Origin: a virus
Taxonomy: Duplodnaviria; Caudoviricetes
Direction: 5' to 3' (one strand)
DNA: 64,000 nucleotides
IMG/VR virus record: IMGVR_UViG_3300025382_000004
Coordinates: 24,865-88,864 of that record
Positions 1-64,000 of this stretch are shown here, one piece after another; positions within the stretch are counted from its first letter, which is position 1; each line of letters opens with the position of its first letter. The position numbers were made by a program, and so were the translations under genes. Under the pieces are notes generated by a model, which saw nothing but the letters and a program-made list of their open reading frames with translations, searched no databases and was not told the DNA's origin.

Positions 1-579
1 GAAAAGAGAAATGAACTTGCTTCACACCATGCTGGCATTTTCTCAAAGCAGAATCCTCGTTTTGACCATGGCCGTTTCCATAAGGCTGCTGGTTCAACCG
101 CACACGAAGCACCTAAGAAAATGGAAGAGGCAGCATATTCAGCAAAGGCTGGCCGTGCTGGTAAAGACCTCGGCAAACCAGGTAAATCATTCAAAATGAT
201 TGCTAAGAAGGCTGGTAAAGAATATGGTTCAGAAGAAAAAGGTAAGAAGGTAGCAGGTGCTATCCTTAAAAAGATCCGTGCAAAGCATATGAAAGAAGAT
301 GATATGAAATTGGGTGATCCTGCTGCTATGGATGCAGTAAAGAAAGCTGGTAATCCACCTCTTGCATCAACCGCAGATCCTAAAGGTTTAGGTGTTGCTC
401 AAAGTGCAGTAAGTCAGGGTAAAATGGATAATATTGCTAATGACACAATTGAAAAACAACATGGTCCAGATGTAGCACAAGCATACAAAAATATGCAATC
501 ACAAAGATACAACTGGTCAATGAAAGAAGATATTAATGAGTCCGTCCAAGTTGGCGCAAACAAATATAGGATCGTCTAA
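1..579 (+). CDS. 5'-truncated Lys-rich modular protein, probable internal head/prohead-core protein
   Basis: Frame 1 is open from base 1 (EKRNELASHHAG...NPRFDHGRF...) into the 121..579 ORF. Basic modules are separated by hydrophobic-X-E motifs (MEE, MKE, INE). Confidence 0.55.
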   Translation, partial: EKRNELASHHAGIFSKQNPRFDHGRFHKAAGSTAHEAPKKMEEAAYSAKAGRAGKDLGKPGKSFKMIAKKAGKEYGSEEKGKKVAGAILKKIRAKHMKEDDMKLGDPAAMDAVKKAGNPPLASTADPKGLGVAQSAVSQGKMDNIANDTIEKQHGPDVAQAYKNMQSQRYNWSMKEDINESVQVGANKYRIV

Positions 580-812
580 TGAATAGACCTCCACAAAAAG
601 GAGCAAACAATCAAGGCAGCGGGTCTCTCGGTGCCTTGGAACATCGTTATGGTTCATCCAAAAAGTTGGCACAGGAAGCAACTAAGGTTGCCTTGCAGAA
701 AGCGACCGATCAAAAGATGCTAAACCCTGGCAAAACTGCCACAGGCCAAATTGCGGATCCAATTGCGTTAGACCCTGAAAAAGCAGGGATGCAATCACAA
801 ACTTATAGCTAA
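579..812 (+). CDS. hypothetical protein
   Basis: ORF coupled to both neighbours by TAATG overlaps. Confidence 0.6.
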
Positions 813-1378
813 TGTATTATATTTACGCATATCTTAGAAGAGATGGAACACCTTATTACATAGGTAAAGGAAAAGGTAACAGGGCCTGGAGGAAAGACCA
901 TAATGTTCCTGTTCCTAGTAAAGATAGGGTAATACTAATGGAAACAGGTTTGACTAATGTAGGATCTTTAGCATTAGAAAGGTTCTATATTCGTTGGTAT
1001 GGCCGTAAAGATAACGGAACAGGAATACTAAGAAATCTTACCGATGGTGGAGAAGGTACGGAGGGATGTAAAAATCCTAAAAATATAACCACTAAAAACA
1101 AAATAAGCGAGACACTAAAACGTAAAGGTATAAAACCACCTTCACGTAAAGGTGTAAAGGCTCCTAAAGAGTCCTATACAAATAGTATATTTGAGATAGA
1201 AAACATTACTACAGGTGAGTTGTTTACAACTACAAACCTTAGAGAATTTTGCCAGGCGAAGGGTTTGACAAGATCAAGTTTGCAGGCAACAGCACCCTAT
1301 AGTAATGGTATAAATAAATACAACCAACATAAAGGCTATAGAATAGCCAAAAGAAACTTTATAGAGAAGGAAAACTAA
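812..1378 (+). CDS. free-standing GIY-YIG (Seg-like) homing endonuclease, copy 1
   Basis: YIYAY...PYYIGKG...R motif; [22 protein letters not shown] shared with three paralogues. Confidence 0.9.
1309..1316 (+). promoter_or_regulatory. T4-type late promoter (TATAAATA) inside the endonuclease 3' end
   Basis: Exact TATAAATA about 65 nt upstream of the structural gene at 1380. Confidence 0.5.
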
Positions 1379-1379
1379 A

Positions 1380-2027
1380 ATGGCTCTCTGGGGAATGACA
1401 GACAACGCAGCTAACTCCGACATTGCTGCACTAATGCAGGTATCAGCACATGTTGATACTGCTAATCAATCAACACTTTACGAAAATACAACAGCAGGTG
1501 CTATCGGGCCACATCTAAACGCCAATCTAATCATTGGTCAGTTTGGTGTTAGCACACAAGAAATTCAAGCAAGTCCAACAGGTCATGGTTATCATGCTGG
1601 TTGGGTTCTTCGTAAAGAAGGTACAGGCGGCCGTGCAGGTCGTGTAACATATGAAACACTTGTTGCTACAAGTTCAATTCCTGGTGATGGAAGCAATGAT
1701 GGCCTCTGGTTCCCAGACTATACATTGAGAATTGTTACACAACCAGTAAGCAGCACAATGAATGGTGCTCCACAGAATGTTACTTTCACCGTTGCTGCTT
1801 CATCTACACCAGCAGGTGCTACACTATCTTATCAGTGGCAGGTAAACACTGGTACATCATGGACCAACGTTACAGGTTCTGCTGGCAAGTATTACAACCC
1901 AACATCTGCTACATTTACTGCTAACAACAAGACTGCAAATGGTAACACCTTCCAGTGTGTTGTTTCGGCCGCAAACTCAAATACTGTAACCTCAACAAGC
2001 GCAACAGTTATTTGGTATACACCATAA
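1380..2027 (+). CDS. probable virion structural protein with C-terminal Ig-like domain
   Basis: MALWG N-terminus typical of T4-like virion proteins; IVTQP...VTFTVAA...LSYQWQ...FQCVVS Ig I-set pattern. Confidence 0.7.
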   Translation: MALWGMTDNAANSDIAALMQVSAHVDTANQSTLYENTTAGAIGPHLNANLIIGQFGVSTQEIQASPTGHGYHAGWVLRKEGTGGRAGRVTYETLVATSSIPGDGSNDGLWFPDYTLRIVTQPVSSTMNGAPQNVTFTVAASSTPAGATLSYQWQVNTGTSWTNVTGSAGKYYNPTSATFTANNKTANGNTFQCVVSAANSNTVTSTSATVIWYTP

Positions 2028-2046
2028 TTTAGAAGGATAAACCACT

Positions 2047-3141
2047 ATGAAAAGTTTTAAGTCATTTATTAGTGAGGAAGTCCTTCCAACCGCAAATGTG
2101 GAGAATGGCAACTTTGACCTAGAGAACGACGCAGTTCGTGCCGAGGTTAATGCCATTCTTGCTGGCATCTGTAGTCATTCACATGTTACACCTTACATTA
2201 CATTGCGTAAGATTTCTAAGGCCCTTGCTTACTTTAGCATTATCCTTCCAAAGAGAACATTTTTGGAAGGTGATAAAGGTGTTGAGGTCTATGAAATTAG
2301 ACAGTTTGGCGAACGTATGGGTATGACCGATCAAGGTGAGTTTGTTCGTGAAATTCCTGTCCAGTATCATCTATTCTTCCAGTATGTCCAGGTTATGGGC
2401 CGCTTTATCGTTACCGCTAAGGTTGTTGATAAAGCAGAATTGGATAAGATGCTTGATACAGCCGAAATGGTAATGAAAGAATGTTGGGACAAGGTTACAA
2501 AGAGCGAACGAGAGGCCATCAAAGAACCAATCCACACCGATGGTAACAATGGTACAGTAAGCACCAAGAAGGCCATGGATACATCTGAAAGAACAAAAGA
2601 TAAGAAACTTGCTTCTGGTAAGTTAGATAAAGAATGGCCTGCCGTTGTCAAGGAAGATGAACAGATTGATGAAGGTAAAACCGACGGTTCAAAGATGAGC
2701 GATATGGATAAGCATCGTCATGGTTATGCCATGATGTATGGTCGTTCACCAACTCAGATGAAACCAAATGACAAACTTGCTTCTAAAGTTTGGAACAAAC
2801 CATCATCTGAAATGAGAAAGACCAAATCTGGTAAGATTCACGGTCAAGACCAGAAAGCCAAGGCATCTGAAATTAAGTCCCGTCTCGGTTCACATACAAA
2901 ACCAGGTCATCTACCAGAAGATAACCTTGATGAGGCTGATTATAAGTCTTCGTATGCTTACAAGAAGATGAAAACAAAAGTTGCCACAAAGGTTAAACGT
3001 GGACTTGGTATTGGTAAAGAAAAGACCTCTACTGTCCTTGTAACAAACAAAGGTGATCCAAAGGCTGCTACAGGTGGTGGAGTTCATCGTATTCCAAAAG
3101 ATAAATACGATCCATCAAAGCATAACTTGGCATCAGAATAA
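2047..3141 (+). CDS. conserved T4-like N-terminal domain plus Lys-rich modules; possible internal head protein
   Basis: MKSFKSFISEE start; acidic linkers VKEDEQIDE and LPEDNLDE between basic segments. Confidence 0.55.
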   Translation: MKSFKSFISEEVLPTANVENGNFDLENDAVRAEVNAILAGICSHSHVTPYITLRKISKALAYFSIILPKRTFLEGDKGVEVYEIRQFGERMGMTDQGEFVREIPVQYHLFFQYVQVMGRFIVTAKVVDKAELDKMLDTAEMVMKECWDKVTKSEREAIKEPIHTDGNNGTVSTKKAMDTSERTKDKKLASGKLDKEWPAVVKEDEQIDEGKTDGSKMSDMDKHRHGYAMMYGRSPTQMKPNDKLASKVWNKPSSEMRKTKSGKIHGQDQKAKASEIKSRLGSHTKPGHLPEDNLDEADYKSSYAYKKMKTKVATKVKRGLGIGKEKTSTVLVTNKGDPKAATGGGVHRIPKDKYDPSKHNLASE

Positions 3142-3209
3142 CTAAATAAGAGTGCGGGCCACGGTGCTGTAACACCTGCCCGCTCTAACACTCGGTAAGG
3201 AGTATCAGC
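3142..3209 (+). promoter_or_regulatory. late promoter CTAAATA plus two-hairpin structured leader, copy A
   Basis: GCGGGC-CAC-GGTG-loop-CACC-T-GCCCGC-TCTAA, then ACTC/GAGT hairpin over the SD, then CAGC-ATG; homologous to copies B and C. Confidence 0.85.
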
Positions 3210-3764
3210 ATGTATTATATATATGCTTACATAAGGCAGTATGATTCTAAAACTGCTAAAGCAGGAACACCTTATTATATTGGTAAGGGTAAAAAATATA
3301 GACTAAAAAATAAGAAAAAAGGTCATAATATACCTATACCAAAAGATAAAAAATTTATTGTAATTATGGAATCCGATTTGACAGAGATTGGTGCATTTGC
3401 TCTTGAAAGATTTTATATTCGTTGGTATGGGCGTAAAGATTTAGAAACTGGAATTTTATTGAATAGAACTGATGGTGGTGAAGGTGTTTCTGGATATAAA
3501 GCAACAGAAAAATCAAAGCAAATCAGGCGCGAAAGATTATTAGGTAGTAAAAGAACAAAACAAACTATTAACAATATGATTGAGGGTATATCAAAAAATT
3601 GGTTGATAACTTTTCCTGATGGACATAAAGAAATGATAAAAAATATGGCAAAATTTTGTAGAGAACATAATTTGTCAAAATCACTTATGCACTTGACATC
3701 CGTAGGAAACAGGCCACATCATAAAGGATACTCGGCGATTAGATATGATACAAGACCTAAATGA
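3210..3764 (+). CDS. GIY-YIG homing endonuclease, copy 2
   Basis: YIYAY...PYYIGKG; [13 protein letters not shown]; C-terminal N..FC..H.L...HKGY. Confidence 0.9.
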
Positions 3765-4137
3765 TGAAAATTTCCTACTTTATGCGGCTAAGGCCTACGA
3801 CAAGCCACATATCCTACAATCGGAGTTTGAGGACGATCTAAAGAGAATAAAGTATGTAAAAAGGTTATTGCGAAAGTATAGACAAACTGGTGAGTTCAAG
3901 GAGAGATTGGTTCTAAACCATGTTATCGTCCTTGCTAATGTGTTTGGTGTTGAAGCAACCGTGAATATGCTATTCTTCAAGGTGGATCCTGAAGATTATC
4001 CACTCCTCAAAACTATTCTTATATTTCTTAACTATTTACCTAAAAGATTGACTGTCTCGTTTAATAAATACTATGTGAGACAAGAAGAAATACCAGTCAA
4101 TCTGGAAATAGCACATGTATTAAGGAATCTACAATGA
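3745..4137 (+). CDS. conserved hypothetical protein of T4-like phages
   Basis: [11 protein letters not shown]...[16 protein letters not shown]...ERLVLNH pattern. Confidence 0.75.
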
Positions 4138-4550
4138 AACTAAAAGAAGACGGTGTAGGTGTAGGCGCGCCGACCAACAATGCAGGTGGTGGTTCCGTAG
4201 CAGGTATCGGTGTAGGCCCTAAGGGCGAGCCAGGTATGCCTGTAAGTTCGCAGAAGAAACGATACGGTAAGACCAAGTCACCTTTGCTATTTCCTGATAT
4301 GATGAAACGCACAGTACCAAGTTTGGTTAAAGAAGAAACATTCGCAGGCGCAGCAGTCTTTGAGGTTTCTTCACATGTGTTTCATAACCTTACTATGCAG
4401 AAACGCAAGGGTAAGCATTGGAGAATTTATTTGGAAGAAGATGATAGTTATATGGAAATAAGAGAGTGGGCCAAAAAAAATAAAGGTCCTATTATAGTTA
4501 GAAATGCTACAACTTCTGAAATGCGTTATGTGAGGTATGGGAAAGGATAA
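4134..4550 (+). CDS. hypothetical late protein
   Basis: ATGA overlap with the previous gene; LKE and VKEE motifs. Confidence 0.65.
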   Translation: MKLKEDGVGVGAPTNNAGGGSVAGIGVGPKGEPGMPVSSQKKRYGKTKSPLLFPDMMKRTVPSLVKEETFAGAAVFEVSSHVFHNLTMQKRKGKHWRIYLEEDDSYMEIREWAKKNKGPIIVRNATTSEMRYVRYGKG

Positions 4551-4564
4551 AAGGAAATACAATT

Positions 4565-5092
4565 ATGACCTCGACACCAACAAACGAAAAGTGTAAAGAA
4601 CTTTTTCCACACGAAGACGTTCTAAACCTAAATAAATTCTTCGGTGATCCATCTGGTAAAAACGGAGATGTGGATCCGACTTGGTTTAAAGAGAACATTG
4701 TAAAGTGGGAACCACCTTATCCTATGTTCTTTAATGCCAGTGGCCAGCAGTTCAAAACAATGAAACTACACAAGAAGGTAGTTGATGTTTATACTGCCGC
4801 ATTTACTGAGGTGTTAGAACACTTTGGTAAAGATAATATTAAGAAGTTACACCTCGATCAGTCTGGTGGTTCATTTAACTACAGACTAATGCGCGGTGGT
4901 TCTAGATTATCAGTCCATTCATGGGGTATAGCCATTGATATGGACCCAGCAAGAAATCCTTGGCCATCTGCATGGCATGAAGGTATGCTGAACCACGAGT
5001 TTGCAGATATACTAGAGAAGCACGGATTGTGGTGGCGCGGTAGGCCCGGCGATAACGACCCGATGCATTTTCAGGCTGCTTGGAGATACTAA
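4565..5092 (+). CDS. M15-family zinc peptidase, probable endolysin
   Basis: R...SxHSWGIAID and DPMHFQ zinc-ligand motifs. Confidence 0.85.
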   Translation: MTSTPTNEKCKELFPHEDVLNLNKFFGDPSGKNGDVDPTWFKENIVKWEPPYPMFFNASGQQFKTMKLHKKVVDVYTAAFTEVLEHFGKDNIKKLHLDQSGGSFNYRLMRGGSRLSVHSWGIAIDMDPARNPWPSAWHEGMLNHEFADILEKHGLWWRGRPGDNDPMHFQAAWRY

Positions 5093-5093
5093 T

Positions 5094-5125
5094 TCGTCGC
5101 CCCGGTCCTGTGAGGGCGACGATTT
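5094..5125 (+). terminator. GC-rich hairpin with short T tail
   Basis: TCGTCGCCC / GGGCGACGA 9-bp stem followed by TTT. Confidence 0.45.
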
Positions 5126-5161
5126 ATAGGATGGAGGTTTAACAGGAGAGAGAAACCTAAA

Positions 5162-5506
5162 ATGTTAAAACACGACCACAACCATAACGACGAGATTGGC
5201 GATGATGGAGGTGGATTCAATCTTATCAATTTTTTACCACACGCTATTACAGCTATAATTGCCGTGTGTGGTATTGGTGTATCACTATTATGGACCATTA
5301 GTGACCTTAAAGTGGGAGATATGGAACTTAAAACAAAAGTGACCTATCTTGAGTCCAGAGTCCAACATATTGAAGATTACCTTGGTCAAAGAAAAGAATT
5401 GACTGATAATGACCGTAAAAGTCTTTGGGACGAGGTAAATGATATAAAGCAGTCCTTACAAAATATAGAACAACAACATAAAAGGGAACTGCCACCAAGA
5501 AAGTAG
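5162..5506 (+). CDS. single-TM coiled-coil protein, candidate holin/spanin-like lysis accessory
   Basis: Hydrophobic AITAIIAVCGIGVSLLW followed by a heptad-rich tail; adjacent to the endolysin. Confidence 0.5.
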   Translation: MLKHDHNHNDEIGDDGGGFNLINFLPHAITAIIAVCGIGVSLLWTISDLKVGDMELKTKVTYLESRVQHIEDYLGQRKELTDNDRKSLWDEVNDIKQSLQNIEQQHKRELPPRK

Positions 5507-5535
5507 TTGACATAGAGCCAACTACCAAGTATAAT
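5507..5535 (+). promoter_or_regulatory. sigma70-type promoter
   Basis: TTGACA-17-TATAAT upstream of the primase. Confidence 0.85.
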
Positions 5536-5564
5536 AAAAAACTTCGTTATGATTATGGTGGAAT

Positions 5565-6581
5565 ATGTCCTTATACATAGATAAAAAATATGTTTCCCTC
5601 CTTTCGCCCAAGTTGAAAAACTTCAAGCAAAGGGGGGAATTTTTATGGAATTTTTCCTGTCCCGTTTGTGGTGATTCCAAGAAGGACAAACTAAAGGCCC
5701 GTGGTTACATCTATAAGAAGAAGGAACACCTCTTCTTTATGTGTCATAATTGTCACACCTCCACCACATTTCAAAAGTTCCTAAAAGATGAAGATCCGAT
5801 GTTATATCGTGATTTTGTATTGGACTCGTTCGTCCAACCTAACACGACCAACACCGTTGTGGACGTCAAGGATTTTGTCTCCAAACCAGTCTTTAAAGAA
5901 CAACCTAAGTCCCTACTATACAGTGATGCCGTTCGTGTCAATGGACTGAATCCTTATCATCCGGCTAGAAAATACCTAGAAGATAGGAAGGTTCCTATTG
6001 ATGATATGTGGTATGCGGAAGACTTCGCAAACTTCGTTTCTGTCACATTTCCTGCACACGCAAAAACACTATATAAGGAACCTCGCATAATAATCCCGTT
6101 CTATAACAGAGACGGCCAACTACTGGGAATACAGGGGCGATCCATTGACAGACATTCCAAGATCAAGTATATCACAATCAAAAGTGACGAAGAGAACCCA
6201 AAAGTTTTTGGTTGGGATAAACTTAACTTTGATATGCCTGTATATGTTGTTGAGGGACCCATCGACAGTCTTTTCCTTAACAATTCTCTGGCTACTATGG
6301 ATGCAGCACTGTTTAATGCTCCTAACATTGTAGGTCTTGACAAAGATTACAGATTTGTGTATGATAATGAACCACGAAACAAACAGATTGTTTCTAATAT
6401 GCGGAAAACCATTGACTTGGGTTATAAGATTTGTATCTGGCCCAACACTGTGAAAGAAAAAGATATTAATGAAATGGTTCTTTCAGGATTATCTCCTGCC
6501 ATTCTCCAACACATTATAGATATAAACACACACAGCGGATTTGAGGCTACGATGAACTTGAATATATGGAGTAGATTATGA
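5565..6581 (+). CDS. 61: DNA primase (T4 gp61-like)
   Basis: CPVCGDS...CHNC zinc finger; TOPRIM VEGPIDS and DNEPRN. Confidence 0.95.
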   Translation: MSLYIDKKYVSLLSPKLKNFKQRGEFLWNFSCPVCGDSKKDKLKARGYIYKKKEHLFFMCHNCHTSTTFQKFLKDEDPMLYRDFVLDSFVQPNTTNTVVDVKDFVSKPVFKEQPKSLLYSDAVRVNGLNPYHPARKYLEDRKVPIDDMWYAEDFANFVSVTFPAHAKTLYKEPRIIIPFYNRDGQLLGIQGRSIDRHSKIKYITIKSDEENPKVFGWDKLNFDMPVYVVEGPIDSLFLNNSLATMDAALFNAPNIVGLDKDYRFVYDNEPRNKQIVSNMRKTIDLGYKICIWPNTVKEKDINEMVLSGLSPAILQHIIDINTHSGFEATMNLNIWSRL

Positions 6582-6787
6582 GTATGTTAAAATTTACTAA
6601 TATGAATAATCAAAGAGCAGGTGATCCACTTTATATTAATTCAGATTGGGTTGTTGCTATATATGAAAATCATAATGAAGGTGGATCATTATCAACAGTT
6701 ATATTTGGTGGACCACATAACACTGAATGGTATGTAGAAGAAAGTCTTGGTCAAGTTATTAAGATTATTAATGAGGAAACAAAATGA
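6578..6787 (+). CDS. small protein resembling the FlbD/SwrD family
   Basis: MLKFT...LYIN.D.V..I.E...TVI...V.ES..QV.K.I pattern. Confidence 0.45.
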   Translation: MSMLKFTNMNNQRAGDPLYINSDWVVAIYENHNEGGSLSTVIFGGPHNTEWYVEESLGQVIKIINEETK

Positions 6788-7521
6788 ATACCGCGAAAAT
6801 TATAGCATTGACACAACCTATCCTTTCGGCATGGGAAACACAAACAGAAAGATCCATTGGCGTAGAGGCATTCATTGCTTACACAGCCAGAGTATCAAAT
6901 CCATCCAATCAACATAACACACTAACCGCACCTAAACTTCTCAAATATCTAATCAAAAACAAGCACTGGTCTCCATTTGAGATGGTGTCTATCACTATGG
7001 ATATTCAGACAACCCGTGACATTTCACATCAGATCATTCGTCATCGTTCTTTTTCATTCCAAGAGTTTAGTCAACGTTATGCTGATCCAACCAAGGACAT
7101 GGAGTTTGTAACAAGAGAAGCAAGACTACAAGACGCCAAGAATCGTCAGAATAGTATTGAGACGGATGATGAAGATTTAACTGATGTTTGGGAGAAAAAG
7201 CAGAAATCATTAACTAATCTTGCTGGAATTTATTATAAAGAAGCGATTGAAATGGGTATTGCTAAAGAACAGGCTAGATCGGTTCTACCAGAAGGTCTAA
7301 CCAAGACACGACTATATATGTCAGGTACACTTCGTTCTTGGATTCACTGGATAGATGTTCGTGCGGAAGTAGGCACACAGAAAGAACATCGTTTGATTGC
7401 TCTTGATGCACAGAAAGAAATACTACAACATTTCCCGTCATTGAGAGAGTATTGGCATCCTGCACCAATACAGATGGAGAATCCAGACGCTAAAGAAAAA
7501 CCTTGGTGGCCATTTTGGTGA
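6784..7521 (+). CDS. thyX: flavin-dependent thymidylate synthase
   Basis: RHRSFSFQEFSQRY signature; HWSPFE; ARVSNP. Confidence 0.97.
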   Translation: MNTAKIIALTQPILSAWETQTERSIGVEAFIAYTARVSNPSNQHNTLTAPKLLKYLIKNKHWSPFEMVSITMDIQTTRDISHQIIRHRSFSFQEFSQRYADPTKDMEFVTREARLQDAKNRQNSIETDDEDLTDVWEKKQKSLTNLAGIYYKEAIEMGIAKEQARSVLPEGLTKTRLYMSGTLRSWIHWIDVRAEVGTQKEHRLIALDAQKEILQHFPSLREYWHPAPIQMENPDAKEKPWWPFW

Positions 7522-7587
7522 AAAGTAATGAGTGAACCTAACTTTATAAAATGGGGTCACGGAAAAAATTGTAAGAGGAAATAAAGA

Positions 7588-9483
7588 ATGGATTTATACA
7601 GCCAATTCATATATAAGAGTCGTTATAGTCGTTATCTGCCAAAACAAAATCGTCGTGAAAACTGGGAAGAAACTATAAATCGTTATCTTGACTTTATGGA
7701 AAATCATCTCCAAGAAAAGCATCAATACGATATAAAGCCTATTCGTTCTCGTTTGTTTGATGCTATTCACGATCTAAAAGTTATGCCAAGTATGCGATCA
7801 CTAATGACTGCTGGCAAGGCTTTGGAACGTGACAACACCTGCGGATACAACTGCTCATTCTTGCCTGTAGATGATCCAAAAGCATTTGATGAAGCAATGT
7901 TTGTCCTCTTGTGTGGAACAGGCGTAGGTTTTTCGGTAGAGAGACAATTCATCAATCAGTTGCCAGAAATTCCGGAAAAACTATTTGACTCGGAGACTAC
8001 CATTTCCGTTAGAGATAGTAAGGAAGGTTGGGCCAAGGCACTTCGTATGCTTATTGCTCTACTTTATACTGGAGAGATTCCAAAGTGGGACTTGACAAAA
8101 GTTCGTCCCGCTGGTGCTCCGCTAAAAACATTTGGTGGTCGTAGTTCCGGACCCGAACCATTACATGAACTATTCAGATTTGTTGTAAAAACATTTCGTA
8201 ACGCCCATGGCCGCCGTCTGACATCATTAGAGTGTCACGATATTCTATGTAAAATAGGCGAGGTAGTGGTTGTTGGTGGTGTTCGTCGTTCTGCTATGAT
8301 TAGTTTGTCTAACCTTAGCGATGATAGAATGAGACATTGTAAATCAGGAAGTTGGTGGGAAGCAAATCCACAACGAGCATTGTCAAACAACTCTGCCGTG
8401 TATAATGAGAAGCCAGAAGTTGGCACATTCATGGCAGAATGGATTTCATTGTATGAAAGTAAATCAGGTGAGAGAGGACTATTCAGCCGTGAAGCATGTC
8501 AAACAATCGCAAAACGAAATGGCAGAAGAAATAGTGAACAACTATTTGGCACAAACCCATGTAGCGAAATTATCCTTCGCCCATATGGATTCTGCAATCT
8601 TACGGAAGTTGTTATCCGAGCCGATGACACCATGGAAACTATTCGTGATAAAATTGAGGTTGCGACTATTCTTGGTACTTTTCAATCTACTCTTACGGAT
8701 TTTCCCTACCTAAGAAAGATTTGGGTTAAGAATGCCGAAGAAGAAAGACTACTTGGTGTTTCTCTTACAGGCATCTATGACTCCAAACTATTCAACAATC
8801 CACAAGATAAAGAAATCAAGGCACGCCTTGCTTCTCTCCGTGACTATGCTGTTGAGGTGAATAATGGACTTGCTGAAAAACTTGGTATTAATCCTGCCGC
8901 TGCTATTACTTGTGTCAAGCCTTCTGGCACAGTATCGCAACTATGCGACTCCGCGTCTGGTATTCATCCACGGCATTCTAATTATTATATCCGTCGTGTT
9001 CGGGCTGATAATAAAGATCCTCTAACAAAGTTTATGAAAGAGAAGGGTGTGCCTTGGGAACCAGATGTGATGAAGCCTGATTCCACAACTGTATTTTCTT
9101 TCCCACAGAAAGCACCAAAGGGTGCCGTGGTTCGTGATGACATTGATGCTATCAAACATTTGGAGTTGTGGGCGGTGTATCAGGAACACTTCACGGAACA
9201 TAAGCCATCAGTTACGATTACTGTTCGTGAGGATGAATGGATGAAAGTTGGTGCCTGGGTTTACGACCACTTTGATGAAATGTCCGGCGTCTCGTTCTTG
9301 CCTTATGATGGTGGTAGCTACCGGCAAGCACCTTATGAGGCCATAACCAAAGACCTTTACGATGCTATGTTACCTTCCATTCCAACCGAAATAAACTGGG
9401 ATGAACTCAAAGAGTTTGAGGATAATGTGGAGGGGGTGCAGACCTTGGCCTGTAGTGCGGCAGGCGGTGGATGCGACATCTAA
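7588..9483 (+). CDS. nrdJ: class II (adenosylcobalamin-dependent) ribonucleotide reductase, monomeric type
   Basis: YNCSF, TNPCSEI and TCVKPSGT motifs; C-terminal C..GGGC; no nrdB in the window. Confidence 0.92.
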
Positions 9484-10211
9484 TGTTTTGATAGTTTGGC
9501 CTTGGATATAGCCTTACCAACTCTAAGGTTATATTCGGGGTCAGACCATCTTACTTTGTTTCTATAAGACGCAGCGCAGGACTTATTACAGAAATGTGCG
9601 GCCTTTCTATTATTGGCGGTATCTCTTTCTGTATGTTCTTTACCACAATGCTTACAATGCCAGGTGAATGTAGAAAGTATTTTGTTATAAGGTTCTAATC
9701 CTGGCGTTCCTTTGTTATAACGACCTTTTAGTTTTTCGGAAACTTTTTTGGCAATCTCCGGATCCTTCATGGGATTGTTAGTAAGGAATCTTTCACGCTG
9801 TTGTGGATTAGAAATACCTTTGTTAGGAGCAGGACGACCAAGTGCCTTTTGTCTTATCTTTTCTCTTGTTTCAGGAGAATGTATTCCAGTTTTTCCTTTA
9901 TTAGGATGCTGAAAACCAGATTGTCCGTTTCCACCATCAGACAGATTGCGGAGAATACCAGTACCATTGTCTTTGCGACCATACCATCTAATGTAGAATC
10001 GTTCTAAGGCAAAAGCACCAAGTTCTGTTAGATTGGCCTCCATAATAATGATTTTGCTATGGTCTTTTGGTGGTTGAGCATTACATTGTCTATGACGGCG
10101 CCAGGCACGATTACTTTTGCCTTTACCAATGTAATAGACATTACCATTCTTGGAAATATATGCGTAAATATAGAACTCTGGTGGTAGATTTGTGGTAGAA
10201 TAAATAGCCAT
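9480..10211 (-). CDS. GIY-YIG homing endonuclease, copy 3, with NUMOD-like repeats and a C-terminal Cys cluster
   Basis: YIYAY...YYIGKG; [13 protein letters not shown]; HSPETREKI; CKHC...FCNKSC. Confidence 0.9.
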
Positions 10212-10278
10212 GCTGATACCTCCGTATAAGGTGTTAGAGTAGGCAGGTTCCCCAACCGTGGCCTACAACCCTATTTAG
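10212..10278 (-). promoter_or_regulatory. late promoter CTAAATA plus two-hairpin structured leader, copy B
   Basis: Minus strand reads GTAGGC-CAC-GGTT-GGGG-AACC-T-GCCTAC-TCTAAC, ACCTT/GAGGT, CAGC-ATG. Confidence 0.85.
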
Positions 10279-10297
10279 TAAACATGAAAGTTAATAT

Positions 10298-10759
10298 ATG
10301 AGAAAACTACTAATAGCATTATTACTAATATCAACACCAGCAATGGCACTTGACCCTTTGCTGCCAAACCACCAACTAACACCAGGCGCAACTCTTCCTG
10401 TTACAGAGAAAGAGGTCTGCGTTCCTGGTTATGCTGGTCGTGTTAGAAATGTTCCACAGTTTGTGAAGAACAAAGCATACCAGATTTATGGTATTACATC
10501 TCGCAAACCCGGTCAGTATGAGATAGACCACCTAATCAGTTTACAGTTAGGTGGATCAAATGATCTTAGCAATCTTTGGCCACAGTCATACGTGACACTA
10601 CCGTGGAATGCCCATGTGAAAGATAAACTTGAGAATAAACTACATGCCTTGGTGTGTAGTGGTCAGATGACCTTGAAAGAAGCACAGGAGAAGATTTCAG
10701 GAGACTGGACTAAAGCTTACTGTGAAGTTTTTGGTATTACCAACTGTAATGGAGACTAA
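10298..10759 (+). CDS. signal-peptide-bearing HNH-like nuclease
   Basis: MRKLLIALLLISTPAMA signal; EIDHLISLQLGGSNDLSNLWP HNH-like core. Confidence 0.7.
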   Translation: MRKLLIALLLISTPAMALDPLLPNHQLTPGATLPVTEKEVCVPGYAGRVRNVPQFVKNKAYQIYGITSRKPGQYEIDHLISLQLGGSNDLSNLWPQSYVTLPWNAHVKDKLENKLHALVCSGQMTLKEAQEKISGDWTKAYCEVFGITNCNGD

Positions 10760-10760
10760 T

Positions 10761-11162
10761 GTGAAGAAATTACTTATCGCAATGATGCTACTAACAACAC
10801 CAGCAATGTCACAGACTGATATCACTATCAGTAAGAGACACCAGATGATGCAGGTTGATACGGACTCAGGTTCATACCAGTTTCCAGTATCAACAGCCCG
10901 TAAAGGTTATTATACACCAACAGGAACTTTTCATCCTTATTCACTACAACCAATGCACTACTCAAGGAAATATGATATGGCACCTATGCCTCACTCCATC
11001 TTTTTTAGTGGCGGTTATGCTATCCATGCTACTCCACATACTGGTGCTTTGGGGCGTCCTGCTTCTCATGGTTGCGTTCGTCTATCACCTGCTAACGCTG
11101 CGTTTCTTTATGGGATTGTGAAGAATGATAAAGAAGGTACGACGATCAGGATCACAAACTGA
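10761..11162 (+). CDS. exported L,D-transpeptidase (YkuD family)
   Basis: GTG start after GGAG; signal peptide; AIHAT...LGRPASHGCVRL catalytic motif. Confidence 0.88.
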   Translation: MKKLLIAMMLLTTPAMSQTDITISKRHQMMQVDTDSGSYQFPVSTARKGYYTPTGTFHPYSLQPMHYSRKYDMAPMPHSIFFSGGYAIHATPHTGALGRPASHGCVRLSPANAAFLYGIVKNDKEGTTIRITN

Positions 11163-11424
11163 TGAATTAAACTTGATTTTGGCCGAACAATTGCAATCGG
11201 CAAAACTAAGTTTAAAAACAATAAATAGATTTTTAAAACTTATGCCAAATGATCCATGGTTACTACAAGGTAAAAAAATAGTAGAAAAAAGAATTAGTTG
11301 GTATGAAAGTATGATAACAGAACCTTCTTACAAAAGAAAGAGGGTAATAAATATAAGAAGAACATTGACCAACATAAAATATTATGTAAGGTTCATACAC
11401 TTCTTCAGAAAGAGGAAAAACTAA
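11125..11424 (+). CDS. hypothetical basic protein (start uncertain)
   Basis: ORF fills the gap and is TAATG-coupled to the next gene. Confidence 0.45.
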   Translation: MIKKVRRSGSQTDELNLILAEQLQSAKLSLKTINRFLKLMPNDPWLLQGKKIVEKRISWYESMITEPSYKRKRVINIRRTLTNIKYYVRFIHFFRKRKN

Positions 11425-11645
11425 TGGCTTGGAATACAGGTTCTCAAATACTAGATCAGATTATAGAAAAACTGGTTGATAGCGAAGTTTCATATGATGA
11501 TCGTAAAATCGTTTATGAAATCTTGCTAGAGGTCTTTGAGGACTTTGATGCTAAGAACTTAGACGAATGTGTTGAAATGGATAAGGCCTTCGATGAGGTA
11601 TGGAACGAAAAGTATCCACCTGAGATGGAAGACGAAGAGGACTGA
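11424..11645 (+). CDS. small acidic hypothetical protein
   Basis: ORF with SD; D/E-rich. Confidence 0.65.
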   Translation: MAWNTGSQILDQIIEKLVDSEVSYDDRKIVYEILLEVFEDFDAKNLDECVEMDKAFDEVWNEKYPPEMEDEED

Positions 11646-11660
11646 CACCTACATAGGTGT

Positions 11661-12053
11661 ATGTGGTTATACAACAATACACCTTTTGAAGAAATACCCG
11701 ATGGTTATGTGGCCTTTGTTTACCTTATCACCAACGAGGTAACAGGTCGTAAGTATATCGGAAAGAAACTGTTTAAATTCACCCGCTCTACCAAACGAAA
11801 AGGTAAGCGGGTGAAAAAACAGGTTGACTCCGACTGGAAAGACTATTATGGTTCTAACAAAGAACTAAATGAGCATGTGGATCTATACGGCAAAGACAAG
11901 TTCAAACGAGAAATCCTATATCTTTGTAAGTCTAAAGGTGAGGCTTCATACCTTGAGGCCAAGGAGCAGTTTGCTAGAGACGCATTGATGACCGAAGATT
12001 ACTATAATACATGGATTATGGTACGAGTAAGGAAATCTCATATAAAGAGATGA
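11661..12053 (+). CDS. GIY-YIG nuclease, endonuclease II-like
   Basis: FVYLITN...KYIGKK...DWKDYYGS...Y.E; a different subfamily from the four paralogues. Confidence 0.75.
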   Translation: MWLYNNTPFEEIPDGYVAFVYLITNEVTGRKYIGKKLFKFTRSTKRKGKRVKKQVDSDWKDYYGSNKELNEHVDLYGKDKFKREILYLCKSKGEASYLEAKEQFARDALMTEDYYNTWIMVRVRKSHIKR

Positions 12054-12057
12054 TAAA

Positions 12058-12648
12058 ATGATCTTTGAAAATGTTTTTTGTAATTTTTTAGCCTATGAAG
12101 ATATCATTATTGATAATAATGATATTGAAAATTTTTGTTATCGAAAAATGAATGAAGATGAAAAAGGTCGTGTATTAACCAATAAAGGTGGATGGCAAAG
12201 TAATGATCTTTTTTTGCCGGTTTCGGAATTGTGTGAATTAACAAGTATTGTTACTTACAATATGAGAAAACTGGCCAAAAAAATTAATCTTAAAAATGTC
12301 CATGATTTGTATTTATCTAATTTTTGGATAAATATAAATAAAAATTCTAACTCTAATTCACCTCACACCCATCCTAATTCTGTATTAACTGCTGTATATT
12401 ATGTTAAAGTTCCTTATAAATCTGGTGATATAAGATTTTTTAGTCCTATTGAAAATAATCATGATTATTTCAAAGATTTTATGATAGAAAATTATAATGA
12501 ATATAACTCGACAACTTATACATTAAAACCATCACAAGGAAAATTAGTATTTTTTCCTTCTTGGTTGAAACACGAAGTTGAAAGCAATGAAACAAATATG
12601 GATAGAATAAGTATAGCATTTAATTCAAATTATAAGGATTTATTATGA
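12058..12648 (+). CDS. 2-oxoglutarate/Fe(II) oxygenase
   Basis: PHTH...VYYV...FPSWLKHEV...RISIAFN. Confidence 0.85.
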   Translation: MIFENVFCNFLAYEDIIIDNNDIENFCYRKMNEDEKGRVLTNKGGWQSNDLFLPVSELCELTSIVTYNMRKLAKKINLKNVHDLYLSNFWININKNSNSNSPHTHPNSVLTAVYYVKVPYKSGDIRFFSPIENNHDYFKDFMIENYNEYNSTTYTLKPSQGKLVFFPSWLKHEVESNETNMDRISIAFNSNYKDLL

Positions 12649-13259
12649 AAGAACCAGAAGATCATATACCAGCATATTGTAAATATGACTATGTTGAAAA
12701 TTTTGTTGTTACCAAAGAGTTTCTAACAAAACAAGAGTGTGATGTATTTGTAAGAGATGCAAAAGAACTTAATCTTTATGATGCGGAAGTGGAAGTAAAG
12801 AAAGGTCCTGTCAAAACATCAGATTTGGTATCGGAAGTCAGAGATAGTAAAATACATTTCATTAACTATGACAATACAAAGTTTGATTGGTTCTTTCAAA
12901 AGATCCTACAAACATTGGTGAATATTAATACAGACTATTTTGATTTTGATATTCTTGGATTTCAGGAAGACTTACAGTTTACAGAATACAATGCTCCTTG
13001 TGGCCATTATGCAGATCACACCGACAAACTCCTACAAGGCAATGTTCGAAAACTAACAATGGTTGTCCAATTAACCGATCCTGAAGAATATGAAGGTGGT
13101 GAATTGGAACTATGTTTAGGCGGTGAACCATTTGTGGTACCAAAAGAACAGGGAACATTGGTAACATTTCCATCATACAATCTACATAGAGTAAGACCGA
13201 CAACAAAAGGCACTCGCCATAGTTTGGTTGGTTGGGTAACAGGGAGACCATTTAGATGA
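12645..13259 (+). CDS. 2OG-Fe(II) oxygenase, prolyl-4-hydroxylase-like
   Basis: HTD...RKLT...EYEGGEL...HRV.P...G.R.SLVGW. Confidence 0.9.
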   Translation: MKEPEDHIPAYCKYDYVENFVVTKEFLTKQECDVFVRDAKELNLYDAEVEVKKGPVKTSDLVSEVRDSKIHFINYDNTKFDWFFQKILQTLVNINTDYFDFDILGFQEDLQFTEYNAPCGHYADHTDKLLQGNVRKLTMVVQLTDPEEYEGGELELCLGGEPFVVPKEQGTLVTFPSYNLHRVRPTTKGTRHSLVGWVTGRPFR

Positions 13260-13483
13260 ACGTTATAATGTATTCAAAAGATGACTGTGCCTTTTGTGAT
13301 AAGGCCAAAAACTTGTTAAAGATGAAGGCAATTGAGTTTATTGAGTATAAACTTGGTAAGGACTTTGACCGTGATACCCTTTTGGAACAGTTCCCAGAGG
13401 CACGAACATTTCCTGTAATAACACTTAATAAAGAATATATCGGTGGTTTTAATGAACTTGAAAAGTTGCTGAATACTAAATAA
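13256..13483 (+). CDS. nrdC: glutaredoxin
   Basis: CAFC active site; TFPVI; YIGGF.EL. Confidence 0.92.
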   Translation: MNVIMYSKDDCAFCDKAKNLLKMKAIEFIEYKLGKDFDRDTLLEQFPEARTFPVITLNKEYIGGFNELEKLLNTK

Positions 13484-13539
13484 GTGTGTAGGCCACGGAT
13501 TGGCGTCCTGCCTACTCTAATGCTTTAGGGAGCACCAGC
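13476..13539 (+). promoter_or_regulatory. late promoter CTAAATA plus two-hairpin structured leader, copy C
   Basis: GTAGGC-CAC-GGA-TTGGCG-TCC-T-GCCTAC-TCTAA, TGCTT/GAGCA, CAGC-ATG. Confidence 0.85.
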
Positions 13540-14148
13540 ATGTCTATTTATCCTACCGGTTTCTACATTTACGCCTATCTACGCAAATCCAACTTAACAC
13601 CTTACTATATTGGAAAAGGTAAAGGTGAAAGAGCGTGGAATAGCAAAAGTCATACAAAAAACAATAATGCAAGGACTCCTAAAGACAAAAGATATATTGT
13701 TATTATGGAATCCAATCTAACGGAACTTGGCGCTTTTGCTTTAGAAAGATTTTATATTCGTTGGTATGGCCGTAAAGATATCGGAACAGGTATATTGAGA
13801 AACCTGACTTATGGTGGTGATGGAGCAGAAGGTTATATTTTCACCAAGGAACAACTTGAGAAAAGAGGAAAAAATATCTCTTCGTCAAAAAAAGGAAAAC
13901 CCCTTACGAGAAAAGCATTGGAATCAAAGAAAAAATACTTTTATGAAGTTGTCTGTTCCGATGGTAATATAGTTAATACAGATAACTTACAACAGTTTTG
14001 TAGAGATAATAAACTGGATATGTCAGCCTTATCCAGAACCGTGAATAAAGAAAGAAAACAACACAAAGGATTCTATGTGAAGAAAAGACTTGACAAAAAG
14101 TATATTGGCGGTTATAATGAGTTGTATGATTTGCTACTAACTCACTAA
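13540..14148 (+). CDS. GIY-YIG homing endonuclease, copy 4; last 19 codons resemble the glutaredoxin C-terminus
   Basis: YIYAY...PYYIGKG; [13 protein letters not shown]; ends [19 protein letters not shown]. Confidence 0.9.
14090..14118 (+). promoter_or_regulatory. sigma70-type promoter embedded in coding sequence
   Basis: TTGACA-17-TATAAT. Confidence 0.8.
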
Positions 14149-14157
14149 GGAACAGAA

Positions 14158-14403
14158 ATGAATATACTTCCTTTTCCTACTGTAACACCAGACATGCGTG
14201 TAGGATCTATAGCAGTTACCAAAAATAGAGATACCCGTAGGACTCGCCGAGAATTCCTAGACAAGGCTAAGGCAACCTTACCTAGAAATGATTATGAGGA
14301 ACTATTGATGGCTATTTTGGACCCGGAATACTATATGGAAGGTGATCACCTTATCCGTAGGGCCGTTGATGATTATTATGACCATGTTGAAAGTAGGAGT
14401 TGA
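14158..14403 (+). CDS. hypothetical protein
   Basis: ORF with AGGA SD. Confidence 0.65.
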   Translation: MNILPFPTVTPDMRVGSIAVTKNRDTRRTRREFLDKAKATLPRNDYEELLMAILDPEYYMEGDHLIRRAVDDYYDHVESRS

Positions 14404-14406
14404 GTT

Positions 14407-14679
14407 ATGATTGATAAATATGCTCTAAAGGAACAACTACAGAATGGTGTTGTCACCGTTGTTTTTGAGAAGACTGACGGAACGGAACGCACAATGCGTT
14501 GCACCCTTTCCGATCTATATGTTCCTCAAGTAGAACCACAGATGTTGTCAGAGTATGACGGACAGGTTCCTAAGAACACAAGGCAGATTAATGATAGTGT
14601 CCAACCTGTATGGGACATTGACGCAGGAGGTTGGCGTTCATTCCGTTTGGATTCAGTCAAACAAGTGTTAAGTGAATAA
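14407..14679 (+). CDS. conserved T4-like SH3/WYL-like beta-barrel protein
   Basis: V.F.K.DGTER.M.CTL...VWD....WRSFR motif. Confidence 0.75.
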   Translation: MIDKYALKEQLQNGVVTVVFEKTDGTERTMRCTLSDLYVPQVEPQMLSEYDGQVPKNTRQINDSVQPVWDIDAGGWRSFRLDSVKQVLSE

Positions 14680-14781
14680 ACCTCTGTTTATGGCTGTTGT
14701 CCTATCAACGGCGTTTTGGTTAGTGCTAAAGACCGTAGCATTTCTTTTATATGGTATAATCGTTCAATGAAGGATAAACAA

Positions 14782-15075
14782 ATGTCAGCAGATAATGGAA
14801 TATATGTGTTACTAACTGAGTCCGAAAAAGGTCCAGAATACCGTGTTACGAGGGCCAATGCAATTGATAACATCTATGGTGAATGGAATTCGGAAACAGG
14901 AAAATATGAAGGAAATGTTGAAGCAATCCTTGATACCTTTGCACAAGTGCCTGTTTTCTATACAATAAACGAGGCTCTTGACTTTGCTGAGGAATTAGAG
15001 CATAATACCGATCCTACTGAAGACGGAGTATGTGTTATTTCGGACTTTAAGTCATTCGGTAATATATTCGTTTGA
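14782..15075 (+). CDS. hypothetical protein
   Basis: ATG 7 nt after AAGGA; MSADNGIYVL start. Confidence 0.65.
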   Translation: MSADNGIYVLLTESEKGPEYRVTRANAIDNIYGEWNSETGKYEGNVEAILDTFAQVPVFYTINEALDFAEELEHNTDPTEDGVCVISDFKSFGNIFV

Positions 15076-15082
15076 GGAAAAC

Positions 15083-15541
15083 ATGGCGCAGATAAAAATA
15101 CACGGTACTCCTAAAAAGGTAAATAAAAAAGAAATCAAAGAGGCCGCTTCCTTTTTCTGCGACTATCTCATGAAACGCCTAAGTAAAAATGTCCTTGTGG
15201 TTATAAAACTAAAAAAGGACCTCTATAAACAAAGTAAGTGTTTTGGTTTTGCAATGTATACCGATGATGATGCAAGAAACCATAATCATAGGGAGTTTGA
15301 GATAGAGATTGATAGTGGCCTTGGCCGTGTGTTCTTACTACGAACCATAGCACATGAGTTGACACATGTGAAGCAATATGCCAGAAAAGAACTGGTTGAT
15401 GCCGATTGCAACTATCAAAAATGGAATAAAGTGTTATATAATGAGAAGGTAATCGGTTATAAAAATCTTCCTTGGGAAGCAGAGGCACGATTGCTCGAAA
15501 AGCAACTATATGAAATGTGGAAAGAAAAAAGTGGAAGATAA
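15083..15541 (+). CDS. HEXXH zinc metallopeptidase-like protein
   Basis: IAHELTHVKQY...PWEAEA. Confidence 0.8.
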   Translation: MAQIKIHGTPKKVNKKEIKEAASFFCDYLMKRLSKNVLVVIKLKKDLYKQSKCFGFAMYTDDDARNHNHREFEIEIDSGLGRVFLLRTIAHELTHVKQYARKELVDADCNYQKWNKVLYNEKVIGYKNLPWEAEARLLEKQLYEMWKEKSGR

Positions 15542-16646
15542 GGAGAAGAAAGTGAAAACTCGTCCTAAGTTTGCGGATGAAAAGTATCTTGGTTCCGAAC
15601 CTACCGTCACGGAGGATTCCACACAGGCTGAGTTGGCTGTTGCTTATAACTGGTTCAACTATTTCTATACAAGTGATGATGCTAAGGCATTCACCATATC
15701 CTACCTAAAGAGTATTAACTATGACAAAGACATTATACGAAAACTTAACCAGGTCAAATGCGTTGAACTGCACTCCATCGGATGGAACTGTCGGCTCCTC
15801 CACACCGGGTCATCCCTACCTGACGGAATCTGGCAATCTATTGAGCTGCGACTCATGGAACTTGCCAGCGAGGTCGTGGAAGTATCGGAGACTGAAGAGG
15901 ATCAACCGCAAAAGAATGTGGTCACCATACAAGACCGCATTGCTAGTCGTGCGTCGGACCTTATCGCGGAACTTGAAGAAGAACTAGATGTGTTCTACAA
16001 AGAAGGAGTAATCCAGTTTGACGTTAAGAAGTGGGCCCTTGAGAAGGCAATCAAACCGCCAGTGGCGAAGAGGATTACAGACCACTTCCGTCCACAATAC
16101 GAAGAAATCACCGAAGCACTCAAAGGCGAAGATCCAGATTTGGTGGAAGCATATAAAGGCTGGCGTAAGCCGGTTCTTAAAATCATGGCTCTTTTCATTA
16201 AGAAGATCATAGATCACCTTGATGAAGCAGCGGCAGCACAAGTCTCTATTCGTAAACCACGTAAGAAGAAAGAGAAACCAGCACATGTCTTGGTTTCGAA
16301 ACTAAAGTATAAAGTTGAAGACAAAGACCTAAATATCAAGAGTGTCCAATCTAAGGATATTATTCATGCGCAACAACTTTGGATCTACAATACTAAGTAT
16401 CGTAATCTTTCTGTGTATAATGCCTTGGGTCCTAGCGGCCTTTCGGTCAGAGGGACAACGATTATCGGATATGATCAGGACTCTTCAGTCACTAAGAAAC
16501 TCCGCAAACCAGAACAAGTAATTCCTCAAGTGTTGAACGAGGGTAAAGTTGGTTTGCGTAAAATTATGAGTGCCATTAAAACAACCGAAACAAAGGCAAA
16601 TGGCCGATGCAATGAAGAAACAATACTACTAAGGGTGATTAGATGA
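15510..16646 (+). CDS. conserved hypothetical protein (start may be GTG at 15552)
   Basis: Long ORF with phage-like codon use. Confidence 0.7.
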   Translation: MKCGKKKVEDKEKKVKTRPKFADEKYLGSEPTVTEDSTQAELAVAYNWFNYFYTSDDAKAFTISYLKSINYDKDIIRKLNQVKCVELHSIGWNCRLLHTGSSLPDGIWQSIELRLMELASEVVEVSETEEDQPQKNVVTIQDRIASRASDLIAELEEELDVFYKEGVIQFDVKKWALEKAIKPPVAKRITDHFRPQYEEITEALKGEDPDLVEAYKGWRKPVLKIMALFIKKIIDHLDEAAAAQVSIRKPRKKKEKPAHVLVSKLKYKVEDKDLNIKSVQSKDIIHAQQLWIYNTKYRNLSVYNALGPSGLSVRGTTIIGYDQDSSVTKKLRKPEQVIPQVLNEGKVGLRKIMSAIKTTETKANGRCNEETILLRVIR

Positions 16647-16849
16647 CAATACCTACAGGAGGCCTAAAATACTATAGTAACATACCGGTAGAAAAGATTG
16701 ATATGATAGATAAGTTGGCCTATCTTTACTGGTATGAGAATGTATGTAAGGATGGATGGAGTAAAGATGAGCATAGAGGTTTATACGAGAGAACCAAGAG
16801 TGAGGTAATGGAATATGGTCTCAACTATTCTAAAGACAACGGAAATTGA
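16643..16849 (+). CDS. hypothetical protein
   Basis: ATGA overlap. Confidence 0.55.
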   Translation: MTIPTGGLKYYSNIPVEKIDMIDKLAYLYWYENVCKDGWSKDEHRGLYERTKSEVMEYGLNYSKDNGN

Positions 16850-16952
16850 CCTAATTTGGTCTATGATATATCTTGGTATGTTCGTGGGTGTTATTTCTAT
16901 GCTTTTGGTACTGTATGGAACCTATCTAGATATAAAGAATAAGGACAAGTAA

Positions 16953-17354
16953 ATGACCGATAAAGTTATCGAGTTCCCAAAACACAAAGTTGTTCGTGAT
17001 GTACCAGGAGAAGTTTTAGAAGAAAGAGCAAGACGAGCCGATATGAAAATGGCAGATGCCATCGTAAGTGATATCACGGCAATGATTTTAACCGAACTTG
17101 ATAACTTTTATGTTAGTGTTGAAGATGAGTCCTTCACAAAGGATCTTGTTCTTGTTGTAGATGCCTTAAAGGCTACAGTATATCGCCAGTTTGGTTTTGA
17201 GCATCACCTCCATCCTTTCATTGAGGAAAATGTAACCATCATCTCAAAAGCAGATGCCAAAGCAATGGAAAACATGGATGAGGAACAAATCCAGAAGATG
17301 ATTGAGGATATGTTGGCATCAAAAGAAAAACTTGACAAAGAAGAGGAAGAGTGA
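16953..17354 (+). CDS. acidic hypothetical protein
   Basis: ORF with SD; VIEFP N-terminus. Confidence 0.7.
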   Translation: MTDKVIEFPKHKVVRDVPGEVLEERARRADMKMADAIVSDITAMILTELDNFYVSVEDESFTKDLVLVVDALKATVYRQFGFEHHLHPFIEENVTIISKADAKAMENMDEEQIQKMIEDMLASKEKLDKEEEE

Positions 17355-17355
17355 T

Positions 17356-17850
17356 ATGGTAGACACAATCGATCCAAATACCCTTAAAGGTAAGGATCGT
17401 CCACTATACGTAAAGAAGGTATTAATGGGCCTTGGTTGGACAGATTTCCAAGCTGCCGCAATGGTCGGTCAGTTTATGCAGGAATCCTATACAGACCTCC
17501 GAACGGACGTATGGGGTGATAAACACACCGCATATGGTATCGGTCAGTGGCGTGATAACTATGATAAGAAGACTGGTATCCATTCACCTGGCCGTCTATC
17601 CGACCTTGCTCGGTTTGCCTTAGAGTTAGGTAAACCTGTAAATGACCTTGATACACAGGCACGGTTTGTAAATTGGGAATTAAACAATACCCAGAAGAAT
17701 GTTGGTTATCTTTTGAAGAAAACCAAGAATATCGATGACGCTTTATTGATTGCTATTGGTTATGAGCATCCACGAGGTTATACTAAAGAACACCCAGAGA
17801 ACGGCGATGGTTTCGCCAACAGATGCAAGTATGCCAAATCCCTAATGTAA
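17356..17850 (+). CDS. lysozyme-fold protein (phage tail lysozyme-like)
   Basis: QAAAMVGQFMQES...AYGIGQW...Q..FV..EL pattern. Confidence 0.75.
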   Translation: MVDTIDPNTLKGKDRPLYVKKVLMGLGWTDFQAAAMVGQFMQESYTDLRTDVWGDKHTAYGIGQWRDNYDKKTGIHSPGRLSDLARFALELGKPVNDLDTQARFVNWELNNTQKNVGYLLKKTKNIDDALLIAIGYEHPRGYTKEHPENGDGFANRCKYAKSLM

Positions 17851-17859
17851 GGAAAGAAA

Positions 17860-18720
17860 ATGTCTTATATCATGGTGGATCTTAATCAGGTCCTCATTTC
17901 TAATCTGATGCAGCACCTGAAACAGATCACAAAATCACATGAGATGAATGAGGACCTTATTCGTCATATGTCTATCAATACCATCCGTTCTAATGTGAAG
18001 CAATTCAAGTCAAAGTATCCTAATGTAATCCTTTGCTGCGACTCCAAGAAGTATTGGCGCCGTGATTACTTTCCATTCTATAAGTCTCAACGTAAGCATG
18101 ACCGAGAGGCCAGTGGCCTTGATTGGCATCTTATCTTTGATACACTCAACAAGATCCGTGATGAGTTCAAGGAGAGTTTCCCTTATAAGGTGTTGGATGT
18201 TGAAGGTGCCGAGGCGGATGATATCATTGCCGTCCTTACTGCTCGTTTGTCGTCGAGCGGCAACATTCTCATTTTGTCGTCGGACAAAGACTTTGGGCAA
18301 CTCCAAAAGTATCCTAATGTAACGCAGTATTCACCTATTCTAAAGCGGTTCATTAAGATTGATAACCCGAAGACTTTCATCCGTGAACACATTCTTAAAG
18401 GTGACCGTGGTGATGGCATTCCAAACTTTCTTTCACCAGACAACACCTTTGCAGCAGGCGAACGTCAAAAGGTTATAAATAGTAAACGTCTTCAGGAATG
18501 GATTAGTCAGGATGCCGAAACTTTCTGCACTACGGATATTATGCTACGTGGTTATAAACGCAACCAAACTTTGGTTGATTTTGACTATATACCAGGAGAT
18601 ATTCAGGCAAGCATCGTTTCCGCGTTTGAGAATACCAAAGTGTCAACAAAAGAGAAAATGCTGAACTATTTTATCGATAAGGGCCTCAAAGTAATGATTG
18701 AGTCCATCAACGATTTTTGA
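17860..18720 (+). CDS. rnh: RNase H / 5'-3' flap exonuclease (T4 Rnh)
   Basis: WRRDYFPFYK, EADDIIA, SSDKDF.QL, GDRGDGIPN. Confidence 0.95.
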   Translation: MSYIMVDLNQVLISNLMQHLKQITKSHEMNEDLIRHMSINTIRSNVKQFKSKYPNVILCCDSKKYWRRDYFPFYKSQRKHDREASGLDWHLIFDTLNKIRDEFKESFPYKVLDVEGAEADDIIAVLTARLSSSGNILILSSDKDFGQLQKYPNVTQYSPILKRFIKIDNPKTFIREHILKGDRGDGIPNFLSPDNTFAAGERQKVINSKRLQEWISQDAETFCTTDIMLRGYKRNQTLVDFDYIPGDIQASIVSAFENTKVSTKEKMLNYFIDKGLKVMIESINDF

Positions 18721-18728
18721 GGAACATA

Positions 18729-19166
18729 ATGAGTAAGAAAAATGTATATGAAGTATTTAATGACTTCAAAGTGGCCAAGAATAAAAAAGATCGTATCAAA
18801 GTCCTACAAGATAATGATACTTTCGCTTTGAGGAATGTATTGATTGGAACCTTTCATAAAGGTGTCGAATTTGTCATTGCCGAAGCACCATCTTTTAAAA
18901 GAAATGATGACTTACCTCCTGGTTTGGGTTATAATAATATGACCCAGGTATTGGATAAGTTATATCTCTTTATGAAGAACAACCCACGCACTCCTGCCGG
19001 TCTTACAGACAAGAGAAAATCAGAACTTTTATTACAAATATTGGAAAGTTTAGAGCCTAAAGAGGCTGATGTATATATGGGTATCATTCTAAAAGACCAG
19101 AAGATCCCATATCTAACTGAGACGCTTGTTCTTGAAGCGTTCCCAGGATTATTTCCACAAGGGTAG
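18729..19166 (+). CDS. conserved hypothetical protein downstream of rnh
   Basis: K.E.LLQILESL...EA pattern. Confidence 0.7.
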   Translation: MSKKNVYEVFNDFKVAKNKKDRIKVLQDNDTFALRNVLIGTFHKGVEFVIAEAPSFKRNDDLPPGLGYNNMTQVLDKLYLFMKNNPRTPAGLTDKRKSELLLQILESLEPKEADVYMGIILKDQKIPYLTETLVLEAFPGLFPQG

Positions 19167-19172
19167 AATAAC

Positions 19173-19367
19173 ATGAAGCAACTAAAAAACACTTTCAAAG
19201 ATCCTTATGTTGAACTACAGGAAGAGGACCGCCGTTATGGCGGCCGCAAATTGGAACGTCCAGAGTCCGAAATGCGGCGTGATCGTCGTCCACTAAAGAA
19301 CCTCAAGAAGGCGTGGATGGAACACACCGAGGACTTTGACGAAGTGGACGATTTTTACGAACACTGA
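19173..19367 (+). CDS. hypothetical protein
   Basis: ORF, charged sequence. Confidence 0.6.
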   Translation: MKQLKNTFKDPYVELQEEDRRYGGRKLERPESEMRRDRRPLKNLKKAWMEHTEDFDEVDDFYEH

Positions 19368-19396
19368 TTGTAAACAATTGTAAACAAAAATAATGC

Positions 19397-19454
19397 TTGA
19401 CATTCCTTTTCCCAGGTGTATAATAGTAAATACTGAAACCTTGGGAAAAGGAAT
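19397..19454 (+). promoter_or_regulatory. sigma70 promoter interleaved with an RBS-sequestering inverted repeat
   Basis: TTGACA-16-TATAAT; perfect 13-bp arms ATTCCTTTTCCCA (19402-19414) and TGGGAAAAGGAAT (19442-19454). Confidence 0.8.
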
Positions 19455-19459
19455 AGATT

Positions 19460-19999
19460 ATGGAATTATCATCATTACTGATGGAATCAGACCTTACAGG
19501 TTATATTTCCGAAAACCTTTCTGACCTGTGGGAAGGTACACCTCTCCAAGGATATAAATTGCTTGATAATAAGCAAAAAGGTGGTTATGGTGAAGTATTG
19601 GCCGAGAAACTTTGTGAACAATTAGGTCTCAAAGTAACACAAAGAACAAATTCCGATCATGATATGGTCGTGAACGGTTATAAAACCGAAGTAAAATTTT
19701 CCATTGCACAAACCAATAAAGATAAAACGGCCATAAATAAAGATGTATTTATGATGAACCATGTCGGTGTTGGTAAAGATTATGATCGTTTACTTTTCAT
19801 AGGTATCAATCCTAATTTTGAGGAATCCAGGATTGTATGGTTTGATAAAAAAGATATTAAGAAAATTATCAATAACAAAGATTATTTTGGTTATCAGCAA
19901 GGTGGTAACAATGCTGAGAATGACGACTATATGTCCGGATCGGCCAGACTTATCAGATTGATTAATTCTCCATATGCTAGGACTCTTGAACAATGGTAA
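19460..19999 (+). CDS. putative PD-(D/E)XK restriction-type endonuclease
   Basis: KGGYGE...HDMVVNGYKTEVKFS pattern; overlaps the MTase start. Confidence 0.6.
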   Translation: MELSSLLMESDLTGYISENLSDLWEGTPLQGYKLLDNKQKGGYGEVLAEKLCEQLGLKVTQRTNSDHDMVVNGYKTEVKFSIAQTNKDKTAINKDVFMMNHVGVGKDYDRLLFIGINPNFEESRIVWFDKKDIKKIINNKDYFGYQQGGNNAENDDYMSGSARLIRLINSPYARTLEQW

Positions 20000-20724
20000 A
20001 ATTATATCATGGTGATTGTCTTGAGGTTTTAAAAGAACTTGAGAACAACTCGGTTGATATGGTCTTGACCGATCTTCCTTATGGTACCACGGCCTGTAAA
20101 TGGGATGCTATTATTCCATTTGAACCTCTATGGGAACAATTAAACCGAATTGCTAAAAAAAAGGCTGCAATGGTATTTACAGCACAAATGCCATTCACTG
20201 CGGCCTTGGCTATGTCCAATATCAAAAATCTAAAGTATGAATGGATATGGGAAAAACCTCAAGGCACTAATCCCCTTAATGCTAAAATAATGCCATTAAA
20301 GTCACACGAAAACATTCTAGTTTTCTGCCGTGAAACACCTACCTATAATCCTCAAATGGAACAAGGCACACCTTATAGCGGTTTCTCTTCCGATGAGTCC
20401 AAGATTGGTGAAGTTTATGGTGGTGCCAAATCTAAGCACCGAGATAATCCTACTGGTGAAAGATATCCTAAAACCATACTAAGACATAAGCAAGAAAAAG
20501 GATTACATCCTACACAAAAACCAGTCACTCTCATGTCTTATCTAATCAATACACATTCCAATCCGGGAGATGTTGTTCTTGATTGCACAATGGGATCAGG
20601 AACCACTGGCGTTGCTTGTATTGACACGGATAGGAATTTCATAGGTATAGAAATGGATGAAAAATATTTTAATATCGCAAAAGATCGTATTGAAGGCCGC
20701 CGAGGTCTGTTGACATTCATCTAG
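19993..20724 (+). CDS. beta-class amino (N4-C/N6-A) DNA methyltransferase
   Basis: DLPYG before HPTQKP and LDCTMGSGTTG. Confidence 0.92.
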   Translation: MVKLYHGDCLEVLKELENNSVDMVLTDLPYGTTACKWDAIIPFEPLWEQLNRIAKKKAAMVFTAQMPFTAALAMSNIKNLKYEWIWEKPQGTNPLNAKIMPLKSHENILVFCRETPTYNPQMEQGTPYSGFSSDESKIGEVYGGAKSKHRDNPTGERYPKTILRHKQEKGLHPTQKPVTLMSYLINTHSNPGDVVLDCTMGSGTTGVACIDTDRNFIGIEMDEKYFNIAKDRIEGRRGLLTFI

Positions 20725-20725
20725 C

Positions 20726-20792
20726 TGCGACATCCTGTCGCAGGCGTTTACATACCTTTTTTATTGACAATGCCGTTCCTTTATGTTATTCT
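20726..20792 (+). promoter_or_regulatory. palindrome-promoter cassette 1
   Basis: TGCGACA-TCC-TGTCGCA, 21 bp, TTGACA-17-TATTCT with extended -10 TG. Confidence 0.85.
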
Positions 20793-20819
20793 TAGACATA
20801 ATCAGAAAGGATTGTAAAC

Positions 20820-20957
20820 ATGCTTCTATATATTCGACGCAAAATTACCGTAGCATTTGCTAGAGCTACATTAGAGATGCCCTGGCCTTTTTGTAAATAT
20901 GCATTATTATTACAATGTAAACTTGGGTTTACATACGATAATCTCCCCGAAGAATAA
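20820..20957 (+). CDS. 45-aa early protein, paralogue of 23140..23283
   Basis: Read manually: MLLYIRRKITVAFARATLEMPWPFCKYALLLQCKLGFTYDNLPEE; GAAAGGA SD. Confidence 0.65.
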   Translation: MLLYIRRKITVAFARATLEMPWPFCKYALLLQCKLGFTYDNLPEE

Positions 20958-20971
20958 CAATGACTTACGGG

Positions 20972-21038
20972 TGCGACGTTCTGTCGCACCCATTTTATGC
21001 CAGTTTACATTGACTTTACCGTTCCTTGATGCTATTAT
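20972..21038 (+). promoter_or_regulatory. palindrome-promoter cassette 2
   Basis: TGCGACG-TTC-TGTCGCA, 21 bp, TTGACT-17-TATTAT. Confidence 0.85.
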
Positions 21039-21044
21039 ATGTCC

Positions 21045-21371
21045 ATGATGAAAACACAAAAGCGGAAATCACGGTCTGATCGTAAACACCTTGTTTACAG
21101 TCTGTCTGTAAACGGACAGGAATACATTGGTGTGACCTTTGTTGAACGGTCGGCTGTTAAGAAATCCCTAACCAGAAGGTGGCAGAAACATGTCCGACGG
21201 GCCCTTACAGAAAACAAAAACTGGAAGCTCTGTGTTGCTATACGCAAATATGGCGCTGATGCCTTTGACGTTACTGTATTGGACGTGGTCCGCGGTAAGT
21301 CCGCTGCTCATACCTTAGAACGTGATCTAATCAAATCCCGCAAACCTAAACTTAACACGGATGTAAGATAA
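21045..21371 (+). CDS. GIY-YIG-like nuclease, probably translated from a leaderless mRNA
   Basis: LVY.L...YIGVT...R...H; ATG 6 nt after the -10 box, no SD. Confidence 0.65.
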   Translation: MMKTQKRKSRSDRKHLVYSLSVNGQEYIGVTFVERSAVKKSLTRRWQKHVRRALTENKNWKLCVAIRKYGADAFDVTVLDVVRGKSAAHTLERDLIKSRKPKLNTDVR

Positions 21372-21529
21372 TGGCTAATGCTCGTTTTGCTGCTAAAAAA
21401 CCCGCTATTCAGGTTACTCTCAACCAGTTGGAGGACTTCTTCCTTAAGGGTAATGATATTAAGGTGTGTAAGGCACCTAAACGCCCTAAGAAGGGTTATA
21501 CCACTGGCAAAAAGGTGAAAGGTATCTAA
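21371..21529 (+). CDS. 52-aa basic protein
   Basis: Read manually: MANARFAAKKPAIQVTLNQLEDFFLKGNDIKVCKAPKRPKK... Confidence 0.55.
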   Translation: MANARFAAKKPAIQVTLNQLEDFFLKGNDIKVCKAPKRPKKGYTTGKKVKGI

Positions 21530-21719
21530 TGTTGGAAATAATCGCTCTAACCGTATCGCTGGCTATTCCTGTTTCTCTTGCTCTTGTTGCTTTACTCTCG
21601 GAGTCTGATAATGCTTAATTGGAAAGATGATGAACAAATGGTCCAATGCCTTGGTCTTTTCCTGACTTTGGTTGGTCTTATGTTCGGTGTTGGTCTTATC
21701 GCTTATTTTGGAGGTTAAT

Positions 21720-22070
21720 ATGGAAAGTCCAGTTACACCTGTAAAAGAATTATCTAAACATGAAAGTAATAAGAAGTGGTTGGAACATTATGTTGTTGCC
21801 ATGGAATTAGCAAGAGTTAAATATGAAAAGGCCAAAAAGAGTTATGAAACTGTAGCAAATCTACATCGTTTAGAAGTTTCTATGGAAAAAAATGGTGATC
21901 TCTATATCTTCACAACTCTTGATGACGATGATCTTGAACGGGTGATTTTTGCTCGTAAGGATAGAAAAACAAAACGATGGGTTTTACGTGAAGGTCGTAA
22001 ACAGATTATGAAAAAATGTCCTTATAATCTAAACGAAATTCGTCTCAAAATAGCAATAGGTGAAATATGA
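21720..22070 (+). CDS. hypothetical protein
   Basis: GGAGG SD before ATG 21720. Confidence 0.65.
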   Translation: MESPVTPVKELSKHESNKKWLEHYVVAMELARVKYEKAKKSYETVANLHRLEVSMEKNGDLYIFTTLDDDDLERVIFARKDRKTKRWVLREGRKQIMKKCPYNLNEIRLKIAIGEI

Positions 22071-22200
22071 AACAAGTAATCGTATCCGGTTCTTTCCGTT
22101 ATGTTGCAAAACGTATTGAGGAACTTGATGCTCAAGGTTATAAAATTGTAAAATCTAAACAATGGTCCGACGGTAAGTGGACTTATGTGATGGAGAAATA

Positions 22201-22407
22201 ATGAATAATGCCATCCACTTTGTAGGATTTAAAGATAACCGTTATAACGCGGCCGTCAAGGTGTTCGGCACTCCTGACTTTATCCATAGAGTATGGGATA
22301 AACGTGCGGCCGATGAGGTTATGGAAAATGATGTGGTGATATTTGCTGATAGTGATGAAACGCAAGAGGTGAAATTTTTTGCGTTTGACGACTCCGCTAA
22401 CTTCTAA
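22201..22407 (+). CDS. conserved small phage protein
   Basis: IHFVGF...Y..AV.VFG.PDF.H..WD.RA motif. Confidence 0.7.
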   Translation: MNNAIHFVGFKDNRYNAAVKVFGTPDFIHRVWDKRAADEVMENDVVIFADSDETQEVKFFAFDDSANF

Positions 22408-22417
22408 GGAATATAAT

Positions 22418-22567
22418 ATGGCTAATGTGAAAACTTTCAATCTGTCGATTTGGTTCAAAGGTTATGACCTTACATTCCGTGGTATATCACGAACTGCGGC
22501 CTGTAGGTATATTGATCTTTATTCTAAGAAAGAAAACTATATCTCTTGGAGTGTAGAGGAAAGATAA
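22418..22567 (+). CDS. 49-aa protein, tandem paralogue A
   Basis: AAGGA SD; MANVKTFNLSIWFKG... Confidence 0.65.
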   Translation: MANVKTFNLSIWFKGYDLTFRGISRTAACRYIDLYSKKENYISWSVEER

Positions 22568-22719
22568 TGCATAACATAAAGAGTTATACATTGACGGTAT
22601 ATCTTAAAAACGGTGATCAAGTCGTCTATAAAAACATTACCAGAAATGCCATGATGAAAAAGGTTAGACATTACCAGGAATTAAAATTATCTCTAACGTT
22701 TCATATTGATTGGGAGTAA
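22567..22719 (+). CDS. 50-aa protein, tandem paralogue B
   Basis: Read manually: MHNIKSYTLTVYLKNG...; TAATG coupling. Confidence 0.6.
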   Translation: MHNIKSYTLTVYLKNGDQVVYKNITRNAMMKKVRHYQELKLSLTFHIDWE

Positions 22720-22724
22720 ACATA

Positions 22725-22949
22725 ATGCGTGAGTTTACTAATGCCGTTATTGAGGCCAAAGATGAGGGTGTGTTGGATCGTGATGAATTGATCCGTGACC
22801 TTCTCAACTATATGTCCGACTCCGAGGTCGCAAACTTTTTGAGTAATTATTATGCCGAGTTTTATGGTGAACTAGCAGAGGAGGAAGATGATTATGACGG
22901 CCAACCGGACGAAGCGCAAGAATGGCATGACTTTGATCCAGATTGTTAA
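22725..22949 (+). CDS. highly acidic small protein
   Basis: GGAG SD; ends YDGQPDEAQEWHDFDPDC. Confidence 0.75.
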   Translation: MREFTNAVIEAKDEGVLDRDELIRDLLNYMSDSEVANFLSNYYAEFYGELAEEEDDYDGQPDEAQEWHDFDPDC

Positions 22950-23045
22950 TCCTGTTGCCAAGGCACTCCGCAATCCTGTATGTAGACAGAGGATTGTTCC
23001 TTCTAAAAAGGTGTATCGTAGAAAGGCGAGGTTTACATTCATGGG

Positions 23046-23112
23046 TGCGACATCCTGTCGCATCTGTTGACATACGATTTTGATTGACTGTTCCGTCCGT
23101 TTATGCTATTAT
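23046..23112 (+). promoter_or_regulatory. palindrome-promoter cassette 3
   Basis: TGCGACA-TCC-TGTCGCA, 21 bp, TTGACT-17-TATTAT. Confidence 0.85.
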
Positions 23113-23139
23113 TAGACATAATCAGAAAGGATAGTAAAC

Positions 23140-23283
23140 ATGAAAAACCTCATTATGTATAAAGTTAATATGTTCTTTGCATACCTTACCATAGATGCCC
23201 CCGTTCCATTTTTTGTAAAACTTCATGCCCTTACATTACAAGGAAAAATTAACTCTTTCGTCAACTATCAATGGGGAAATTAA
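23140..23283 (+). CDS. 47-aa early protein, paralogue of 20820..20957
   Basis: Read manually: MKNLIMYKVNMFFAYLTIDAPVPFFVKLHALTLQGKINSFVNYQWGN. Confidence 0.65.
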   Translation: MKNLIMYKVNMFFAYLTIDAPVPFFVKLHALTLQGKINSFVNYQWGN

Positions 23284-23284
23284 T

Positions 23285-23494
23285 ATGAAAAAACTATATA
23301 TCGTCTTTATGAACTCTTATAACAAACGATATAACACTAACATTTTTTATCATAACTCCGATGAAGATATCAATATGGGTTTTTTTAACAATAAACAAGA
23401 TGCTCAAAATGTTATTGATGAACTAAATGAAAAATACAAAGATGATAAGCATAATTATAATCAGTATTACATTTATGAGTCAGTCTATAACTAA
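23285..23494 (+). CDS. Asn/Tyr-rich hypothetical protein
   Basis: AT-rich ORF with SD. Confidence 0.55.
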   Translation: MKKLYIVFMNSYNKRYNTNIFYHNSDEDINMGFFNNKQDAQNVIDELNEKYKDDKHNYNQYYIYESVYN

Positions 23495-23511
23495 TAGAAA
23501 GTGAGAATATA

Positions 23512-23745
23512 ATGAAACTTGTACCACATGGTTCAAACCAAAATGTCCTTATCCTTGAGAATGGCACTAAAGTCCTTTTCTCATATCGAACTCCAGTGGC
23601 TGCTTTCCATCCTATCAAAGGTTGGCTGCGTACCGATAGAAAGTGGTCGGCCACAACCACCAAGCATATCAATAAGTGGTTGTCTGGCCTAAACGCCAGC
23701 ATCATTTCACAGTCTTTCCTTGACAACCTTGTGGAGCGTATATAA
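23512..23745 (+). CDS. conserved small phage protein
   Basis: LFSY.TPVA...WS.TT.KHINKW motif. Confidence 0.7.
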   Translation: MKLVPHGSNQNVLILENGTKVLFSYRTPVAAFHPIKGWLRTDRKWSATTTKHINKWLSGLNASIISQSFLDNLVERI

Positions 23746-23942
23746 TGTCCAGAATGTCCGACCTTGCTTTGGAAGTGGATGAGTTGGTGGTTCAGGCCAT
23801 CGAATACGGTGCCCAGACGGAACAGCAAGTCCAGACGTATGTAAACGACCGTATGGCGTTGACAATCCCTATAGAGCAAATCAATCGTATCATAGACGAT
23901 TTCTATAGAGCGGATTTCTATTGTCAACACCACAACCTATAG
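23745..23942 (+). CDS. hypothetical protein
   Basis: TAATG coupling; MSRMSDL start. Confidence 0.6.
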   Translation: MSRMSDLALEVDELVVQAIEYGAQTEQQVQTYVNDRMALTIPIEQINRIIDDFYRADFYCQHHNL

Positions 23943-23943
23943 G

Positions 23944-24009
23944 TGCGACAACCTGTCGCATGTGTTTACAAACGATTTTGGTTGCCATATCCGTCCGTTG
24001 TGTTATAAT
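23944..24009 (+). promoter_or_regulatory. palindrome-promoter cassette 4
   Basis: TGCGACA-ACC-TGTCGCA, 21 bp, TTGCCA-16-TATAAT with extended -10 TG. Confidence 0.8.
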
Positions 24010-24044
24010 GTCCGTATTAAATGAGAAATGTGAAAGGAAATCGA

Positions 24045-24638
24045 ATGCCTAAAGTATCTGCATCAAATGGTATCCGTCCTGAAATCCGCGCCCTTGCGGT
24101 TCTTGTGATGGGTAAAACTGTTACGCCTGCCGAAATTAATGACCACGTCGGCACTGGTGATTATGCTGCCAAGTATGTGTCCTTCCTCAATACGCGGTAC
24201 GGTTTCACTATTACCGCCAATAAAGATGGTCGCAAGGTCGTTTCTTATACGATGGTCGCCGAGCCTGCTAATGCTGCCGACCTCCGTGCCGCACAACCTA
24301 AGGCACCTAAGGTCAAGGCTGCCAAGGTTGCTAAGGCTCCTAAGGCCAAGGTTTCTAAGGCATTAGGTCTTACAATGGCCGAAGCAAATGAAATCCGTGA
24401 AGAGGTTGCTTCCGAACGTGCCTTAGAAATCAAGGCAAAGAACCTTGAGACACTCCGCAAGGTTGCTAAAGACATGGGTATGAAGAAAGTGGCCGCTAAG
24501 AAAAAGGTCGCCAAGAAAGTCCGTGACTTTGATGATGTTACGGAGCAGTTTGGTACCAGTGGTGAGGTTGCCACCTCATTCTCAATTGATAAAGATTGGG
24601 ACTCCATCGATGGTGTTGACCTCTCAAAAATCATCTAA
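24045..24638 (+). CDS. putative DNA-binding protein: winged-helix-like N-terminus plus Lys/Ala/Pro histone-like tail
   Basis: GAAAGGA SD; VTPAEI...YAAKYVSFL...GFTI...KVVSY; PKAPKVKAAKVAKAPKAK. Confidence 0.6.
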   Translation: MPKVSASNGIRPEIRALAVLVMGKTVTPAEINDHVGTGDYAAKYVSFLNTRYGFTITANKDGRKVVSYTMVAEPANAADLRAAQPKAPKVKAAKVAKAPKAKVSKALGLTMAEANEIREEVASERALEIKAKNLETLRKVAKDMGMKKVAAKKKVAKKVRDFDDVTEQFGTSGEVATSFSIDKDWDSIDGVDLSKII

Positions 24639-24654
24639 CTAATAGGAGTGTTAG

Positions 24655-24906
24655 TTGTCAACTATCGTCACTCTTGATCTGAATAATTTTGATACGGATG
24701 ATCTAATCGCTGAACTGGAGGATCGTGAATATCGTGTTATGACGCCGGGTGAAACTGATGAAAACTCGGAGTCATTAGAAAATATGCATGATGAAATCCA
24801 TACCTTATACTTAAACTTCCTAGCATTATATAAAAATAATAATAGGGAGTTTGAAAAGTCCTTGAAAAAGTTTTTTGAGGATACTATAGATGTAAGGATT
24901 ATTTAA
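24655..24906 (+). CDS. acidic hypothetical protein
   Basis: TTG start after GGAG. Confidence 0.55.
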   Translation: MSTIVTLDLNNFDTDDLIAELEDREYRVMTPGETDENSESLENMHDEIHTLYLNFLALYKNNNREFEKSLKKFFEDTIDVRII

Positions 24907-25280
24907 TGCGCCTCAAAGTGAAATACAGGAACTCGGCCTATCGGCCGGGTTCTTATGCTTATTCCGAACCATATAACTATTATGAAGGTCGTGTGGTTCT
25001 TCCTAAACCCAAGTGGTTATCTGAAAATGAGTTTATGTTAACCACTGGTGATGCTGATGCGCCGGCTCGTATTCTGGATAAGCGTGATATATTGGAGGCA
25101 TGGACAGGTAATGACAAGTATGATGATGGCGTCACTCTAGTAAATGGTGATAAAAAAATATATGTAGTTACCCGTGGTAACTTTGGTCGTTATTCATGTA
25201 ACTGTACCGCATATCATTATCGCAAATGGTGTAGTCACACAAACGAGGTAAAGAAAAATGTCCGATCAAGCGTTGGTTGA
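24906..25280 (+). CDS. SWIM zinc-finger protein
   Basis: YSCNC...RKWCSH. Confidence 0.75.
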   Translation: MRLKVKYRNSAYRPGSYAYSEPYNYYEGRVVLPKPKWLSENEFMLTTGDADAPARILDKRDILEAWTGNDKYDDGVTLVNGDKKIYVVTRGNFGRYSCNCTAYHYRKWCSHTNEVKKNVRSSVG

Positions 25281-25437
25281 AGTGAAAGAAATGCTGTATA
25301 AACGCCTTGCTATTCTCCGTCCATTCATACAGAATATGGAGATAGATGAATACGGTCCTCTTGACTTTACAGAGGCCGCATATTTAAATGAGTTGATGTT
25401 TCTGGAAGAGTTACTAGATATTATTGAGAGGTCATAA
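25258..25437 (+). CDS. 59-aa hypothetical protein
   Basis: Read manually; GAGG SD; coupled to the next ORF. Confidence 0.5.
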   Translation: MSDQALVEVKEMLYKRLAILRPFIQNMEIDEYGPLDFTEAAYLNELMFLEELLDIIERS

Positions 25438-25592
25438 TGGATAGTTATCTAAAACAAATCGCTTATAGTGAAGGTAAAAAGGCGTATTTTGATAAGGTAT
25501 GTCCTATGGATAATCCTTATGAAGGAGTCCATGAGATACTTTACAATGTATGGTGTGATGGTTGGTGGGATATGTTTTATGAGGACATCTAA
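25437..25592 (+). CDS. 51-aa ribosome modulation factor (Rmf)-like protein
   Basis: Read manually: AYSEGKKAY...NPY...VWCDGW matches the Rmf AY..G..A...PY...W..GW pattern. Confidence 0.5.
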   Translation: MDSYLKQIAYSEGKKAYFDKVCPMDNPYEGVHEILYNVWCDGWWDMFYEDI

Positions 25593-26134
25593 TGAATATT
25601 TTTTATCTTGATCACGACCAACAAAAATGTGCCGAGTGGTCCGTGGACTCTCATTGTGTTAAGATGATCCTTGAGAGTGCCCAACTTTTGTCCACGGCTC
25701 ACCGAGTGCTAGACGGTCATGAGTATATAGACGATGGTGGAAAACGTAAGGTAAAACGATGGCGCCTTGATGATGACCGTAATGCTCAACTATACTCAGC
25801 AACTCATGTCAATCATCCATCGGCAGTGTGGTGCCGTGAAACCGAGGCCAACTATCTCTGGTTGTGGTCATTGCTTCGTGAATACTGTAAAGAATATACC
25901 TACCGTTATGGAAAAACACATAAAGTTGAGGCTGACGGTCTTTTGTATGACCTTAGATATACACCACATAACACACCTTTAATATATTTCACCGAACCTC
26001 CAAGTGCGATGGATCCTAAATACATTATATCAAAAGATCCGATAGTCAATTATCGGAACTACTACAAGGTTGGTAAGGTGCACCTACACAAGTGGAAGAA
26101 ACGTGAAGCACCGGAGTGGATAAAGGAGGCGTAA
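25592..26134 (+). CDS. pyrimidine-dimer DNA glycosylase (DenV-family-like)
   Basis: MNIFYLD...H.VKMILESAQLLSTAH...TH.NHPSAVW. Confidence 0.8.
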   Translation: MNIFYLDHDQQKCAEWSVDSHCVKMILESAQLLSTAHRVLDGHEYIDDGGKRKVKRWRLDDDRNAQLYSATHVNHPSAVWCRETEANYLWLWSLLREYCKEYTYRYGKTHKVEADGLLYDLRYTPHNTPLIYFTEPPSAMDPKYIISKDPIVNYRNYYKVGKVHLHKWKKREAPEWIKEA

Positions 26135-26397
26135 TGCCAAACTATACTTTTCGTAATAAAGAAACCAATGAAGAATTTACCGTCACCATGACAATGGCGG
26201 ACCACGACACATATCTAGACGATAAACCTCACTTGGAGCAAGTTCTCCGCAATTTTACTATGGTCGACCCAGTTAATGTGGGTATCACAAAACCACCAGC
26301 AGATTTCCAGAAATATGTATTAGGCAGAATTAAAGCGGCCGTACCAGAGGCCTCTGCCGTTGCGAACAAACGCTGGGACATTCCAAAGGAGATTTAG
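26134..26397 (+). CDS. small conserved protein, FmdB-like N-terminus
   Basis: GGAGG SD; MPNYTFRNKETNEEF. Confidence 0.7.
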   Translation: MPNYTFRNKETNEEFTVTMTMADHDTYLDDKPHLEQVLRNFTMVDPVNVGITKPPADFQKYVLGRIKAAVPEASAVANKRWDIPKEI

Positions 26398-26430
26398 AAC
26401 TGTCTCAACCACCAAAAAAATCCACGAATA

Positions 26431-26462
26431 GAGGCCGCGCCCGCAAGGCGTTGGCCTCTTTT
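26431..26462 (+). terminator. rho-independent terminator
   Basis: GAGGCC..CGCC-CGCAA-GGCG..GGCCTC-TTTT. Confidence 0.7.
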
Positions 26463-26504
26463 GTTTATGAGAAGGTGAATAACGAAAAACAAAAAGGTAA
26501 AGAT

Positions 26505-27230
26505 ATGTCTGTAAAAAGAAAGAAAAATAACCGTAATCCAAACCATGAGATATCTGCACAAAACGCCGCTGAGAAAAACCACTTTGAATTGCGTCACATA
26601 AATCCACTAACAGTAAACCAGCAAAGAGTGTGGGACGCATATGATAGCGGAGCAAATCTTATGTTACACGGTTATGCCGGCACCGGTAAAACCTTTCTGT
26701 CATCTTATCTCGCATTAAAAGAAGTTCTACACGAAAAGACATATAAGAAGGTTGTTATCATCCGATCGGTCGTACCAAGCCGCGACATGGGATTCCTACC
26801 AGGAACCGACAAACAAAAATCGGAAGTTTACGAACAACCTTACCAAGAAATCTGTGATGACTTATTTGGTCGTGGCGATGGATGGAAGATTTTGAAGTTA
26901 AAGGGCTTAGTAGAGTTTACTACTACTTCCTTTCTACGTGGTATGACATTTAACGATTGTATTATCATTGTTGACGAGTGCAATAATATGACATTCCAGG
27001 AAATTGATACAGTTATGACCCGTATAGGTCAAAACTCTCGCATTATATTCTGTGGTGACTATAGGCAAACTGACCTACATAAACCACATGAGAAAACTGG
27101 TATTAAAGAACTGATGGCTGTTACTCGCCGTATGCCATCGTTTGATCATATTGAGTTTAATATTGAGGACATCGTGCGAAGCGGTGTGGTGAAAGAATAT
27201 ATAATACAAAAGACTGAAATGGGACTCTAA
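26505..27230 (+). CDS. phoH: PhoH-family ATPase
   Basis: GYAGTGKT; GFLPG; FLRGMTF; IIVDECNN; GDYRQTD. Confidence 0.95.
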   Translation: MSVKRKKNNRNPNHEISAQNAAEKNHFELRHINPLTVNQQRVWDAYDSGANLMLHGYAGTGKTFLSSYLALKEVLHEKTYKKVVIIRSVVPSRDMGFLPGTDKQKSEVYEQPYQEICDDLFGRGDGWKILKLKGLVEFTTTSFLRGMTFNDCIIIVDECNNMTFQEIDTVMTRIGQNSRIIFCGDYRQTDLHKPHEKTGIKELMAVTRRMPSFDHIEFNIEDIVRSGVVKEYIIQKTEMGL

Positions 27231-27233
27231 AGG

Positions 27234-27262
27234 TTGACATTTACGGAGAGGTGTAGTATAAT
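27234..27262 (+). promoter_or_regulatory. sigma70-type promoter
   Basis: TTGACA-17-TATAAT. Confidence 0.85.
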
Positions 27263-27295
27263 GGATGAAACAGTTGAGGACGACTTTGATGTTGG

Positions 27296-27985
27296 ATGCT
27301 AGTGAAAACTTTTAATCATATAAACCATGACCACTTTCTAACTACTCTGAAAAGGGAAGAATATAATGGAAAACGATACTACATCTCTCCAAATGGCACC
27401 AAGTTGCCTTCGGTTACAACATTCTTGTCTCATTTTAAAGGCGATAGCATCGCAAAGTGGCGCGCCAAAGTCGGTGAAGAAGAGGCAAACCGAGTATCAG
27501 CAAGAGCATCTAGACGCGGTACACAATTTCATTCTCTCATGGAATCTTATATCAAGAATGAGGAAGGGTCAACTTACCTAACCAAAGATTTGATGCCTGA
27601 TATGAAACAGGCATTCCGTAATATGTTGCCAACATTGGATCGTATTGATAATGTCCATTATGTTGAGGCAATGTTGTATAGTGAGGCCATCGGACTAGCA
27701 GGTCAGGTTGATTGTATTGCTGAGTTTGATGGCATCACTTCCATTATTGACTTTAAGACCTCGTTGAAACCTAAGAAAGAGGAATGGATTCTCAATTACT
27801 TTGAACAATGCACCGCATACTCCTTGATGTATGAGGATATGACCGGCATCCAGGCCAGGCAGATTGTTGTATTGATATCAGTAGACCACGAAATCCATCC
27901 ACAGATATTCGTCAAGAGAAGGACAGATTATGTTAAAGGATTATATGATAAGATTGTCCAGTTTAGAGAGGAATATGAACTATGA
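27296..27985 (+). CDS. PD-(D/E)XK exonuclease (Cas4/RecB-like phage exonuclease)
   Basis: LPSVTT; RGT.FH; AGQVDC...IIDFKTS...Q..AY. Confidence 0.88.
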   Translation: MLVKTFNHINHDHFLTTLKREEYNGKRYYISPNGTKLPSVTTFLSHFKGDSIAKWRAKVGEEEANRVSARASRRGTQFHSLMESYIKNEEGSTYLTKDLMPDMKQAFRNMLPTLDRIDNVHYVEAMLYSEAIGLAGQVDCIAEFDGITSIIDFKTSLKPKKEEWILNYFEQCTAYSLMYEDMTGIQARQIVVLISVDHEIHPQIFVKRRTDYVKGLYDKIVQFREEYEL

Positions 27986-28095
27986 AATATTTCCTACCAA
28001 TATTGGTGTTTCTTTGTCTTGGTTTGGCTAGCTGTAACACTATCACCATCGCAGACTGCCTTATACGGGACAACACTAGTAGCCCCTGTAACTAA
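27982..28095 (+). CDS. 37-aa putative lipoprotein
   Basis: Read manually: MKYFLPILVFLCLGLAS-CNTITIADCLIRDNTSSPCN; lipobox LASC. Confidence 0.6.
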   Translation: MKYFLPILVFLCLGLASCNTITIADCLIRDNTSSPCN

Positions 28096-28165
28096 AGGTT
28101 CCGTAGACCATCGTGGTGTTTCGGCGCCACAGATGGAAGAGTTTGAGAACCAAGTAGAATAATAC

Positions 28166-28198
28166 TTGACATTCCCAAAAAATACTCTATAATAAATA
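28166..28198 (+). promoter_or_regulatory. sigma70 promoter overlapping a late-promoter-like ATAAATA
   Basis: TTGACA-16-TATAAT, then AAATA. Confidence 0.75.
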
Positions 28199-28200
28199 GT

Positions 28201-28440
28201 ATGCTTAGGTCGTTGAGAACGGTAGAATAAGCAGGCAGGACCTGGGAGCGTTACCCAGCCGGTCCACCAAAGGACATTAAGGTGTCTTTTGGGGGCCGGA
28301 AGTAGGATCGACTGATGTGGTAAAGGCCGAAGGAGACCAAAAGCAATCGTAAATGCTAACGATAATTCAGCATATCAGGATCTTGCTCTAGCAGCATAGT
28401 CCTACGGGCCGCCGGCAGCCTCGGAACAGAATGCCGGCAC
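28201..28440 (+). ncRNA. ssrA: circularly permuted two-piece tmRNA (alphaproteobacterial type); outer ends approximate
   Basis: Acceptor piece ends T-arm CTGGG-AGCGTTA-CCCAG-CCGGTCC-A-CCA (28269); intervening hairpin; coding piece starts GGGCCGG (28293) with G3:U70; tag ANDNSAYQDLALAA* at 28355-28399. Confidence 0.93.
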
Positions 28441-28458
28441 CTCACAAAGGACACTAAA

Positions 28459-28590
28459 ATGAAAACAAAAAAGTTGATTTTAAAGTTCTATCGTGCTATA
28501 CTGAATAAAGATGCTAAGAAGGAGAGGAAGTTTTGGTTTAAACTCCTCAAGAAATCTTTCAAAGGCAAAAACACTCACGCAATCCGATAG
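28459..28590 (+). CDS. 43-aa Lys-rich protein
   Basis: Read manually; AAGGA SD. Confidence 0.5.
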   Translation: MKTKKLILKFYRAILNKDAKKERKFWFKLLKKSFKGKNTHAIR

Positions 28591-28603
28591 GAGATATTAT
28601 ATT

Positions 28604-28828
28604 ATGACGCCTGAAGAAATCAATAAATTTTCTATGGCTATTGAAGAGATGGTTTATATGAAGGACATTCCTTACATTGATGCCATCTGTATGTTTGCGG
28701 AACAAAACAATATAGAAATGGAGACCGCTGGCAAACTTGTGTCTGGCGTCCTCAAAGCCAAAATCCAACTAGAGGCTGAAGACCTCAACTTCCTTAAGAA
28801 ATCTAAAACTGCTAAACTACCAATATGA
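28604..28828 (+). CDS. 33: late transcription co-activator (T4 gp33-like)
   Basis: F...IE..V....YIDA......IE.E...K.....LK.KI..EA..LNFL; gene order 33-59-32. Confidence 0.88.
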   Translation: MTPEEINKFSMAIEEMVYMKDIPYIDAICMFAEQNNIEMETAGKLVSGVLKAKIQLEAEDLNFLKKSKTAKLPI

Positions 28829-29436
28829 GTCACTTTTCCGCGTATGGTGCATACGTGGTCTTTGTTACTATCAGAACTCACTTTGAGAGTCCTACATTTG
28901 ACCTCTTTACGCACCATAAAGTAAAAGCATCTAAGACCACTTATGAAAAGAGACCTGATAGATGGTTCTTTGATAAATTGGCCAAGGAGTATGAAGACAG
29001 AGAACTACGAGATTTTTTTATTGCTAATAGATTGAAGGATCGTAACTATGTCACTGAGTTATTGGAGGACGAAGCAAAAGAAAACTACATTCAATACAAA
29101 GGAAGAAAACAGGCACTCACATATCACTTCGAGAATGACGTTGATAGAGTTTTTAAATATGGCCTTGATCTTCCTTTTGATGTTAGGGACGGTGAGTATC
29201 CTTATATTGTTTGCCTATATCTTAGGGGAAGTATTTCTCCTGAGTCCATGGTCATTCTAAATGACTTTATAGGTTATACAGAAAAGTTTGATAAATATAT
29301 GGGTGGCAATGATCCCATCTGGTCCAAGGTGGCGTTGAAATTACGTAAATACAAACCTTTTGTAAAATACGATAAGAATAAATTCAAACGCATACTCAAG
29401 GAGAAAATAGATGGCACCCCGAAAGAAAACGTCTAA
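28825..29436 (+). CDS. 59: helicase loader (T4 gp59-like)
   Basis: Y..I..HF....D.F...K..Y.KR.D..FF.KL; position between 33 and 32. Confidence 0.88.
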   Translation: MSHFSAYGAYVVFVTIRTHFESPTFDLFTHHKVKASKTTYEKRPDRWFFDKLAKEYEDRELRDFFIANRLKDRNYVTELLEDEAKENYIQYKGRKQALTYHFENDVDRVFKYGLDLPFDVRDGEYPYIVCLYLRGSISPESMVILNDFIGYTEKFDKYMGGNDPIWSKVALKLRKYKPFVKYDKNKFKRILKEKIDGTPKENV

Positions 29437-29665
29437 CGTTACTCCAGTTGAAGATATAACAAACTGTGAATATGCACCTGGCAAACCATCAGAGATACTA
29501 CTAAACTATGCTGAAGGTCATTACCAAAAGATATATACAGACGAAGGCGAAATGGCGTTCCTAGATAAACATACACAAAGAACACTAAAGATTCCTGAGG
29601 ATTCGCTACACCTTATGGAAGTCCTTCACGGATTTGAAATGTTAGCAGAAATTTTTGTATTATAA
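29411..29665 (+). CDS. hypothetical protein
   Basis: ORF with GGAG SD. Confidence 0.55.
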   Translation: MAPRKKTSNVTPVEDITNCEYAPGKPSEILLNYAEGHYQKIYTDEGEMAFLDKHTQRTLKIPEDSLHLMEVLHGFEMLAEIFVL

Positions 29666-29733
29666 ATATAAAGCACTATTATTATGTTTTCTTGTGAGAT
29701 ATCTAGCAAACATCTTATGAGGAGATAAAAAAG

Positions 29734-29901
29734 ATGACTAAAGAAGATTTGTTAAAAGCAATGGCACTAATTATAGATGCTAATGAGTCCACAAAAGCAT
29801 CTCAATTGATATGGGATTTATGGCAAAATCATGGATCTTATTCTGTTATTAAAAATAAAATCCTACATAAAGAAACCGGTAAAGAACTCGGCGAAAAATA
29901 A
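29734..29901 (+). CDS. 55-aa hypothetical protein
   Basis: Read manually; GAGGAG SD; follows TATAAATA at 29661. Confidence 0.55.
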   Translation: MTKEDLLKAMALIIDANESTKASQLIWDLWQNHGSYSVIKNKILHKETGKELGEK

Positions 29902-29909
29902 AATAATAC

Positions 29910-29938
29910 TTGACAGGACCTTAGGGTCCTGTTATTAT
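29910..29938 (+). promoter_or_regulatory. sigma70 promoter of gene 32 with a palindromic spacer
   Basis: TTGACA-17-TATTAT; ACAGGACC-TTAG-GGTCCTGT. Confidence 0.8.
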
Positions 29939-30053
29939 ACAAGAATAGAGTATGGTATAAAACCGGTTCGGTATACGAACTTGGCAAATCCATACTCTCT
30001 TACATCATGATAATGTGGATAAGAAACATACAACGTTATACAAGGAGAATACG

Positions 30054-30989
30054 ATGAACTTTGCAAATCTAAAAAAGCAATCTAAGGATTTCAACGGCCT
30101 TCTAAAGCAGGTTGAAAAGATGAATGGCGGTGGTGGTAACTTCGAGAAGGAAGATACCGACAACTATTGGAAGCCAACACCAGACAAGACAGGTAATGCT
30201 CTTGCTGTTATTCGTTTCCTTCCAGGTCCTGCCGTTGATGGTGACGACGCCCTTCCTTGGGTCCGTTACTTTGATCATGGTTTCCAGAACAAGGTTACTG
30301 GAAAGTGGTATATTGAAAAGTCCCTAACAACCTTCGATGAGAAGGATCCTGTATCAGAGTATAACTCAACACTCTGGAACTCCACACAAGACGATAACTC
30401 TCCTGAGCGGAAGCAAGCGCGTGATCAGAAGCGCCGTCTTCACTACGTTTCTAACATCTATGTGGTGAGTGATCCTAAGAATCCTGAAAATGAGGGTAAG
30501 GTATTCTTGTTCAAGTATGGCAAGAAAATCTTTGATAAGATCACAAAGATGATGAACCCAGACCTTGAGTCCGAGGGTAAGGTCAATCCTTTTGATCTTT
30601 GGCAAGGTGCTCATTTCAAGTTGAAGGTAACCCGTCAGAATGTTAATATGGGTGGTCGTAACGTATCATTCCCTAACTATGACGAGTCCGTGTTCCTCGC
30701 ACCAGGTCCTCTATCAAAGGACGATGATGAGATGGAAGCAATCTGGAAGCGTGAACATTCTCTCAAGGAGATTGTTGACCGTAAGAACTTCAAAACCTAT
30801 GCTGAACTCAAGGCCCGCCTTGATGAGGTGAATGGTTACACAGGTTCAGCACCAGCACCACGGGCACCTGCTCCTGTAGAAGAGGAAGCACCTTGGGTAG
30901 AGACACCAAAGCCTGTCGCCAAGGCACCAGTTGTGGAAGATGAAGAGGATGAAGACCTCGCAATGTTTCGCAAGTTGGCTGAGGACTGA
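30054..30989 (+). CDS. 32: single-stranded DNA-binding protein (T4 gp32-like)
   Basis: D..YWKP..DK.GN..AVIRFLP; HGFQ...WYIE; FKYGKKIFDKI; acidic tail. Confidence 0.97.
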   Translation: MNFANLKKQSKDFNGLLKQVEKMNGGGGNFEKEDTDNYWKPTPDKTGNALAVIRFLPGPAVDGDDALPWVRYFDHGFQNKVTGKWYIEKSLTTFDEKDPVSEYNSTLWNSTQDDNSPERKQARDQKRRLHYVSNIYVVSDPKNPENEGKVFLFKYGKKIFDKITKMMNPDLESEGKVNPFDLWQGAHFKLKVTRQNVNMGGRNVSFPNYDESVFLAPGPLSKDDDEMEAIWKREHSLKEIVDRKNFKTYAELKARLDEVNGYTGSAPAPRAPAPVEEEAPWVETPKPVAKAPVVEDEEDEDLAMFRKLAED

Positions 30990-31016
30990 GACCTTACAAG
31001 ATAACTATTAAGATTG

Positions 31017-31044
31017 GGGGAGCAGAAATGCTCCCCTTTTTTTT
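31017..31044 (+). terminator. rho-independent terminator between convergent genes
   Basis: GGGGAGCA-GAAA-TGCTCCCC-T8. Confidence 0.9.
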
Positions 31045-34000
31045 ATGCGTTAGTGTTACCGAATGTATAATTGTTTGTAGGATCTCTTGAAGTATCCTCA
31101 CTAAACTTAGATCGGTATACCGCTCTTTGGAATGATGGACTATGGAAAGGTGCCGTTTTATTTTGTCTCACTAGATCGCCAATAAAATTAGGCATATCAT
31201 TTCTAGGTTCTTGTCTGGTAGTAGGTTGAATTTGAGATGCCTGGCCAGCAGCAGATAAACTATCCAACTCTTGCCTTATGGCATCAAACTCGCTTCTTAT
31301 ATTATCACTAGTTGGGCCCATATTACCATTTACTTTTTGCGATGGTGTTACATCTATTCTCTCGCCGCCTCTAGCAGTGAATAAAGGTTGTTGTGTTTTA
31401 GTGTCAATCGCCGCAACATTATCTCTTTTATCCATAGGATAGAAAGAAACATCACCATTAACTCCGAATGATCCACCATCAGAAGCACCAGGTATTCCTT
31501 GTGAACGAAGGAAATTACTAGTAGAGGCCGCATCGGGTGGTGTTGCTACAGTAGGCGGTGGTGTAGGTGAAGGAGGCGTTCCAGTGACAGGTGTTGGTGT
31601 AGTTTTAGGTGTAGATGGTACTGCCGTTGGTGTTTGTACCGGTGCTGCCTGCGCCTGTTGTCCACCTCCAGGAAATAATTCTCTTTGTATATTCTGCATA
31701 GTTGAAGGAGGCTGAGGTGCTGCCTGAGGTTGTGGAATAATCACAGATGGTGGTGTAGCAGGCGAAGAAACACCAGGAGGTGTTTGTGCTTGTGCAGTTT
31801 CAATTGAAGGTTGAACTGGTTCAGCAACAGCCAATATGTCTTTTCTTTCCTGATCATATCTGTTTTTATACTTACTAAACTTTTCTGTTCTAACATCAAA
31901 CAATCCATGAACTTGTGTATCAGCATCCATACCTACGGTAGATAGTGCGTCAGGATGATTTAATATCTTATTGGCGGCCCTACGATGTTGAACCGACATA
32001 CTATACAATGCCTCTTGAACTTTTGGATGTTCAACATTATATCCTAGTTTCTCTGCCTTTGCTCTTAACGGTTCATAATGCGTTCTTCTAATAAATGCGT
32101 GTTGAGCATCATCAAATCCATATGGATCTTCTTTGGCCAATTTAGAATAGATATTATTAAATGCTTTAGAACCTGGTCTATGGGATCCAAATTTACTTTT
32201 ATAATCTGCTCCTTCTGGTGATTTAAGGAATTCAGACATTGTTCCTGTTCTAGAGGATAACTGGTGAGAACCATATGAAACACCACCTTTATCACCTCTA
32301 CCGGTTGAAATAGTATGAACACCTCTGTTACCGGATTCATACTTAGCAGAGGCATGACCTAATCTTGGTGTTATATTAGCATCGGTCATTGTTCCGGTAT
32401 CAATTGAGGCATACTGTGAATATGCAGACATACTATCTTTTTTTACATCTTTGCCATATCTACTTGCTAGAAATTGTGCGGATGATAATGATGCAGTTTG
32501 ATTGGAATCAGCTTGTGAAGTTTTATCACCTTTCTTGAGGAATCTATTTTGATCCAGGCCATTCTCTTTCATATCTTGCATAACTTTTTGAAAACGAGGA
32601 TCGCTTTCATTTATTTCAATTTGAGCACCACTCTTTGTTTTTTTCCATTTTACACCTTGTTCGTCCAACCCAGAAGTAATCTTATTCCATAAATCTTCTC
32701 TAGAATATATAAAACTGGCAGAAGGATGAGCCTCTAAGATGTTATCAACAATGGACTCTCTACTAAGGTGCCATACAGGTGTTGGTGTTTGCACAGGTAC
32801 AACTGTAGCAGTTGATGTGGAAACTGGAGAGGTCTGTTCGGATGTTTTACCTGTTCCTGATTTAATAAAACCACCTAGTGTTCTATCTTCCATTGATGGT
32901 GGAGGTGGAGCAGGTCCTGCTGATGGCCCAGCAGGTGTCTCTGTTGTCAAATTTTTCATTCTATTATTCATATCTTTCCAGTAGTCATCAGTTCTGAACC
33001 TTTCGGCCATAACTCTTCCTTCTGGAGTACCACCAGGACCTAATGCATTTCTTGTAGGATCTTTACCTTGTATTTCACCATGGCCTACAGGAAAATTAGG
33101 AGTACCATCTTCATTATAAGTTGGTATACCATGTGTCTTATAAAGACCGGGCATAATACGATGGGCAGCATCAATTTGTGCTTGAGTAGGTTTTCCGCCG
33201 CCTGTTATGAATCCTACACCTAATGCATTGTTATTTGTTAGATCAAATCTACTAGTTCTTTCGGCCGCACCGGCACCTCTAATTTGGTTTGGTCTGTCAT
33301 CATGACCAGCCATTTGATATACTTTACCATCTTTATCAATAACATAATGGTAACCATATCCAGTTTTTTTCTGAAACGCCATTTGATCTTGTATTGATTG
33401 TGTGCCTGTAACATGAAAAACCACACCTTTAAATTTTTCCGCATTTTTAGTTGCTGATGTATTTTTATATGCATACTCCATACCTTCAGCAACGTTATCA
33501 GCAATTGATCCTTTTGTTGCCTGAGAAGAAGGAGGTGTAGCAGCACCTTGACCACCTTTTTGAGGTGTTGTAGCACCCGAGGTAACACTGTCTGGAGGTG
33601 CAGTATTGAACCTTGACCCTCCAACAACATTTCCTTGTTTCAAATAATTTGGATTGGTTCCTTTTCCATAAGCTGCTGGATCATTAGAGGTAAAATCTGT
33701 CTGACTTTTTGAAACCTTAGGTGTTATATTTTCAATTGCACCAAAAATTGATTCTGATCTTTTACCAGAACCAGGACCTTGCGTATAATTTTTACTCGGT
33801 CCTGGAGAATATCTTGTACCAGTTACAGCCTGAAATTGGTTAGGTTCATTTAAAACTGATGTAATACTTTTACCTTTCAATCTTGCTCGGTTAAGTATTG
33901 ATGCTGAAACCATACCAACTTCGGTTTGATTACTACCTGCTTCAGCATGAGTTGCGTTCACTAAATCATTCCATTCTTGATCTGTCATTGACCTACCAAG

Positions 34001-34417
34001 ATAACCTTCAGCTGCTTTTCTTGCTTTCAAAGCATCACTGGTAAAATTTGTTTGATTTATTTCAGTTCTTGGTGCCCCGCCTGGTGTAGTAGCAGATGGT
34101 CTTACACCACCAGTAGAACCTTGTCTTATCTGACGGCCAGCTTGTTCTGCTTGGTCTACGGTACCGCCTCCTCTATGGGCCAGTCCAGTCAATATGTCTT
34201 GCTGTTTTTGTTGAGATTTTTTGGATATAGCATCACGAAAACCACCAACATCGGGCATTCTTCTTTCCCAATATTTTGGAAATAGTTCAGCAAATTGGGT
34301 AGGTGTTAATAGAGCAAGCATAGTAGCACCAGACGGGCCGTTGGCAACTTCCATTCGTTGCTTTAATGCTAGTTTCTTTAGTTTATTAAATACTGATTTG
34401 TTAACCCTATTTGCCAT
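31043..34417 (-). CDS. large baseplate-associated protein with three predicted peptidoglycan-hydrolase domains
   Basis: HAEAG...ILNRA...NQFQ (SleB/CwlJ-like); VFHVT...YHYVI...GHGE (amidase_2-like); KYESG...GGVSYG..QL...SVQH (lysozyme-like); Pro/Thr linkers. Confidence 0.75.
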   Translation of the reverse strand: MANRVNKSVFNKLKKLALKQRMEVANGPSGATMLALLTPTQFAELFPKYWERRMPDVGGFRDAISKKSQQKQQDILTGLAHRGGGTVDQAEQAGRQIRQGSTGGVRPSATTPGGAPRTEINQTNFTSDALKARKAAEGYLGRSMTDQEWNDLVNATHAEAGSNQTEVGMVSASILNRARLKGKSITSVLNEPNQFQAVTGTRYSPGPSKNYTQGPGSGKRSESIFGAIENITPKVSKSQTDFTSNDPAAYGKGTNPNYLKQGNVVGGSRFNTAPPDSVTSGATTPQKGGQGAATPPSSQATKGSIADNVAEGMEYAYKNTSATKNAEKFKGVVFHVTGTQSIQDQMAFQKKTGYGYHYVIDKDGKVYQMAGHDDRPNQIRGAGAAERTSRFDLTNNNALGVGFITGGGKPTQAQIDAAHRIMPGLYKTHGIPTYNEDGTPNFPVGHGEIQGKDPTRNALGPGGTPEGRVMAERFRTDDYWKDMNNRMKNLTTETPAGPSAGPAPPPPSMEDRTLGGFIKSGTGKTSEQTSPVSTSTATVVPVQTPTPVWHLSRESIVDNILEAHPSASFIYSREDLWNKITSGLDEQGVKWKKTKSGAQIEINESDPRFQKVMQDMKENGLDQNRFLKKGDKTSQADSNQTASLSSAQFLASRYGKDVKKDSMSAYSQYASIDTGTMTDANITPRLGHASAKYESGNRGVHTISTGRGDKGGVSYGSHQLSSRTGTMSEFLKSPEGADYKSKFGSHRPGSKAFNNIYSKLAKEDPYGFDDAQHAFIRRTHYEPLRAKAEKLGYNVEHPKVQEALYSMSVQHRRAANKILNHPDALSTVGMDADTQVHGLFDVRTEKFSKYKNRYDQERKDILAVAEPVQPSIETAQAQTPPGVSSPATPPSVIIPQPQAAPQPPSTMQNIQRELFPGGGQQAQAAPVQTPTAVPSTPKTTPTPVTGTPPSPTPPPTVATPPDAASTSNFLRSQGIPGASDGGSFGVNGDVSFYPMDKRDNVAAIDTKTQQPLFTARGGERIDVTPSQKVNGNMGPTSDNIRSEFDAIRQELDSLSAAGQASQIQPTTRQEPRNDMPNFIGDLVRQNKTAPFHSPSFQRAVYRSKFSEDTSRDPTNNYTFGNTNA

Positions 34418-34635
34418 TACATTTTTTTCCGGTTAGCGTGATTTAGTCTATTTTTCAACTCATTCTCACGGTCTTTGGCCTTTTGTTCTTCATCTTTAAG
34501 AAACTGTTGTAATAGGTCAATATAGATATATCGTTCCCAAGGCATCATTGCTTCTAATGTGTCTAGACTCCACTTGTGATGCTGTATCAAACCAAATTGA
34601 GTTTTGTAGTGGTTTTCTAGTCTATCATGTCCCAT
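34417..34635 (-). CDS. 51: baseplate hub assembly catalyst (gp51-like)
   Basis: NHYKTQF.LIQHHKWSL..LE.MMPWER.IY..LL. Confidence 0.88.
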   Translation of the reverse strand: MGHDRLENHYKTQFGLIQHHKWSLDTLEAMMPWERYIYIDLLQQFLKDEEQKAKDRENELKNRLNHANRKKM

Positions 34636-34637
34636 TG

Positions 34638-35360
34638 CTACATAAAAAAATCATAGAAATCTGTATACCTCACATTATGATGATATCCACATTTATTACA
34701 ATCGGCCTCCATTTTAACCACAAATGTTGGAAAATTATCAACAAACTCCATCATCTTGTTATAGTTTTCTTCTGTCAAGGTTTCTACAAACTCTTTTAGT
34801 TCCTCTTTACTATAATCTTTCCAAGAATACATACCTTTGGCATCGTAAATATAGTCAATAGCATTTACAATGGTGTTGGTCTTTTCATCAACTTCGTTTC
34901 CAAACTCTACTCTTTTCATAGCAGCATAGTTTGGATACCTCATCTTAACACCTTGTTTCTCATTCAACTTAATATCATCACTGATTTTTTCTGGATAAAC
35001 CACCTCACATTTAGCAATATCCATCATAGCAGGAAAAAAATTACCGCAGGTGTTACCATCATCTAGAACGTTGTTACAGGTTAGATTTACCTCAACTGCT
35101 TCACCAATAGACTTGGCACGTAGAAATATAAACAAAAAGTCTATATCAAAAAATGGTAGTTTATCAATCTCAACTTTACCAGTAATGATACAGTTATTAA
35201 TAATCTGTTTAACCGTATTTACAATCTCATTTACGTCTTTAGACTCCATTGCCATTAACAAAAGTTTTTCTTCTTTCACGTTAAATGGTCTAACTTTAAT
35301 CTTTTCTTTATTTGATGGTATCTCAATTTCATATGTTGGTACATCAATTTTTGGTAACAT
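34638..35360 (-). CDS. 26: baseplate hub subunit (gp26-like)
   Basis: MLPKI..PTYE...RPF.VKEEK.LL.A...DI..LF..LRAKSIGE. Confidence 0.9.
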   Translation of the reverse strand: MLPKIDVPTYEIEIPSNKEKIKVRPFNVKEEKLLLMAMESKDVNEIVNTVKQIINNCIITGKVEIDKLPFFDIDFLFIFLRAKSIGEAVEVNLTCNNVLDDGNTCGNFFPAMMDIAKCEVVYPEKISDDIKLNEKQGVKMRYPNYAAMKRVEFGNEVDEKTNTIVNAIDYIYDAKGMYSWKDYSKEELKEFVETLTEENYNKMMEFVDNFPTFVVKMEADCNKCGYHHNVRYTDFYDFFM

Positions 35361-35375
35361 AATTTATTCACTCCA

Positions 35376-35963
35376 TTATGGTGTTATATAATCTGGTCTA
35401 TCCCAATACTTATATGCAAATGTAACCTGTAATCTTAAAATATCTTGATCTGCCCATGTTACTTGTTGTGGTGCTACTAATGTGGGCCAAGCTTTATTTA
35501 ATGTCCATCCATAAATTGCATTTGATGGAGTATTTCTTCCTCCAAATTCAGAAAATTGAAAAATTTGAATGTTGCAATAATAATTTACAGGATATTCAAA
35601 ATTAAATGATGTAGTCGGATTAATATACTCCATCCAATCATCAAAAAATGCTCGTTCTGTGCTGGCAGAACGACAAAGGAACTGTAGATTACAGGTGTTA
35701 TACATTGTATTGTTAGGCATCACCTGACTTGGGCCATAATATCTAATCTGAGTGACATCAAAACCACGACCTGGAAATTCTGCTGCTTCACACATATAAA
35801 TTAGATCATTTTTTGGTAATGATGTTAGCATTGTTGCTGAAGGATTAATCTTGACAACAAATCGGCAACTTTTTGCAAATTGACCTAGAGCATCAGAAGC
35901 TGCTCTAAATGCGTTTAATGACAATGACTGTGGAACATTTGTTTGTTTAAAATTATTGATCAT
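35376..35963 (-). CDS. tail-tube-fold protein (gp54/gp19-like)
   Basis: C.A.EFPG...R.FFDDW...L.KAWP...L.VTFAY.YW. Confidence 0.75.
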   Translation of the reverse strand: MINNFKQTNVPQSLSLNAFRAASDALGQFAKSCRFVVKINPSATMLTSLPKNDLIYMCEAAEFPGRGFDVTQIRYYGPSQVMPNNTMYNTCNLQFLCRSASTERAFFDDWMEYINPTTSFNFEYPVNYYCNIQIFQFSEFGGRNTPSNAIYGWTLNKAWPTLVAPQQVTWADQDILRLQVTFAYKYWDRPDYITP

Positions 35964-36700
35964 TAGTATCCGTCCAAAACGTTTTGACTATTGATAACTC
36001 TCATCTCTTGGAATGCCATTGTCAACATAGCAGATGTTGGTGCACCATCTTTAAAGGTGCTCCACTCTCCTGTTGGAGTATAATTAATATCAATACCCGT
36101 AAGAACACAACGTCCTATTTTAGGTATATTTTCATTTGGAGTTGCTGTACCATTTTCATCCAAGTACCAAAACTGAATTAAAAATTCTGATGGAGATAAG
36201 TATAGGCCGCCAGTGCTTAGAAACTCTGCTTGATTACCTACCGACCCAATATATCCTGTTTGTGGATCACTGGTACCTTCAACAAGAGTTGGAGAAGAAT
36301 ATTGTCGTAATGTTTGAACTATTAACTTTAATTGTCTTGATTCTTCTGGTGATTGTGGAGACATAATAAAACTAAATTGAAATCTACGTAGTGCGGTATC
36401 ACGATATAGCACCTCAACCTTAGAGTTTATAGCACCACCTGCGGCGCCTGCTACCGTTTGTATAAGTCCACCTATTGCACCAATAGCACCTGGAACAACA
36501 TAACCCATTTTCTTGTCAACATATTCGTGAGAGGTTTCCCACACCATATTTGACCCATTAATACCTCCAGGAACAAACAATGAAATTCCTGCCTGTGGTG
36601 AATTATCATTACCACGACCGACAGGCATTATAATCATATAATGGCCTTGTCTGGCGGATGTTAAATCTTCTGGAAACGATAAATTGAGAAAACCTGGCAT
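35963..36700 (-). CDS. 48: baseplate tail tube cap (gp48-like)
   Basis: N...EVLY....R.FQFSF...P.SPEES...CVLT.I..NY.P...L...F.E. Confidence 0.8.
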   Translation of the reverse strand: MPGFLNLSFPEDLTSARQGHYMIIMPVGRGNDNSPQAGISLFVPGGINGSNMVWETSHEYVDKKMGYVVPGAIGAIGGLIQTVAGAAGGAINSKVEVLYRDTALRRFQFSFIMSPQSPEESRQLKLIVQTLRQYSSPTLVEGTSDPQTGYIGSVGNQAEFLSTGGLYLSPSEFLIQFWYLDENGTATPNENIPKIGRCVLTGIDINYTPTGEWSTFKDGAPTSAMLTMAFQEMRVINSQNVLDGY

Positions 36701-36724
36701 TTATTCCTCCGGTATACCTAGATA

Positions 36725-36732
36725 CTATTTAT
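36725..36732 (-). promoter_or_regulatory. late promoter for the minus-strand baseplate operon
   Basis: ATAAATAG on the minus strand about 25 nt upstream of gene 48. Confidence 0.55.
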
Positions 36733-37174
36733 GGCACACTACAAGCAAGGTTTATTTAAGCCTGTGAATCCTAAAAAATATATCGGAGACCCTACCAACA
36801 TCGTATATAGGTCTGGATGGGAAAAGAGGGTAATGGATTGGTTAGACACCAACACCAATGTTGTCCGTTGGGGGTCGGAAGAGATAGTCATTCCGTATGT
36901 ATCACCCATAGATAATAAACTCCACCGATACTTTACGGACTTTTATGTGGAGGCGGTTGGGAGAGACGGTGAGACACGTAAGATGCTTTTAGAGGTCAAA
37001 CCAAAGGCCCAGACCCAAGAACCAAAAAGACCACAAAGGACTACTAAAAGGTATATTACCGAGGTGATGACTTACGGAGTTAATCAGGCTAAATGGAAGG
37101 CCGCAGAAGATTATTGCCGTCACAAAGGATGGGAATTTAGAGTTATAACGGAATCAGACCTATTCAAAAAGTGA
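36731..37174 (+). CDS. 4: head completion nuclease (gp4-like)
   Basis: G.FKP.NP.KY.GDPTNIVYRS.WE; HRYF.DF; NQAKW.AA. Confidence 0.93.
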   Translation: MAHYKQGLFKPVNPKKYIGDPTNIVYRSGWEKRVMDWLDTNTNVVRWGSEEIVIPYVSPIDNKLHRYFTDFYVEAVGRDGETRKMLLEVKPKAQTQEPKRPQRTTKRYITEVMTYGVNQAKWKAAEDYCRHKGWEFRVITESDLFKK

Positions 37175-37182
37175 TATAAATA
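37175..37182 (+). promoter_or_regulatory. late promoter TATAAATA
   Basis: Exact motif immediately before gene 2. Confidence 0.75.
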
Positions 37183-37188
37183 CAGGTT

Positions 37189-37698
37189 ATGGCAGAAAAA
37201 TATTCATCTAAAGACCTACAAAAGTGGTTATTTGATAAGGCCTTGGATGCTGCGTCACCAAAGGCTCGTAAACTGTTACTAGCATCCGATCAAAGAGGTC
37301 GTGATGATACTGTTATTGGAAAGTTATTCTTTTTTAAGTATGACCCGAAAGGGAAGGCGACACTAGCAAAGTATGATAAGTTTCCAATGGCATTTCCAAT
37401 TGAGATGTATGGAGATGGTTTTCTTGGTTTAAACCTACACTATCTTAGTATAGGTGAAAGACAATCTTTATTAGGTCAATTGATGAAGTTTCAAAATAAT
37501 AAATTATTTGATGAAACGACCAAACTAAAATTGAGTTATCAGTTATTACAAGGTTCAAGAAGATTAGAGTCCTTGGCAAAACCTTGTATCAAAAGATATC
37601 TTTATACACAGGTTAGGTCTCAGTTCATCGAGATCAACGTTGATGAGTTTGATAAAGCAATACAACTCCCAGTTGAAGATTGGGTATTCAAGAGGTAA
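37189..37698 (+). CDS. 2: DNA end protector (gp2-like)
   Basis: G.LFFF.YDPK...YD.FP...GF.GLNLHYL. Confidence 0.9.
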   Translation: MAEKYSSKDLQKWLFDKALDAASPKARKLLLASDQRGRDDTVIGKLFFFKYDPKGKATLAKYDKFPMAFPIEMYGDGFLGLNLHYLSIGERQSLLGQLMKFQNNKLFDETTKLKLSYQLLQGSRRLESLAKPCIKRYLYTQVRSQFIEINVDEFDKAIQLPVEDWVFKR

Positions 37699-37700
37699 AA

Positions 37701-38555
37701 ATGGCAGTCGATAATACAGTAACAGGTACTCCAGGACCTTCATATAACACACCGTTTTTTGGTGCATTTCCTACTATGGAATATGATATTAATAATACTG
37801 TTACTTATTTAATAGGTCCTCACGAAACCGTAACCGATATTTTCTTTCGTTTTGGTATTCTCAAAAAAATTATTAATAATACATCAGCATATTATGTTTA
37901 TGATGTATTGGATTCCGATACACCAGAATTATTAGCAGAAAAGATTTATGGTGACGTTGGTGCTGGTTGGATTATATTATATGCCAATAAAATTTCAGAT
38001 GCACAATTTGACTGGACTTTACAATATGATGCCTTCCAAAAAATGATTAACGACAAATATGGTTCAGTAGATTGGGCACAGGCGAATATACATCATTGTG
38101 AAATGGTTATTGAAAGAACCAATGAATTTTATGGAACAACAAGCACAACAACTTTTGTTATTGATGAAACTCGTTTAACAAATAATTTTCCAAATGTTCC
38201 TTATGCTTATTTTACTCCTTGGACCGTTACGACACATAGAACCTCTGATAGTAATGTATTTACCGCAGATGACGATAACAGGCCATATTTGACCGCCGAT
38301 TTGACTTACGATGATCTCGTAACAGTTTCTAGATCAGGTTCTATACCTCTCATCCAAGGTACACAAACTTATCAAATTGATGGTAAAACAATAGTTGAAA
38401 CAACATCAGGTCAGAGAATTTCATATTATGATTATGAATTAAAACTAAATGATGATAAAAGAATTATTAAAATTATTAAACCGGAATATTATCCGCAAAT
38501 TATGGCAGAATTCAAAAAACTTACAAATGCTACAACATCATATTTGAGGAAATAA
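37701..38555 (+). CDS. 53: baseplate wedge protein (gp53-like)
   Basis: F..FP..EY...TDIF.R...Y...D.DTPE.LA.K.YG...W.IL..N; Y.YE...N..KR.I. Confidence 0.88.
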   Translation: MAVDNTVTGTPGPSYNTPFFGAFPTMEYDINNTVTYLIGPHETVTDIFFRFGILKKIINNTSAYYVYDVLDSDTPELLAEKIYGDVGAGWIILYANKISDAQFDWTLQYDAFQKMINDKYGSVDWAQANIHHCEMVIERTNEFYGTTSTTTFVIDETRLTNNFPNVPYAYFTPWTVTTHRTSDSNVFTADDDNRPYLTADLTYDDLVTVSRSGSIPLIQGTQTYQIDGKTIVETTSGQRISYYDYELKLNDDKRIIKIIKPEYYPQIMAEFKKLTNATTSYLRK

Positions 38556-38561
38556 TATAAT

Positions 38562-39728
38562 ATGACATTTCAAGGAACTTATGAAGGCCGTTTGGTTGAT
38601 GCAAGAATTGGAATAGGCGGTGTGATTTTTGCTGATATTACAGTCAAAGAAATCATACTTGGTGAAAGCTTAACAACACCTGGACTTCAAACTGCTATAA
38701 CTCTACAATCTTTTATATATAGCAAAATATCTAAAAATTTAGATCAATATAAAGACCAAACAATCACCATCGATCTCCAAACAAAAGATGGTAGTAATAC
38801 AATGTTTGTTAGTCAGCAAGTATATAGAATTGATAACAGACATTTTGAACCTATTAATATAGGTCAAACCGAAGAATTTACTGTCCATGCCTGTGATCAA
38901 AGTTTACTCAATGATGCTCAATCTTTAGTTTCAAAGTCTTGGAAATGTACCACACCCGATAAAATCGTTAATTATGTTTTAAGTTCATGTGCTGGTGCTA
39001 CAAGAACGGTCATTGATTCTGCTTCGCCTGCTAGAGATTATATGGCAGACAATATACATCCATTCCAGGTGGTAGCACAACAATGTAATGTCGCATTAGA
39101 TGGCAATGATCCATCATTTTTACATTATATGACTTATGAAAATGGAGGCACACATTATTTTAGATCATTAAACTATTTGAGAAACCAAGGTCCTGTTCAA
39201 ACATTTTATCACTCAGAAGGTAATAACGATCTTTCAAATCCAAATCGTGCTATTATGTTTAGTTTTCCTTGTGACTTTGACTATCTATCTGATCTTCTTA
39301 ATGGTGTTGATAAAAATGGTAATCCTATTAATACCGTCACAGCATGGAATCCAGTAAGTTATAATGTAAATCTACATGGAGGTAATGTTGGTGGATGTGG
39401 TATAGGAAGTGGTAATCATAAAACTGCAATAACCAATAAAGGCACAGCACAACAACAAGACGGTTGTGAGATAGATGTTGAAGAATGGTTATTACTTAGA
39501 CAGGCTAGAATGGGTCTATTAGAAAAAGATAAGACCGCATTAAGAATTACCGTTCCATGGAATCCAAATTTACACGTTGGTAATGTTATTGGTTTAAGTT
39601 GGACAAATAAATATAATAATGCTCCGGTCTATGGTGCCGGTAACTATGTAATCGCAGCAATGACTCACAATATACAGTTTGGTGGTTTTGCTACGACCAC
39701 GATGGATTGTATCAAACGAGTTTATTAG
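38562..39728 (+). CDS. probable baseplate hub protein (gp27-like)
   Basis: Position after gene 53; I.VP.NP.LHVG.VI...G.YVI...H...TT.DC C-terminus. Confidence 0.55.
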   Translation: MTFQGTYEGRLVDARIGIGGVIFADITVKEIILGESLTTPGLQTAITLQSFIYSKISKNLDQYKDQTITIDLQTKDGSNTMFVSQQVYRIDNRHFEPINIGQTEEFTVHACDQSLLNDAQSLVSKSWKCTTPDKIVNYVLSSCAGATRTVIDSASPARDYMADNIHPFQVVAQQCNVALDGNDPSFLHYMTYENGGTHYFRSLNYLRNQGPVQTFYHSEGNNDLSNPNRAIMFSFPCDFDYLSDLLNGVDKNGNPINTVTAWNPVSYNVNLHGGNVGGCGIGSGNHKTAITNKGTAQQQDGCEIDVEEWLLLRQARMGLLEKDKTALRITVPWNPNLHVGNVIGLSWTNKYNNAPVYGAGNYVIAAMTHNIQFGGFATTTMDCIKRVY

Positions 39729-39738
39729 GGAATATAAA

Positions 39739-41130
39739 ATGTCACAGAATGATCTTCAGGGACAAATAAAAGTTGGTGTAGTTAATAGAGGTTTTAAAGG
39801 TGATACACCTGTTGATCAATCATTGAACCACGGTGTAAGAGACATAAACGCTGGCCCAGATGTGAAGGATCCAGATTGTGGTTTCTGGCCTCTAAGTATA
39901 AACCCTTCACAAGGTAGTGCGTGTGAGTTTGGCGGCGGAATGGATCCTGCACAACTTGTATATTATATAAAAAATGCAGGTCAGACCGGTGGAATTATAT
40001 TAGGTTTAGCAAATGCTATTAAAAATGGTGGATCTGGTGGTGCAGGTGGTGGTCAAAGCCTTTTAGGTGATGCTGTTCAAGAACTTATGAATACCACTAT
40101 TGGTATTAATATTCCTCCACAAATACAAGAAACCACCGAAAGAGGTGCCAAGGTACGTACCATTAAAGAAAAAGGCCAGCAACATAGCACAGGTTTATTA
40201 GACGGTCTTCCTTTACATGGCGCTCTTTTTAATATGTCTGGATTTAGATTACCAGCAGTTAAAAAAGTACCTACTGCCAGACAAACTAATGACCAGATGA
40301 TGACGATGGATGTGTTTAATCAGTTGTCTGGTCAAATTATGTCTCTTGCTCAAATGTTCCAAGGTCTTATGCAGAATGGATCTGGTGGTGGAACTGGTGG
40401 TGCCTCTGCCGCACAGGCCGGAGGACTAGGTAACGGTCAAAGTTATTGGCAAGATATACATGATAAATTGACTCCTAATATGTCTGCTGCTCTAAACAGT
40501 CTTTCAACACTCATACAAGGACATGAGACAGACAATGGTGTTGGTTATGTTACAGGTAATGTTGTTCATTATGGTATCTACTTAGAAAATGCAACGGCAT
40601 TATTAAGTCAGGCGCAGTCAATAGACGATCTTATGAACGTCCTTAGTCAGCTACAATGGGATACCTCCATTATGGGCCACGATGCCCTAGATAATGTTGT
40701 TGTTCAAATTGAAAATGCTTGGGGTACCGCATTACAAGAAGTTGACTATAACGGAACAATTACCGTTTCATATGCTAATGCAAATGCTCAGATGAACTTT
40801 GCTAATAGTATGAGTAACACCACATATGCCAGTGCGGCATCTTCTTCTCCTGCACCTCCTCCTTATTTTGGTGGTGGTAATCAAGGTGGTGGTAGTGGCG
40901 CCAATGTTGGTCAAATAGCAGGTCAAGTTCAAAGTCTTATGGGCCAGTTGTTTGGTAAAAGTTCCGGCACATTGCAAGATATGTGGAAAAGACTAGCACC
41001 TTCTGGCGAACAAACCGCTAAACAAATGCACGAAAAATTAACACAACAACAAGAAGCACAAAAACAGAAACAAGTAAATGATGCTACGACAAAAAACCAA
41101 GGAGATCCTTTCTCCGTCTTTACGCAATAG
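39739..41130 (+). CDS. baseplate protein, N-terminus resembling the gp5/VgrG OB-fold
   Basis: VGVV...W...G....V......G.GIILG; position before the beta-helix gene. Confidence 0.4.
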   Translation: MSQNDLQGQIKVGVVNRGFKGDTPVDQSLNHGVRDINAGPDVKDPDCGFWPLSINPSQGSACEFGGGMDPAQLVYYIKNAGQTGGIILGLANAIKNGGSGGAGGGQSLLGDAVQELMNTTIGINIPPQIQETTERGAKVRTIKEKGQQHSTGLLDGLPLHGALFNMSGFRLPAVKKVPTARQTNDQMMTMDVFNQLSGQIMSLAQMFQGLMQNGSGGGTGGASAAQAGGLGNGQSYWQDIHDKLTPNMSAALNSLSTLIQGHETDNGVGYVTGNVVHYGIYLENATALLSQAQSIDDLMNVLSQLQWDTSIMGHDALDNVVVQIENAWGTALQEVDYNGTITVSYANANAQMNFANSMSNTTYASAASSSPAPPPYFGGGNQGGGSGANVGQIAGQVQSLMGQLFGKSSGTLQDMWKRLAPSGEQTAKQMHEKLTQQQEAQKQKQVNDATTKNQGDPFSVFTQ

Positions 41131-41141
41131 GGAATTAAAAA

Positions 41142-42431
41142 ATGGCAGAATTACAAGCGAGTGTGTTTACAGCAGGAGGAGACTCCTTCAATACTAATGA
41201 AGATGGCCTAGGCACACCAAGAGCATTTGATGTTGATCAAGATGCAAATTCTCAAAAAGGTGCGGGAACTTACCCAAACTACTGGGGTCGTAAAGATCGT
41301 GCAGGAAACTGGTTTTCAATGGATGCTTCTGAAGGTAATGAGACAATAACCTTACAACACAGAAGCGGTTCATCAGTTCAGTTCCGTCCGGATGGTGGTT
41401 TGTTGATGACAACGCACAACGGTAAATATGAGGTTGTGTTTGGTGAGAATCGTGTAACCATTTCAGGTGCCCACGACATCACAGTAAAAGGTGACACATC
41501 TATGCGTGTATATGGAAACAATAATATGACCGTTCACGGCGATCATAATATGACCATTATGGGCGATTATAATATCACAGCAAAGAATATAAACTATTCT
41601 GTCCGTGGTAATATAGACACAGAGGCCAAGAATATCAATACTAGAGTAGAAGGTTCTGGTACTTATAACTATCTTGGTGGTGTTTCTACGGTTTCCAAAG
41701 GTAATATGACCACAATGTCTACTGCTGGTAATAGATATGATGGTGCTGGTAAAGACCATCATACAAAAGCAAAGAGCAATAAAACCACACAGGTTGGTAA
41801 AAATGAAACACACATTGTAAATAATAAATTTGAATTTAGTCTAACAGGTGGTCCAGTATCGGGACCTTCACAGGCTAAACGCAAATATGGAGCAAGTTCT
41901 AATCAATCAGCAGTTTATCAACAAACTATTGATCAAAATGGTGAAAAAATCAATAATACTAAGGATTCTAAACTTAAAGTTGGTGGTGATACTGAAAATC
42001 AACATGGTGGTGATCTAAAAGAAAAGATCACTGGTAAGAAACAAACACAGGCTATGATGGGTATTGAAGCGGAATCTCAAGCAAACTATGTTATTAAAGC
42101 ATTGTCTAATTTACAGGCCACTGCTGGCGCCTCGATGGATATGAGAGCACCTTCAGGTCAGGCATCATTTGCTGGTGCATCTACGGTTGTTAATGCTTTA
42201 TCTGGTGCTTTAGGTATAGCAGGCGCCGCAGGTGTTAACCTAGATTCCTTAGGTTCTTTACTCAATCTTAATGGTGGTATTGCATCAATTGTTTCCGCGT
42301 TGGGCCTTCAGTTAAGTTTTGATTTTGGTGATATAACTTCAAATATTCAATTACCAGATATCACAGGTGCCCAGGCGGATCAACCACAAGAAGAGCCTGA
42401 TTTAACCAGTGAAATATCTAGTTGGTTGTAA
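41142..42431 (+). CDS. central spike beta-helix protein (gp5 C-terminal-like), no lysozyme domain seen
   Basis: D...GNE.I.L.HRSGS..Q...DG; V.G repeat strands. Confidence 0.75.
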   Translation: MAELQASVFTAGGDSFNTNEDGLGTPRAFDVDQDANSQKGAGTYPNYWGRKDRAGNWFSMDASEGNETITLQHRSGSSVQFRPDGGLLMTTHNGKYEVVFGENRVTISGAHDITVKGDTSMRVYGNNNMTVHGDHNMTIMGDYNITAKNINYSVRGNIDTEAKNINTRVEGSGTYNYLGGVSTVSKGNMTTMSTAGNRYDGAGKDHHTKAKSNKTTQVGKNETHIVNNKFEFSLTGGPVSGPSQAKRKYGASSNQSAVYQQTIDQNGEKINNTKDSKLKVGGDTENQHGGDLKEKITGKKQTQAMMGIEAESQANYVIKALSNLQATAGASMDMRAPSGQASFAGASTVVNALSGALGIAGAAGVNLDSLGSLLNLNGGIASIVSALGLQLSFDFGDITSNIQLPDITGAQADQPQEEPDLTSEISSWL

Positions 42432-42432
42432 G

Positions 42433-42439
42433 CTAAATA
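42433..42439 (+). promoter_or_regulatory. late promoter CTAAATA
   Basis: Intergenic, upstream of gene 25. Confidence 0.7.
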
Positions 42440-42460
42440 AGGAAACGCTAAAGGACCGCT

Positions 42461-42868
42461 ATGGCAGTATCTCCATTTGTAAATAGGGAACCAGACTACT
42501 CAGACCTAGACCTGGATTTTACCAGGAATCCTGCAACTGGTGATGTAAATATATTATATGGACAACAAGATATTAAAAGGTCTGTCCGCAATCTAGTATT
42601 GACCAACTATTATGAAAGAAAGTTTCAATCTACGGTTGGTTCAGATGTTTCTTCTCTACTATTTGAGAATTTTACACCTTTAACATCAGTTTTTATACAA
42701 AATGCCATAATAGCATTGATAAATAACTTTGAACCTAGGGTAAAATTACAAAGTGTAGCAGTATCCGAAGATATTGATAATTACGGTTTTAACGTTACAA
42801 TACAATATATTATATTAAACAGGAATTTACCTGTAACATCAACATTATTCTTAGAGAGAATCCGATAA
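42461..42868 (+). CDS. 25: baseplate wedge subunit (gp25-like)
   Basis: YSDLDL.F..NP.TGD...IKRSVRNLVLTN..ER; FEPRV. Confidence 0.93.
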   Translation: MAVSPFVNREPDYSDLDLDFTRNPATGDVNILYGQQDIKRSVRNLVLTNYYERKFQSTVGSDVSSLLFENFTPLTSVFIQNAIIALINNFEPRVKLQSVAVSEDIDNYGFNVTIQYIILNRNLPVTSTLFLERIR

Positions 42869-44947
42869 ATGGCAACCGGTAACACTTCACTTAGGGTCAC
42901 GGAATTAGATTTTAATTCTATCAAGAACAATCTGATCCAATATTTACAAAGTCAAAGCACTTTCAGTGACTATAATTTCCAAGGTTCTGGTATGTCCGTT
43001 CTATTGGACATTTTGGCCTATAATACCTACTATAATGCTTTCTATTTAAATATGGTGGTCAATGAAGCATTTCTAGACACTGCACAAGATCGTAAAAACA
43101 TTCTCTCACACGCCAAGCTGATTAACTATGTTCCCAATTCTTCACACGGCGCCCAGTCATTATTAAATTTAAAGATCACACCATCTAACGGTGAAAATAC
43201 AGATGTTAATTATATTATTCTAGACGAATATACAAGACTTGTTGGTGCTGATATCAACGGCGTTAATTATCCATTTGCTACCGTCAATGCTAATACTTCA
43301 TATAAGGTAAATGGATCATTTACATTTGCAAACGTAGTGATTAGACAAGGCGAGGTTATTACTAACCAGTTTATTATTGATGCTAATAATGTCACAGGCC
43401 GATATCAAATTCCTTCTTCTAATGTAGATACTGATACTTTGGTGGTTGTTGTTCAAGAATCCACATCCAATACAAAAACAACTCAATATTTCCTTGCTCA
43501 AGATTTGACAGAAATTCAAGCAAATTCAACCGTATATTTCCTGGAAGAAGATCAAGATTTGAGATATACAATTTACTTTGGTGATGATGTATTAGGTAAA
43601 AAGCCTGCTAATGGAAATATTGTGCAAGTTACTTATCTAGATACGGTTGGTTCTGTTGCCAATGGTATTCAAAAATATGTTTTCACAGATCCTATTGCTG
43701 GATTATTTAAAAATAATGTAAAAATTACTGTTACACAAGGTTCATATGGTGGCACAGATAAAGAAGATATTGAAGCAATTCGTTTTCGTGCTCCATATTT
43801 CTATACTGCACAAAATCGTTGTGTAACAACCAACGATTATGAGTCTATTGTTACAAAAGACTTTCCAGATATTCAGGCCGTTTCGGTCTGGGGTGGAGAA
43901 TCAAATGTGCCGCCAGTTTATGGAAAAGTTTATATGTCTTTAAAAACCAGAGGATATTATAAACTAACGGCACTTGAAAAACAAAATATTAAAAATTCAT
44001 TAGTGACAAATAGAAATGTATTAACGGTTGTTCCTGAAATTGTTGATCCAGAATATATTTTTATCCTTGTAGGCGGAAATGTTTATTACAATCCATCATT
44101 AACAACTCAAACAGAAACATACATATTAAACGAAGTTAAAAATTCTATTTTTAATTATGCTGAAAATTCATTATATAATTTTAACTCAACATTCGTTTTA
44201 TCACAATTGCAGCAATATATTGAAAACTCTGATGGTTCTATTACAGCATCGGATGTTTTAATTTATTTGCAAAACAGAGTTCAATTGTTTCCTGGTACAA
44301 CACAATCATATATTATTAATTTTAACACACCTCTTAGAAAAGGTGACCAATATCAAAAAATATATACCTATCCTCAAATATCGGTTTTGGATACTACAGG
44401 TGTAACAAGACAAGTTTTATTTGAAGAAGTTCCTAATGCTTATACGGGAGTTGAATCTGTTAATGTTGTTAATTCTGGATATGGTTATTCTAGCACCCCT
44501 ATTATTACCATTAGTGGTGATGGTACTGGTGCTACAGCCGAAGCAGTTGTTGTTAATGGAAGAATAAGATCGGTAAAAGTTACCAATTCTGGAATAAATT
44601 ATTCTTTGGCCACTGTTAGCATTACCGATCCTAGTGGTGTAGAAGCATCATTAACAATATCTTTGAGTTCTAATTATGGTAAATTAAGAACATATTATTA
44701 TCAGTCAAATGGTCAAAAAGTTTATGTAAATGAAAATGCAGGAACTATTGATTATCTCAAAGGAATTGTTACTTTGTCAAGCTTAGAATTATTATCGGTA
44801 GCACTAAATCCATTTTATGATGAAAATATATTAACGTTTAACGTTGTTCCGGAACTATCAGTTATTACACCTCTAAGAAATAGATTGCTGGTAATTGATA
44901 CAAATAATGGCCAGGCCATCCAATTAAATATGGTTCCACAAACATAA
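42869..44947 (+). CDS. 6: baseplate wedge subunit (gp6-like)
   Basis: ELDF..IK.NL...F.DYNF.GSG.SVLLD.LAYNT.YNA; QNR.VT..DY. Confidence 0.95.
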   Translation: MATGNTSLRVTELDFNSIKNNLIQYLQSQSTFSDYNFQGSGMSVLLDILAYNTYYNAFYLNMVVNEAFLDTAQDRKNILSHAKLINYVPNSSHGAQSLLNLKITPSNGENTDVNYIILDEYTRLVGADINGVNYPFATVNANTSYKVNGSFTFANVVIRQGEVITNQFIIDANNVTGRYQIPSSNVDTDTLVVVVQESTSNTKTTQYFLAQDLTEIQANSTVYFLEEDQDLRYTIYFGDDVLGKKPANGNIVQVTYLDTVGSVANGIQKYVFTDPIAGLFKNNVKITVTQGSYGGTDKEDIEAIRFRAPYFYTAQNRCVTTNDYESIVTKDFPDIQAVSVWGGESNVPPVYGKVYMSLKTRGYYKLTALEKQNIKNSLVTNRNVLTVVPEIVDPEYIFILVGGNVYYNPSLTTQTETYILNEVKNSIFNYAENSLYNFNSTFVLSQLQQYIENSDGSITASDVLIYLQNRVQLFPGTTQSYIINFNTPLRKGDQYQKIYTYPQISVLDTTGVTRQVLFEEVPNAYTGVESVNVVNSGYGYSSTPIITISGDGTGATAEAVVVNGRIRSVKVTNSGINYSLATVSITDPSGVEASLTISLSSNYGKLRTYYYQSNGQKVYVNENAGTIDYLKGIVTLSSLELLSVALNPFYDENILTFNVVPELSVITPLRNRLLVIDTNNGQAIQLNMVPQT

Positions 44948-47169
44948 TGGTTGACTCATCAAATAATAAAACATCATATCTAGTCAATTCACAACTACCC
45001 GAATTCGTTAGGAGAGACCACCCTAAGTTTGTAGAATTTATAGAAGCATATTACAAGTCACTAGAACAAGACGGCGGCATGATGTATACCGCCAAAAGAT
45101 TTCAGGACTTCTATGACATTGACACTCTAAATGCTGATTATTTGGAAGATTTGGAAGAAGGTGGTGGTGAAAACGAAGAATACCACATTCTAAATGAAGA
45201 ATTTTATAAAAACTTCATTAAATTTATTCCATCCAATTCTTTAATAGATCCAATTATAATTCTTAAACATTCTAAAGACTTTTATCGATCAAGAGGAACA
45301 GAGAAGTCTATTAGATTTTTGGCCAGAATACTTTTTAACAAAGATGCCAAGGTTTATTATCCAAGAAATAACATATTAAAGCCTTCTGATGGAACCTGGT
45401 TTGTCCAAAAGTCTATTAATATTCAAAACGTTTTAGTTGATAATGTTGCCAATAGTATAGCGTTTTCTAGGTTTGTTAATACTTCCATTAGAGGTGTAAC
45501 ATCCAATTCTACAGCCACTATAGAAAGCGTCAGTCCCTATTATCAAAATGGTTTTCTTGTAACCGAACTAATAGTTTCTGAAGTTGTTAAAGATTTCTAT
45601 GATGGTGAATCAGTTTATACAACAATTGAGGATCAAGGCGTTTCAAAAAGATTGTCGGCAAACGTTTACTCAGGTGTAATTATTAAGACAACTGTTACAT
45701 CTCCTGGTTCAGGATATGTTGAGGGTTCTTCCGTTCCTATTATACCTATTGATGGTGATGGATATGTAGTCTCAAATGGTACCCTCCAATTTGGTTTTGG
45801 TGGCCAAATTATTATTGATAAAGTTGCTAAAGGTAAACTTGAAGGAAAAATTAAATCAACTAACGTTGTATTTCCAGGAGCAGGATATAAAATTGATGAC
45901 TTGTTGCTTTTTACAGGTGGTGGAGGATCCAATGCATCTGGAAGGGTTTATTCGGTACTAGATGATTTCACATATCATCCAATTTATTATGATATTGTTG
46001 GTTCTACAATTGATCAAGTTGCAGATTTACCCATTATAAATGCTGTTGGTGATATTGTAGAAACACAGGCATATTCTAATTTAGCAACTCAATGGTCTAA
46101 TACATCCAATTTGGATATTAGCACGGAACCTGGTGGAACCATCAATGATATAACATTAAGTCAAAATTTGGCCAATTCAAATGTTTATTTTGAAACTGGT
46201 GACGTTCTTTTTGTGCAGAATACTTACCAAACCATTACAGCAAGTAATAAGTATTATTGGGAATTAACGATTCAACCAGGACTTCCTGGTGGACTTTCAA
46301 ACGTTTCTTTTGTTGTTAATAAAAAACCTAATGTAAATACTTTATTAGCAAACTCTATGATTTATTGGACATATGGGCCTTGCGGGCCAATTATCTCTTG
46401 TGCTATTACTAATCCTGGTAGCGGGTACATTGAACTACCAAATGTTTCGGTTATTTCAAACACCACCATCCGTTCTATGGGTATTCTTGGAAGAATGGAT
46501 ATCATCGATGGTGGTATGAATTACCAGGTAGGTGATCAGATAACATTTGATAATCCATATGGAACATATGGTGTAGGAGCCAACGCACAAGTATCAGTTG
46601 TTGATGCTAACGGAACTATTACACAAGTTAATTTCTTTGCTGAGCCTGGAAAAATACCAGGTGGTTATGGATATCGTGCAGATTTATTACCAACCGCCAA
46701 TATTCAAACTTTAACAGGAAATGGTGCTAATATAGTCGTTTCTGCAACCATAGGTGATGATGCTATTGTTACTGCCAAATCAAACGTCATCGGTTCCATT
46801 GAAACCTTAAAAATAGTTTCTGGTGGATTAGGATATAAAAACCCACCAATCATAGACTTATCAACTCAAGGTGATGGTACGGCCCAGGCATATGCTAATA
46901 TTATTACAGGTATTTACAGTTATCCTGGTCGTTATATAGATCAAGCAGGACAACCAAGTTCGCCATATGTAATTCAAGATAGAGATTTTTATCAAAACTA
47001 TTCTTATGTGATAAGAATTGATGAATCTTTAAACAAGTATAGAAAAGCACTTAGCGATCTTATACACCCTGCTGGCCTTAAAGTATATGGTGAATACTTG
47101 TTTGAAGATAATAATCAGACGTTATTAAATCCTGTGCAAGTCGTAAATACAAAAATTACAATTACATAA
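44947..47169 (+). CDS. 7: baseplate wedge initiator (gp7-like)
   Basis: QLPEFV..D...F..F..AYY; Y.S.GT..S; YQ.YSYV...HPAG. Confidence 0.88.
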   Translation: MVDSSNNKTSYLVNSQLPEFVRRDHPKFVEFIEAYYKSLEQDGGMMYTAKRFQDFYDIDTLNADYLEDLEEGGGENEEYHILNEEFYKNFIKFIPSNSLIDPIIILKHSKDFYRSRGTEKSIRFLARILFNKDAKVYYPRNNILKPSDGTWFVQKSINIQNVLVDNVANSIAFSRFVNTSIRGVTSNSTATIESVSPYYQNGFLVTELIVSEVVKDFYDGESVYTTIEDQGVSKRLSANVYSGVIIKTTVTSPGSGYVEGSSVPIIPIDGDGYVVSNGTLQFGFGGQIIIDKVAKGKLEGKIKSTNVVFPGAGYKIDDLLLFTGGGGSNASGRVYSVLDDFTYHPIYYDIVGSTIDQVADLPIINAVGDIVETQAYSNLATQWSNTSNLDISTEPGGTINDITLSQNLANSNVYFETGDVLFVQNTYQTITASNKYYWELTIQPGLPGGLSNVSFVVNKKPNVNTLLANSMIYWTYGPCGPIISCAITNPGSGYIELPNVSVISNTTIRSMGILGRMDIIDGGMNYQVGDQITFDNPYGTYGVGANAQVSVVDANGTITQVNFFAEPGKIPGGYGYRADLLPTANIQTLTGNGANIVVSATIGDDAIVTAKSNVIGSIETLKIVSGGLGYKNPPIIDLSTQGDGTAQAYANIITGIYSYPGRYIDQAGQPSSPYVIQDRDFYQNYSYVIRIDESLNKYRKALSDLIHPAGLKVYGEYLFEDNNQTLLNPVQVVNTKITIT

Positions 47170-47177
47170 ATTTGGCA

Positions 47178-47185
47178 TATAAATA
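47178..47185 (+). promoter_or_regulatory. late promoter TATAAATA
   Basis: Intergenic, upstream of gene 8. Confidence 0.75.
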
Positions 47186-47208
47186 GAAGGTACTCAAAGA
47201 GAGAGATC

Positions 47209-48531
47209 ATGGCATCGACATATTCAAAAGACCTTGAGGTTCATTCATCCGACCAGTTTATCAAATCTTTCAACAGCTCAAATGTCTATTTAACATTTGG
47301 ATATCAGAGTCCATGGACAAATGAACTTAGTCCAGATCAAGCCAACACTTCTGTAGAGTCTTACTATGAAACATGGAAATATATGATTGGTGGTAAACTG
47401 ATTACCGGCAATGATTTACGTCATGTCATACCTAGAATAAATTGGACTTCCAACACAACATATATTGCTTATGATCACACACAAGATTCATTAACAAAAG
47501 GTGCCAATACAGCATATTATGTGGTTACAGATGCTTTTAATGTTTATAAATGCATTGCTAATAATTATGGGTATCCATCCACATCTAAACCAACCTCAAC
47601 AAATCCTACTATTATATTTCAAACTGCCGATAAGTATTATTGGAAATATATGTATACCTTGAGTGTCGATGAACAACAAAAATTTACAACTGATAGTTTT
47701 ATACCTGTTAAAACATTGAAATCTGACGATAACTCTTTGCAATGGCAAGTTCAACAAGACGCGGTTCCTGGTGCTATTAATAGTATTTTGCTCACCAATT
47801 TTGGATCAGGATACTTATATCAAAACGTTATTTCTGTCTCCATAACAGGCGACGGCCGTTTTGCTAATGCTTATGCGGTAGTTAATACACAAACCGATAC
47901 AGTTCAAAGTATTGTTGTTGATAACTTTGGTGCTGGATATACCTATGCCAACGTTATTATCAGTTCAACCGTAGGCAGATATGCCAATGCCAGAGCAATT
48001 ATTAGTCCTCCTGGAGGTCATGGGTCCGATGCATTATATGAATTGGGTGGTTCATATGTTATGATCAATGCATCTTTGAATGGTGATGAAGATGGTATTA
48101 TCTCAATACAAAGTAATTATAGACAAGTTTCATTATTAAAAGATCCTTTAGTATATGGAACATCAAATGCTATGATCAATCTAGCATTTTCACAAGTAAC
48201 AAATATCACATTAAGTGAATCCAGTTCAACAACCAATTATTTATTGGATGAAATTGTTTATCAAGGATCGAGCTTATCAAATGCATCATTTACGGCATTG
48301 GTTGTAGGATGGGATTCGGCCAATTCTGTTTTAAAATTGAATAATGTTCAAGGAACACCTGTATCTCAGCCTATCATAGGATACACAAGTTCAGCAACTA
48401 GATACATAAGTTCCGTTAAAGATCCTGATTTAAAGTTTTATTCCGGACATATCCTATATAAGGACAACATTACTGCTATCGAAAGAGCAGTTGATCAAAA
48501 CGAAAATTTTAAAATAGTTCTAAGTTTCTAA
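47209..48531 (+). CDS. 8: baseplate wedge subunit (gp8-like)
   Basis: W..M...K.I...D...VIPR.NW; YVVT..FNVYKC; WKYMYT; IISPPGGHG.D. Confidence 0.9.
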   Translation: MASTYSKDLEVHSSDQFIKSFNSSNVYLTFGYQSPWTNELSPDQANTSVESYYETWKYMIGGKLITGNDLRHVIPRINWTSNTTYIAYDHTQDSLTKGANTAYYVVTDAFNVYKCIANNYGYPSTSKPTSTNPTIIFQTADKYYWKYMYTLSVDEQQKFTTDSFIPVKTLKSDDNSLQWQVQQDAVPGAINSILLTNFGSGYLYQNVISVSITGDGRFANAYAVVNTQTDTVQSIVVDNFGAGYTYANVIISSTVGRYANARAIISPPGGHGSDALYELGGSYVMINASLNGDEDGIISIQSNYRQVSLLKDPLVYGTSNAMINLAFSQVTNITLSESSSTTNYLLDEIVYQGSSLSNASFTALVVGWDSANSVLKLNNVQGTPVSQPIIGYTSSATRYISSVKDPDLKFYSGHILYKDNITAIERAVDQNENFKIVLSF

Positions 48532-48547
48532 GAGGAAAGAATATAAA

Positions 48548-51500
48548 ATGGATGCCAACACTTCCAATAGCACATCATTAACCACAAATTTTAATGTCAC
48601 ACCATATTATGACGATTATGATCCTTCAGCAGGTTATTATCGAATCCTCTTTAAACCAGGTTATTCTGTTCAGGCACGCGAACTTACCCAGATGCAGACT
48701 GCTTTACAAGAGCAGATTGCTCGTTTTGGTAAAAATATTTTTAAAGATGGTACAATTGTTTTACCAGGTCAATTTACTCTCGAAACGAACGAAGGACGTC
48801 CAGCAGGCCGCGGAATTTCGTATGTTAAAGTCAATGATCTTGATGCATCTAACAATACTGTTATTATGGATCAATGGAACACATATATCAACCAAGGTAA
48901 ATCAAATGGTAACACCCGTCTAGAGGTTGTTGGATCAACATCAAATATTTATGCTAAAGTTATTCAAGTTCTAGACGGTGTTCAATCATCCCAGAACACT
49001 AAAACCCTTTATGTTGCTTATACCTCAGGATCTAGTGCCAACGTATCATTAAAATCATTTCAGGCCGGCGAGACATTAACTGCTAATGTTAACGGAACAA
49101 TCAGAACTCTTGTAGTTGCTAATACAGCAAATGCAACTGGTAAAGGTTCTCGATTCAGCATTTCATCTGGTGTTCTTTTTGCTAAAAACCATTTCGTGGC
49201 ATTCCCAGATCAGGCAGTTATTATTGATCGTTATAATGCAAACCCAACAGCAAGAGTTGGTTTCTATATCACAGAAGATATTGTAACGGCATCACAGGAT
49301 TCTACACTATTGGATCCTGCACAAGAAGCATCAAACTATTCTGCTCCAGGTGCAGACCGTTTGGCATTGAATCCAACACTTGATGTTGTTCCAATTGATG
49401 CAACACCTAGTGTTCAAGATTTCGTATCACTATTTACAATTGAAAACGGTATTGTTAAATCATATAATGCTAACACGCAATATTCATATATTAATGATGC
49501 TATGGCCCGACGCACATTTGACAACTCCGGTGATTATGTCGTTAATGGATTAGATGTCCAACTTAAAGAACATGATGATACCGGTTCAAACTATGGACGC
49601 TATCCAAACGGAAATAATAAACTACTTTATGTAGGTGTATCACCGGGTTCTGCATACGTATCTGGTTATCAAGTTGGCATGCCGTCAACTATGGACCTTG
49701 CTACTGAAAAAGGTCTAACAACAGCAAACGTTACATCTCAATTGACAGCAATTAATATGGGTCAATATGTTACTGTTAATGAATTTGTTGGTGGTTGGCA
49801 ACTTAATAAAGGTAATACAATAGGCCTTTATGATACTGCACAAAAAAGAATAACCGGAAAAGGTTGGTCTACTGCGGCCCAAACCGGCACTCTAATTGGT
49901 AATGCTATTATTCTATCAGTTCAATATATTTCTGGTACACCAGGTTATGATGCCAAGTATAATGTTTATCTTGCTGATATTAAGATGACAGGTTCATATA
50001 CATTTGGTCAGGTAAAAAGCCTCTATGCGGCCGCAGTTGGTGGATATAATTCCGCAATAGGTGCTGATAGCGTTTTAGACCTCAATGGTAATGCAGTTCT
50101 ACAGAATGTTCCACAATCAACATTATTGTATTTTACAGGTTCTAATTATACTAGCACAGTTCGTGACTCAAATGACATACTTTCTTCACACACCACATTT
50201 GAATTCAACGATACTCAAGGTATTTCATCCGCAGTTCAGGTTTCAACAAATGGTGTATTCACATTAAGTATTTCTCCTGGTATTGAACAGTTTCCTTATG
50301 GTACAACAACTCTTCAGGGAATTTCCACAAACGGAATTTATGTAACATTTAATAAAACTTCTGGCGGCGCAACAAGCATGGCTGTTGGACTAGGTGGTGT
50401 TACATCAACATCATCATCAAACGTTATCCTTAATGGTACAGGTACACACTTTACTAGCCTAAATGTTGGTGACAAAATCAAGTTATCCGGTAATACATTT
50501 GTTTATCAGGTAAAATCAATTGTAAGTGATACACAACTTGTAGTTGATCAGGATTTACCATCATCAAACAATGGTAATACTCTCACCAAGATTTACGAAG
50601 CAGGTGACCAAATTAATTTATTTGGTATTGGTGCAGCAGCCGGATCACAAAGAACAATTGCAACAACATCAACATCATTACAGTTCAATCTACAAGAAAC
50701 ATTCCCAAGCATCTTCTATGCTACCGTAACATATCCAGTGGCAAGAACAACTGCACTTGAAATAAAAAAGACACTTAATGCTGGTCGTTATGTTATGATT
50801 GATTGTTCAACAGCAGGTATCAATGGTCCTTATGACCTTGGTTTCTCTGATGTTTACAAAATTAAGTCTATTAGAAAAGGTACAGGTTCATATCCTTCAT
50901 CTAATACTGCCGGTTTAGACGTAACAACATCATTTGTATTTGATAATGGTCAGAGAGATACACATTATGACCATGCTACAATTAAACCAAAAGTTCTGTT
51001 GGCTTCAACAGATATGTTACTTGTTGAGTTGGATTATTTCTATCCTGACTTTACTAACCGTGGTGGTTTCTTCTCTATTGACTCCTATCCAATTCAGGAT
51101 GATGATACTCTGTTTAATCCTGCAAACAACATTAGAACTGAAAACATTCCTGTATTCAAATCATCAATTACAGGTCAATCATATGATTTGAGAAACCAGT
51201 TGGATTTCCGTGTTGTTAAAGATAGAACCGCAACTGACACAACAACACCAGGTTCGGCATCTGTTAATCCATCACCAACATCAACTTTGATTTATCCAGC
51301 AGCAGGTATGAAATTTCCTGTACCTTCTTCAGTAGTTGAATATGATTACTATTATTATCTTGGAAGGATTGACATTGTTGTAGTAGATAAAGATAACAGA
51401 TTTCAGGTTATTAAAGGACAACCTACAACTAATCCACAGAGTCCAGTTGTTCCTCCTGGAGTTATGGCTCTTTCACAATTGACTATTTCTCCATACCCAT

Positions 51501-54500
51501 CATTGTCACCTGCATATGCTACAAAACTTAATAGATCAGAACTTGCTTCTACTCCAAAGTCTTTAGCAGTATATCGCTATACAATGAGGGATATTGGTTC
51601 TCTCAAGCAACGTATTGTTAATCTAGAATACTATACATCTTTGTCTCTATTGGAAAAAGCGGCCACTGGCACTGTAATTCAGAATGATGCTGGATTAGAT
51701 CGTTATAAAAACGGTATCTTTACCGATTCTTTCCGCGATAACTCAAATGCGGCTGATTATGATCCAGAATTTAGAATTGTATTTGATACAACAGAAAAGA
51801 CAATTCGTCCAGTTTATAAAATGGAATCTATTGTCTATAACTATCTAAGTGGTACAAACGTTAAATATAATAACCCAGTTATCACGGTTGCTTATACTGA
51901 AGTTCTTCATCATGCGCAACAATATGTTACTATGGACATAAATGTGGAGCGCCAATCTTGGTTGTTTCTTGGTACAGTTAATTTGTTCCCATCCCAAGAT
52001 ATTTGGGTGGATACAACCATTCTACCTGATGAACAATTAACTAAACAATCAATTTATATTGTAACCTACGGTTCTCAAGGCACTGCCAATGAAGCAAAAG
52101 TTGCTTATGGCACAACAGCACACTATGATTTAAACAGCGGTAATACCAATTATGGCATCTATCAAGCAAATGGTTATTTTAATCAAAATACTACAGGTGG
52201 TGTTGTTGACGTTCTCAATACCACAAACTGGAATGCCTGGAATACACATGTTGTAGGATATAAAGTTTATACAGGTAGTGTTGGATCAGATGGTAATCCA
52301 TATTCTACAACATTTTCAACATACGATGCTGCCAGAAACTATGCCAACTCAATTAATCCTGTAGGCGGCGCCGGTGTTACAATTGAAACAGTCTACAACA
52401 CTGTAAGAACAGGTACTCAATATTGGGAAGCTGACAGCACTGACACGGTTCAAACCGATTACAAAGTTATTGATGTTCAGAATTATGCATACATCCGTCC
52501 TCAAACTATTGCAGTTCAATGCACCGGTATGAAACCTTTTACACGAATGTGGCCATACTTTGATAGTGTTGCGATGGCAAATAGCGCGAGGCCTTTGACC
52601 GCCAACCAGTTCTCATGGATTATTAACAACGGTCAATATGGACTTGCTGCAAATACTCTTAATAATATATCATTAGGAACTTCAACAAATCCTGCGGCAG
52701 GTATCGTTGCACTACCATCTACACTTGGTCCTTGGGCCAACTATGGTGATAGTTTGATTACTGATGCTAATGGTATTGTTACTTTCCAAATGCAAATCAC
52801 AACCGGACAATTTAGAGTTGGACAGCGCCAATGTTTAGTTATTGATAGCAGAAACTATATTGATCTAAGCAGTGCTACTAGTACCGCTGATATTCCTGTT
52901 GATGTTTCAACCGGTGGTGCCGCAGTATTTACGGCATCTGGTCAAGCAGTAACCAAACAGCGTTCTATTCTATCCACAAAAACAGTTTCTTATCATGCAG
53001 AAGCAGTTTCCCAGAATTATAACTCTGCTGGATTTGAGTATATAGCGGCGCCCCCTCCACCTGCGCCAGCTTCACACTCTTGTACCGCATACTCATTCTT
53101 GGCATCTGCACCAAATGGTGAAGAAGGTATCTTCCTCACCTCAGTTGATCTATTTGTATCACGTATCGGCCGTGAAGGTTTTTGGTGTGAAATTCGTGAA
53201 ATGGATTCTGGACAGCAGATTACACGTAATACAGTTCCATATTCTGAAGTGTTCTTTAATAATCCTGCTAGTGTTCCAATTTCAACAAACGGCAGAGATA
53301 ATCCATGTAATGTTAAGTTTGATATTCCAATCTTCTTGTATAACAATACACAATATGCGTTTGTTATTCATCCAATCAATGCTAATCCAGACCTTTATGT
53401 TTGGTGTTCTAGACTCGGTGAATTGGATATTAACGGACTTGGTACACTAAATGATCGTCGTGGTACTGGCACATTCTATCAAACAAACAATAATACAAAC
53501 TGGGATATCATCGAAGGCCTAGACTTAACCTGTAATTTCTATCGTGCAGAGTTTAACAAAAACCAAGCATCTGCTACAATTGGTAATAGACCAATTGAAA
53601 AACTTTTTGTTAGAAATGTTGGAATTGATTTCTCTAATAATCGTGGTGATATATTCATCTCTGGTGACCATATTTCATTACCAGCATTGAATAGTGGTGC
53701 TTCTGTTGCCGTGACTGACTTTGTTGTTGGTGATCGTTCATTTGTTAATAGTGCCGCAGTAAACGTTTCTACTGGTATCGCAGGAGTCATTGCTGCCGGT
53801 AATACGGGTTATTATGTTGGCGAAGTTATACGTATTTACTCATCCAATGGTACGTTTAAAGGCCAAGCAACAAACAGTGGTATTACAAATGGCCAAGGAA
53901 CACTTGATTACTATATCAACGGCAGTGATACTTCACTTGTCCAACTTACTGGTTCAGGTGGTGGATTCGTTGTTGGTGATGCTATTATCTGCTCAACTGA
54001 TTGGAGCCAGTATGGTTATTTGTATAACATCTATGCAATCTCAAACTGGAGATATTCCGCATTCCATTTTGAACCATCTGCATTGAACTTCCAATTGACA
54101 GATATGACTTATGAAATGACTTCTGTTGGTACAACTGGTTCTAATCAATTAGTCACAAAGATTGATCCATCAACTACACAATATTTTAATACAGAAAGAG
54201 CAGTTCTTTCTAGAACAAATGAAATTAACCAACTTGCTGGTGCTAACTCACAGATTATTTCAGTCAATATGAAAACTTCATCAAATGCAGTTTCACCATT
54301 GCTTGATCTAACAAAAACACAAACAATCATACTTGATAACATTATCAACAATGACACAACGGATGAAACATTACCAACTCATGGTGCTTTGATCAATAAG
54401 TATATTTCAAAGACAGTAACCCTTGCTGAAGGCCAGGATGCTGAAGATATGCAAGTTATTCTATCGGCATATCGCCCACCAGGAACTGATGTTAAAGTTT

Positions 54501-55060
54501 GGATTAAAATTCTAAACGCTCAGGATGGTACATCATTCGCACAGCAACATTGGGTTGAATTGTATAAGGATGGTAATGGTGATCAAACCTACTCATCACT
54601 TGATGATAGAAGTAACTTTAAGGAATATACATATCTTGTTCCTACAAGTTCTGTTGATAGAATAACAATCGCAAACACATTAGGATTCTCAACTGGTATC
54701 AACGTTGGATTCACACTAAACGGTCTAACATCAGGGTTCTCCGCAATGGTAGAGAGAATTGAGGGTGGTACAATCTACGTTATGTCTGATACAGGATTTG
54801 ATGCTGGCGAAACTGCCAATGTTGTAGATACAACTGGTGTCGTAGTAGGCAATACTCAAGTCCTATACACCGGGCGTACCGTGGCACTCAATGGTGATTA
54901 TGCTGGTGCTGCTAATGTTATCACCTACACGACTGATGCTGGTGTAACCTATAGCACATACAAATATTTCTCCATCAAGGTAGGTCTCCTAAATGATGGT
55001 GTAAACTCTGCCGTTGTTCCAAGAGTAGGTGATCTAAGAGCAATTGCTTTGCAAAAATAA
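48548..55060 (+). CDS. very large virion structural protein (VrlC/DUF4815-like)
   Basis: NFNV.PYYDDYD...YRILFKPG..VQARELTQ.Q; APGADR; YTMRDIG.L..RI.NLEYYTSLSLLE. Confidence 0.82.
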   Translation: MDANTSNSTSLTTNFNVTPYYDDYDPSAGYYRILFKPGYSVQARELTQMQTALQEQIARFGKNIFKDGTIVLPGQFTLETNEGRPAGRGISYVKVNDLDASNNTVIMDQWNTYINQGKSNGNTRLEVVGSTSNIYAKVIQVLDGVQSSQNTKTLYVAYTSGSSANVSLKSFQAGETLTANVNGTIRTLVVANTANATGKGSRFSISSGVLFAKNHFVAFPDQAVIIDRYNANPTARVGFYITEDIVTASQDSTLLDPAQEASNYSAPGADRLALNPTLDVVPIDATPSVQDFVSLFTIENGIVKSYNANTQYSYINDAMARRTFDNSGDYVVNGLDVQLKEHDDTGSNYGRYPNGNNKLLYVGVSPGSAYVSGYQVGMPSTMDLATEKGLTTANVTSQLTAINMGQYVTVNEFVGGWQLNKGNTIGLYDTAQKRITGKGWSTAAQTGTLIGNAIILSVQYISGTPGYDAKYNVYLADIKMTGSYTFGQVKSLYAAAVGGYNSAIGADSVLDLNGNAVLQNVPQSTLLYFTGSNYTSTVRDSNDILSSHTTFEFNDTQGISSAVQVSTNGVFTLSISPGIEQFPYGTTTLQGISTNGIYVTFNKTSGGATSMAVGLGGVTSTSSSNVILNGTGTHFTSLNVGDKIKLSGNTFVYQVKSIVSDTQLVVDQDLPSSNNGNTLTKIYEAGDQINLFGIGAAAGSQRTIATTSTSLQFNLQETFPSIFYATVTYPVARTTALEIKKTLNAGRYVMIDCSTAGINGPYDLGFSDVYKIKSIRKGTGSYPSSNTAGLDVTTSFVFDNGQRDTHYDHATIKPKVLLASTDMLLVELDYFYPDFTNRGGFFSIDSYPIQDDDTLFNPANNIRTENIPVFKSSITGQSYDLRNQLDFRVVKDRTATDTTTPGSASVNPSPTSTLIYPAAGMKFPVPSSVVEYDYYYYLGRIDIVVVDKDNRFQVIKGQPTTNPQSPVVPPGVMALSQLTISPYPSLSPAYATKLNRSELASTPKSLAVYRYTMRDIGSLKQRIVNLEYYTSLSLLEKAATGTVIQNDAGLDRYKNGIFTDSFRDNSNAADYDPEFRIVFDTTEKTIRPVYKMESIVYNYLSGTNVKYNNPVITVAYTEVLHHAQQYVTMDINVERQSWLFLGTVNLFPSQDIWVDTTILPDEQLTKQSIYIVTYGSQGTANEAKVAYGTTAHYDLNSGNTNYGIYQANGYFNQNTTGGVVDVLNTTNWNAWNTHVVGYKVYTGSVGSDGNPYSTTFSTYDAARNYANSINPVGGAGVTIETVYNTVRTGTQYWEADSTDTVQTDYKVIDVQNYAYIRPQTIAVQCTGMKPFTRMWPYFDSVAMANSARPLTANQFSWIINNGQYGLAANTLNNISLGTSTNPAAGIVALPSTLGPWANYGDSLITDANGIVTFQMQITTGQFRVGQRQCLVIDSRNYIDLSSATSTADIPVDVSTGGAAVFTASGQAVTKQRSILSTKTVSYHAEAVSQNYNSAGFEYIAAPPPPAPASHSCTAYSFLASAPNGEEGIFLTSVDLFVSRIGREGFWCEIREMDSGQQITRNTVPYSEVFFNNPASVPISTNGRDNPCNVKFDIPIFLYNNTQYAFVIHPINANPDLYVWCSRLGELDINGLGTLNDRRGTGTFYQTNNNTNWDIIEGLDLTCNFYRAEFNKNQASATIGNRPIEKLFVRNVGIDFSNNRGDIFISGDHISLPALNSGASVAVTDFVVGDRSFVNSAAVNVSTGIAGVIAAGNTGYYVGEVIRIYSSNGTFKGQATNSGITNGQGTLDYYINGSDTSLVQLTGSGGGFVVGDAIICSTDWSQYGYLYNIYAISNWRYSAFHFEPSALNFQLTDMTYEMTSVGTTGSNQLVTKIDPSTTQYFNTERAVLSRTNEINQLAGANSQIISVNMKTSSNAVSPLLDLTKTQTIILDNIINNDTTDETLPTHGALINKYISKTVTLAEGQDAEDMQVILSAYRPPGTDVKVWIKILNAQDGTSFAQQHWVELYKDGNGDQTYSSLDDRSNFKEYTYLVPTSSVDRITIANTLGFSTGINVGFTLNGLTSGFSAMVERIEGGTIYVMSDTGFDAGETANVVDTTGVVVGNTQVLYTGRTVALNGDYAGAANVITYTTDAGVTYSTYKYFSIKVGLLNDGVNSAVVPRVGDLRAIALQK

Positions 55061-55069
55061 GAGGTTATA

Positions 55070-55846
55070 ATGGAATTTACTTTTGATATGAGTGAAATGA
55101 TGACCCACATCATAAATGTGGATTTTAAAGATGGTCGTGGTAAAGTTCCTGCTCACCAACATGTAAATGGTGGAGGATGGGTAGCAGAAACGGCACATGT
55201 TGATTCAGAATGTTATGTTGGACCTCATGCAGTGGTTTTTGGTAATGCAAGAGTTACTGAAAAGGCCGTCATAAACGATTTTGCAAAAGTATATGGTAGT
55301 GCTAGAGTTTATGGATCCGCAAGAGTTTATGGTGATGCTGAAGTATATGATACGGCACAGATATATGATAATGCCAGGGTATGTGGACATGCAAAAGTCT
55401 ATGAAAATGCAAGAGTTGTAAATAATGCCTTGGTATATGATAATGCGGAAGTTTACGGTAATGCTATGGTTAGAAACAATGCAGAGGTTCTAAATCACGG
55501 AAAAATATTTGGTAATGCTGACATATATGACTCCATAAAGATTTATGATAATTGTGTGGTATCAAGAAAACCTATTGTTTGTTTTGGATTTGACTCAAAC
55601 GTATTGATTGCTGATCATCATGTGGCATTAGGTTGTGTTGTCTTTCCTCCATATTTTGTGGCCAAGACAGGTAAAAGAATGATGAGACTTATGGGTTATA
55701 GTCCAGATATCTCAGAAAAGTGGATTCAGGCCTTACAATTTGTTATTGAGTTTCATGGTTGTACCGATAGACCGGAAGACCTAGAACATTTTGATGAACG
55801 AAAGGCCATTATGGATCTACTAACTGCCAAAGTAGGTATTAGATGA
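55070..55846 (+). CDS. hexapeptide-repeat left-handed beta-helix protein
   Basis: About 15 tandem [VI]Y[GD]xA[RK] hexapeptides. Confidence 0.85.
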   Translation: MEFTFDMSEMMTHIINVDFKDGRGKVPAHQHVNGGGWVAETAHVDSECYVGPHAVVFGNARVTEKAVINDFAKVYGSARVYGSARVYGDAEVYDTAQIYDNARVCGHAKVYENARVVNNALVYDNAEVYGNAMVRNNAEVLNHGKIFGNADIYDSIKIYDNCVVSRKPIVCFGFDSNVLIADHHVALGCVVFPPYFVAKTGKRMMRLMGYSPDISEKWIQALQFVIEFHGCTDRPEDLEHFDERKAIMDLLTAKVGIR

Positions 55847-56043
55847 CGGACGCAAAAACAGATTTACCTGGTGTTTATAGAACCCCTGAGGGATTTCTTA
55901 TAAATAAGGATAATAAATCTCTAGAAGCATATAAGGCTAGAAGACAAAGAGAAAAAGAACTCGATACATTAAAAGATGATGTATCATCACTTAAAAATGA
56001 TTTACAAGAAATAAAAGATTTGTTAAAAGGACTGGTAAAGTAA
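55843..56043 (+). CDS. small coiled-coil protein
   Basis: LK.DVSSLK.DL.EIK.LL. Confidence 0.7.
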   Translation: MTDAKTDLPGVYRTPEGFLINKDNKSLEAYKARRQREKELDTLKDDVSSLKNDLQEIKDLLKGLVK

Positions 56044-58623
56044 ATGGGAATTGCAAACGTTAACCTCACTGATACATTCCAAACCTGGGTTACTAAAACT
56101 AACCAGGTGATCATTTATGCAAACCAGTTAGATAATACGCAAAATTTACAGTTTCAAGCTCTAAATACATCTTTCACCACTTTGAATTCTGCATATACAA
56201 CGACAAATTCTAGTTATGTCGTTACTAACATTGCTTTCAATACCACAAATGCTTGTTATAACGTAACAAATGCTAATTATGATACAACAAATGCTAACTA
56301 TATCCTTACCAATTCAGCATTTGTTCGTGTAAATTCGGTTTATGATCTAACAAATTCCAATTATGATACAACCAATGCAGCATGGGGTATGCTAAATTCT
56401 GCATATGTTGTTGCCAACGCAGCATATAATAATGCCAATGTTGGTTTTATTTCTACTAATAACTATGCTAATCTTGTAGGTATATCCTCTAATGCTTATG
56501 CCGTAGTGGTTGGAGCATCCGCAAATGCATATACAAATGTTGTAGGTTCATCATCCAATGCTTATACCAATGTTGCGGTAACAGCATCAAATGCATATAC
56601 AAATGTTGTAGGTTCATCGGCCAATGCTTATTCAAATTTTGTAGGAATAGCAGGAAATGCTTATACCAATGTTGCGGTAACAGCATCAAATGCATATACA
56701 AATGTTGTAGGTTCATCGGCCAATGCTTATTCCGTAGTAATTGGTGCCTCTGGTAATGCTTATGCCAACGTAGTTGGTACATCAGGCAATTCTTATACGG
56801 TTGTTGTTGGTACATCAGGTAATGCATTTGCCAATGTTGTTGGTGTTAATGCTAATAACTGGAGCAATTCATATTCTAATACGGTTGGTGTTAATGCTAA
56901 TAACTGGGCAAATACCGTAGTTCTTAATGCCAATACATATGCTAACTTGGTTGGTGCTAGTGCTAATGCCTATACAATGACCGTGGATTCAAAGGCACAA
57001 TCGGCATTTACCTTAGCAAATAACGTAAACGGTGCTATAACACTTATATTAGGAAATAGTGCAAACTCTCTACAAGTAGCACAAGCAAACTATAATACAA
57101 CCAATGCGGCGTTTGACTCTGCTAACACAACTGCTAATAATCTCGCTAATACCGCCGTTGCTGCCAATAACTATGCTGGTTATATGGCAAATTCCGCCAA
57201 CGGCCGCGCTAATACTACCGTTGCTGCTGCTTATGCATATGTAAATACTACCTCATCTTCAATAAATGCTTATGCTAACCTTGTCGGAACATCTGGCAAT
57301 GCTTATATAGTTGTTGTTGGTGCTTCAGGAAATGCTTATACAAATACAGTAACAGCATCCGATAGAGCATATACCAATACATCCGTAACATCGGCTAATG
57401 CCTATTCCGTAGTAGTTGGTGCCTCTGGTAATGCCTATTCAAACGTTGTAGGAGCATCTGGTAATGCTTATGCTAACGTAGTTGGTGCCTCTGGTAATGC
57501 ATACTCCAACGTAGTTGGAACGTCAGGAAACGCCTATTCAGTAGTAGTTGGAGCATCTGGTAATGCCTATACTAACGTAGTTGGAACTAGTGCCAATAAC
57601 TATGCGTCGGCCACATATTATGCTAAAGTGGGCGGAACAATTTCAGGCGATGTATTCATTACAGGCAACTTAACCATTGCTGGTAATACCACATATGCCA
57701 ATACAAATACATTCCTTGTAGGAAATAATACTATTGTCCTTGATACAAACTTACCAAGTTCTGCATCACCATTCTTAAACGCAGGTATCATTGTTAATAG
57801 AGGCAATAAAAATTCTAATGCTGCTATTACATGGGTTGAAGTATCAAATGCTTGGGCATTTACAAGTAATACACTAAATGCTTACACAACTTTTATCGCA
57901 TCAAATGGTGATGTTCTTTCTGTAGCAACAAATACAACTGCTGCTTTCGGACATTCTAATTTAACTTATGCAGCAGTAAATAGTGCCTTTGGTGTTATCA
58001 ATGCCGCCTTTGGTGTTGCTAATAATGCCTATACTTCCACTAATGGTTCTGCTGCCTTTGGTTTTGCTAATGGTGTTTCAACCAATACTACCGCAGCATT
58101 TGCCAAAGCAAATGGTGTATCAGCCGGTGCTAATGCTTATGCCTCATCGGTTGGTACTTCTACCAATAACTATACATCTGCTACTTACTCAACATTAACA
58201 CAATTTGGATCAGTGTTTGGTGTTGCTAATTCTGCTTTTACAAAAGCAAATAATGCTGCTACTTCTGCTAATCCAACATTTACAGGAACAATTGATCTTA
58301 CATCTGCAAGTTTTAAAAACCAAACATTAACAGATGCAGCAACAATTTCGTGGGATACATCATTAGGCACAGTTGCAACTATCACATTAGGCGACAACAG
58401 GATTATGGGTGCTCCGACAAATCTCAAAGTTTCTACATATATACTACACGTTTATCAAGACTCAACAGGAGATAGAACTCTTGATTTTACAACCGCAGGT
58501 ATATTCAAATGGCCAGGAGGTGTTGCTCCTGTAATAACACCAGGTCCAAATGCTCATGATGTTATTTCTTTTGTCTGTGATGGTACTTATCTTTATGGAT
58601 CATGGTTACCAGACGTAACTTAA
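56044..58623 (+). CDS. tail fibre-like protein with Asn/Ala-rich 7- and 11-residue repeats
   Basis: NAYxNVVGxS repeats; C-terminal ISWD...QD.TG.RTL...KWPGG.AP domain. Confidence 0.75.
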   Translation: MGIANVNLTDTFQTWVTKTNQVIIYANQLDNTQNLQFQALNTSFTTLNSAYTTTNSSYVVTNIAFNTTNACYNVTNANYDTTNANYILTNSAFVRVNSVYDLTNSNYDTTNAAWGMLNSAYVVANAAYNNANVGFISTNNYANLVGISSNAYAVVVGASANAYTNVVGSSSNAYTNVAVTASNAYTNVVGSSANAYSNFVGIAGNAYTNVAVTASNAYTNVVGSSANAYSVVIGASGNAYANVVGTSGNSYTVVVGTSGNAFANVVGVNANNWSNSYSNTVGVNANNWANTVVLNANTYANLVGASANAYTMTVDSKAQSAFTLANNVNGAITLILGNSANSLQVAQANYNTTNAAFDSANTTANNLANTAVAANNYAGYMANSANGRANTTVAAAYAYVNTTSSSINAYANLVGTSGNAYIVVVGASGNAYTNTVTASDRAYTNTSVTSANAYSVVVGASGNAYSNVVGASGNAYANVVGASGNAYSNVVGTSGNAYSVVVGASGNAYTNVVGTSANNYASATYYAKVGGTISGDVFITGNLTIAGNTTYANTNTFLVGNNTIVLDTNLPSSASPFLNAGIIVNRGNKNSNAAITWVEVSNAWAFTSNTLNAYTTFIASNGDVLSVATNTTAAFGHSNLTYAAVNSAFGVINAAFGVANNAYTSTNGSAAFGFANGVSTNTTAAFAKANGVSAGANAYASSVGTSTNNYTSATYSTLTQFGSVFGVANSAFTKANNAATSANPTFTGTIDLTSASFKNQTLTDAATISWDTSLGTVATITLGDNRIMGAPTNLKVSTYILHVYQDSTGDRTLDFTTAGIFKWPGGVAPVITPGPNAHDVISFVCDGTYLYGSWLPDVT
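56557..56732 (+). repeat. exact 77-bp direct repeat at 99-bp period within the fibre gene
   Basis: 56557-56633 equals 56656-56732. Confidence 0.85.
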
Positions 58624-58632
58624 GGAAAAAAA

Positions 58633-58974
58633 ATGTCCGAATACGTAGAACTTTATATGGACCAAGGTGCAGACTTTAGCACTACTATACAGATAAATAG
58701 TGAAGATAATAATTTAGCACAAAACCTAACTGGTTATATTGTAACCAGTCAAATGAGAAAATCTTTAGTTTCTATAAATGCAACTGCCAACTTGGTTTGT
58801 ACCATTCCTGATGCCAATACAGGCGAGATTTTTGTAGAACTAGATGCTGCTAATACGGCCAATATAGAGGCTGGAACATATTTCTTTGATGTTAAAGTGA
58901 ATGATACTGTTGCTGGATTAAGATCCAGACTTATTGAAGGTATTATGTTTGTTACTCCAACAATAACACAATAG
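58633..58974 (+). CDS. small tail adaptor-like structural protein
   Basis: L..DQGADF...NLTGY...QMRKS...G.Y..DV...R..EG...V.P. Confidence 0.7.
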   Translation: MSEYVELYMDQGADFSTTIQINSEDNNLAQNLTGYIVTSQMRKSLVSINATANLVCTIPDANTGEIFVELDAANTANIEAGTYFFDVKVNDTVAGLRSRLIEGIMFVTPTITQ

Positions 58975-58984
58975 GTACAACTAT

Positions 58985-59194
58985 ATGGCCAAAATAGTAG
59001 TAACAACAACACCTAAAAACCGAATTTTGATAAATACATTTAATGGCGCAGGTGGCGGCGGAGTCCAAGAACTTGTTCAACTTAAAGACGTTGATGCCAG
59101 CCATATAGCAAATAACGAGACAGTCGTTTATGATGAGCAAAGTGGAAAATTTGTAATCGAAGCATTGCCCATCTTAGACGGAGGAGAATTTTAA
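58985..59194 (+). CDS. small tail-associated protein ending LDGGEF
   Basis: L..L.DVD motif; C-terminal DGG.F shared with the next gene. Confidence 0.65.
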   Translation: MAKIVVTTTPKNRILINTFNGAGGGGVQELVQLKDVDASHIANNETVVYDEQSGKFVIEALPILDGGEF

Positions 59195-59197
59195 GAT

Positions 59198-60328
59198 ATG
59201 ACAGCAAGTAATACAATCATCCAGATCAAACGATCTTCATCAACAGTAGTTCCAATAGACGGATCACTAAATCCAGCGGAACTTGCGTATTCCTATAATT
59301 CTGAAAAACTATTTATAGGTAATGCAGCTGGCGATGGCGTTATAGCCATTGGCGGTCAGTTTTTCATTGATCAACAGAACAGTATTTACGATTTAGTTAA
59401 TGCTGCTTATGCACAAGCAAATACTTCTTCTGATACATCTTTTATATTTGACCTATTAAATGTAACATTTAATACCACTAATTCTGCATACACTCTTGCT
59501 AATGCTAACTTTGATGTTACCAATGCGGCATATGGATTAGCAAATTCCAATTATGATGTTACCAATGCAGCATACACTCTTGCCAATGCTAACTTTGACG
59601 TTACCAATGCTGCATATACACTGGCCAATGCTAACTTTGATGTAGCAAATGCTGCTTATGGTTATGCAAACGCATCTAATACTTGGGCAAATACAACATT
59701 TGTAAAATTGTCTTTACCTGGACAAACACAAACGATTGCAAGTGATATTGCTATTACAGGTAATCTTAATGTAACTGGTACAACCACTTATGTTAATACA
59801 ACAACAGCTCAAGTAGGCACTAATCTTCTTATTTTGGATGCAGAGTTACCAAACACAGATGCACCATATATGTTGCAATCTGGTTTTCAAGTTAACCGTG
59901 GTTCATCTACCAATACATATCTCGTTTGGGACGAATCATTTACTAAATGGGCCTTTTCAAATGACGGTTTAAATGAACTATTCATTGCTTCTAATACAGA
60001 CATTGAGGCCGGTAATTCTTATGCATCAGCAGTTGGCGTTGCTGCTAACGTTTATGCTGCGGCAGTTGGTGTATCTGCTAATGTTTATGCCGATGGAGTA
60101 GGATCAGCTGCAAATACAAATGCTGCTAATGCATCCTACATTAATACAGGAACACTAGCAGTTCCTTATGGCGGTACAGGAGTAGGTACATTCACCGTAA
60201 ACGGTATACTATACGGTAATACAACAGGTCCTTTGAACGTAACTGCTGCTGGTACATCAGGTCAAGTATTACAGGCTGATACACTCGGTGTTCCATTCTT
60301 CGGTATGCTAGACGGAGGTTCTTTCTAA
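59198..60328 (+). CDS. fibre protein with Mtd-like N-terminus and 14-residue repeats
   Basis: IQIKRS...L...ELAYS; TNAAYTLANANFDV repeats; ends LDGGSF. Confidence 0.7.
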   Translation: MTASNTIIQIKRSSSTVVPIDGSLNPAELAYSYNSEKLFIGNAAGDGVIAIGGQFFIDQQNSIYDLVNAAYAQANTSSDTSFIFDLLNVTFNTTNSAYTLANANFDVTNAAYGLANSNYDVTNAAYTLANANFDVTNAAYTLANANFDVANAAYGYANASNTWANTTFVKLSLPGQTQTIASDIAITGNLNVTGTTTYVNTTTAQVGTNLLILDAELPNTDAPYMLQSGFQVNRGSSTNTYLVWDESFTKWAFSNDGLNELFIASNTDIEAGNSYASAVGVAANVYAAAVGVSANVYADGVGSAANTNAANASYINTGTLAVPYGGTGVGTFTVNGILYGNTTGPLNVTAAGTSGQVLQADTLGVPFFGMLDGGSF

Positions 60329-60357
60329 TTTTTTAACTCGTAAACTGGAGATTGGTT

Positions 60358-61005
60358 ATGTCGGATTCAAGTGCTTTTGTTAATTCTTATATTGAAAATG
60401 CGATTGGAATGTTACATGAAAATATAAGTACCATTCTACAATTAAAAACGCAGACAAAATTATCAAATGATATAGCAAAAGCAAAAGTTGAAGAAGTAAT
60501 AAAACTCCAAGAAGAGTTGAATAAAGTTAAATCCGAATTGGAAATGAGTAAGTCCGACCTACAATCAAAGTTGGACTTTACTCGTTCCGATTTGGAAGGC
60601 AAATTAAGTAATACTCGCACAGAACTGCAAAAAACTAAAACAATTGACAATGAGCAAATAAATAATGCTCGTAAAGATGCCAAAAGATGGGAAGATGAAT
60701 GTAATGCATTGAAAAATAAAGTATCAGTTTTAGATACTTTGACTAATCAATTCAATGATGTAAAAAAGCAACTTATTGATAAAAATAATGAATTTAATTC
60801 TTTAAAAGAAAAATATGATAGTTTACAAAACTTAGCTACTGAATTAGATAAACTGAAAAAATTACTTGATGAAAAAGAAAAACAAATAGAAATACTTGAA
60901 AATCAAAATGTTAAAAAATCGTCTCAATCTTTTCCTAAAAAAAGTATAAATACTAAAAACATTGTTTCATCTGTAGAACCGGAAGAGAAAGCTGACGATT
61001 TTTAA
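60358..61005 (+). CDS. long coiled-coil protein
   Basis: Continuous heptads rich in L/K/E. Confidence 0.7.
   Translation: MSDSSAFVNSYIENAIGMLHENISTILQLKTQTKLSNDIAKAKVEEVIKLQEELNKVKSELEMSKSDLQSKLDFTRSDLEGKLSNTRTELQKTKTIDNEQINNARKDAKRWEDECNALKNKVSVLDTLTNQFNDVKKQLIDKNNEFNSLKEKYDSLQNLATELDKLKKLLDEKEKQIEILENQNVKKSSQSFPKKSINTKNIVSSVEPEEKADDF
60945..60952 (+). promoter_or_regulatory. late promoter TATAAATA
   Basis: Exact motif 53 nt before the fibre gene at 61005. Confidence 0.55.
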
Positions 61006-62828
61006 TGTCAAACACAGTAATTCAACTTAAAAGTTCCGGTGTACCGTCTCATATTCCGACTAGTCTGGCCAATGGTGAGATTGCTCTTAACTATGCTGAT
61101 GGTAAATTTTATTATAAAAACGTTACAGGACAAATTGTAAGTTTTTCTGGTTCTGGTAATGTTTATAGTTTTGCTACTATTAATGCCAATAACTCTCTTA
61201 TTACAGCACTAAGTAATAGTTCAGTTCTTTCTATAGTTCCAGGTCAAAATATTGGTATTACTTCCGATATTATCAACGACATCATAACTATTAGTGCTAA
61301 TTTAAAACCAGCATTTGACATTGCCAATTCTGCATTTAACTATGCTAATACGCTTTCAGGTGGATTAAATCTTACAGACATTAGTGATAGAGCAAACCTT
61401 GCTTTAGATGAGGCAAACGCTGCCTATGATGTTGCCAATGCTGCCTATGGTGCTGCTAATGCTGCCAGTGGTGGTATTGATATTACAGCGATTTATAATG
61501 AGGCAAACGCTGCCTATGATGTTGCCAATGCTGCCTTTAATTATGCTAATGGAATTGGAACTTATGAATCCGCTTCTTATAATGTTGCTAATGCGGCATT
61601 TGACAAGGCCAATTCTGCCAACTCTCTAGCATATAATACTGGTATTGGTGCAAATAACTATGCCGGTGCAATGGCTAATAGTTCTAATGGTTATGCATAT
61701 AATGTAGGTATTTCTGGTAATGCATATGCCGATACAATTGGAACAAATGCTAATAATTATGCCAATCTATCATTTTATACCATTGCTAACGGACAATCTT
61801 TATATGATACATCTAATGCAGCATTTGGTGTCGCTAATTCAGCATATGATAATGCCAATGCTACATTAATACTAACACAGGCAGCATTTGATTATGCCAA
61901 CTCTATAGGTACCAGTGAAAGTGCGGCGTATCTTGTTGCTAATGATGCCTTTGATACAGCCAATGCTGCTTATGATAAAGCAAACTCTGCCAATTCTTTA
62001 GCATACAATACTGGTATCGGTGCTAATGCTTATTCTTACATCTCAACATCTTCTGCAAATAACTATGCTGGTGTTATGGCAAATTCTGTTAATGCTTATG
62101 TTGATACATCCACCAGTGCTGCCAATAACTTTGCCGGTGCAATGGCAAATTCATCCAATGCCTATACCAGAACATTTGCTAATACAGTTGGTGTAAAAGC
62201 AAACACATGGGCCAATACCGTTGGTGCTTCTGGAAATGCTTATACTAATCTATCCACAACATCTGCCAATAACTATGCTGGATATCTATCAAATACTGTA
62301 TATGGTTATGTAAACACCTCTATGACAATTGCCAATGCAGCATTTGATAATTCCAATACTTCATATAATCTGACAAATGCAACCTATACTGCGGTTAATT
62401 CAGCATTTGGTGTTATCAATGCGGCATTTACAACTGCTAATAATGCACTGGCAAACAATTCTGGTAGCGTATTTAATGGTGACCTGATAATTACAGGAAG
62501 TGTAACAGTAGGATCTTCCGAACTCACAAACTTTACATTAACAACATCTTCAAATAATGACCAAATTCTAGACCATTTCCAAACAACTTCATATCGTTCG
62601 GCTCATTATACTATTACAATTGATGCTGGTGTTGAATGGGAAACCACACAGATTTCTCTAATTCATAATAGCACAGATACATTTATTACAGAATATGGAT
62701 TGTTATATACTTCCAACATTCTTGCTACATTTAGTGCATCTGTTACTTTAGGTGAAGTTAGATTAAATGTTGTTCCTAAGTATGCTTCTTCTACAATTAG
62801 AGTATTAAGAACAACACTTGATGATTAA
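61005..62828 (+). CDS. fibre protein with Mtd-like N-terminus and Asn/Ala-rich stalk
   Basis: IQLK.S...P.SL..GEIALNYADGK; ANAAY repeats; C-terminal LD.F...YRSA.Y.I domain. Confidence 0.7.
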   Translation: MSNTVIQLKSSGVPSHIPTSLANGEIALNYADGKFYYKNVTGQIVSFSGSGNVYSFATINANNSLITALSNSSVLSIVPGQNIGITSDIINDIITISANLKPAFDIANSAFNYANTLSGGLNLTDISDRANLALDEANAAYDVANAAYGAANAASGGIDITAIYNEANAAYDVANAAFNYANGIGTYESASYNVANAAFDKANSANSLAYNTGIGANNYAGAMANSSNGYAYNVGISGNAYADTIGTNANNYANLSFYTIANGQSLYDTSNAAFGVANSAYDNANATLILTQAAFDYANSIGTSESAAYLVANDAFDTANAAYDKANSANSLAYNTGIGANAYSYISTSSANNYAGVMANSVNAYVDTSTSAANNFAGAMANSSNAYTRTFANTVGVKANTWANTVGASGNAYTNLSTTSANNYAGYLSNTVYGYVNTSMTIANAAFDNSNTSYNLTNATYTAVNSAFGVINAAFTTANNALANNSGSVFNGDLIITGSVTVGSSELTNFTLTTSSNNDQILDHFQTTSYRSAHYTITIDAGVEWETTQISLIHNSTDTFITEYGLLYTSNILATFSASVTLGEVRLNVVPKYASSTIRVLRTTLDD

Positions 62829-62848
62829 GGTATTAAAAATAAAAATTA

Positions 62849-62856
62849 TATAAATA
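62849..62856 (+). promoter_or_regulatory. late promoter TATAAATA
   Basis: Intergenic exact motif. Confidence 0.75.
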
Positions 62857-62889
62857 GATAAAATAGACATTTAGGGGAAAGGGAACCAA

Positions 62890-64000
62890 GTGTCAAACAA
62901 AGAATTTATAGTCCGCAATGGGCTAGTTGTCACTGCCAATGCAAACATCACAAATCCAACACTGTTGGTTGCCGGACAAAACGTCCTAGCATCAATCATT
63001 TCTGCCAATAACTATGCTGGTTATATGGCAAATTCCTCTAATGTCTATGTCGATACGTCTACCAATGCAGCAAACAACTATGCCGGCGTTATGGCAAACG
63101 GTGCAGGTACCATCGCCAATGCGGCCTTTGGTCATTCCAATACAACATATGCTGCGGTCAATTCTGCTTTTGGTGTTATCAATGCCTCATTTGGTTCAGC
63201 AAATACCGTAGGTGGTTATGCCAATACAGCTGGATCACTAGCTAACCAGGCAGGTGTTATTGCAAATGCAGCATTTGGTTCATCCAATACAGCAGGATCA
63301 TACGCAAACACTGCCGGTGGTAATGCCAATCAGGCAGGTGTTATTGCTAACGCATCTTTTACTATTGCTAATGGTGCTTATGATCATTCCAATAACATAT
63401 CCATTTCTGCCAATAATTGGGCAAATACAGTTGGTGCCGCAGGTAATGTTTATGTAAATACAGCGACTCAAAGTGCTAATAATTATGCCGGTGTTATGGC
63501 AAATGCATCTAATGCTTGGGCTAATACAACCGGTGTTTCTGGTAATAATTATGCTGGACTTATGGCAAATAGTTCCAATGGTTATGCTTATACCATTGGT
63601 ATCTCCGGTAATGCTTATGCTAACTTTGTAGGTGCTGCTGCCAATGCTTATTCTGGGTCAATTGGAGTAAATGCCAATGCTTATGCCAATACTGTAGCAA
63701 TAGCATCCAATAATTATACAAACGTTGCAGTTGCCGCAGTAAATGCTTATGTCAACTTATCAACCTCAGCATCTAATACCTGGTCCAATACTGTTGGTGC
63801 TTCAGGTAATGCCTATGTAAATCTATCCACATCATCAGCAAATAACTATGCTGGTGCAATGGCAAATGCGGTCAATGCTTATACTGCATCATCTTATACA
63901 GTCAAGGGAGCATATGATGTTGCTAATGCGGCCTTTGGTATCGCTAATGCTGGATATGTTTCAGGTAATGCTAACTATGTTCTAACAAATACCGTATTTG
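62890..64000 (+). CDS. 3'-truncated Asn/Ala-rich fibre protein (not in the ORF track)
   Basis: GTG start; MSNKEFIVRNGLVV...; frame stays open to the window end with ANNYAGxMAN repeats. Confidence 0.75.
   Translation, partial: MSNKEFIVRNGLVVTANANITNPTLLVAGQNVLASIISANNYAGYMANSSNVYVDTSTNAANNYAGVMANGAGTIANAAFGHSNTTYAAVNSAFGVINASFGSANTVGGYANTAGSLANQAGVIANAAFGSSNTAGSYANTAGGNANQAGVIANASFTIANGAYDHSNNISISANNWANTVGAAGNVYVNTATQSANNYAGVMANASNAWANTTGVSGNNYAGLMANSSNGYAYTIGISGNAYANFVGAAANAYSGSIGVNANAYANTVAIASNNYTNVAVAAVNAYVNLSTSASNTWSNTVGASGNAYVNLSTSSANNYAGAMANAVNAYTASSYTVKGAYDVANAAFGIANAGYVSGNANYVLTNTVF

Follow-up and report, generated by a model that had tools for sequence, protein, structure and literature searches.

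Fold selection on a short element that heads endonuclease genes in a T4-like phage contig acts mainly on the antisense strand, opposite the gene. We read the element, as the best account of the data, as a portable expression-control cassette of ~85–90 bp at the head of free-standing homing-endonuclease genes in phages with gp55 (T4-type) late transcription. Judged from sequence, it is somewhat probable that convergent late promoters in the cassette yield a nuclease mRNA and a ~65–75-nt cis-antisense RNA over the ribosome site, as in IS10 RNA-OUT or symE/SymR.

The stretch analyzed (the window) comprises 64,000 nucleotides. A preliminary description had placed in it three copies of an element that runs from CTAAATA through an outer stem (6 bp), CAC facing T, an inner stem (4 bp), TCTAA and a short hairpin covering GGAG to CAGC-ATG; all three are present at the coordinates given, with this anatomy (Table 1). 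Read in the direction of the gene, (N/C)TAAATA, a late promoter, is followed by a spacer of 5 (or 3) nt, helix P1, one U, helix P2 (CUAA through the Shine-Dalgarno (SD) region to UCAG), C-AUG, and codons 2–4 as NNU AUU UAU. Helix P1 opens with a 6-bp stem and continues with one R:Y pair set between two bulged Cs, then a 4–5-bp stem and a variable loop. TAAATA was found in 154 of 166 leaders, spaced 5 nt from the stem in 95 and 3 nt in 43. The proposed linkage of a late promoter to the element is borne out by CTAAATA at -12 to -6, a documented Aeh1-type variant that starts at -12 (PMC1524935), and the T4 spacing rule puts the late start at the first base of the first hairpin, so that both hairpins lie on the late mRNA, as had been supposed. 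Late-promoter motifs also stand ahead of large late-region ORFs in the window, and gp55 homologues were present in every near-complete cassette-bearing genome tested. Loop and linker bases earlier taken for a fixed, single-stranded binding site proved to be paired. CAC opposite T is a base pair between two one-base bulges, and the UCUAA linker and CAGC spacer pair with each other (A.C in the sense reading, G.U in the antisense), their "fixed" bases forming the base of the antisense helix. The window ORFs downstream of the copies are GIY-YIG-like by motif but only weakly so in profile searches, where E was 0.005 with Pfam and 0.004 for a PDB profile match to GIY-YIG domain proteins.

Table 1. 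Features of the three cassette copies in the window (transcripts and their +1 positions are predictions).
Feature	Position	Strand	Evidence or remarks
Copy 1 forward late promoter CTAAATA (-12..-6)	3142..3148	+	Sequence; predicted mRNA +1 at 3154
Copy 1 helix P1	3154..3183	.	6-bp outer stem, bulged C, A-U pair, bulged C, 4-bp inner stem; folds, covariation, R:Y statistics; on the antisense strand the U-rich tail comes next
Copy 1 helix P2, C2 of UCUAA to G of CAGC	3185..3208	.	9 bp on antisense, 4-bp core only on sense
Copy 1 SD GGAG	3199-3202		
Copy 1 GIY-YIG-like (seg-like) endonuclease ORF, 184 aa, start MYYIY	3210..3764	+	
Copy 1 antisense fold: 5' hairpin with CUCC in loop, one A, 3' hairpin, tail	3142..3209	-	-30.2 kcal/mol, z -4.59, 0/200 shuffles as stable
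Copy 2 forward late promoter CTAAATA	10272..10278	-	Predicted mRNA +1 at 10266
Copy 2 helices P1 (10266-10239) and P2 (10237-10213)	10213..10266	.	SD GGAG at 10223-10220
Copy 2 GIY-YIG-like endonuclease ORF, 243 aa (MAIY...)	9480..10211	-	Inverted, between nrdA and next gene
Copy 2 reverse (inward-facing) late-promoter motif AATAAATA, inside codons 2-4	10199..10206	+	Predicted antisense +1 at 10212
Copy 2 predicted cis-antisense RNA, 67 nt	10212..10278	+	-22.3 kcal/mol, z -2.99; clean two-hairpin fold and tail
Copy 3 forward late promoter CTAAATA, overlapping glutaredoxin stop codon	13476..13482	+	Predicted mRNA +1 at 13488
Copy 3 helices P1 (13488-13515) and P2 (13517-13538)	13488..13538	.	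SD GGAG at 13529-13532
Copy 3 GIY-YIG-like endonuclease ORF, 202 aa (MSIY...)	13540..14148	+	
Copy 3 reverse late-promoter motif GATAAATA, inside codons 2-5	13545..13552	-	Predicted antisense +1 at 13539
Copy 3 predicted cis-antisense RNA, 64 nt	13476..13539	-	-20.6 kcal/mol, z -2.34

The core pattern occurred three times in the window versus never in 100 shuffles, and a covariance model built from the copies recovered only these three in a window search at E≤1. The earlier remark that the element was not seen elsewhere is correct for the window but not for the 88.9-kb contig, which carries three further copies outside it (G000:C1:3350, 10368 and 19011) and six in total. Two complete jumbo phages hold 9 and 13 copies. 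A scan that used just the 3' part hit more than 119 loci, and the whole leader was present in 100 of 100 loci checked. Homology between copies starts at the promoter, and the leader is better conserved than the coding sequence; thus, the cassette travels as a portable unit with the nuclease gene, as first suggested. Specificity for GIY-YIG genes did not hold up: in uncultured phages the cassette occurs with hundreds of nuclease genes that are unrelated to one another. The 170 distinct leaders from IMG/VR precede GIY-YIG subfamilies, HNH_3, Vsr/REase-like and TnsA-like nucleases, and nuclease-less ORFs with NUMOD3 only. No Rfam family matched the cassette even at E≤10, and blastn against cultured-phage records gave no match. 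Cyanophages S-SRM01 and ACG-2014f have homologous GIY-YIG genes without the cassette.

Compensatory changes, the original ground for proposing a selected structure, were confirmed on far larger data. Double changes affected 14 of 14 pairs of the sense structure, with 94.7% of cells paired versus 28–47% in slid controls. For the antisense structure, scored on an unfitted MAFFT alignment of 65 distinct sequences, they affected 16 of 18 pairs, with 97.0% of cells paired versus 30–47% in slid controls and 0 of 500 shuffles. The preliminary description had not considered the antisense strand as the selected fold. Over the same columns, standard pairs filled 97.0% of cells on the antisense strand versus 86.2% on the sense strand. 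Mismatches fell to one side: on the sense strand A.C was frequent and G.U nearly missing, and every helix therefore pairs better on the antisense strand. Sense-strand cell counts, which overstate the number of independent events because cassette sequences are related and probably exchanging by recombination, were A.C 24 versus G.U 1 in the outer stem (16 versus 2 by distinct stems); G-C 105, A.C 39, A-U 22 and G.U 0 at the R:Y position; and, at the base of P2, A4.C in 138/138 and, for N5:N', A-U 106, A.C 42, U-A 10, G-C 5 and G.U 0. RNAalifold, applied to one 96-sequence alignment, gave -20.4 kcal/mol for the antisense and -13.5 kcal/mol for the sense reading, and both helices were predicted by the antisense reading only. 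Predicted antisense transcripts of this contig folded cleanly, with z from -4.6 to -2.3, versus -2.3 to -0.85 for the sense versions.

Codons 2–4 (NNT ATT TAT) read ATAAATA on the antisense strand, a second late-promoter motif that faces inward. It sits exactly 5 nt ahead of the G that opens antisense P2, mirroring the forward promoter and P1. The third base of codon 2 was T in 38/38 cases versus a background of 52%, ATT-TAT followed in 34/38 versus ~30% expected, and the TATTTAT codon bias is conserved at synonymous sites in unrelated protein families alike. Spacing from the motif to GCTG was 5 nt in 27 of 65 unbiased leaders and was kept even with a shifted start codon; TATTTAT was also kept in 5 of 7 leaders devoid of the forward promoter. 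Counting against an antisense RNA, exact reverse ATAAATA is absent from 23 of the 65 unbiased leaders and likewise from window copy 1, where the ORF start MYYIY accounts for its absence; no canonical promoter was found for the copy 1 antisense fold, the minus strand of the ORF lacking NNTAAATA. The forward and reverse promoters are both late-class, an arrangement with no obvious temporal logic that we also count against this reading, and the reading does not account for the two conserved bulges. Because it necessarily complements the forward promoter, the U-rich tail of the predicted antisense RNA is not independent evidence; in the window it is a poor U-tract (ACUCUUAUUUAG), and a simple terminator scan did not call the antisense hairpin and tail.

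Unlikely is a leader that works on the sense strand only, the model of the preliminary description, in which 5'-terminal P1 of the late mRNA stabilizes the message or binds protein at the bulged C-R-C, and a short hairpin partly hides the SD and attenuates nuclease translation. In its favor, the forward +1 coincides with the start of P1 wherever the spacing is 5 nt, as in all three window copies; every copy has predicted sense hairpins, the P2 core takes in the 3' half of the SD, and the two bulges are strictly conserved among leaders. A selected sense helix, however, should tolerate G.U and not A.C, and the reverse was seen, by ~80:1 at the P2 base and 39:0 at the R:Y position. In the 3-nt spacing class (43/166) a late start would cost P1 2 bp. 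Predicted accessibility of the SD and AUG is moderate and equal in read-through and late transcripts, and nucleotide-level conservation of TATTTAT across unrelated proteins is left without explanation.

We regard a temporal mask of the I-TevI/mobE type as very unlikely. Here, AUAAAUA of read-through RNA would pair with codons 2–4 (UAUUUAU) or with the AU-rich SD loop, closing the leader and blocking initiation on early and middle transcripts, while late transcripts, starting past the promoter, would escape. An exact 7-nt inverted repeat does lie on both sides of the leader, the paradigm is known from T-even phages (PMC2988022), codons 3–4 have a predicted accessibility of 0.65 in late versus 0.46–0.50 in read-through transcripts, and in two copies the MFE structure joins promoter RNA to the SD loop. 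Yet the AU-only helix is weak, with 1.5–2 long-range pairs expected and more than 3 in only 22–26% of leaders, and the pairing is essentially absent from the window copies. SD/AUG accessibility does not differ between transcript types, TATTTAT outlasts the forward promoter as described above, and the antisense-biased wobble pattern is not explained.

There is likewise only a slim chance that the antisense fold is real but non-regulatory, P1 and the U-rich tract serving as an orientation-specific terminator or insulator that stops stray antisense or convergent transcription from entering the upstream essential gene, or the fold forming in single-stranded DNA of that strand during replication or recombination. 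Such roles would share the strand asymmetry and the order of hairpin then U-rich tail, and inner hairpins found in both orientations show that the DNA hairpin arises in vivo, if only as an intermediate of mutation. Antisense-specific pairing of P2 exactly at the predicted antisense 5' end would be needless for a mere terminator, and contig genes are almost all co-oriented, leaving little antisense transcription to insulate against. A riboswitch, ribozyme or autoregulatory operator bound by the cognate nuclease is exceedingly improbable: conserved bulged nucleotides and the known autorepressor I-TevI, which acts at the DNA level (PMC2988022), speak for it, but one leader heads at least three unrelated nuclease superfamilies and nuclease-less ORFs, which makes the operator proposed earlier unlikely, terminal loops are variable and some even inverted, ~4 conserved bases are left unpaired once pairing is counted, and neither the Rfam search nor any other result supported the ligand-responsive switch once envisaged.

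The cassette resembles the hairpins of T-even phages and Aeh1 (I-TevI, I-TevII, I-TevIII, segB and mobE; PMC2988022) in placing RNA structure and a late promoter immediately ahead of a homing-endonuclease gene of a T4-like phage, with a partly paired SD and, presumably, the common purpose of limiting nuclease expression. In those phages the late promoter lies inside the hairpin and late transcripts lose the inhibitory arm (PMC2988022), whereas in the cassette it precedes both helices and modeled SD accessibility is equal early and late. The antisense-selected fold, the second, inward late promoter in codons 2–4, and the sharing of one conserved unit by unrelated nuclease families further set the cassette apart. 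Probably the same element are the conserved hairpins with TATAAATA that Dassa et al. (2009) described 5' of free-standing GIY-YIG and Vsr-like endonucleases in "fractured genes" of ocean and lake metagenomes (PMC2677866). They occupy environmental T4-like loci (gp41, nrdA, nrdJ and others) and 15/16 endonuclease 5' UTRs, 10 with a late promoter, carry two conserved motifs complementary on the stem, and in one case lack an endonuclease (PMC2677866). Its main text, in the portions consulted, reads them as sense-strand translational hairpins of the mobE type, in contrast to the antisense reading here, and contains none of the covariation analysis, strand asymmetry, reverse promoter or second helix (PMC2677866).

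Among antisense systems, IS10/Tn10 RNA-IN/RNA-OUT (PMC5006887) shares convergent promoters at the 5' end of a selfish gene, a ~70-nt stem-loop antisense RNA (here predicted) whose 5' part complements the translation-initiation region, and copy-number-dependent inhibition in trans, which the cassette would have in common with it. IS10 has a bacterial transposase gene, sigma-70 promoters and a single long hairpin in RNA-OUT (PMC5006887); the cassette has phage late promoters, a predicted two-hairpin RNA and homing-element nuclease genes. In the type I toxin-antitoxin pair symE/SymR (PMC3874152), a nuclease-like toxin gene likewise has a reverse promoter within its 5' end that yields an antisense RNA, in the cassette a prediction, over the SD, but the pair is a chromosomal SOS-regulated locus without a conserved portable cassette common to unrelated toxins (PMC3874152). 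In cyanophage S-PM2, an antisense RNA over a homing-endonuclease gene of a T4-like phage, CfrI, was detected experimentally (Millard et al. 2010, as summarized in PMC2984593). According to that summary CfrI is ~225 nt long and links the endonuclease gene to psbA (PMC2984593); similarity to the cassette in sequence or structure is not expected.

In the convergent-promoter reading, the forward late promoter would produce nuclease mRNA with P1 as its 5' end, and the reverse late promoter a ~65–75-nt cis-antisense RNA that begins with a hairpin bearing anti-SD CUCC in the loop and continues through a second, 3' hairpin into a U-rich tail. This RNA would pair with the first ~52 nt of the mRNA, ribosome-binding site included, and so hold nuclease translation low. 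Transcriptional interference from the convergent promoters may contribute, and paralogous cassettes within one genome may cross-regulate one another.

The observation made in the preliminary description is confirmed and its interpretation is borne out in part. The three reported cassettes are present in the window, and their alignment, about 70 nt long, shows 81-83% column identity. The window has three occurrences of their core pattern, 100 shuffles have none, and R1, a covariance model of the leader built from these copies, recovers them as its sole matches there. The count of three holds within the window; the whole 88.9-kb IMG/VR viral contig, of which the window spans bases 24865-88864 and which is judged 53% complete, carries six copies. 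The genomic setting is a T4-like replication module with uvsX-like, gp41, primase, nrdA, glutaredoxin and 2OG-Fe oxygenase genes. Five of the six contig copies head seg-like GIY-YIG ORFs with a conserved N-terminal domain of ~100 aa and differing C-termini. In the window-copy ORFs the GIY-YIG motifs YIYAY and YYIGKGK are visible along with downstream conserved R, E and N. Pfam GIY-YIG was matched by one copy only, below the cut-off (E=0.005), a PDB profile search gave E=0.004 to GIY-YIG domain proteins, and cultured phages have homologues annotated as Seg-like or intron endonucleases. The ORF behind the sixth copy (MDIY...) has NUMOD-like repeats and a C-terminal zinc finger and lacks the GIY-YIG catalytic domain, being either a decayed nuclease or a DNA-binding-only derivative. 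Between copies, leader identity is 59-82% versus 49-68% for the first 300 nt of the gene, and similarity ends at the promoter. At window positions 3142 and 13476 and at position 1487 of the related locus L001, the upstream gene's stop codon overlaps or adjoins the forward promoter: its TAA falls inside CTAAATA-A or just ahead of it, so the cassette is inserted flush with the preceding ORF.

Coordinates of cassettes, reverse promoter motifs and other features (window positions unless stated)
Feature	Position	Strand	Remarks
Cassette copy 1	3142-3209	+	predicted late mRNA start 3154
Cassette copy 2	10212-10278	-	predicted late mRNA start 10266
Cassette copy 3	13476-13539	+	predicted late mRNA start 13488
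Reverse motif, copy 2	10199-10206	+	AATAAATA
Reverse motif, copy 3	13552-13545	-	GATAAATA
Sixth cassette copy	contig 10368-10957 (G000:C1) = L215:1501-2090		without forward TAAATA promoter; heads 174-aa ORF
Possible solo cassette	related locus L272:1150-1262	-	followed only by 11-codon ORF
Glutaredoxin C-terminal end	13424-13483	+	last 19 residues
Endonuclease copy 3 C-terminal end	14089-14148	+	12/19 residues identical to glutaredoxin
Sigma-70 promoter	14090-14118		TTGACA-17-TATAAT, perfect
Sigma-70 promoter	5507-5535	+	12/12 matches
Sigma-70 promoter	6337-6365	+	11/12 matches
Sigma-70 promoter	3693-3722	+	10/12 matches; in 3' end of endonuclease copy 1
Permuted tmRNA gene	28162-28490	+	Rfam alpha_tmRNA 89 bits, tmRNA_permuted 84 bits

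Other features of the window were recorded alongside the cassettes. The C-terminal residues shared between glutaredoxin and endonuclease copy 3 place the copy 3 nuclease cassette within a duplicated or recoded glutaredoxin 3' end, and the sigma-70 promoter in the downstream copy of that end presumably serves the next gene. The remaining perfect or near-perfect sigma-70 promoters are probably early promoters. T4 seg genes embed promoters for downstream genes, with which the one in endonuclease copy 1 may be compared. The permuted tmRNA gene is of alphaproteobacterial type, with the ARAGORN-predicted tag peptide ANDNSAYQDLALAA, and hints at an alphaproteobacterial host.

Beyond the contig, a protein-seeded IMG/VR scan returned more than 573 nuclease relatives, and the leader is found with most of the best 80. 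Scanning for only its 3' part (CTCTAA...CAGCATGNNTATTTAT) yielded at least 119 loci, and the full two-helix leader was present in 100 of the 100 searched. These protein-seeded loci and the 3'-part scan replaced an IMG/VR scan with the core pattern GGCCACGG..CCTGCC, which had retrieved 120 mostly unrelated stretches. In total, 170 distinct leaders were collected. R2, a further covariance model of the leader, finds 9 and 13 copies in the complete genomes of two jumbo phages (329 and 361 kb) and a single one in a 165-kb genome. Against 50,697 cultured-phage records, megablast with 12 kb of the window and blastn with a typical leader gave no match. Among cultured phages a single, diverged copy was found, in the unverified record of Pseudoalteromonas phage vB_Psh_XG4, and cyanophages S-SRM01 and ACG-2014f have nuclease homologues without the cassette. 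Homologues of gp55, the late sigma factor, occur in all four other cassette-bearing genomes tested; none was found on the window's own 53%-complete contig. The preliminary description had proposed a check against Rfam, including COG3860-type motifs. At gathering thresholds Rfam 15 had no hit to the three copies, and at E<=10 it had none on window 3000-14000, both strands; no curated family was matched, the COG3860-type motifs included.

The element had been described as a companion of GIY-YIG genes, a claim that fails on this larger sample. ORFs behind the collected leaders fall into at least eight N-terminal families, comprising several GIY-YIG subfamilies, HNH_3 (Pfam 6e-11), a second HNH type, Vsr/REase_MTES_1575-like and DUF7487/TnsA-like ORFs, and NUMOD3/I-TevI-DNA-binding ORFs without a nuclease domain. 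Families were defined by N-terminal clustering; whole-protein single-linkage had merged them all via shared NUMOD-type modules. Several other cassettes likewise head nuclease-less ORFs similar to that of the sixth copy, a few leaders precede frameshifted nuclease genes (four short ORFs), and one precedes nothing recognisable. The cassette at L272, followed by no recognisable nuclease remnant, may be a solo cassette. The variety of these ORFs identifies a portable cassette, a general head-piece of free-standing homing endonucleases rather than a GIY-YIG companion.

Leader anatomy was counted in 166 parsed leaders. TAAATA is present in 154, as NATAAATA or CTAAATA, and is spaced from the 6-bp stem by 5 nt in 95 leaders and 3 nt in 43. 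The T4 late promoter spans -13 to -6, and its Aeh1 variant CTAAATA begins at -12 (PMC1524935). A T4-type late promoter would thus be expected as TATAAATA or CTAAATA at -13/-12 to -6 in a gp55-encoding phage. By this positional rule, late mRNA is predicted from the sequence to start at the first base of P1 in all window copies, which agrees with the earlier placement of the promoter upstream of both helices. The 5' bulge of P1 reads CGC in 105 leaders and CAC in 60, opposite C in 144 and U in 22, and the linker UCUAA is found in 140.

The structure proposed for the sense strand has good support, with double changes in 14 of 14 pairs and 94.7% pairing versus 28-47% in slid controls; its non-Watson-Crick exceptions, however, are one-sided. 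In the outer stem they are A.C 24 and G.U 1 by cells, or 16 and 2 by distinct stems. The middle base of the supposed CAC/T loop and its opposite pyrimidine form G-C in 105 leaders, A.C in 39, A-U in 22 and G.U in none. Such counts make this middle base part of a base pair between two single-base bulges. Linker and spacer bases previously regarded as fixed in fact pair with each other (C2-G, U3-A, then A4.C and N5:N'), with A4 of UCUAA facing C of UCAG as A.C in 138 of 138 cases and the next pair inward, N5:N', being A-U in 106, A.C in 42, U-A in 10, G-C in 5 and G.U in 0.

Each sense A.C is a G.U on the antisense strand. From the base of P2, positions 1-8 are canonical in 100, 100, 100, 99, 98, 85, 84 and 85% of leaders in the antisense reading, versus 99, 100, 0, 74, 66, 83, 81 and 95% in sense. 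In an unfitted MAFFT alignment of 65 distinct sequences, an antisense structure of 18 pairs has 97.0% of cells paired and double changes in 16 pairs. None of 500 shuffles reached this value, slid controls gave 30-47%, and the sense reading of the same columns is 86.2% paired. For one 96-sequence alignment, RNAalifold yields -13.5 kcal/mol and P1 only for sense, and -20.4 kcal/mol with both helices and the R:Y pair for antisense. Five of the six contig antisense transcripts have one clean predicted fold (-30.2 to -20.6 kcal/mol, z -4.6 to -2.3), namely one G, an 8-9-bp hairpin with CUCC in a 6-7-nt loop, one A, a bulged hairpin and a 12-nt U-rich tail. Sense versions of contig copies give z of -2.3, -1.6 and -0.85. 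Thus, the antisense strand has its own selected, stable fold. We consider a sense-only stabiliser or operator unlikely, as it is at odds with both the A.C/G.U pattern and the 3-nt spacing class.

Among related loci (e.g. L150/L154/L162 versus L164/L239/L251), the inner P1 hairpin is found either way round. Three exact inner-hairpin sequences coexist with their reverse complements, GGAACGCCAATTCC and GGAATTGGCGTTCC being one such pair, and the P1 loop classes C..AA (44) and UU..G (31) mirror each other. Given these flip-flop inversions, the loop sequence itself is probably not read. Two candidate motifs were discarded by inspection: a kink-turn at the CAC/T loop, where tandem G.A pairs are lacking and the middle base is paired to the Y across from it, and a pseudoknot between the P1 loop and CAGC, where loops vary and invert.

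Codons 2-4 of the nuclease genes hold a second promoter motif, pointing inward. Among 65 leaders forming an unbiased subset, recovered via proteins or via a model ending at ATG, the ORFs mostly start M-x-I-Y whatever their protein family. The final base of codon 2 is T in 38/38 (background 52%) and codons 3-4 are ATT TAT in 34/38, with about 30% expected from codon usage. These bases, conserved at synonymous sites, spell TATTTAT, which is ATAAATA on the antisense strand, so that this inward-facing late-promoter motif is under selection at the nucleotide level. Antisense ATAAATA is present in two of three window copies, five of six contig copies and 42 of the 65 unbiased leaders; copy 1, which starts MYYIY, has no reverse motif, and the exact motif is absent in a third of leaders. 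On the antisense strand the motif precedes the G of GCUG by 5 nt in 27 of 65 leaders and by 4-9 nt in 15 more, a geometry relative to P2 that matches that of the forward promoter to P1. Where the start codon has moved 9 nt upstream, as in some variants, the CAGC-N5-TATTTAT spacing is kept, and leaders without a forward promoter mostly retain TATTTAT.

The conserved codons could instead belong to a mask of the I-TevI type, in which RNA of the promoter pairs with codons 2-4. In the T-even paradigm the late promoter lies inside a hairpin that sequesters the ribosome-binding site (PMC2988022), and late transcripts of I-TevI and mobE lack the inhibitory arm; in the cassette, by contrast, the promoter precedes both helices. 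Such a mask is thermodynamically weak, with modelled long-range pairing averaging 1.5-2 bp, and predicted accessibility of the Shine-Dalgarno (SD) and AUG is the same on read-through and late transcripts. In the models only the 3' half of GGAG falls in the 4-5-bp sense core, and the SD has a mean unpaired probability of 0.41-0.47. We regard a mask as improbable.

We give about an even chance to the reading that the cassette is an undescribed phage small-RNA gene family encoding a late cis-antisense RNA of ~65-75 nt that serves as a portable brake on nucleases. The gp55 promoter of this RNA would be written into nuclease codons 2-4, and its terminator, formed by antisense P1 and the complement of the forward promoter, would overlap the nuclease promoter. 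The two late promoters would converge, one giving the nuclease mRNA and the other a 65-75-nt antisense RNA able to pair with the first ~52 nt of that mRNA, GGAG among them. Such pairing would block ribosome binding or trigger decay, contact of complementary P2 loops perhaps starts it, and convergent transcription may add interference. Any homing endonuclease, whether GIY-YIG, HNH or Vsr-like, could acquire the brake through recombination, in the manner of a type I toxin-antitoxin pair or IS10. A genome has 6-13 paralogous copies with loop and helix-base sequences in common, so the RNAs may work in trans too, in which case nuclease output would depend on phage genome copy number. Against the antisense reading, an exact reverse motif is missing from a third of leaders and from copy 1, both promoters are late and the two conserved bulges have no explanation in it. 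Downstream of antisense P1 the commonest class has ACUUUUAUUUAU and the window copies have ACUCUUAUUUAG or AACCCUAUUUAG, a poor U-tract; a simple terminator scan missed the antisense hairpins on account of the bulged stem. Neither a terminator acting solely in the antisense direction nor a structure in single-stranded DNA has any need of P2, and we hold this alternative to be of low probability. A riboswitch or autoregulation by the nuclease is scarcely credible: loops are variable and invertible, and the downstream proteins are unrelated, on which ground autoregulation was rejected.

The proposed antisense RNA would resemble RNA-OUT of IS10 (PMC5006887) and SymR, whose reverse promoter lies within symE (PMC3874152). 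In cyanophage S-PM2, an antisense transcript covering a homing-endonuclease gene has been found (PMC2984593). Dassa et al. 2009, in the text available, report conserved hairpins, often with TATAAATA, before GIY-YIG/Vsr-like free-standing endonucleases in metagenomic fractured genes and read them as mobE-like sense hairpins (PMC2677866). Judged by this description, they are probably the same element as the cassette. That portion of the text contains no two-helix covariation model, strand asymmetry or codon 2-4 reverse promoter, nor the spread over three nuclease superfamilies and jumbo phages (PMC2677866).

Our verdict is that the cassette belongs with cis-antisense or leader control of selfish nuclease genes. 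It would add to RNA catalogues a widespread, strongly covarying RNA absent from Rfam, and it serves as an annotation marker for homing-endonuclease genes and their decayed remnants. It also offers a clean natural case in which G.U/A.C asymmetry reveals which strand of a structured element is functional. Among the selfish genes of large phages, homing endonucleases are the most common, and they shape the exchange of genome segments. To our knowledge, how they stay harmless to their carrier is understood for a few T-even cases only. If unrelated nuclease families share one portable cassette, this would account for their common Met-x-Ile-Tyr start and would explain how newcomers are instantly tamed in gp55 phages.
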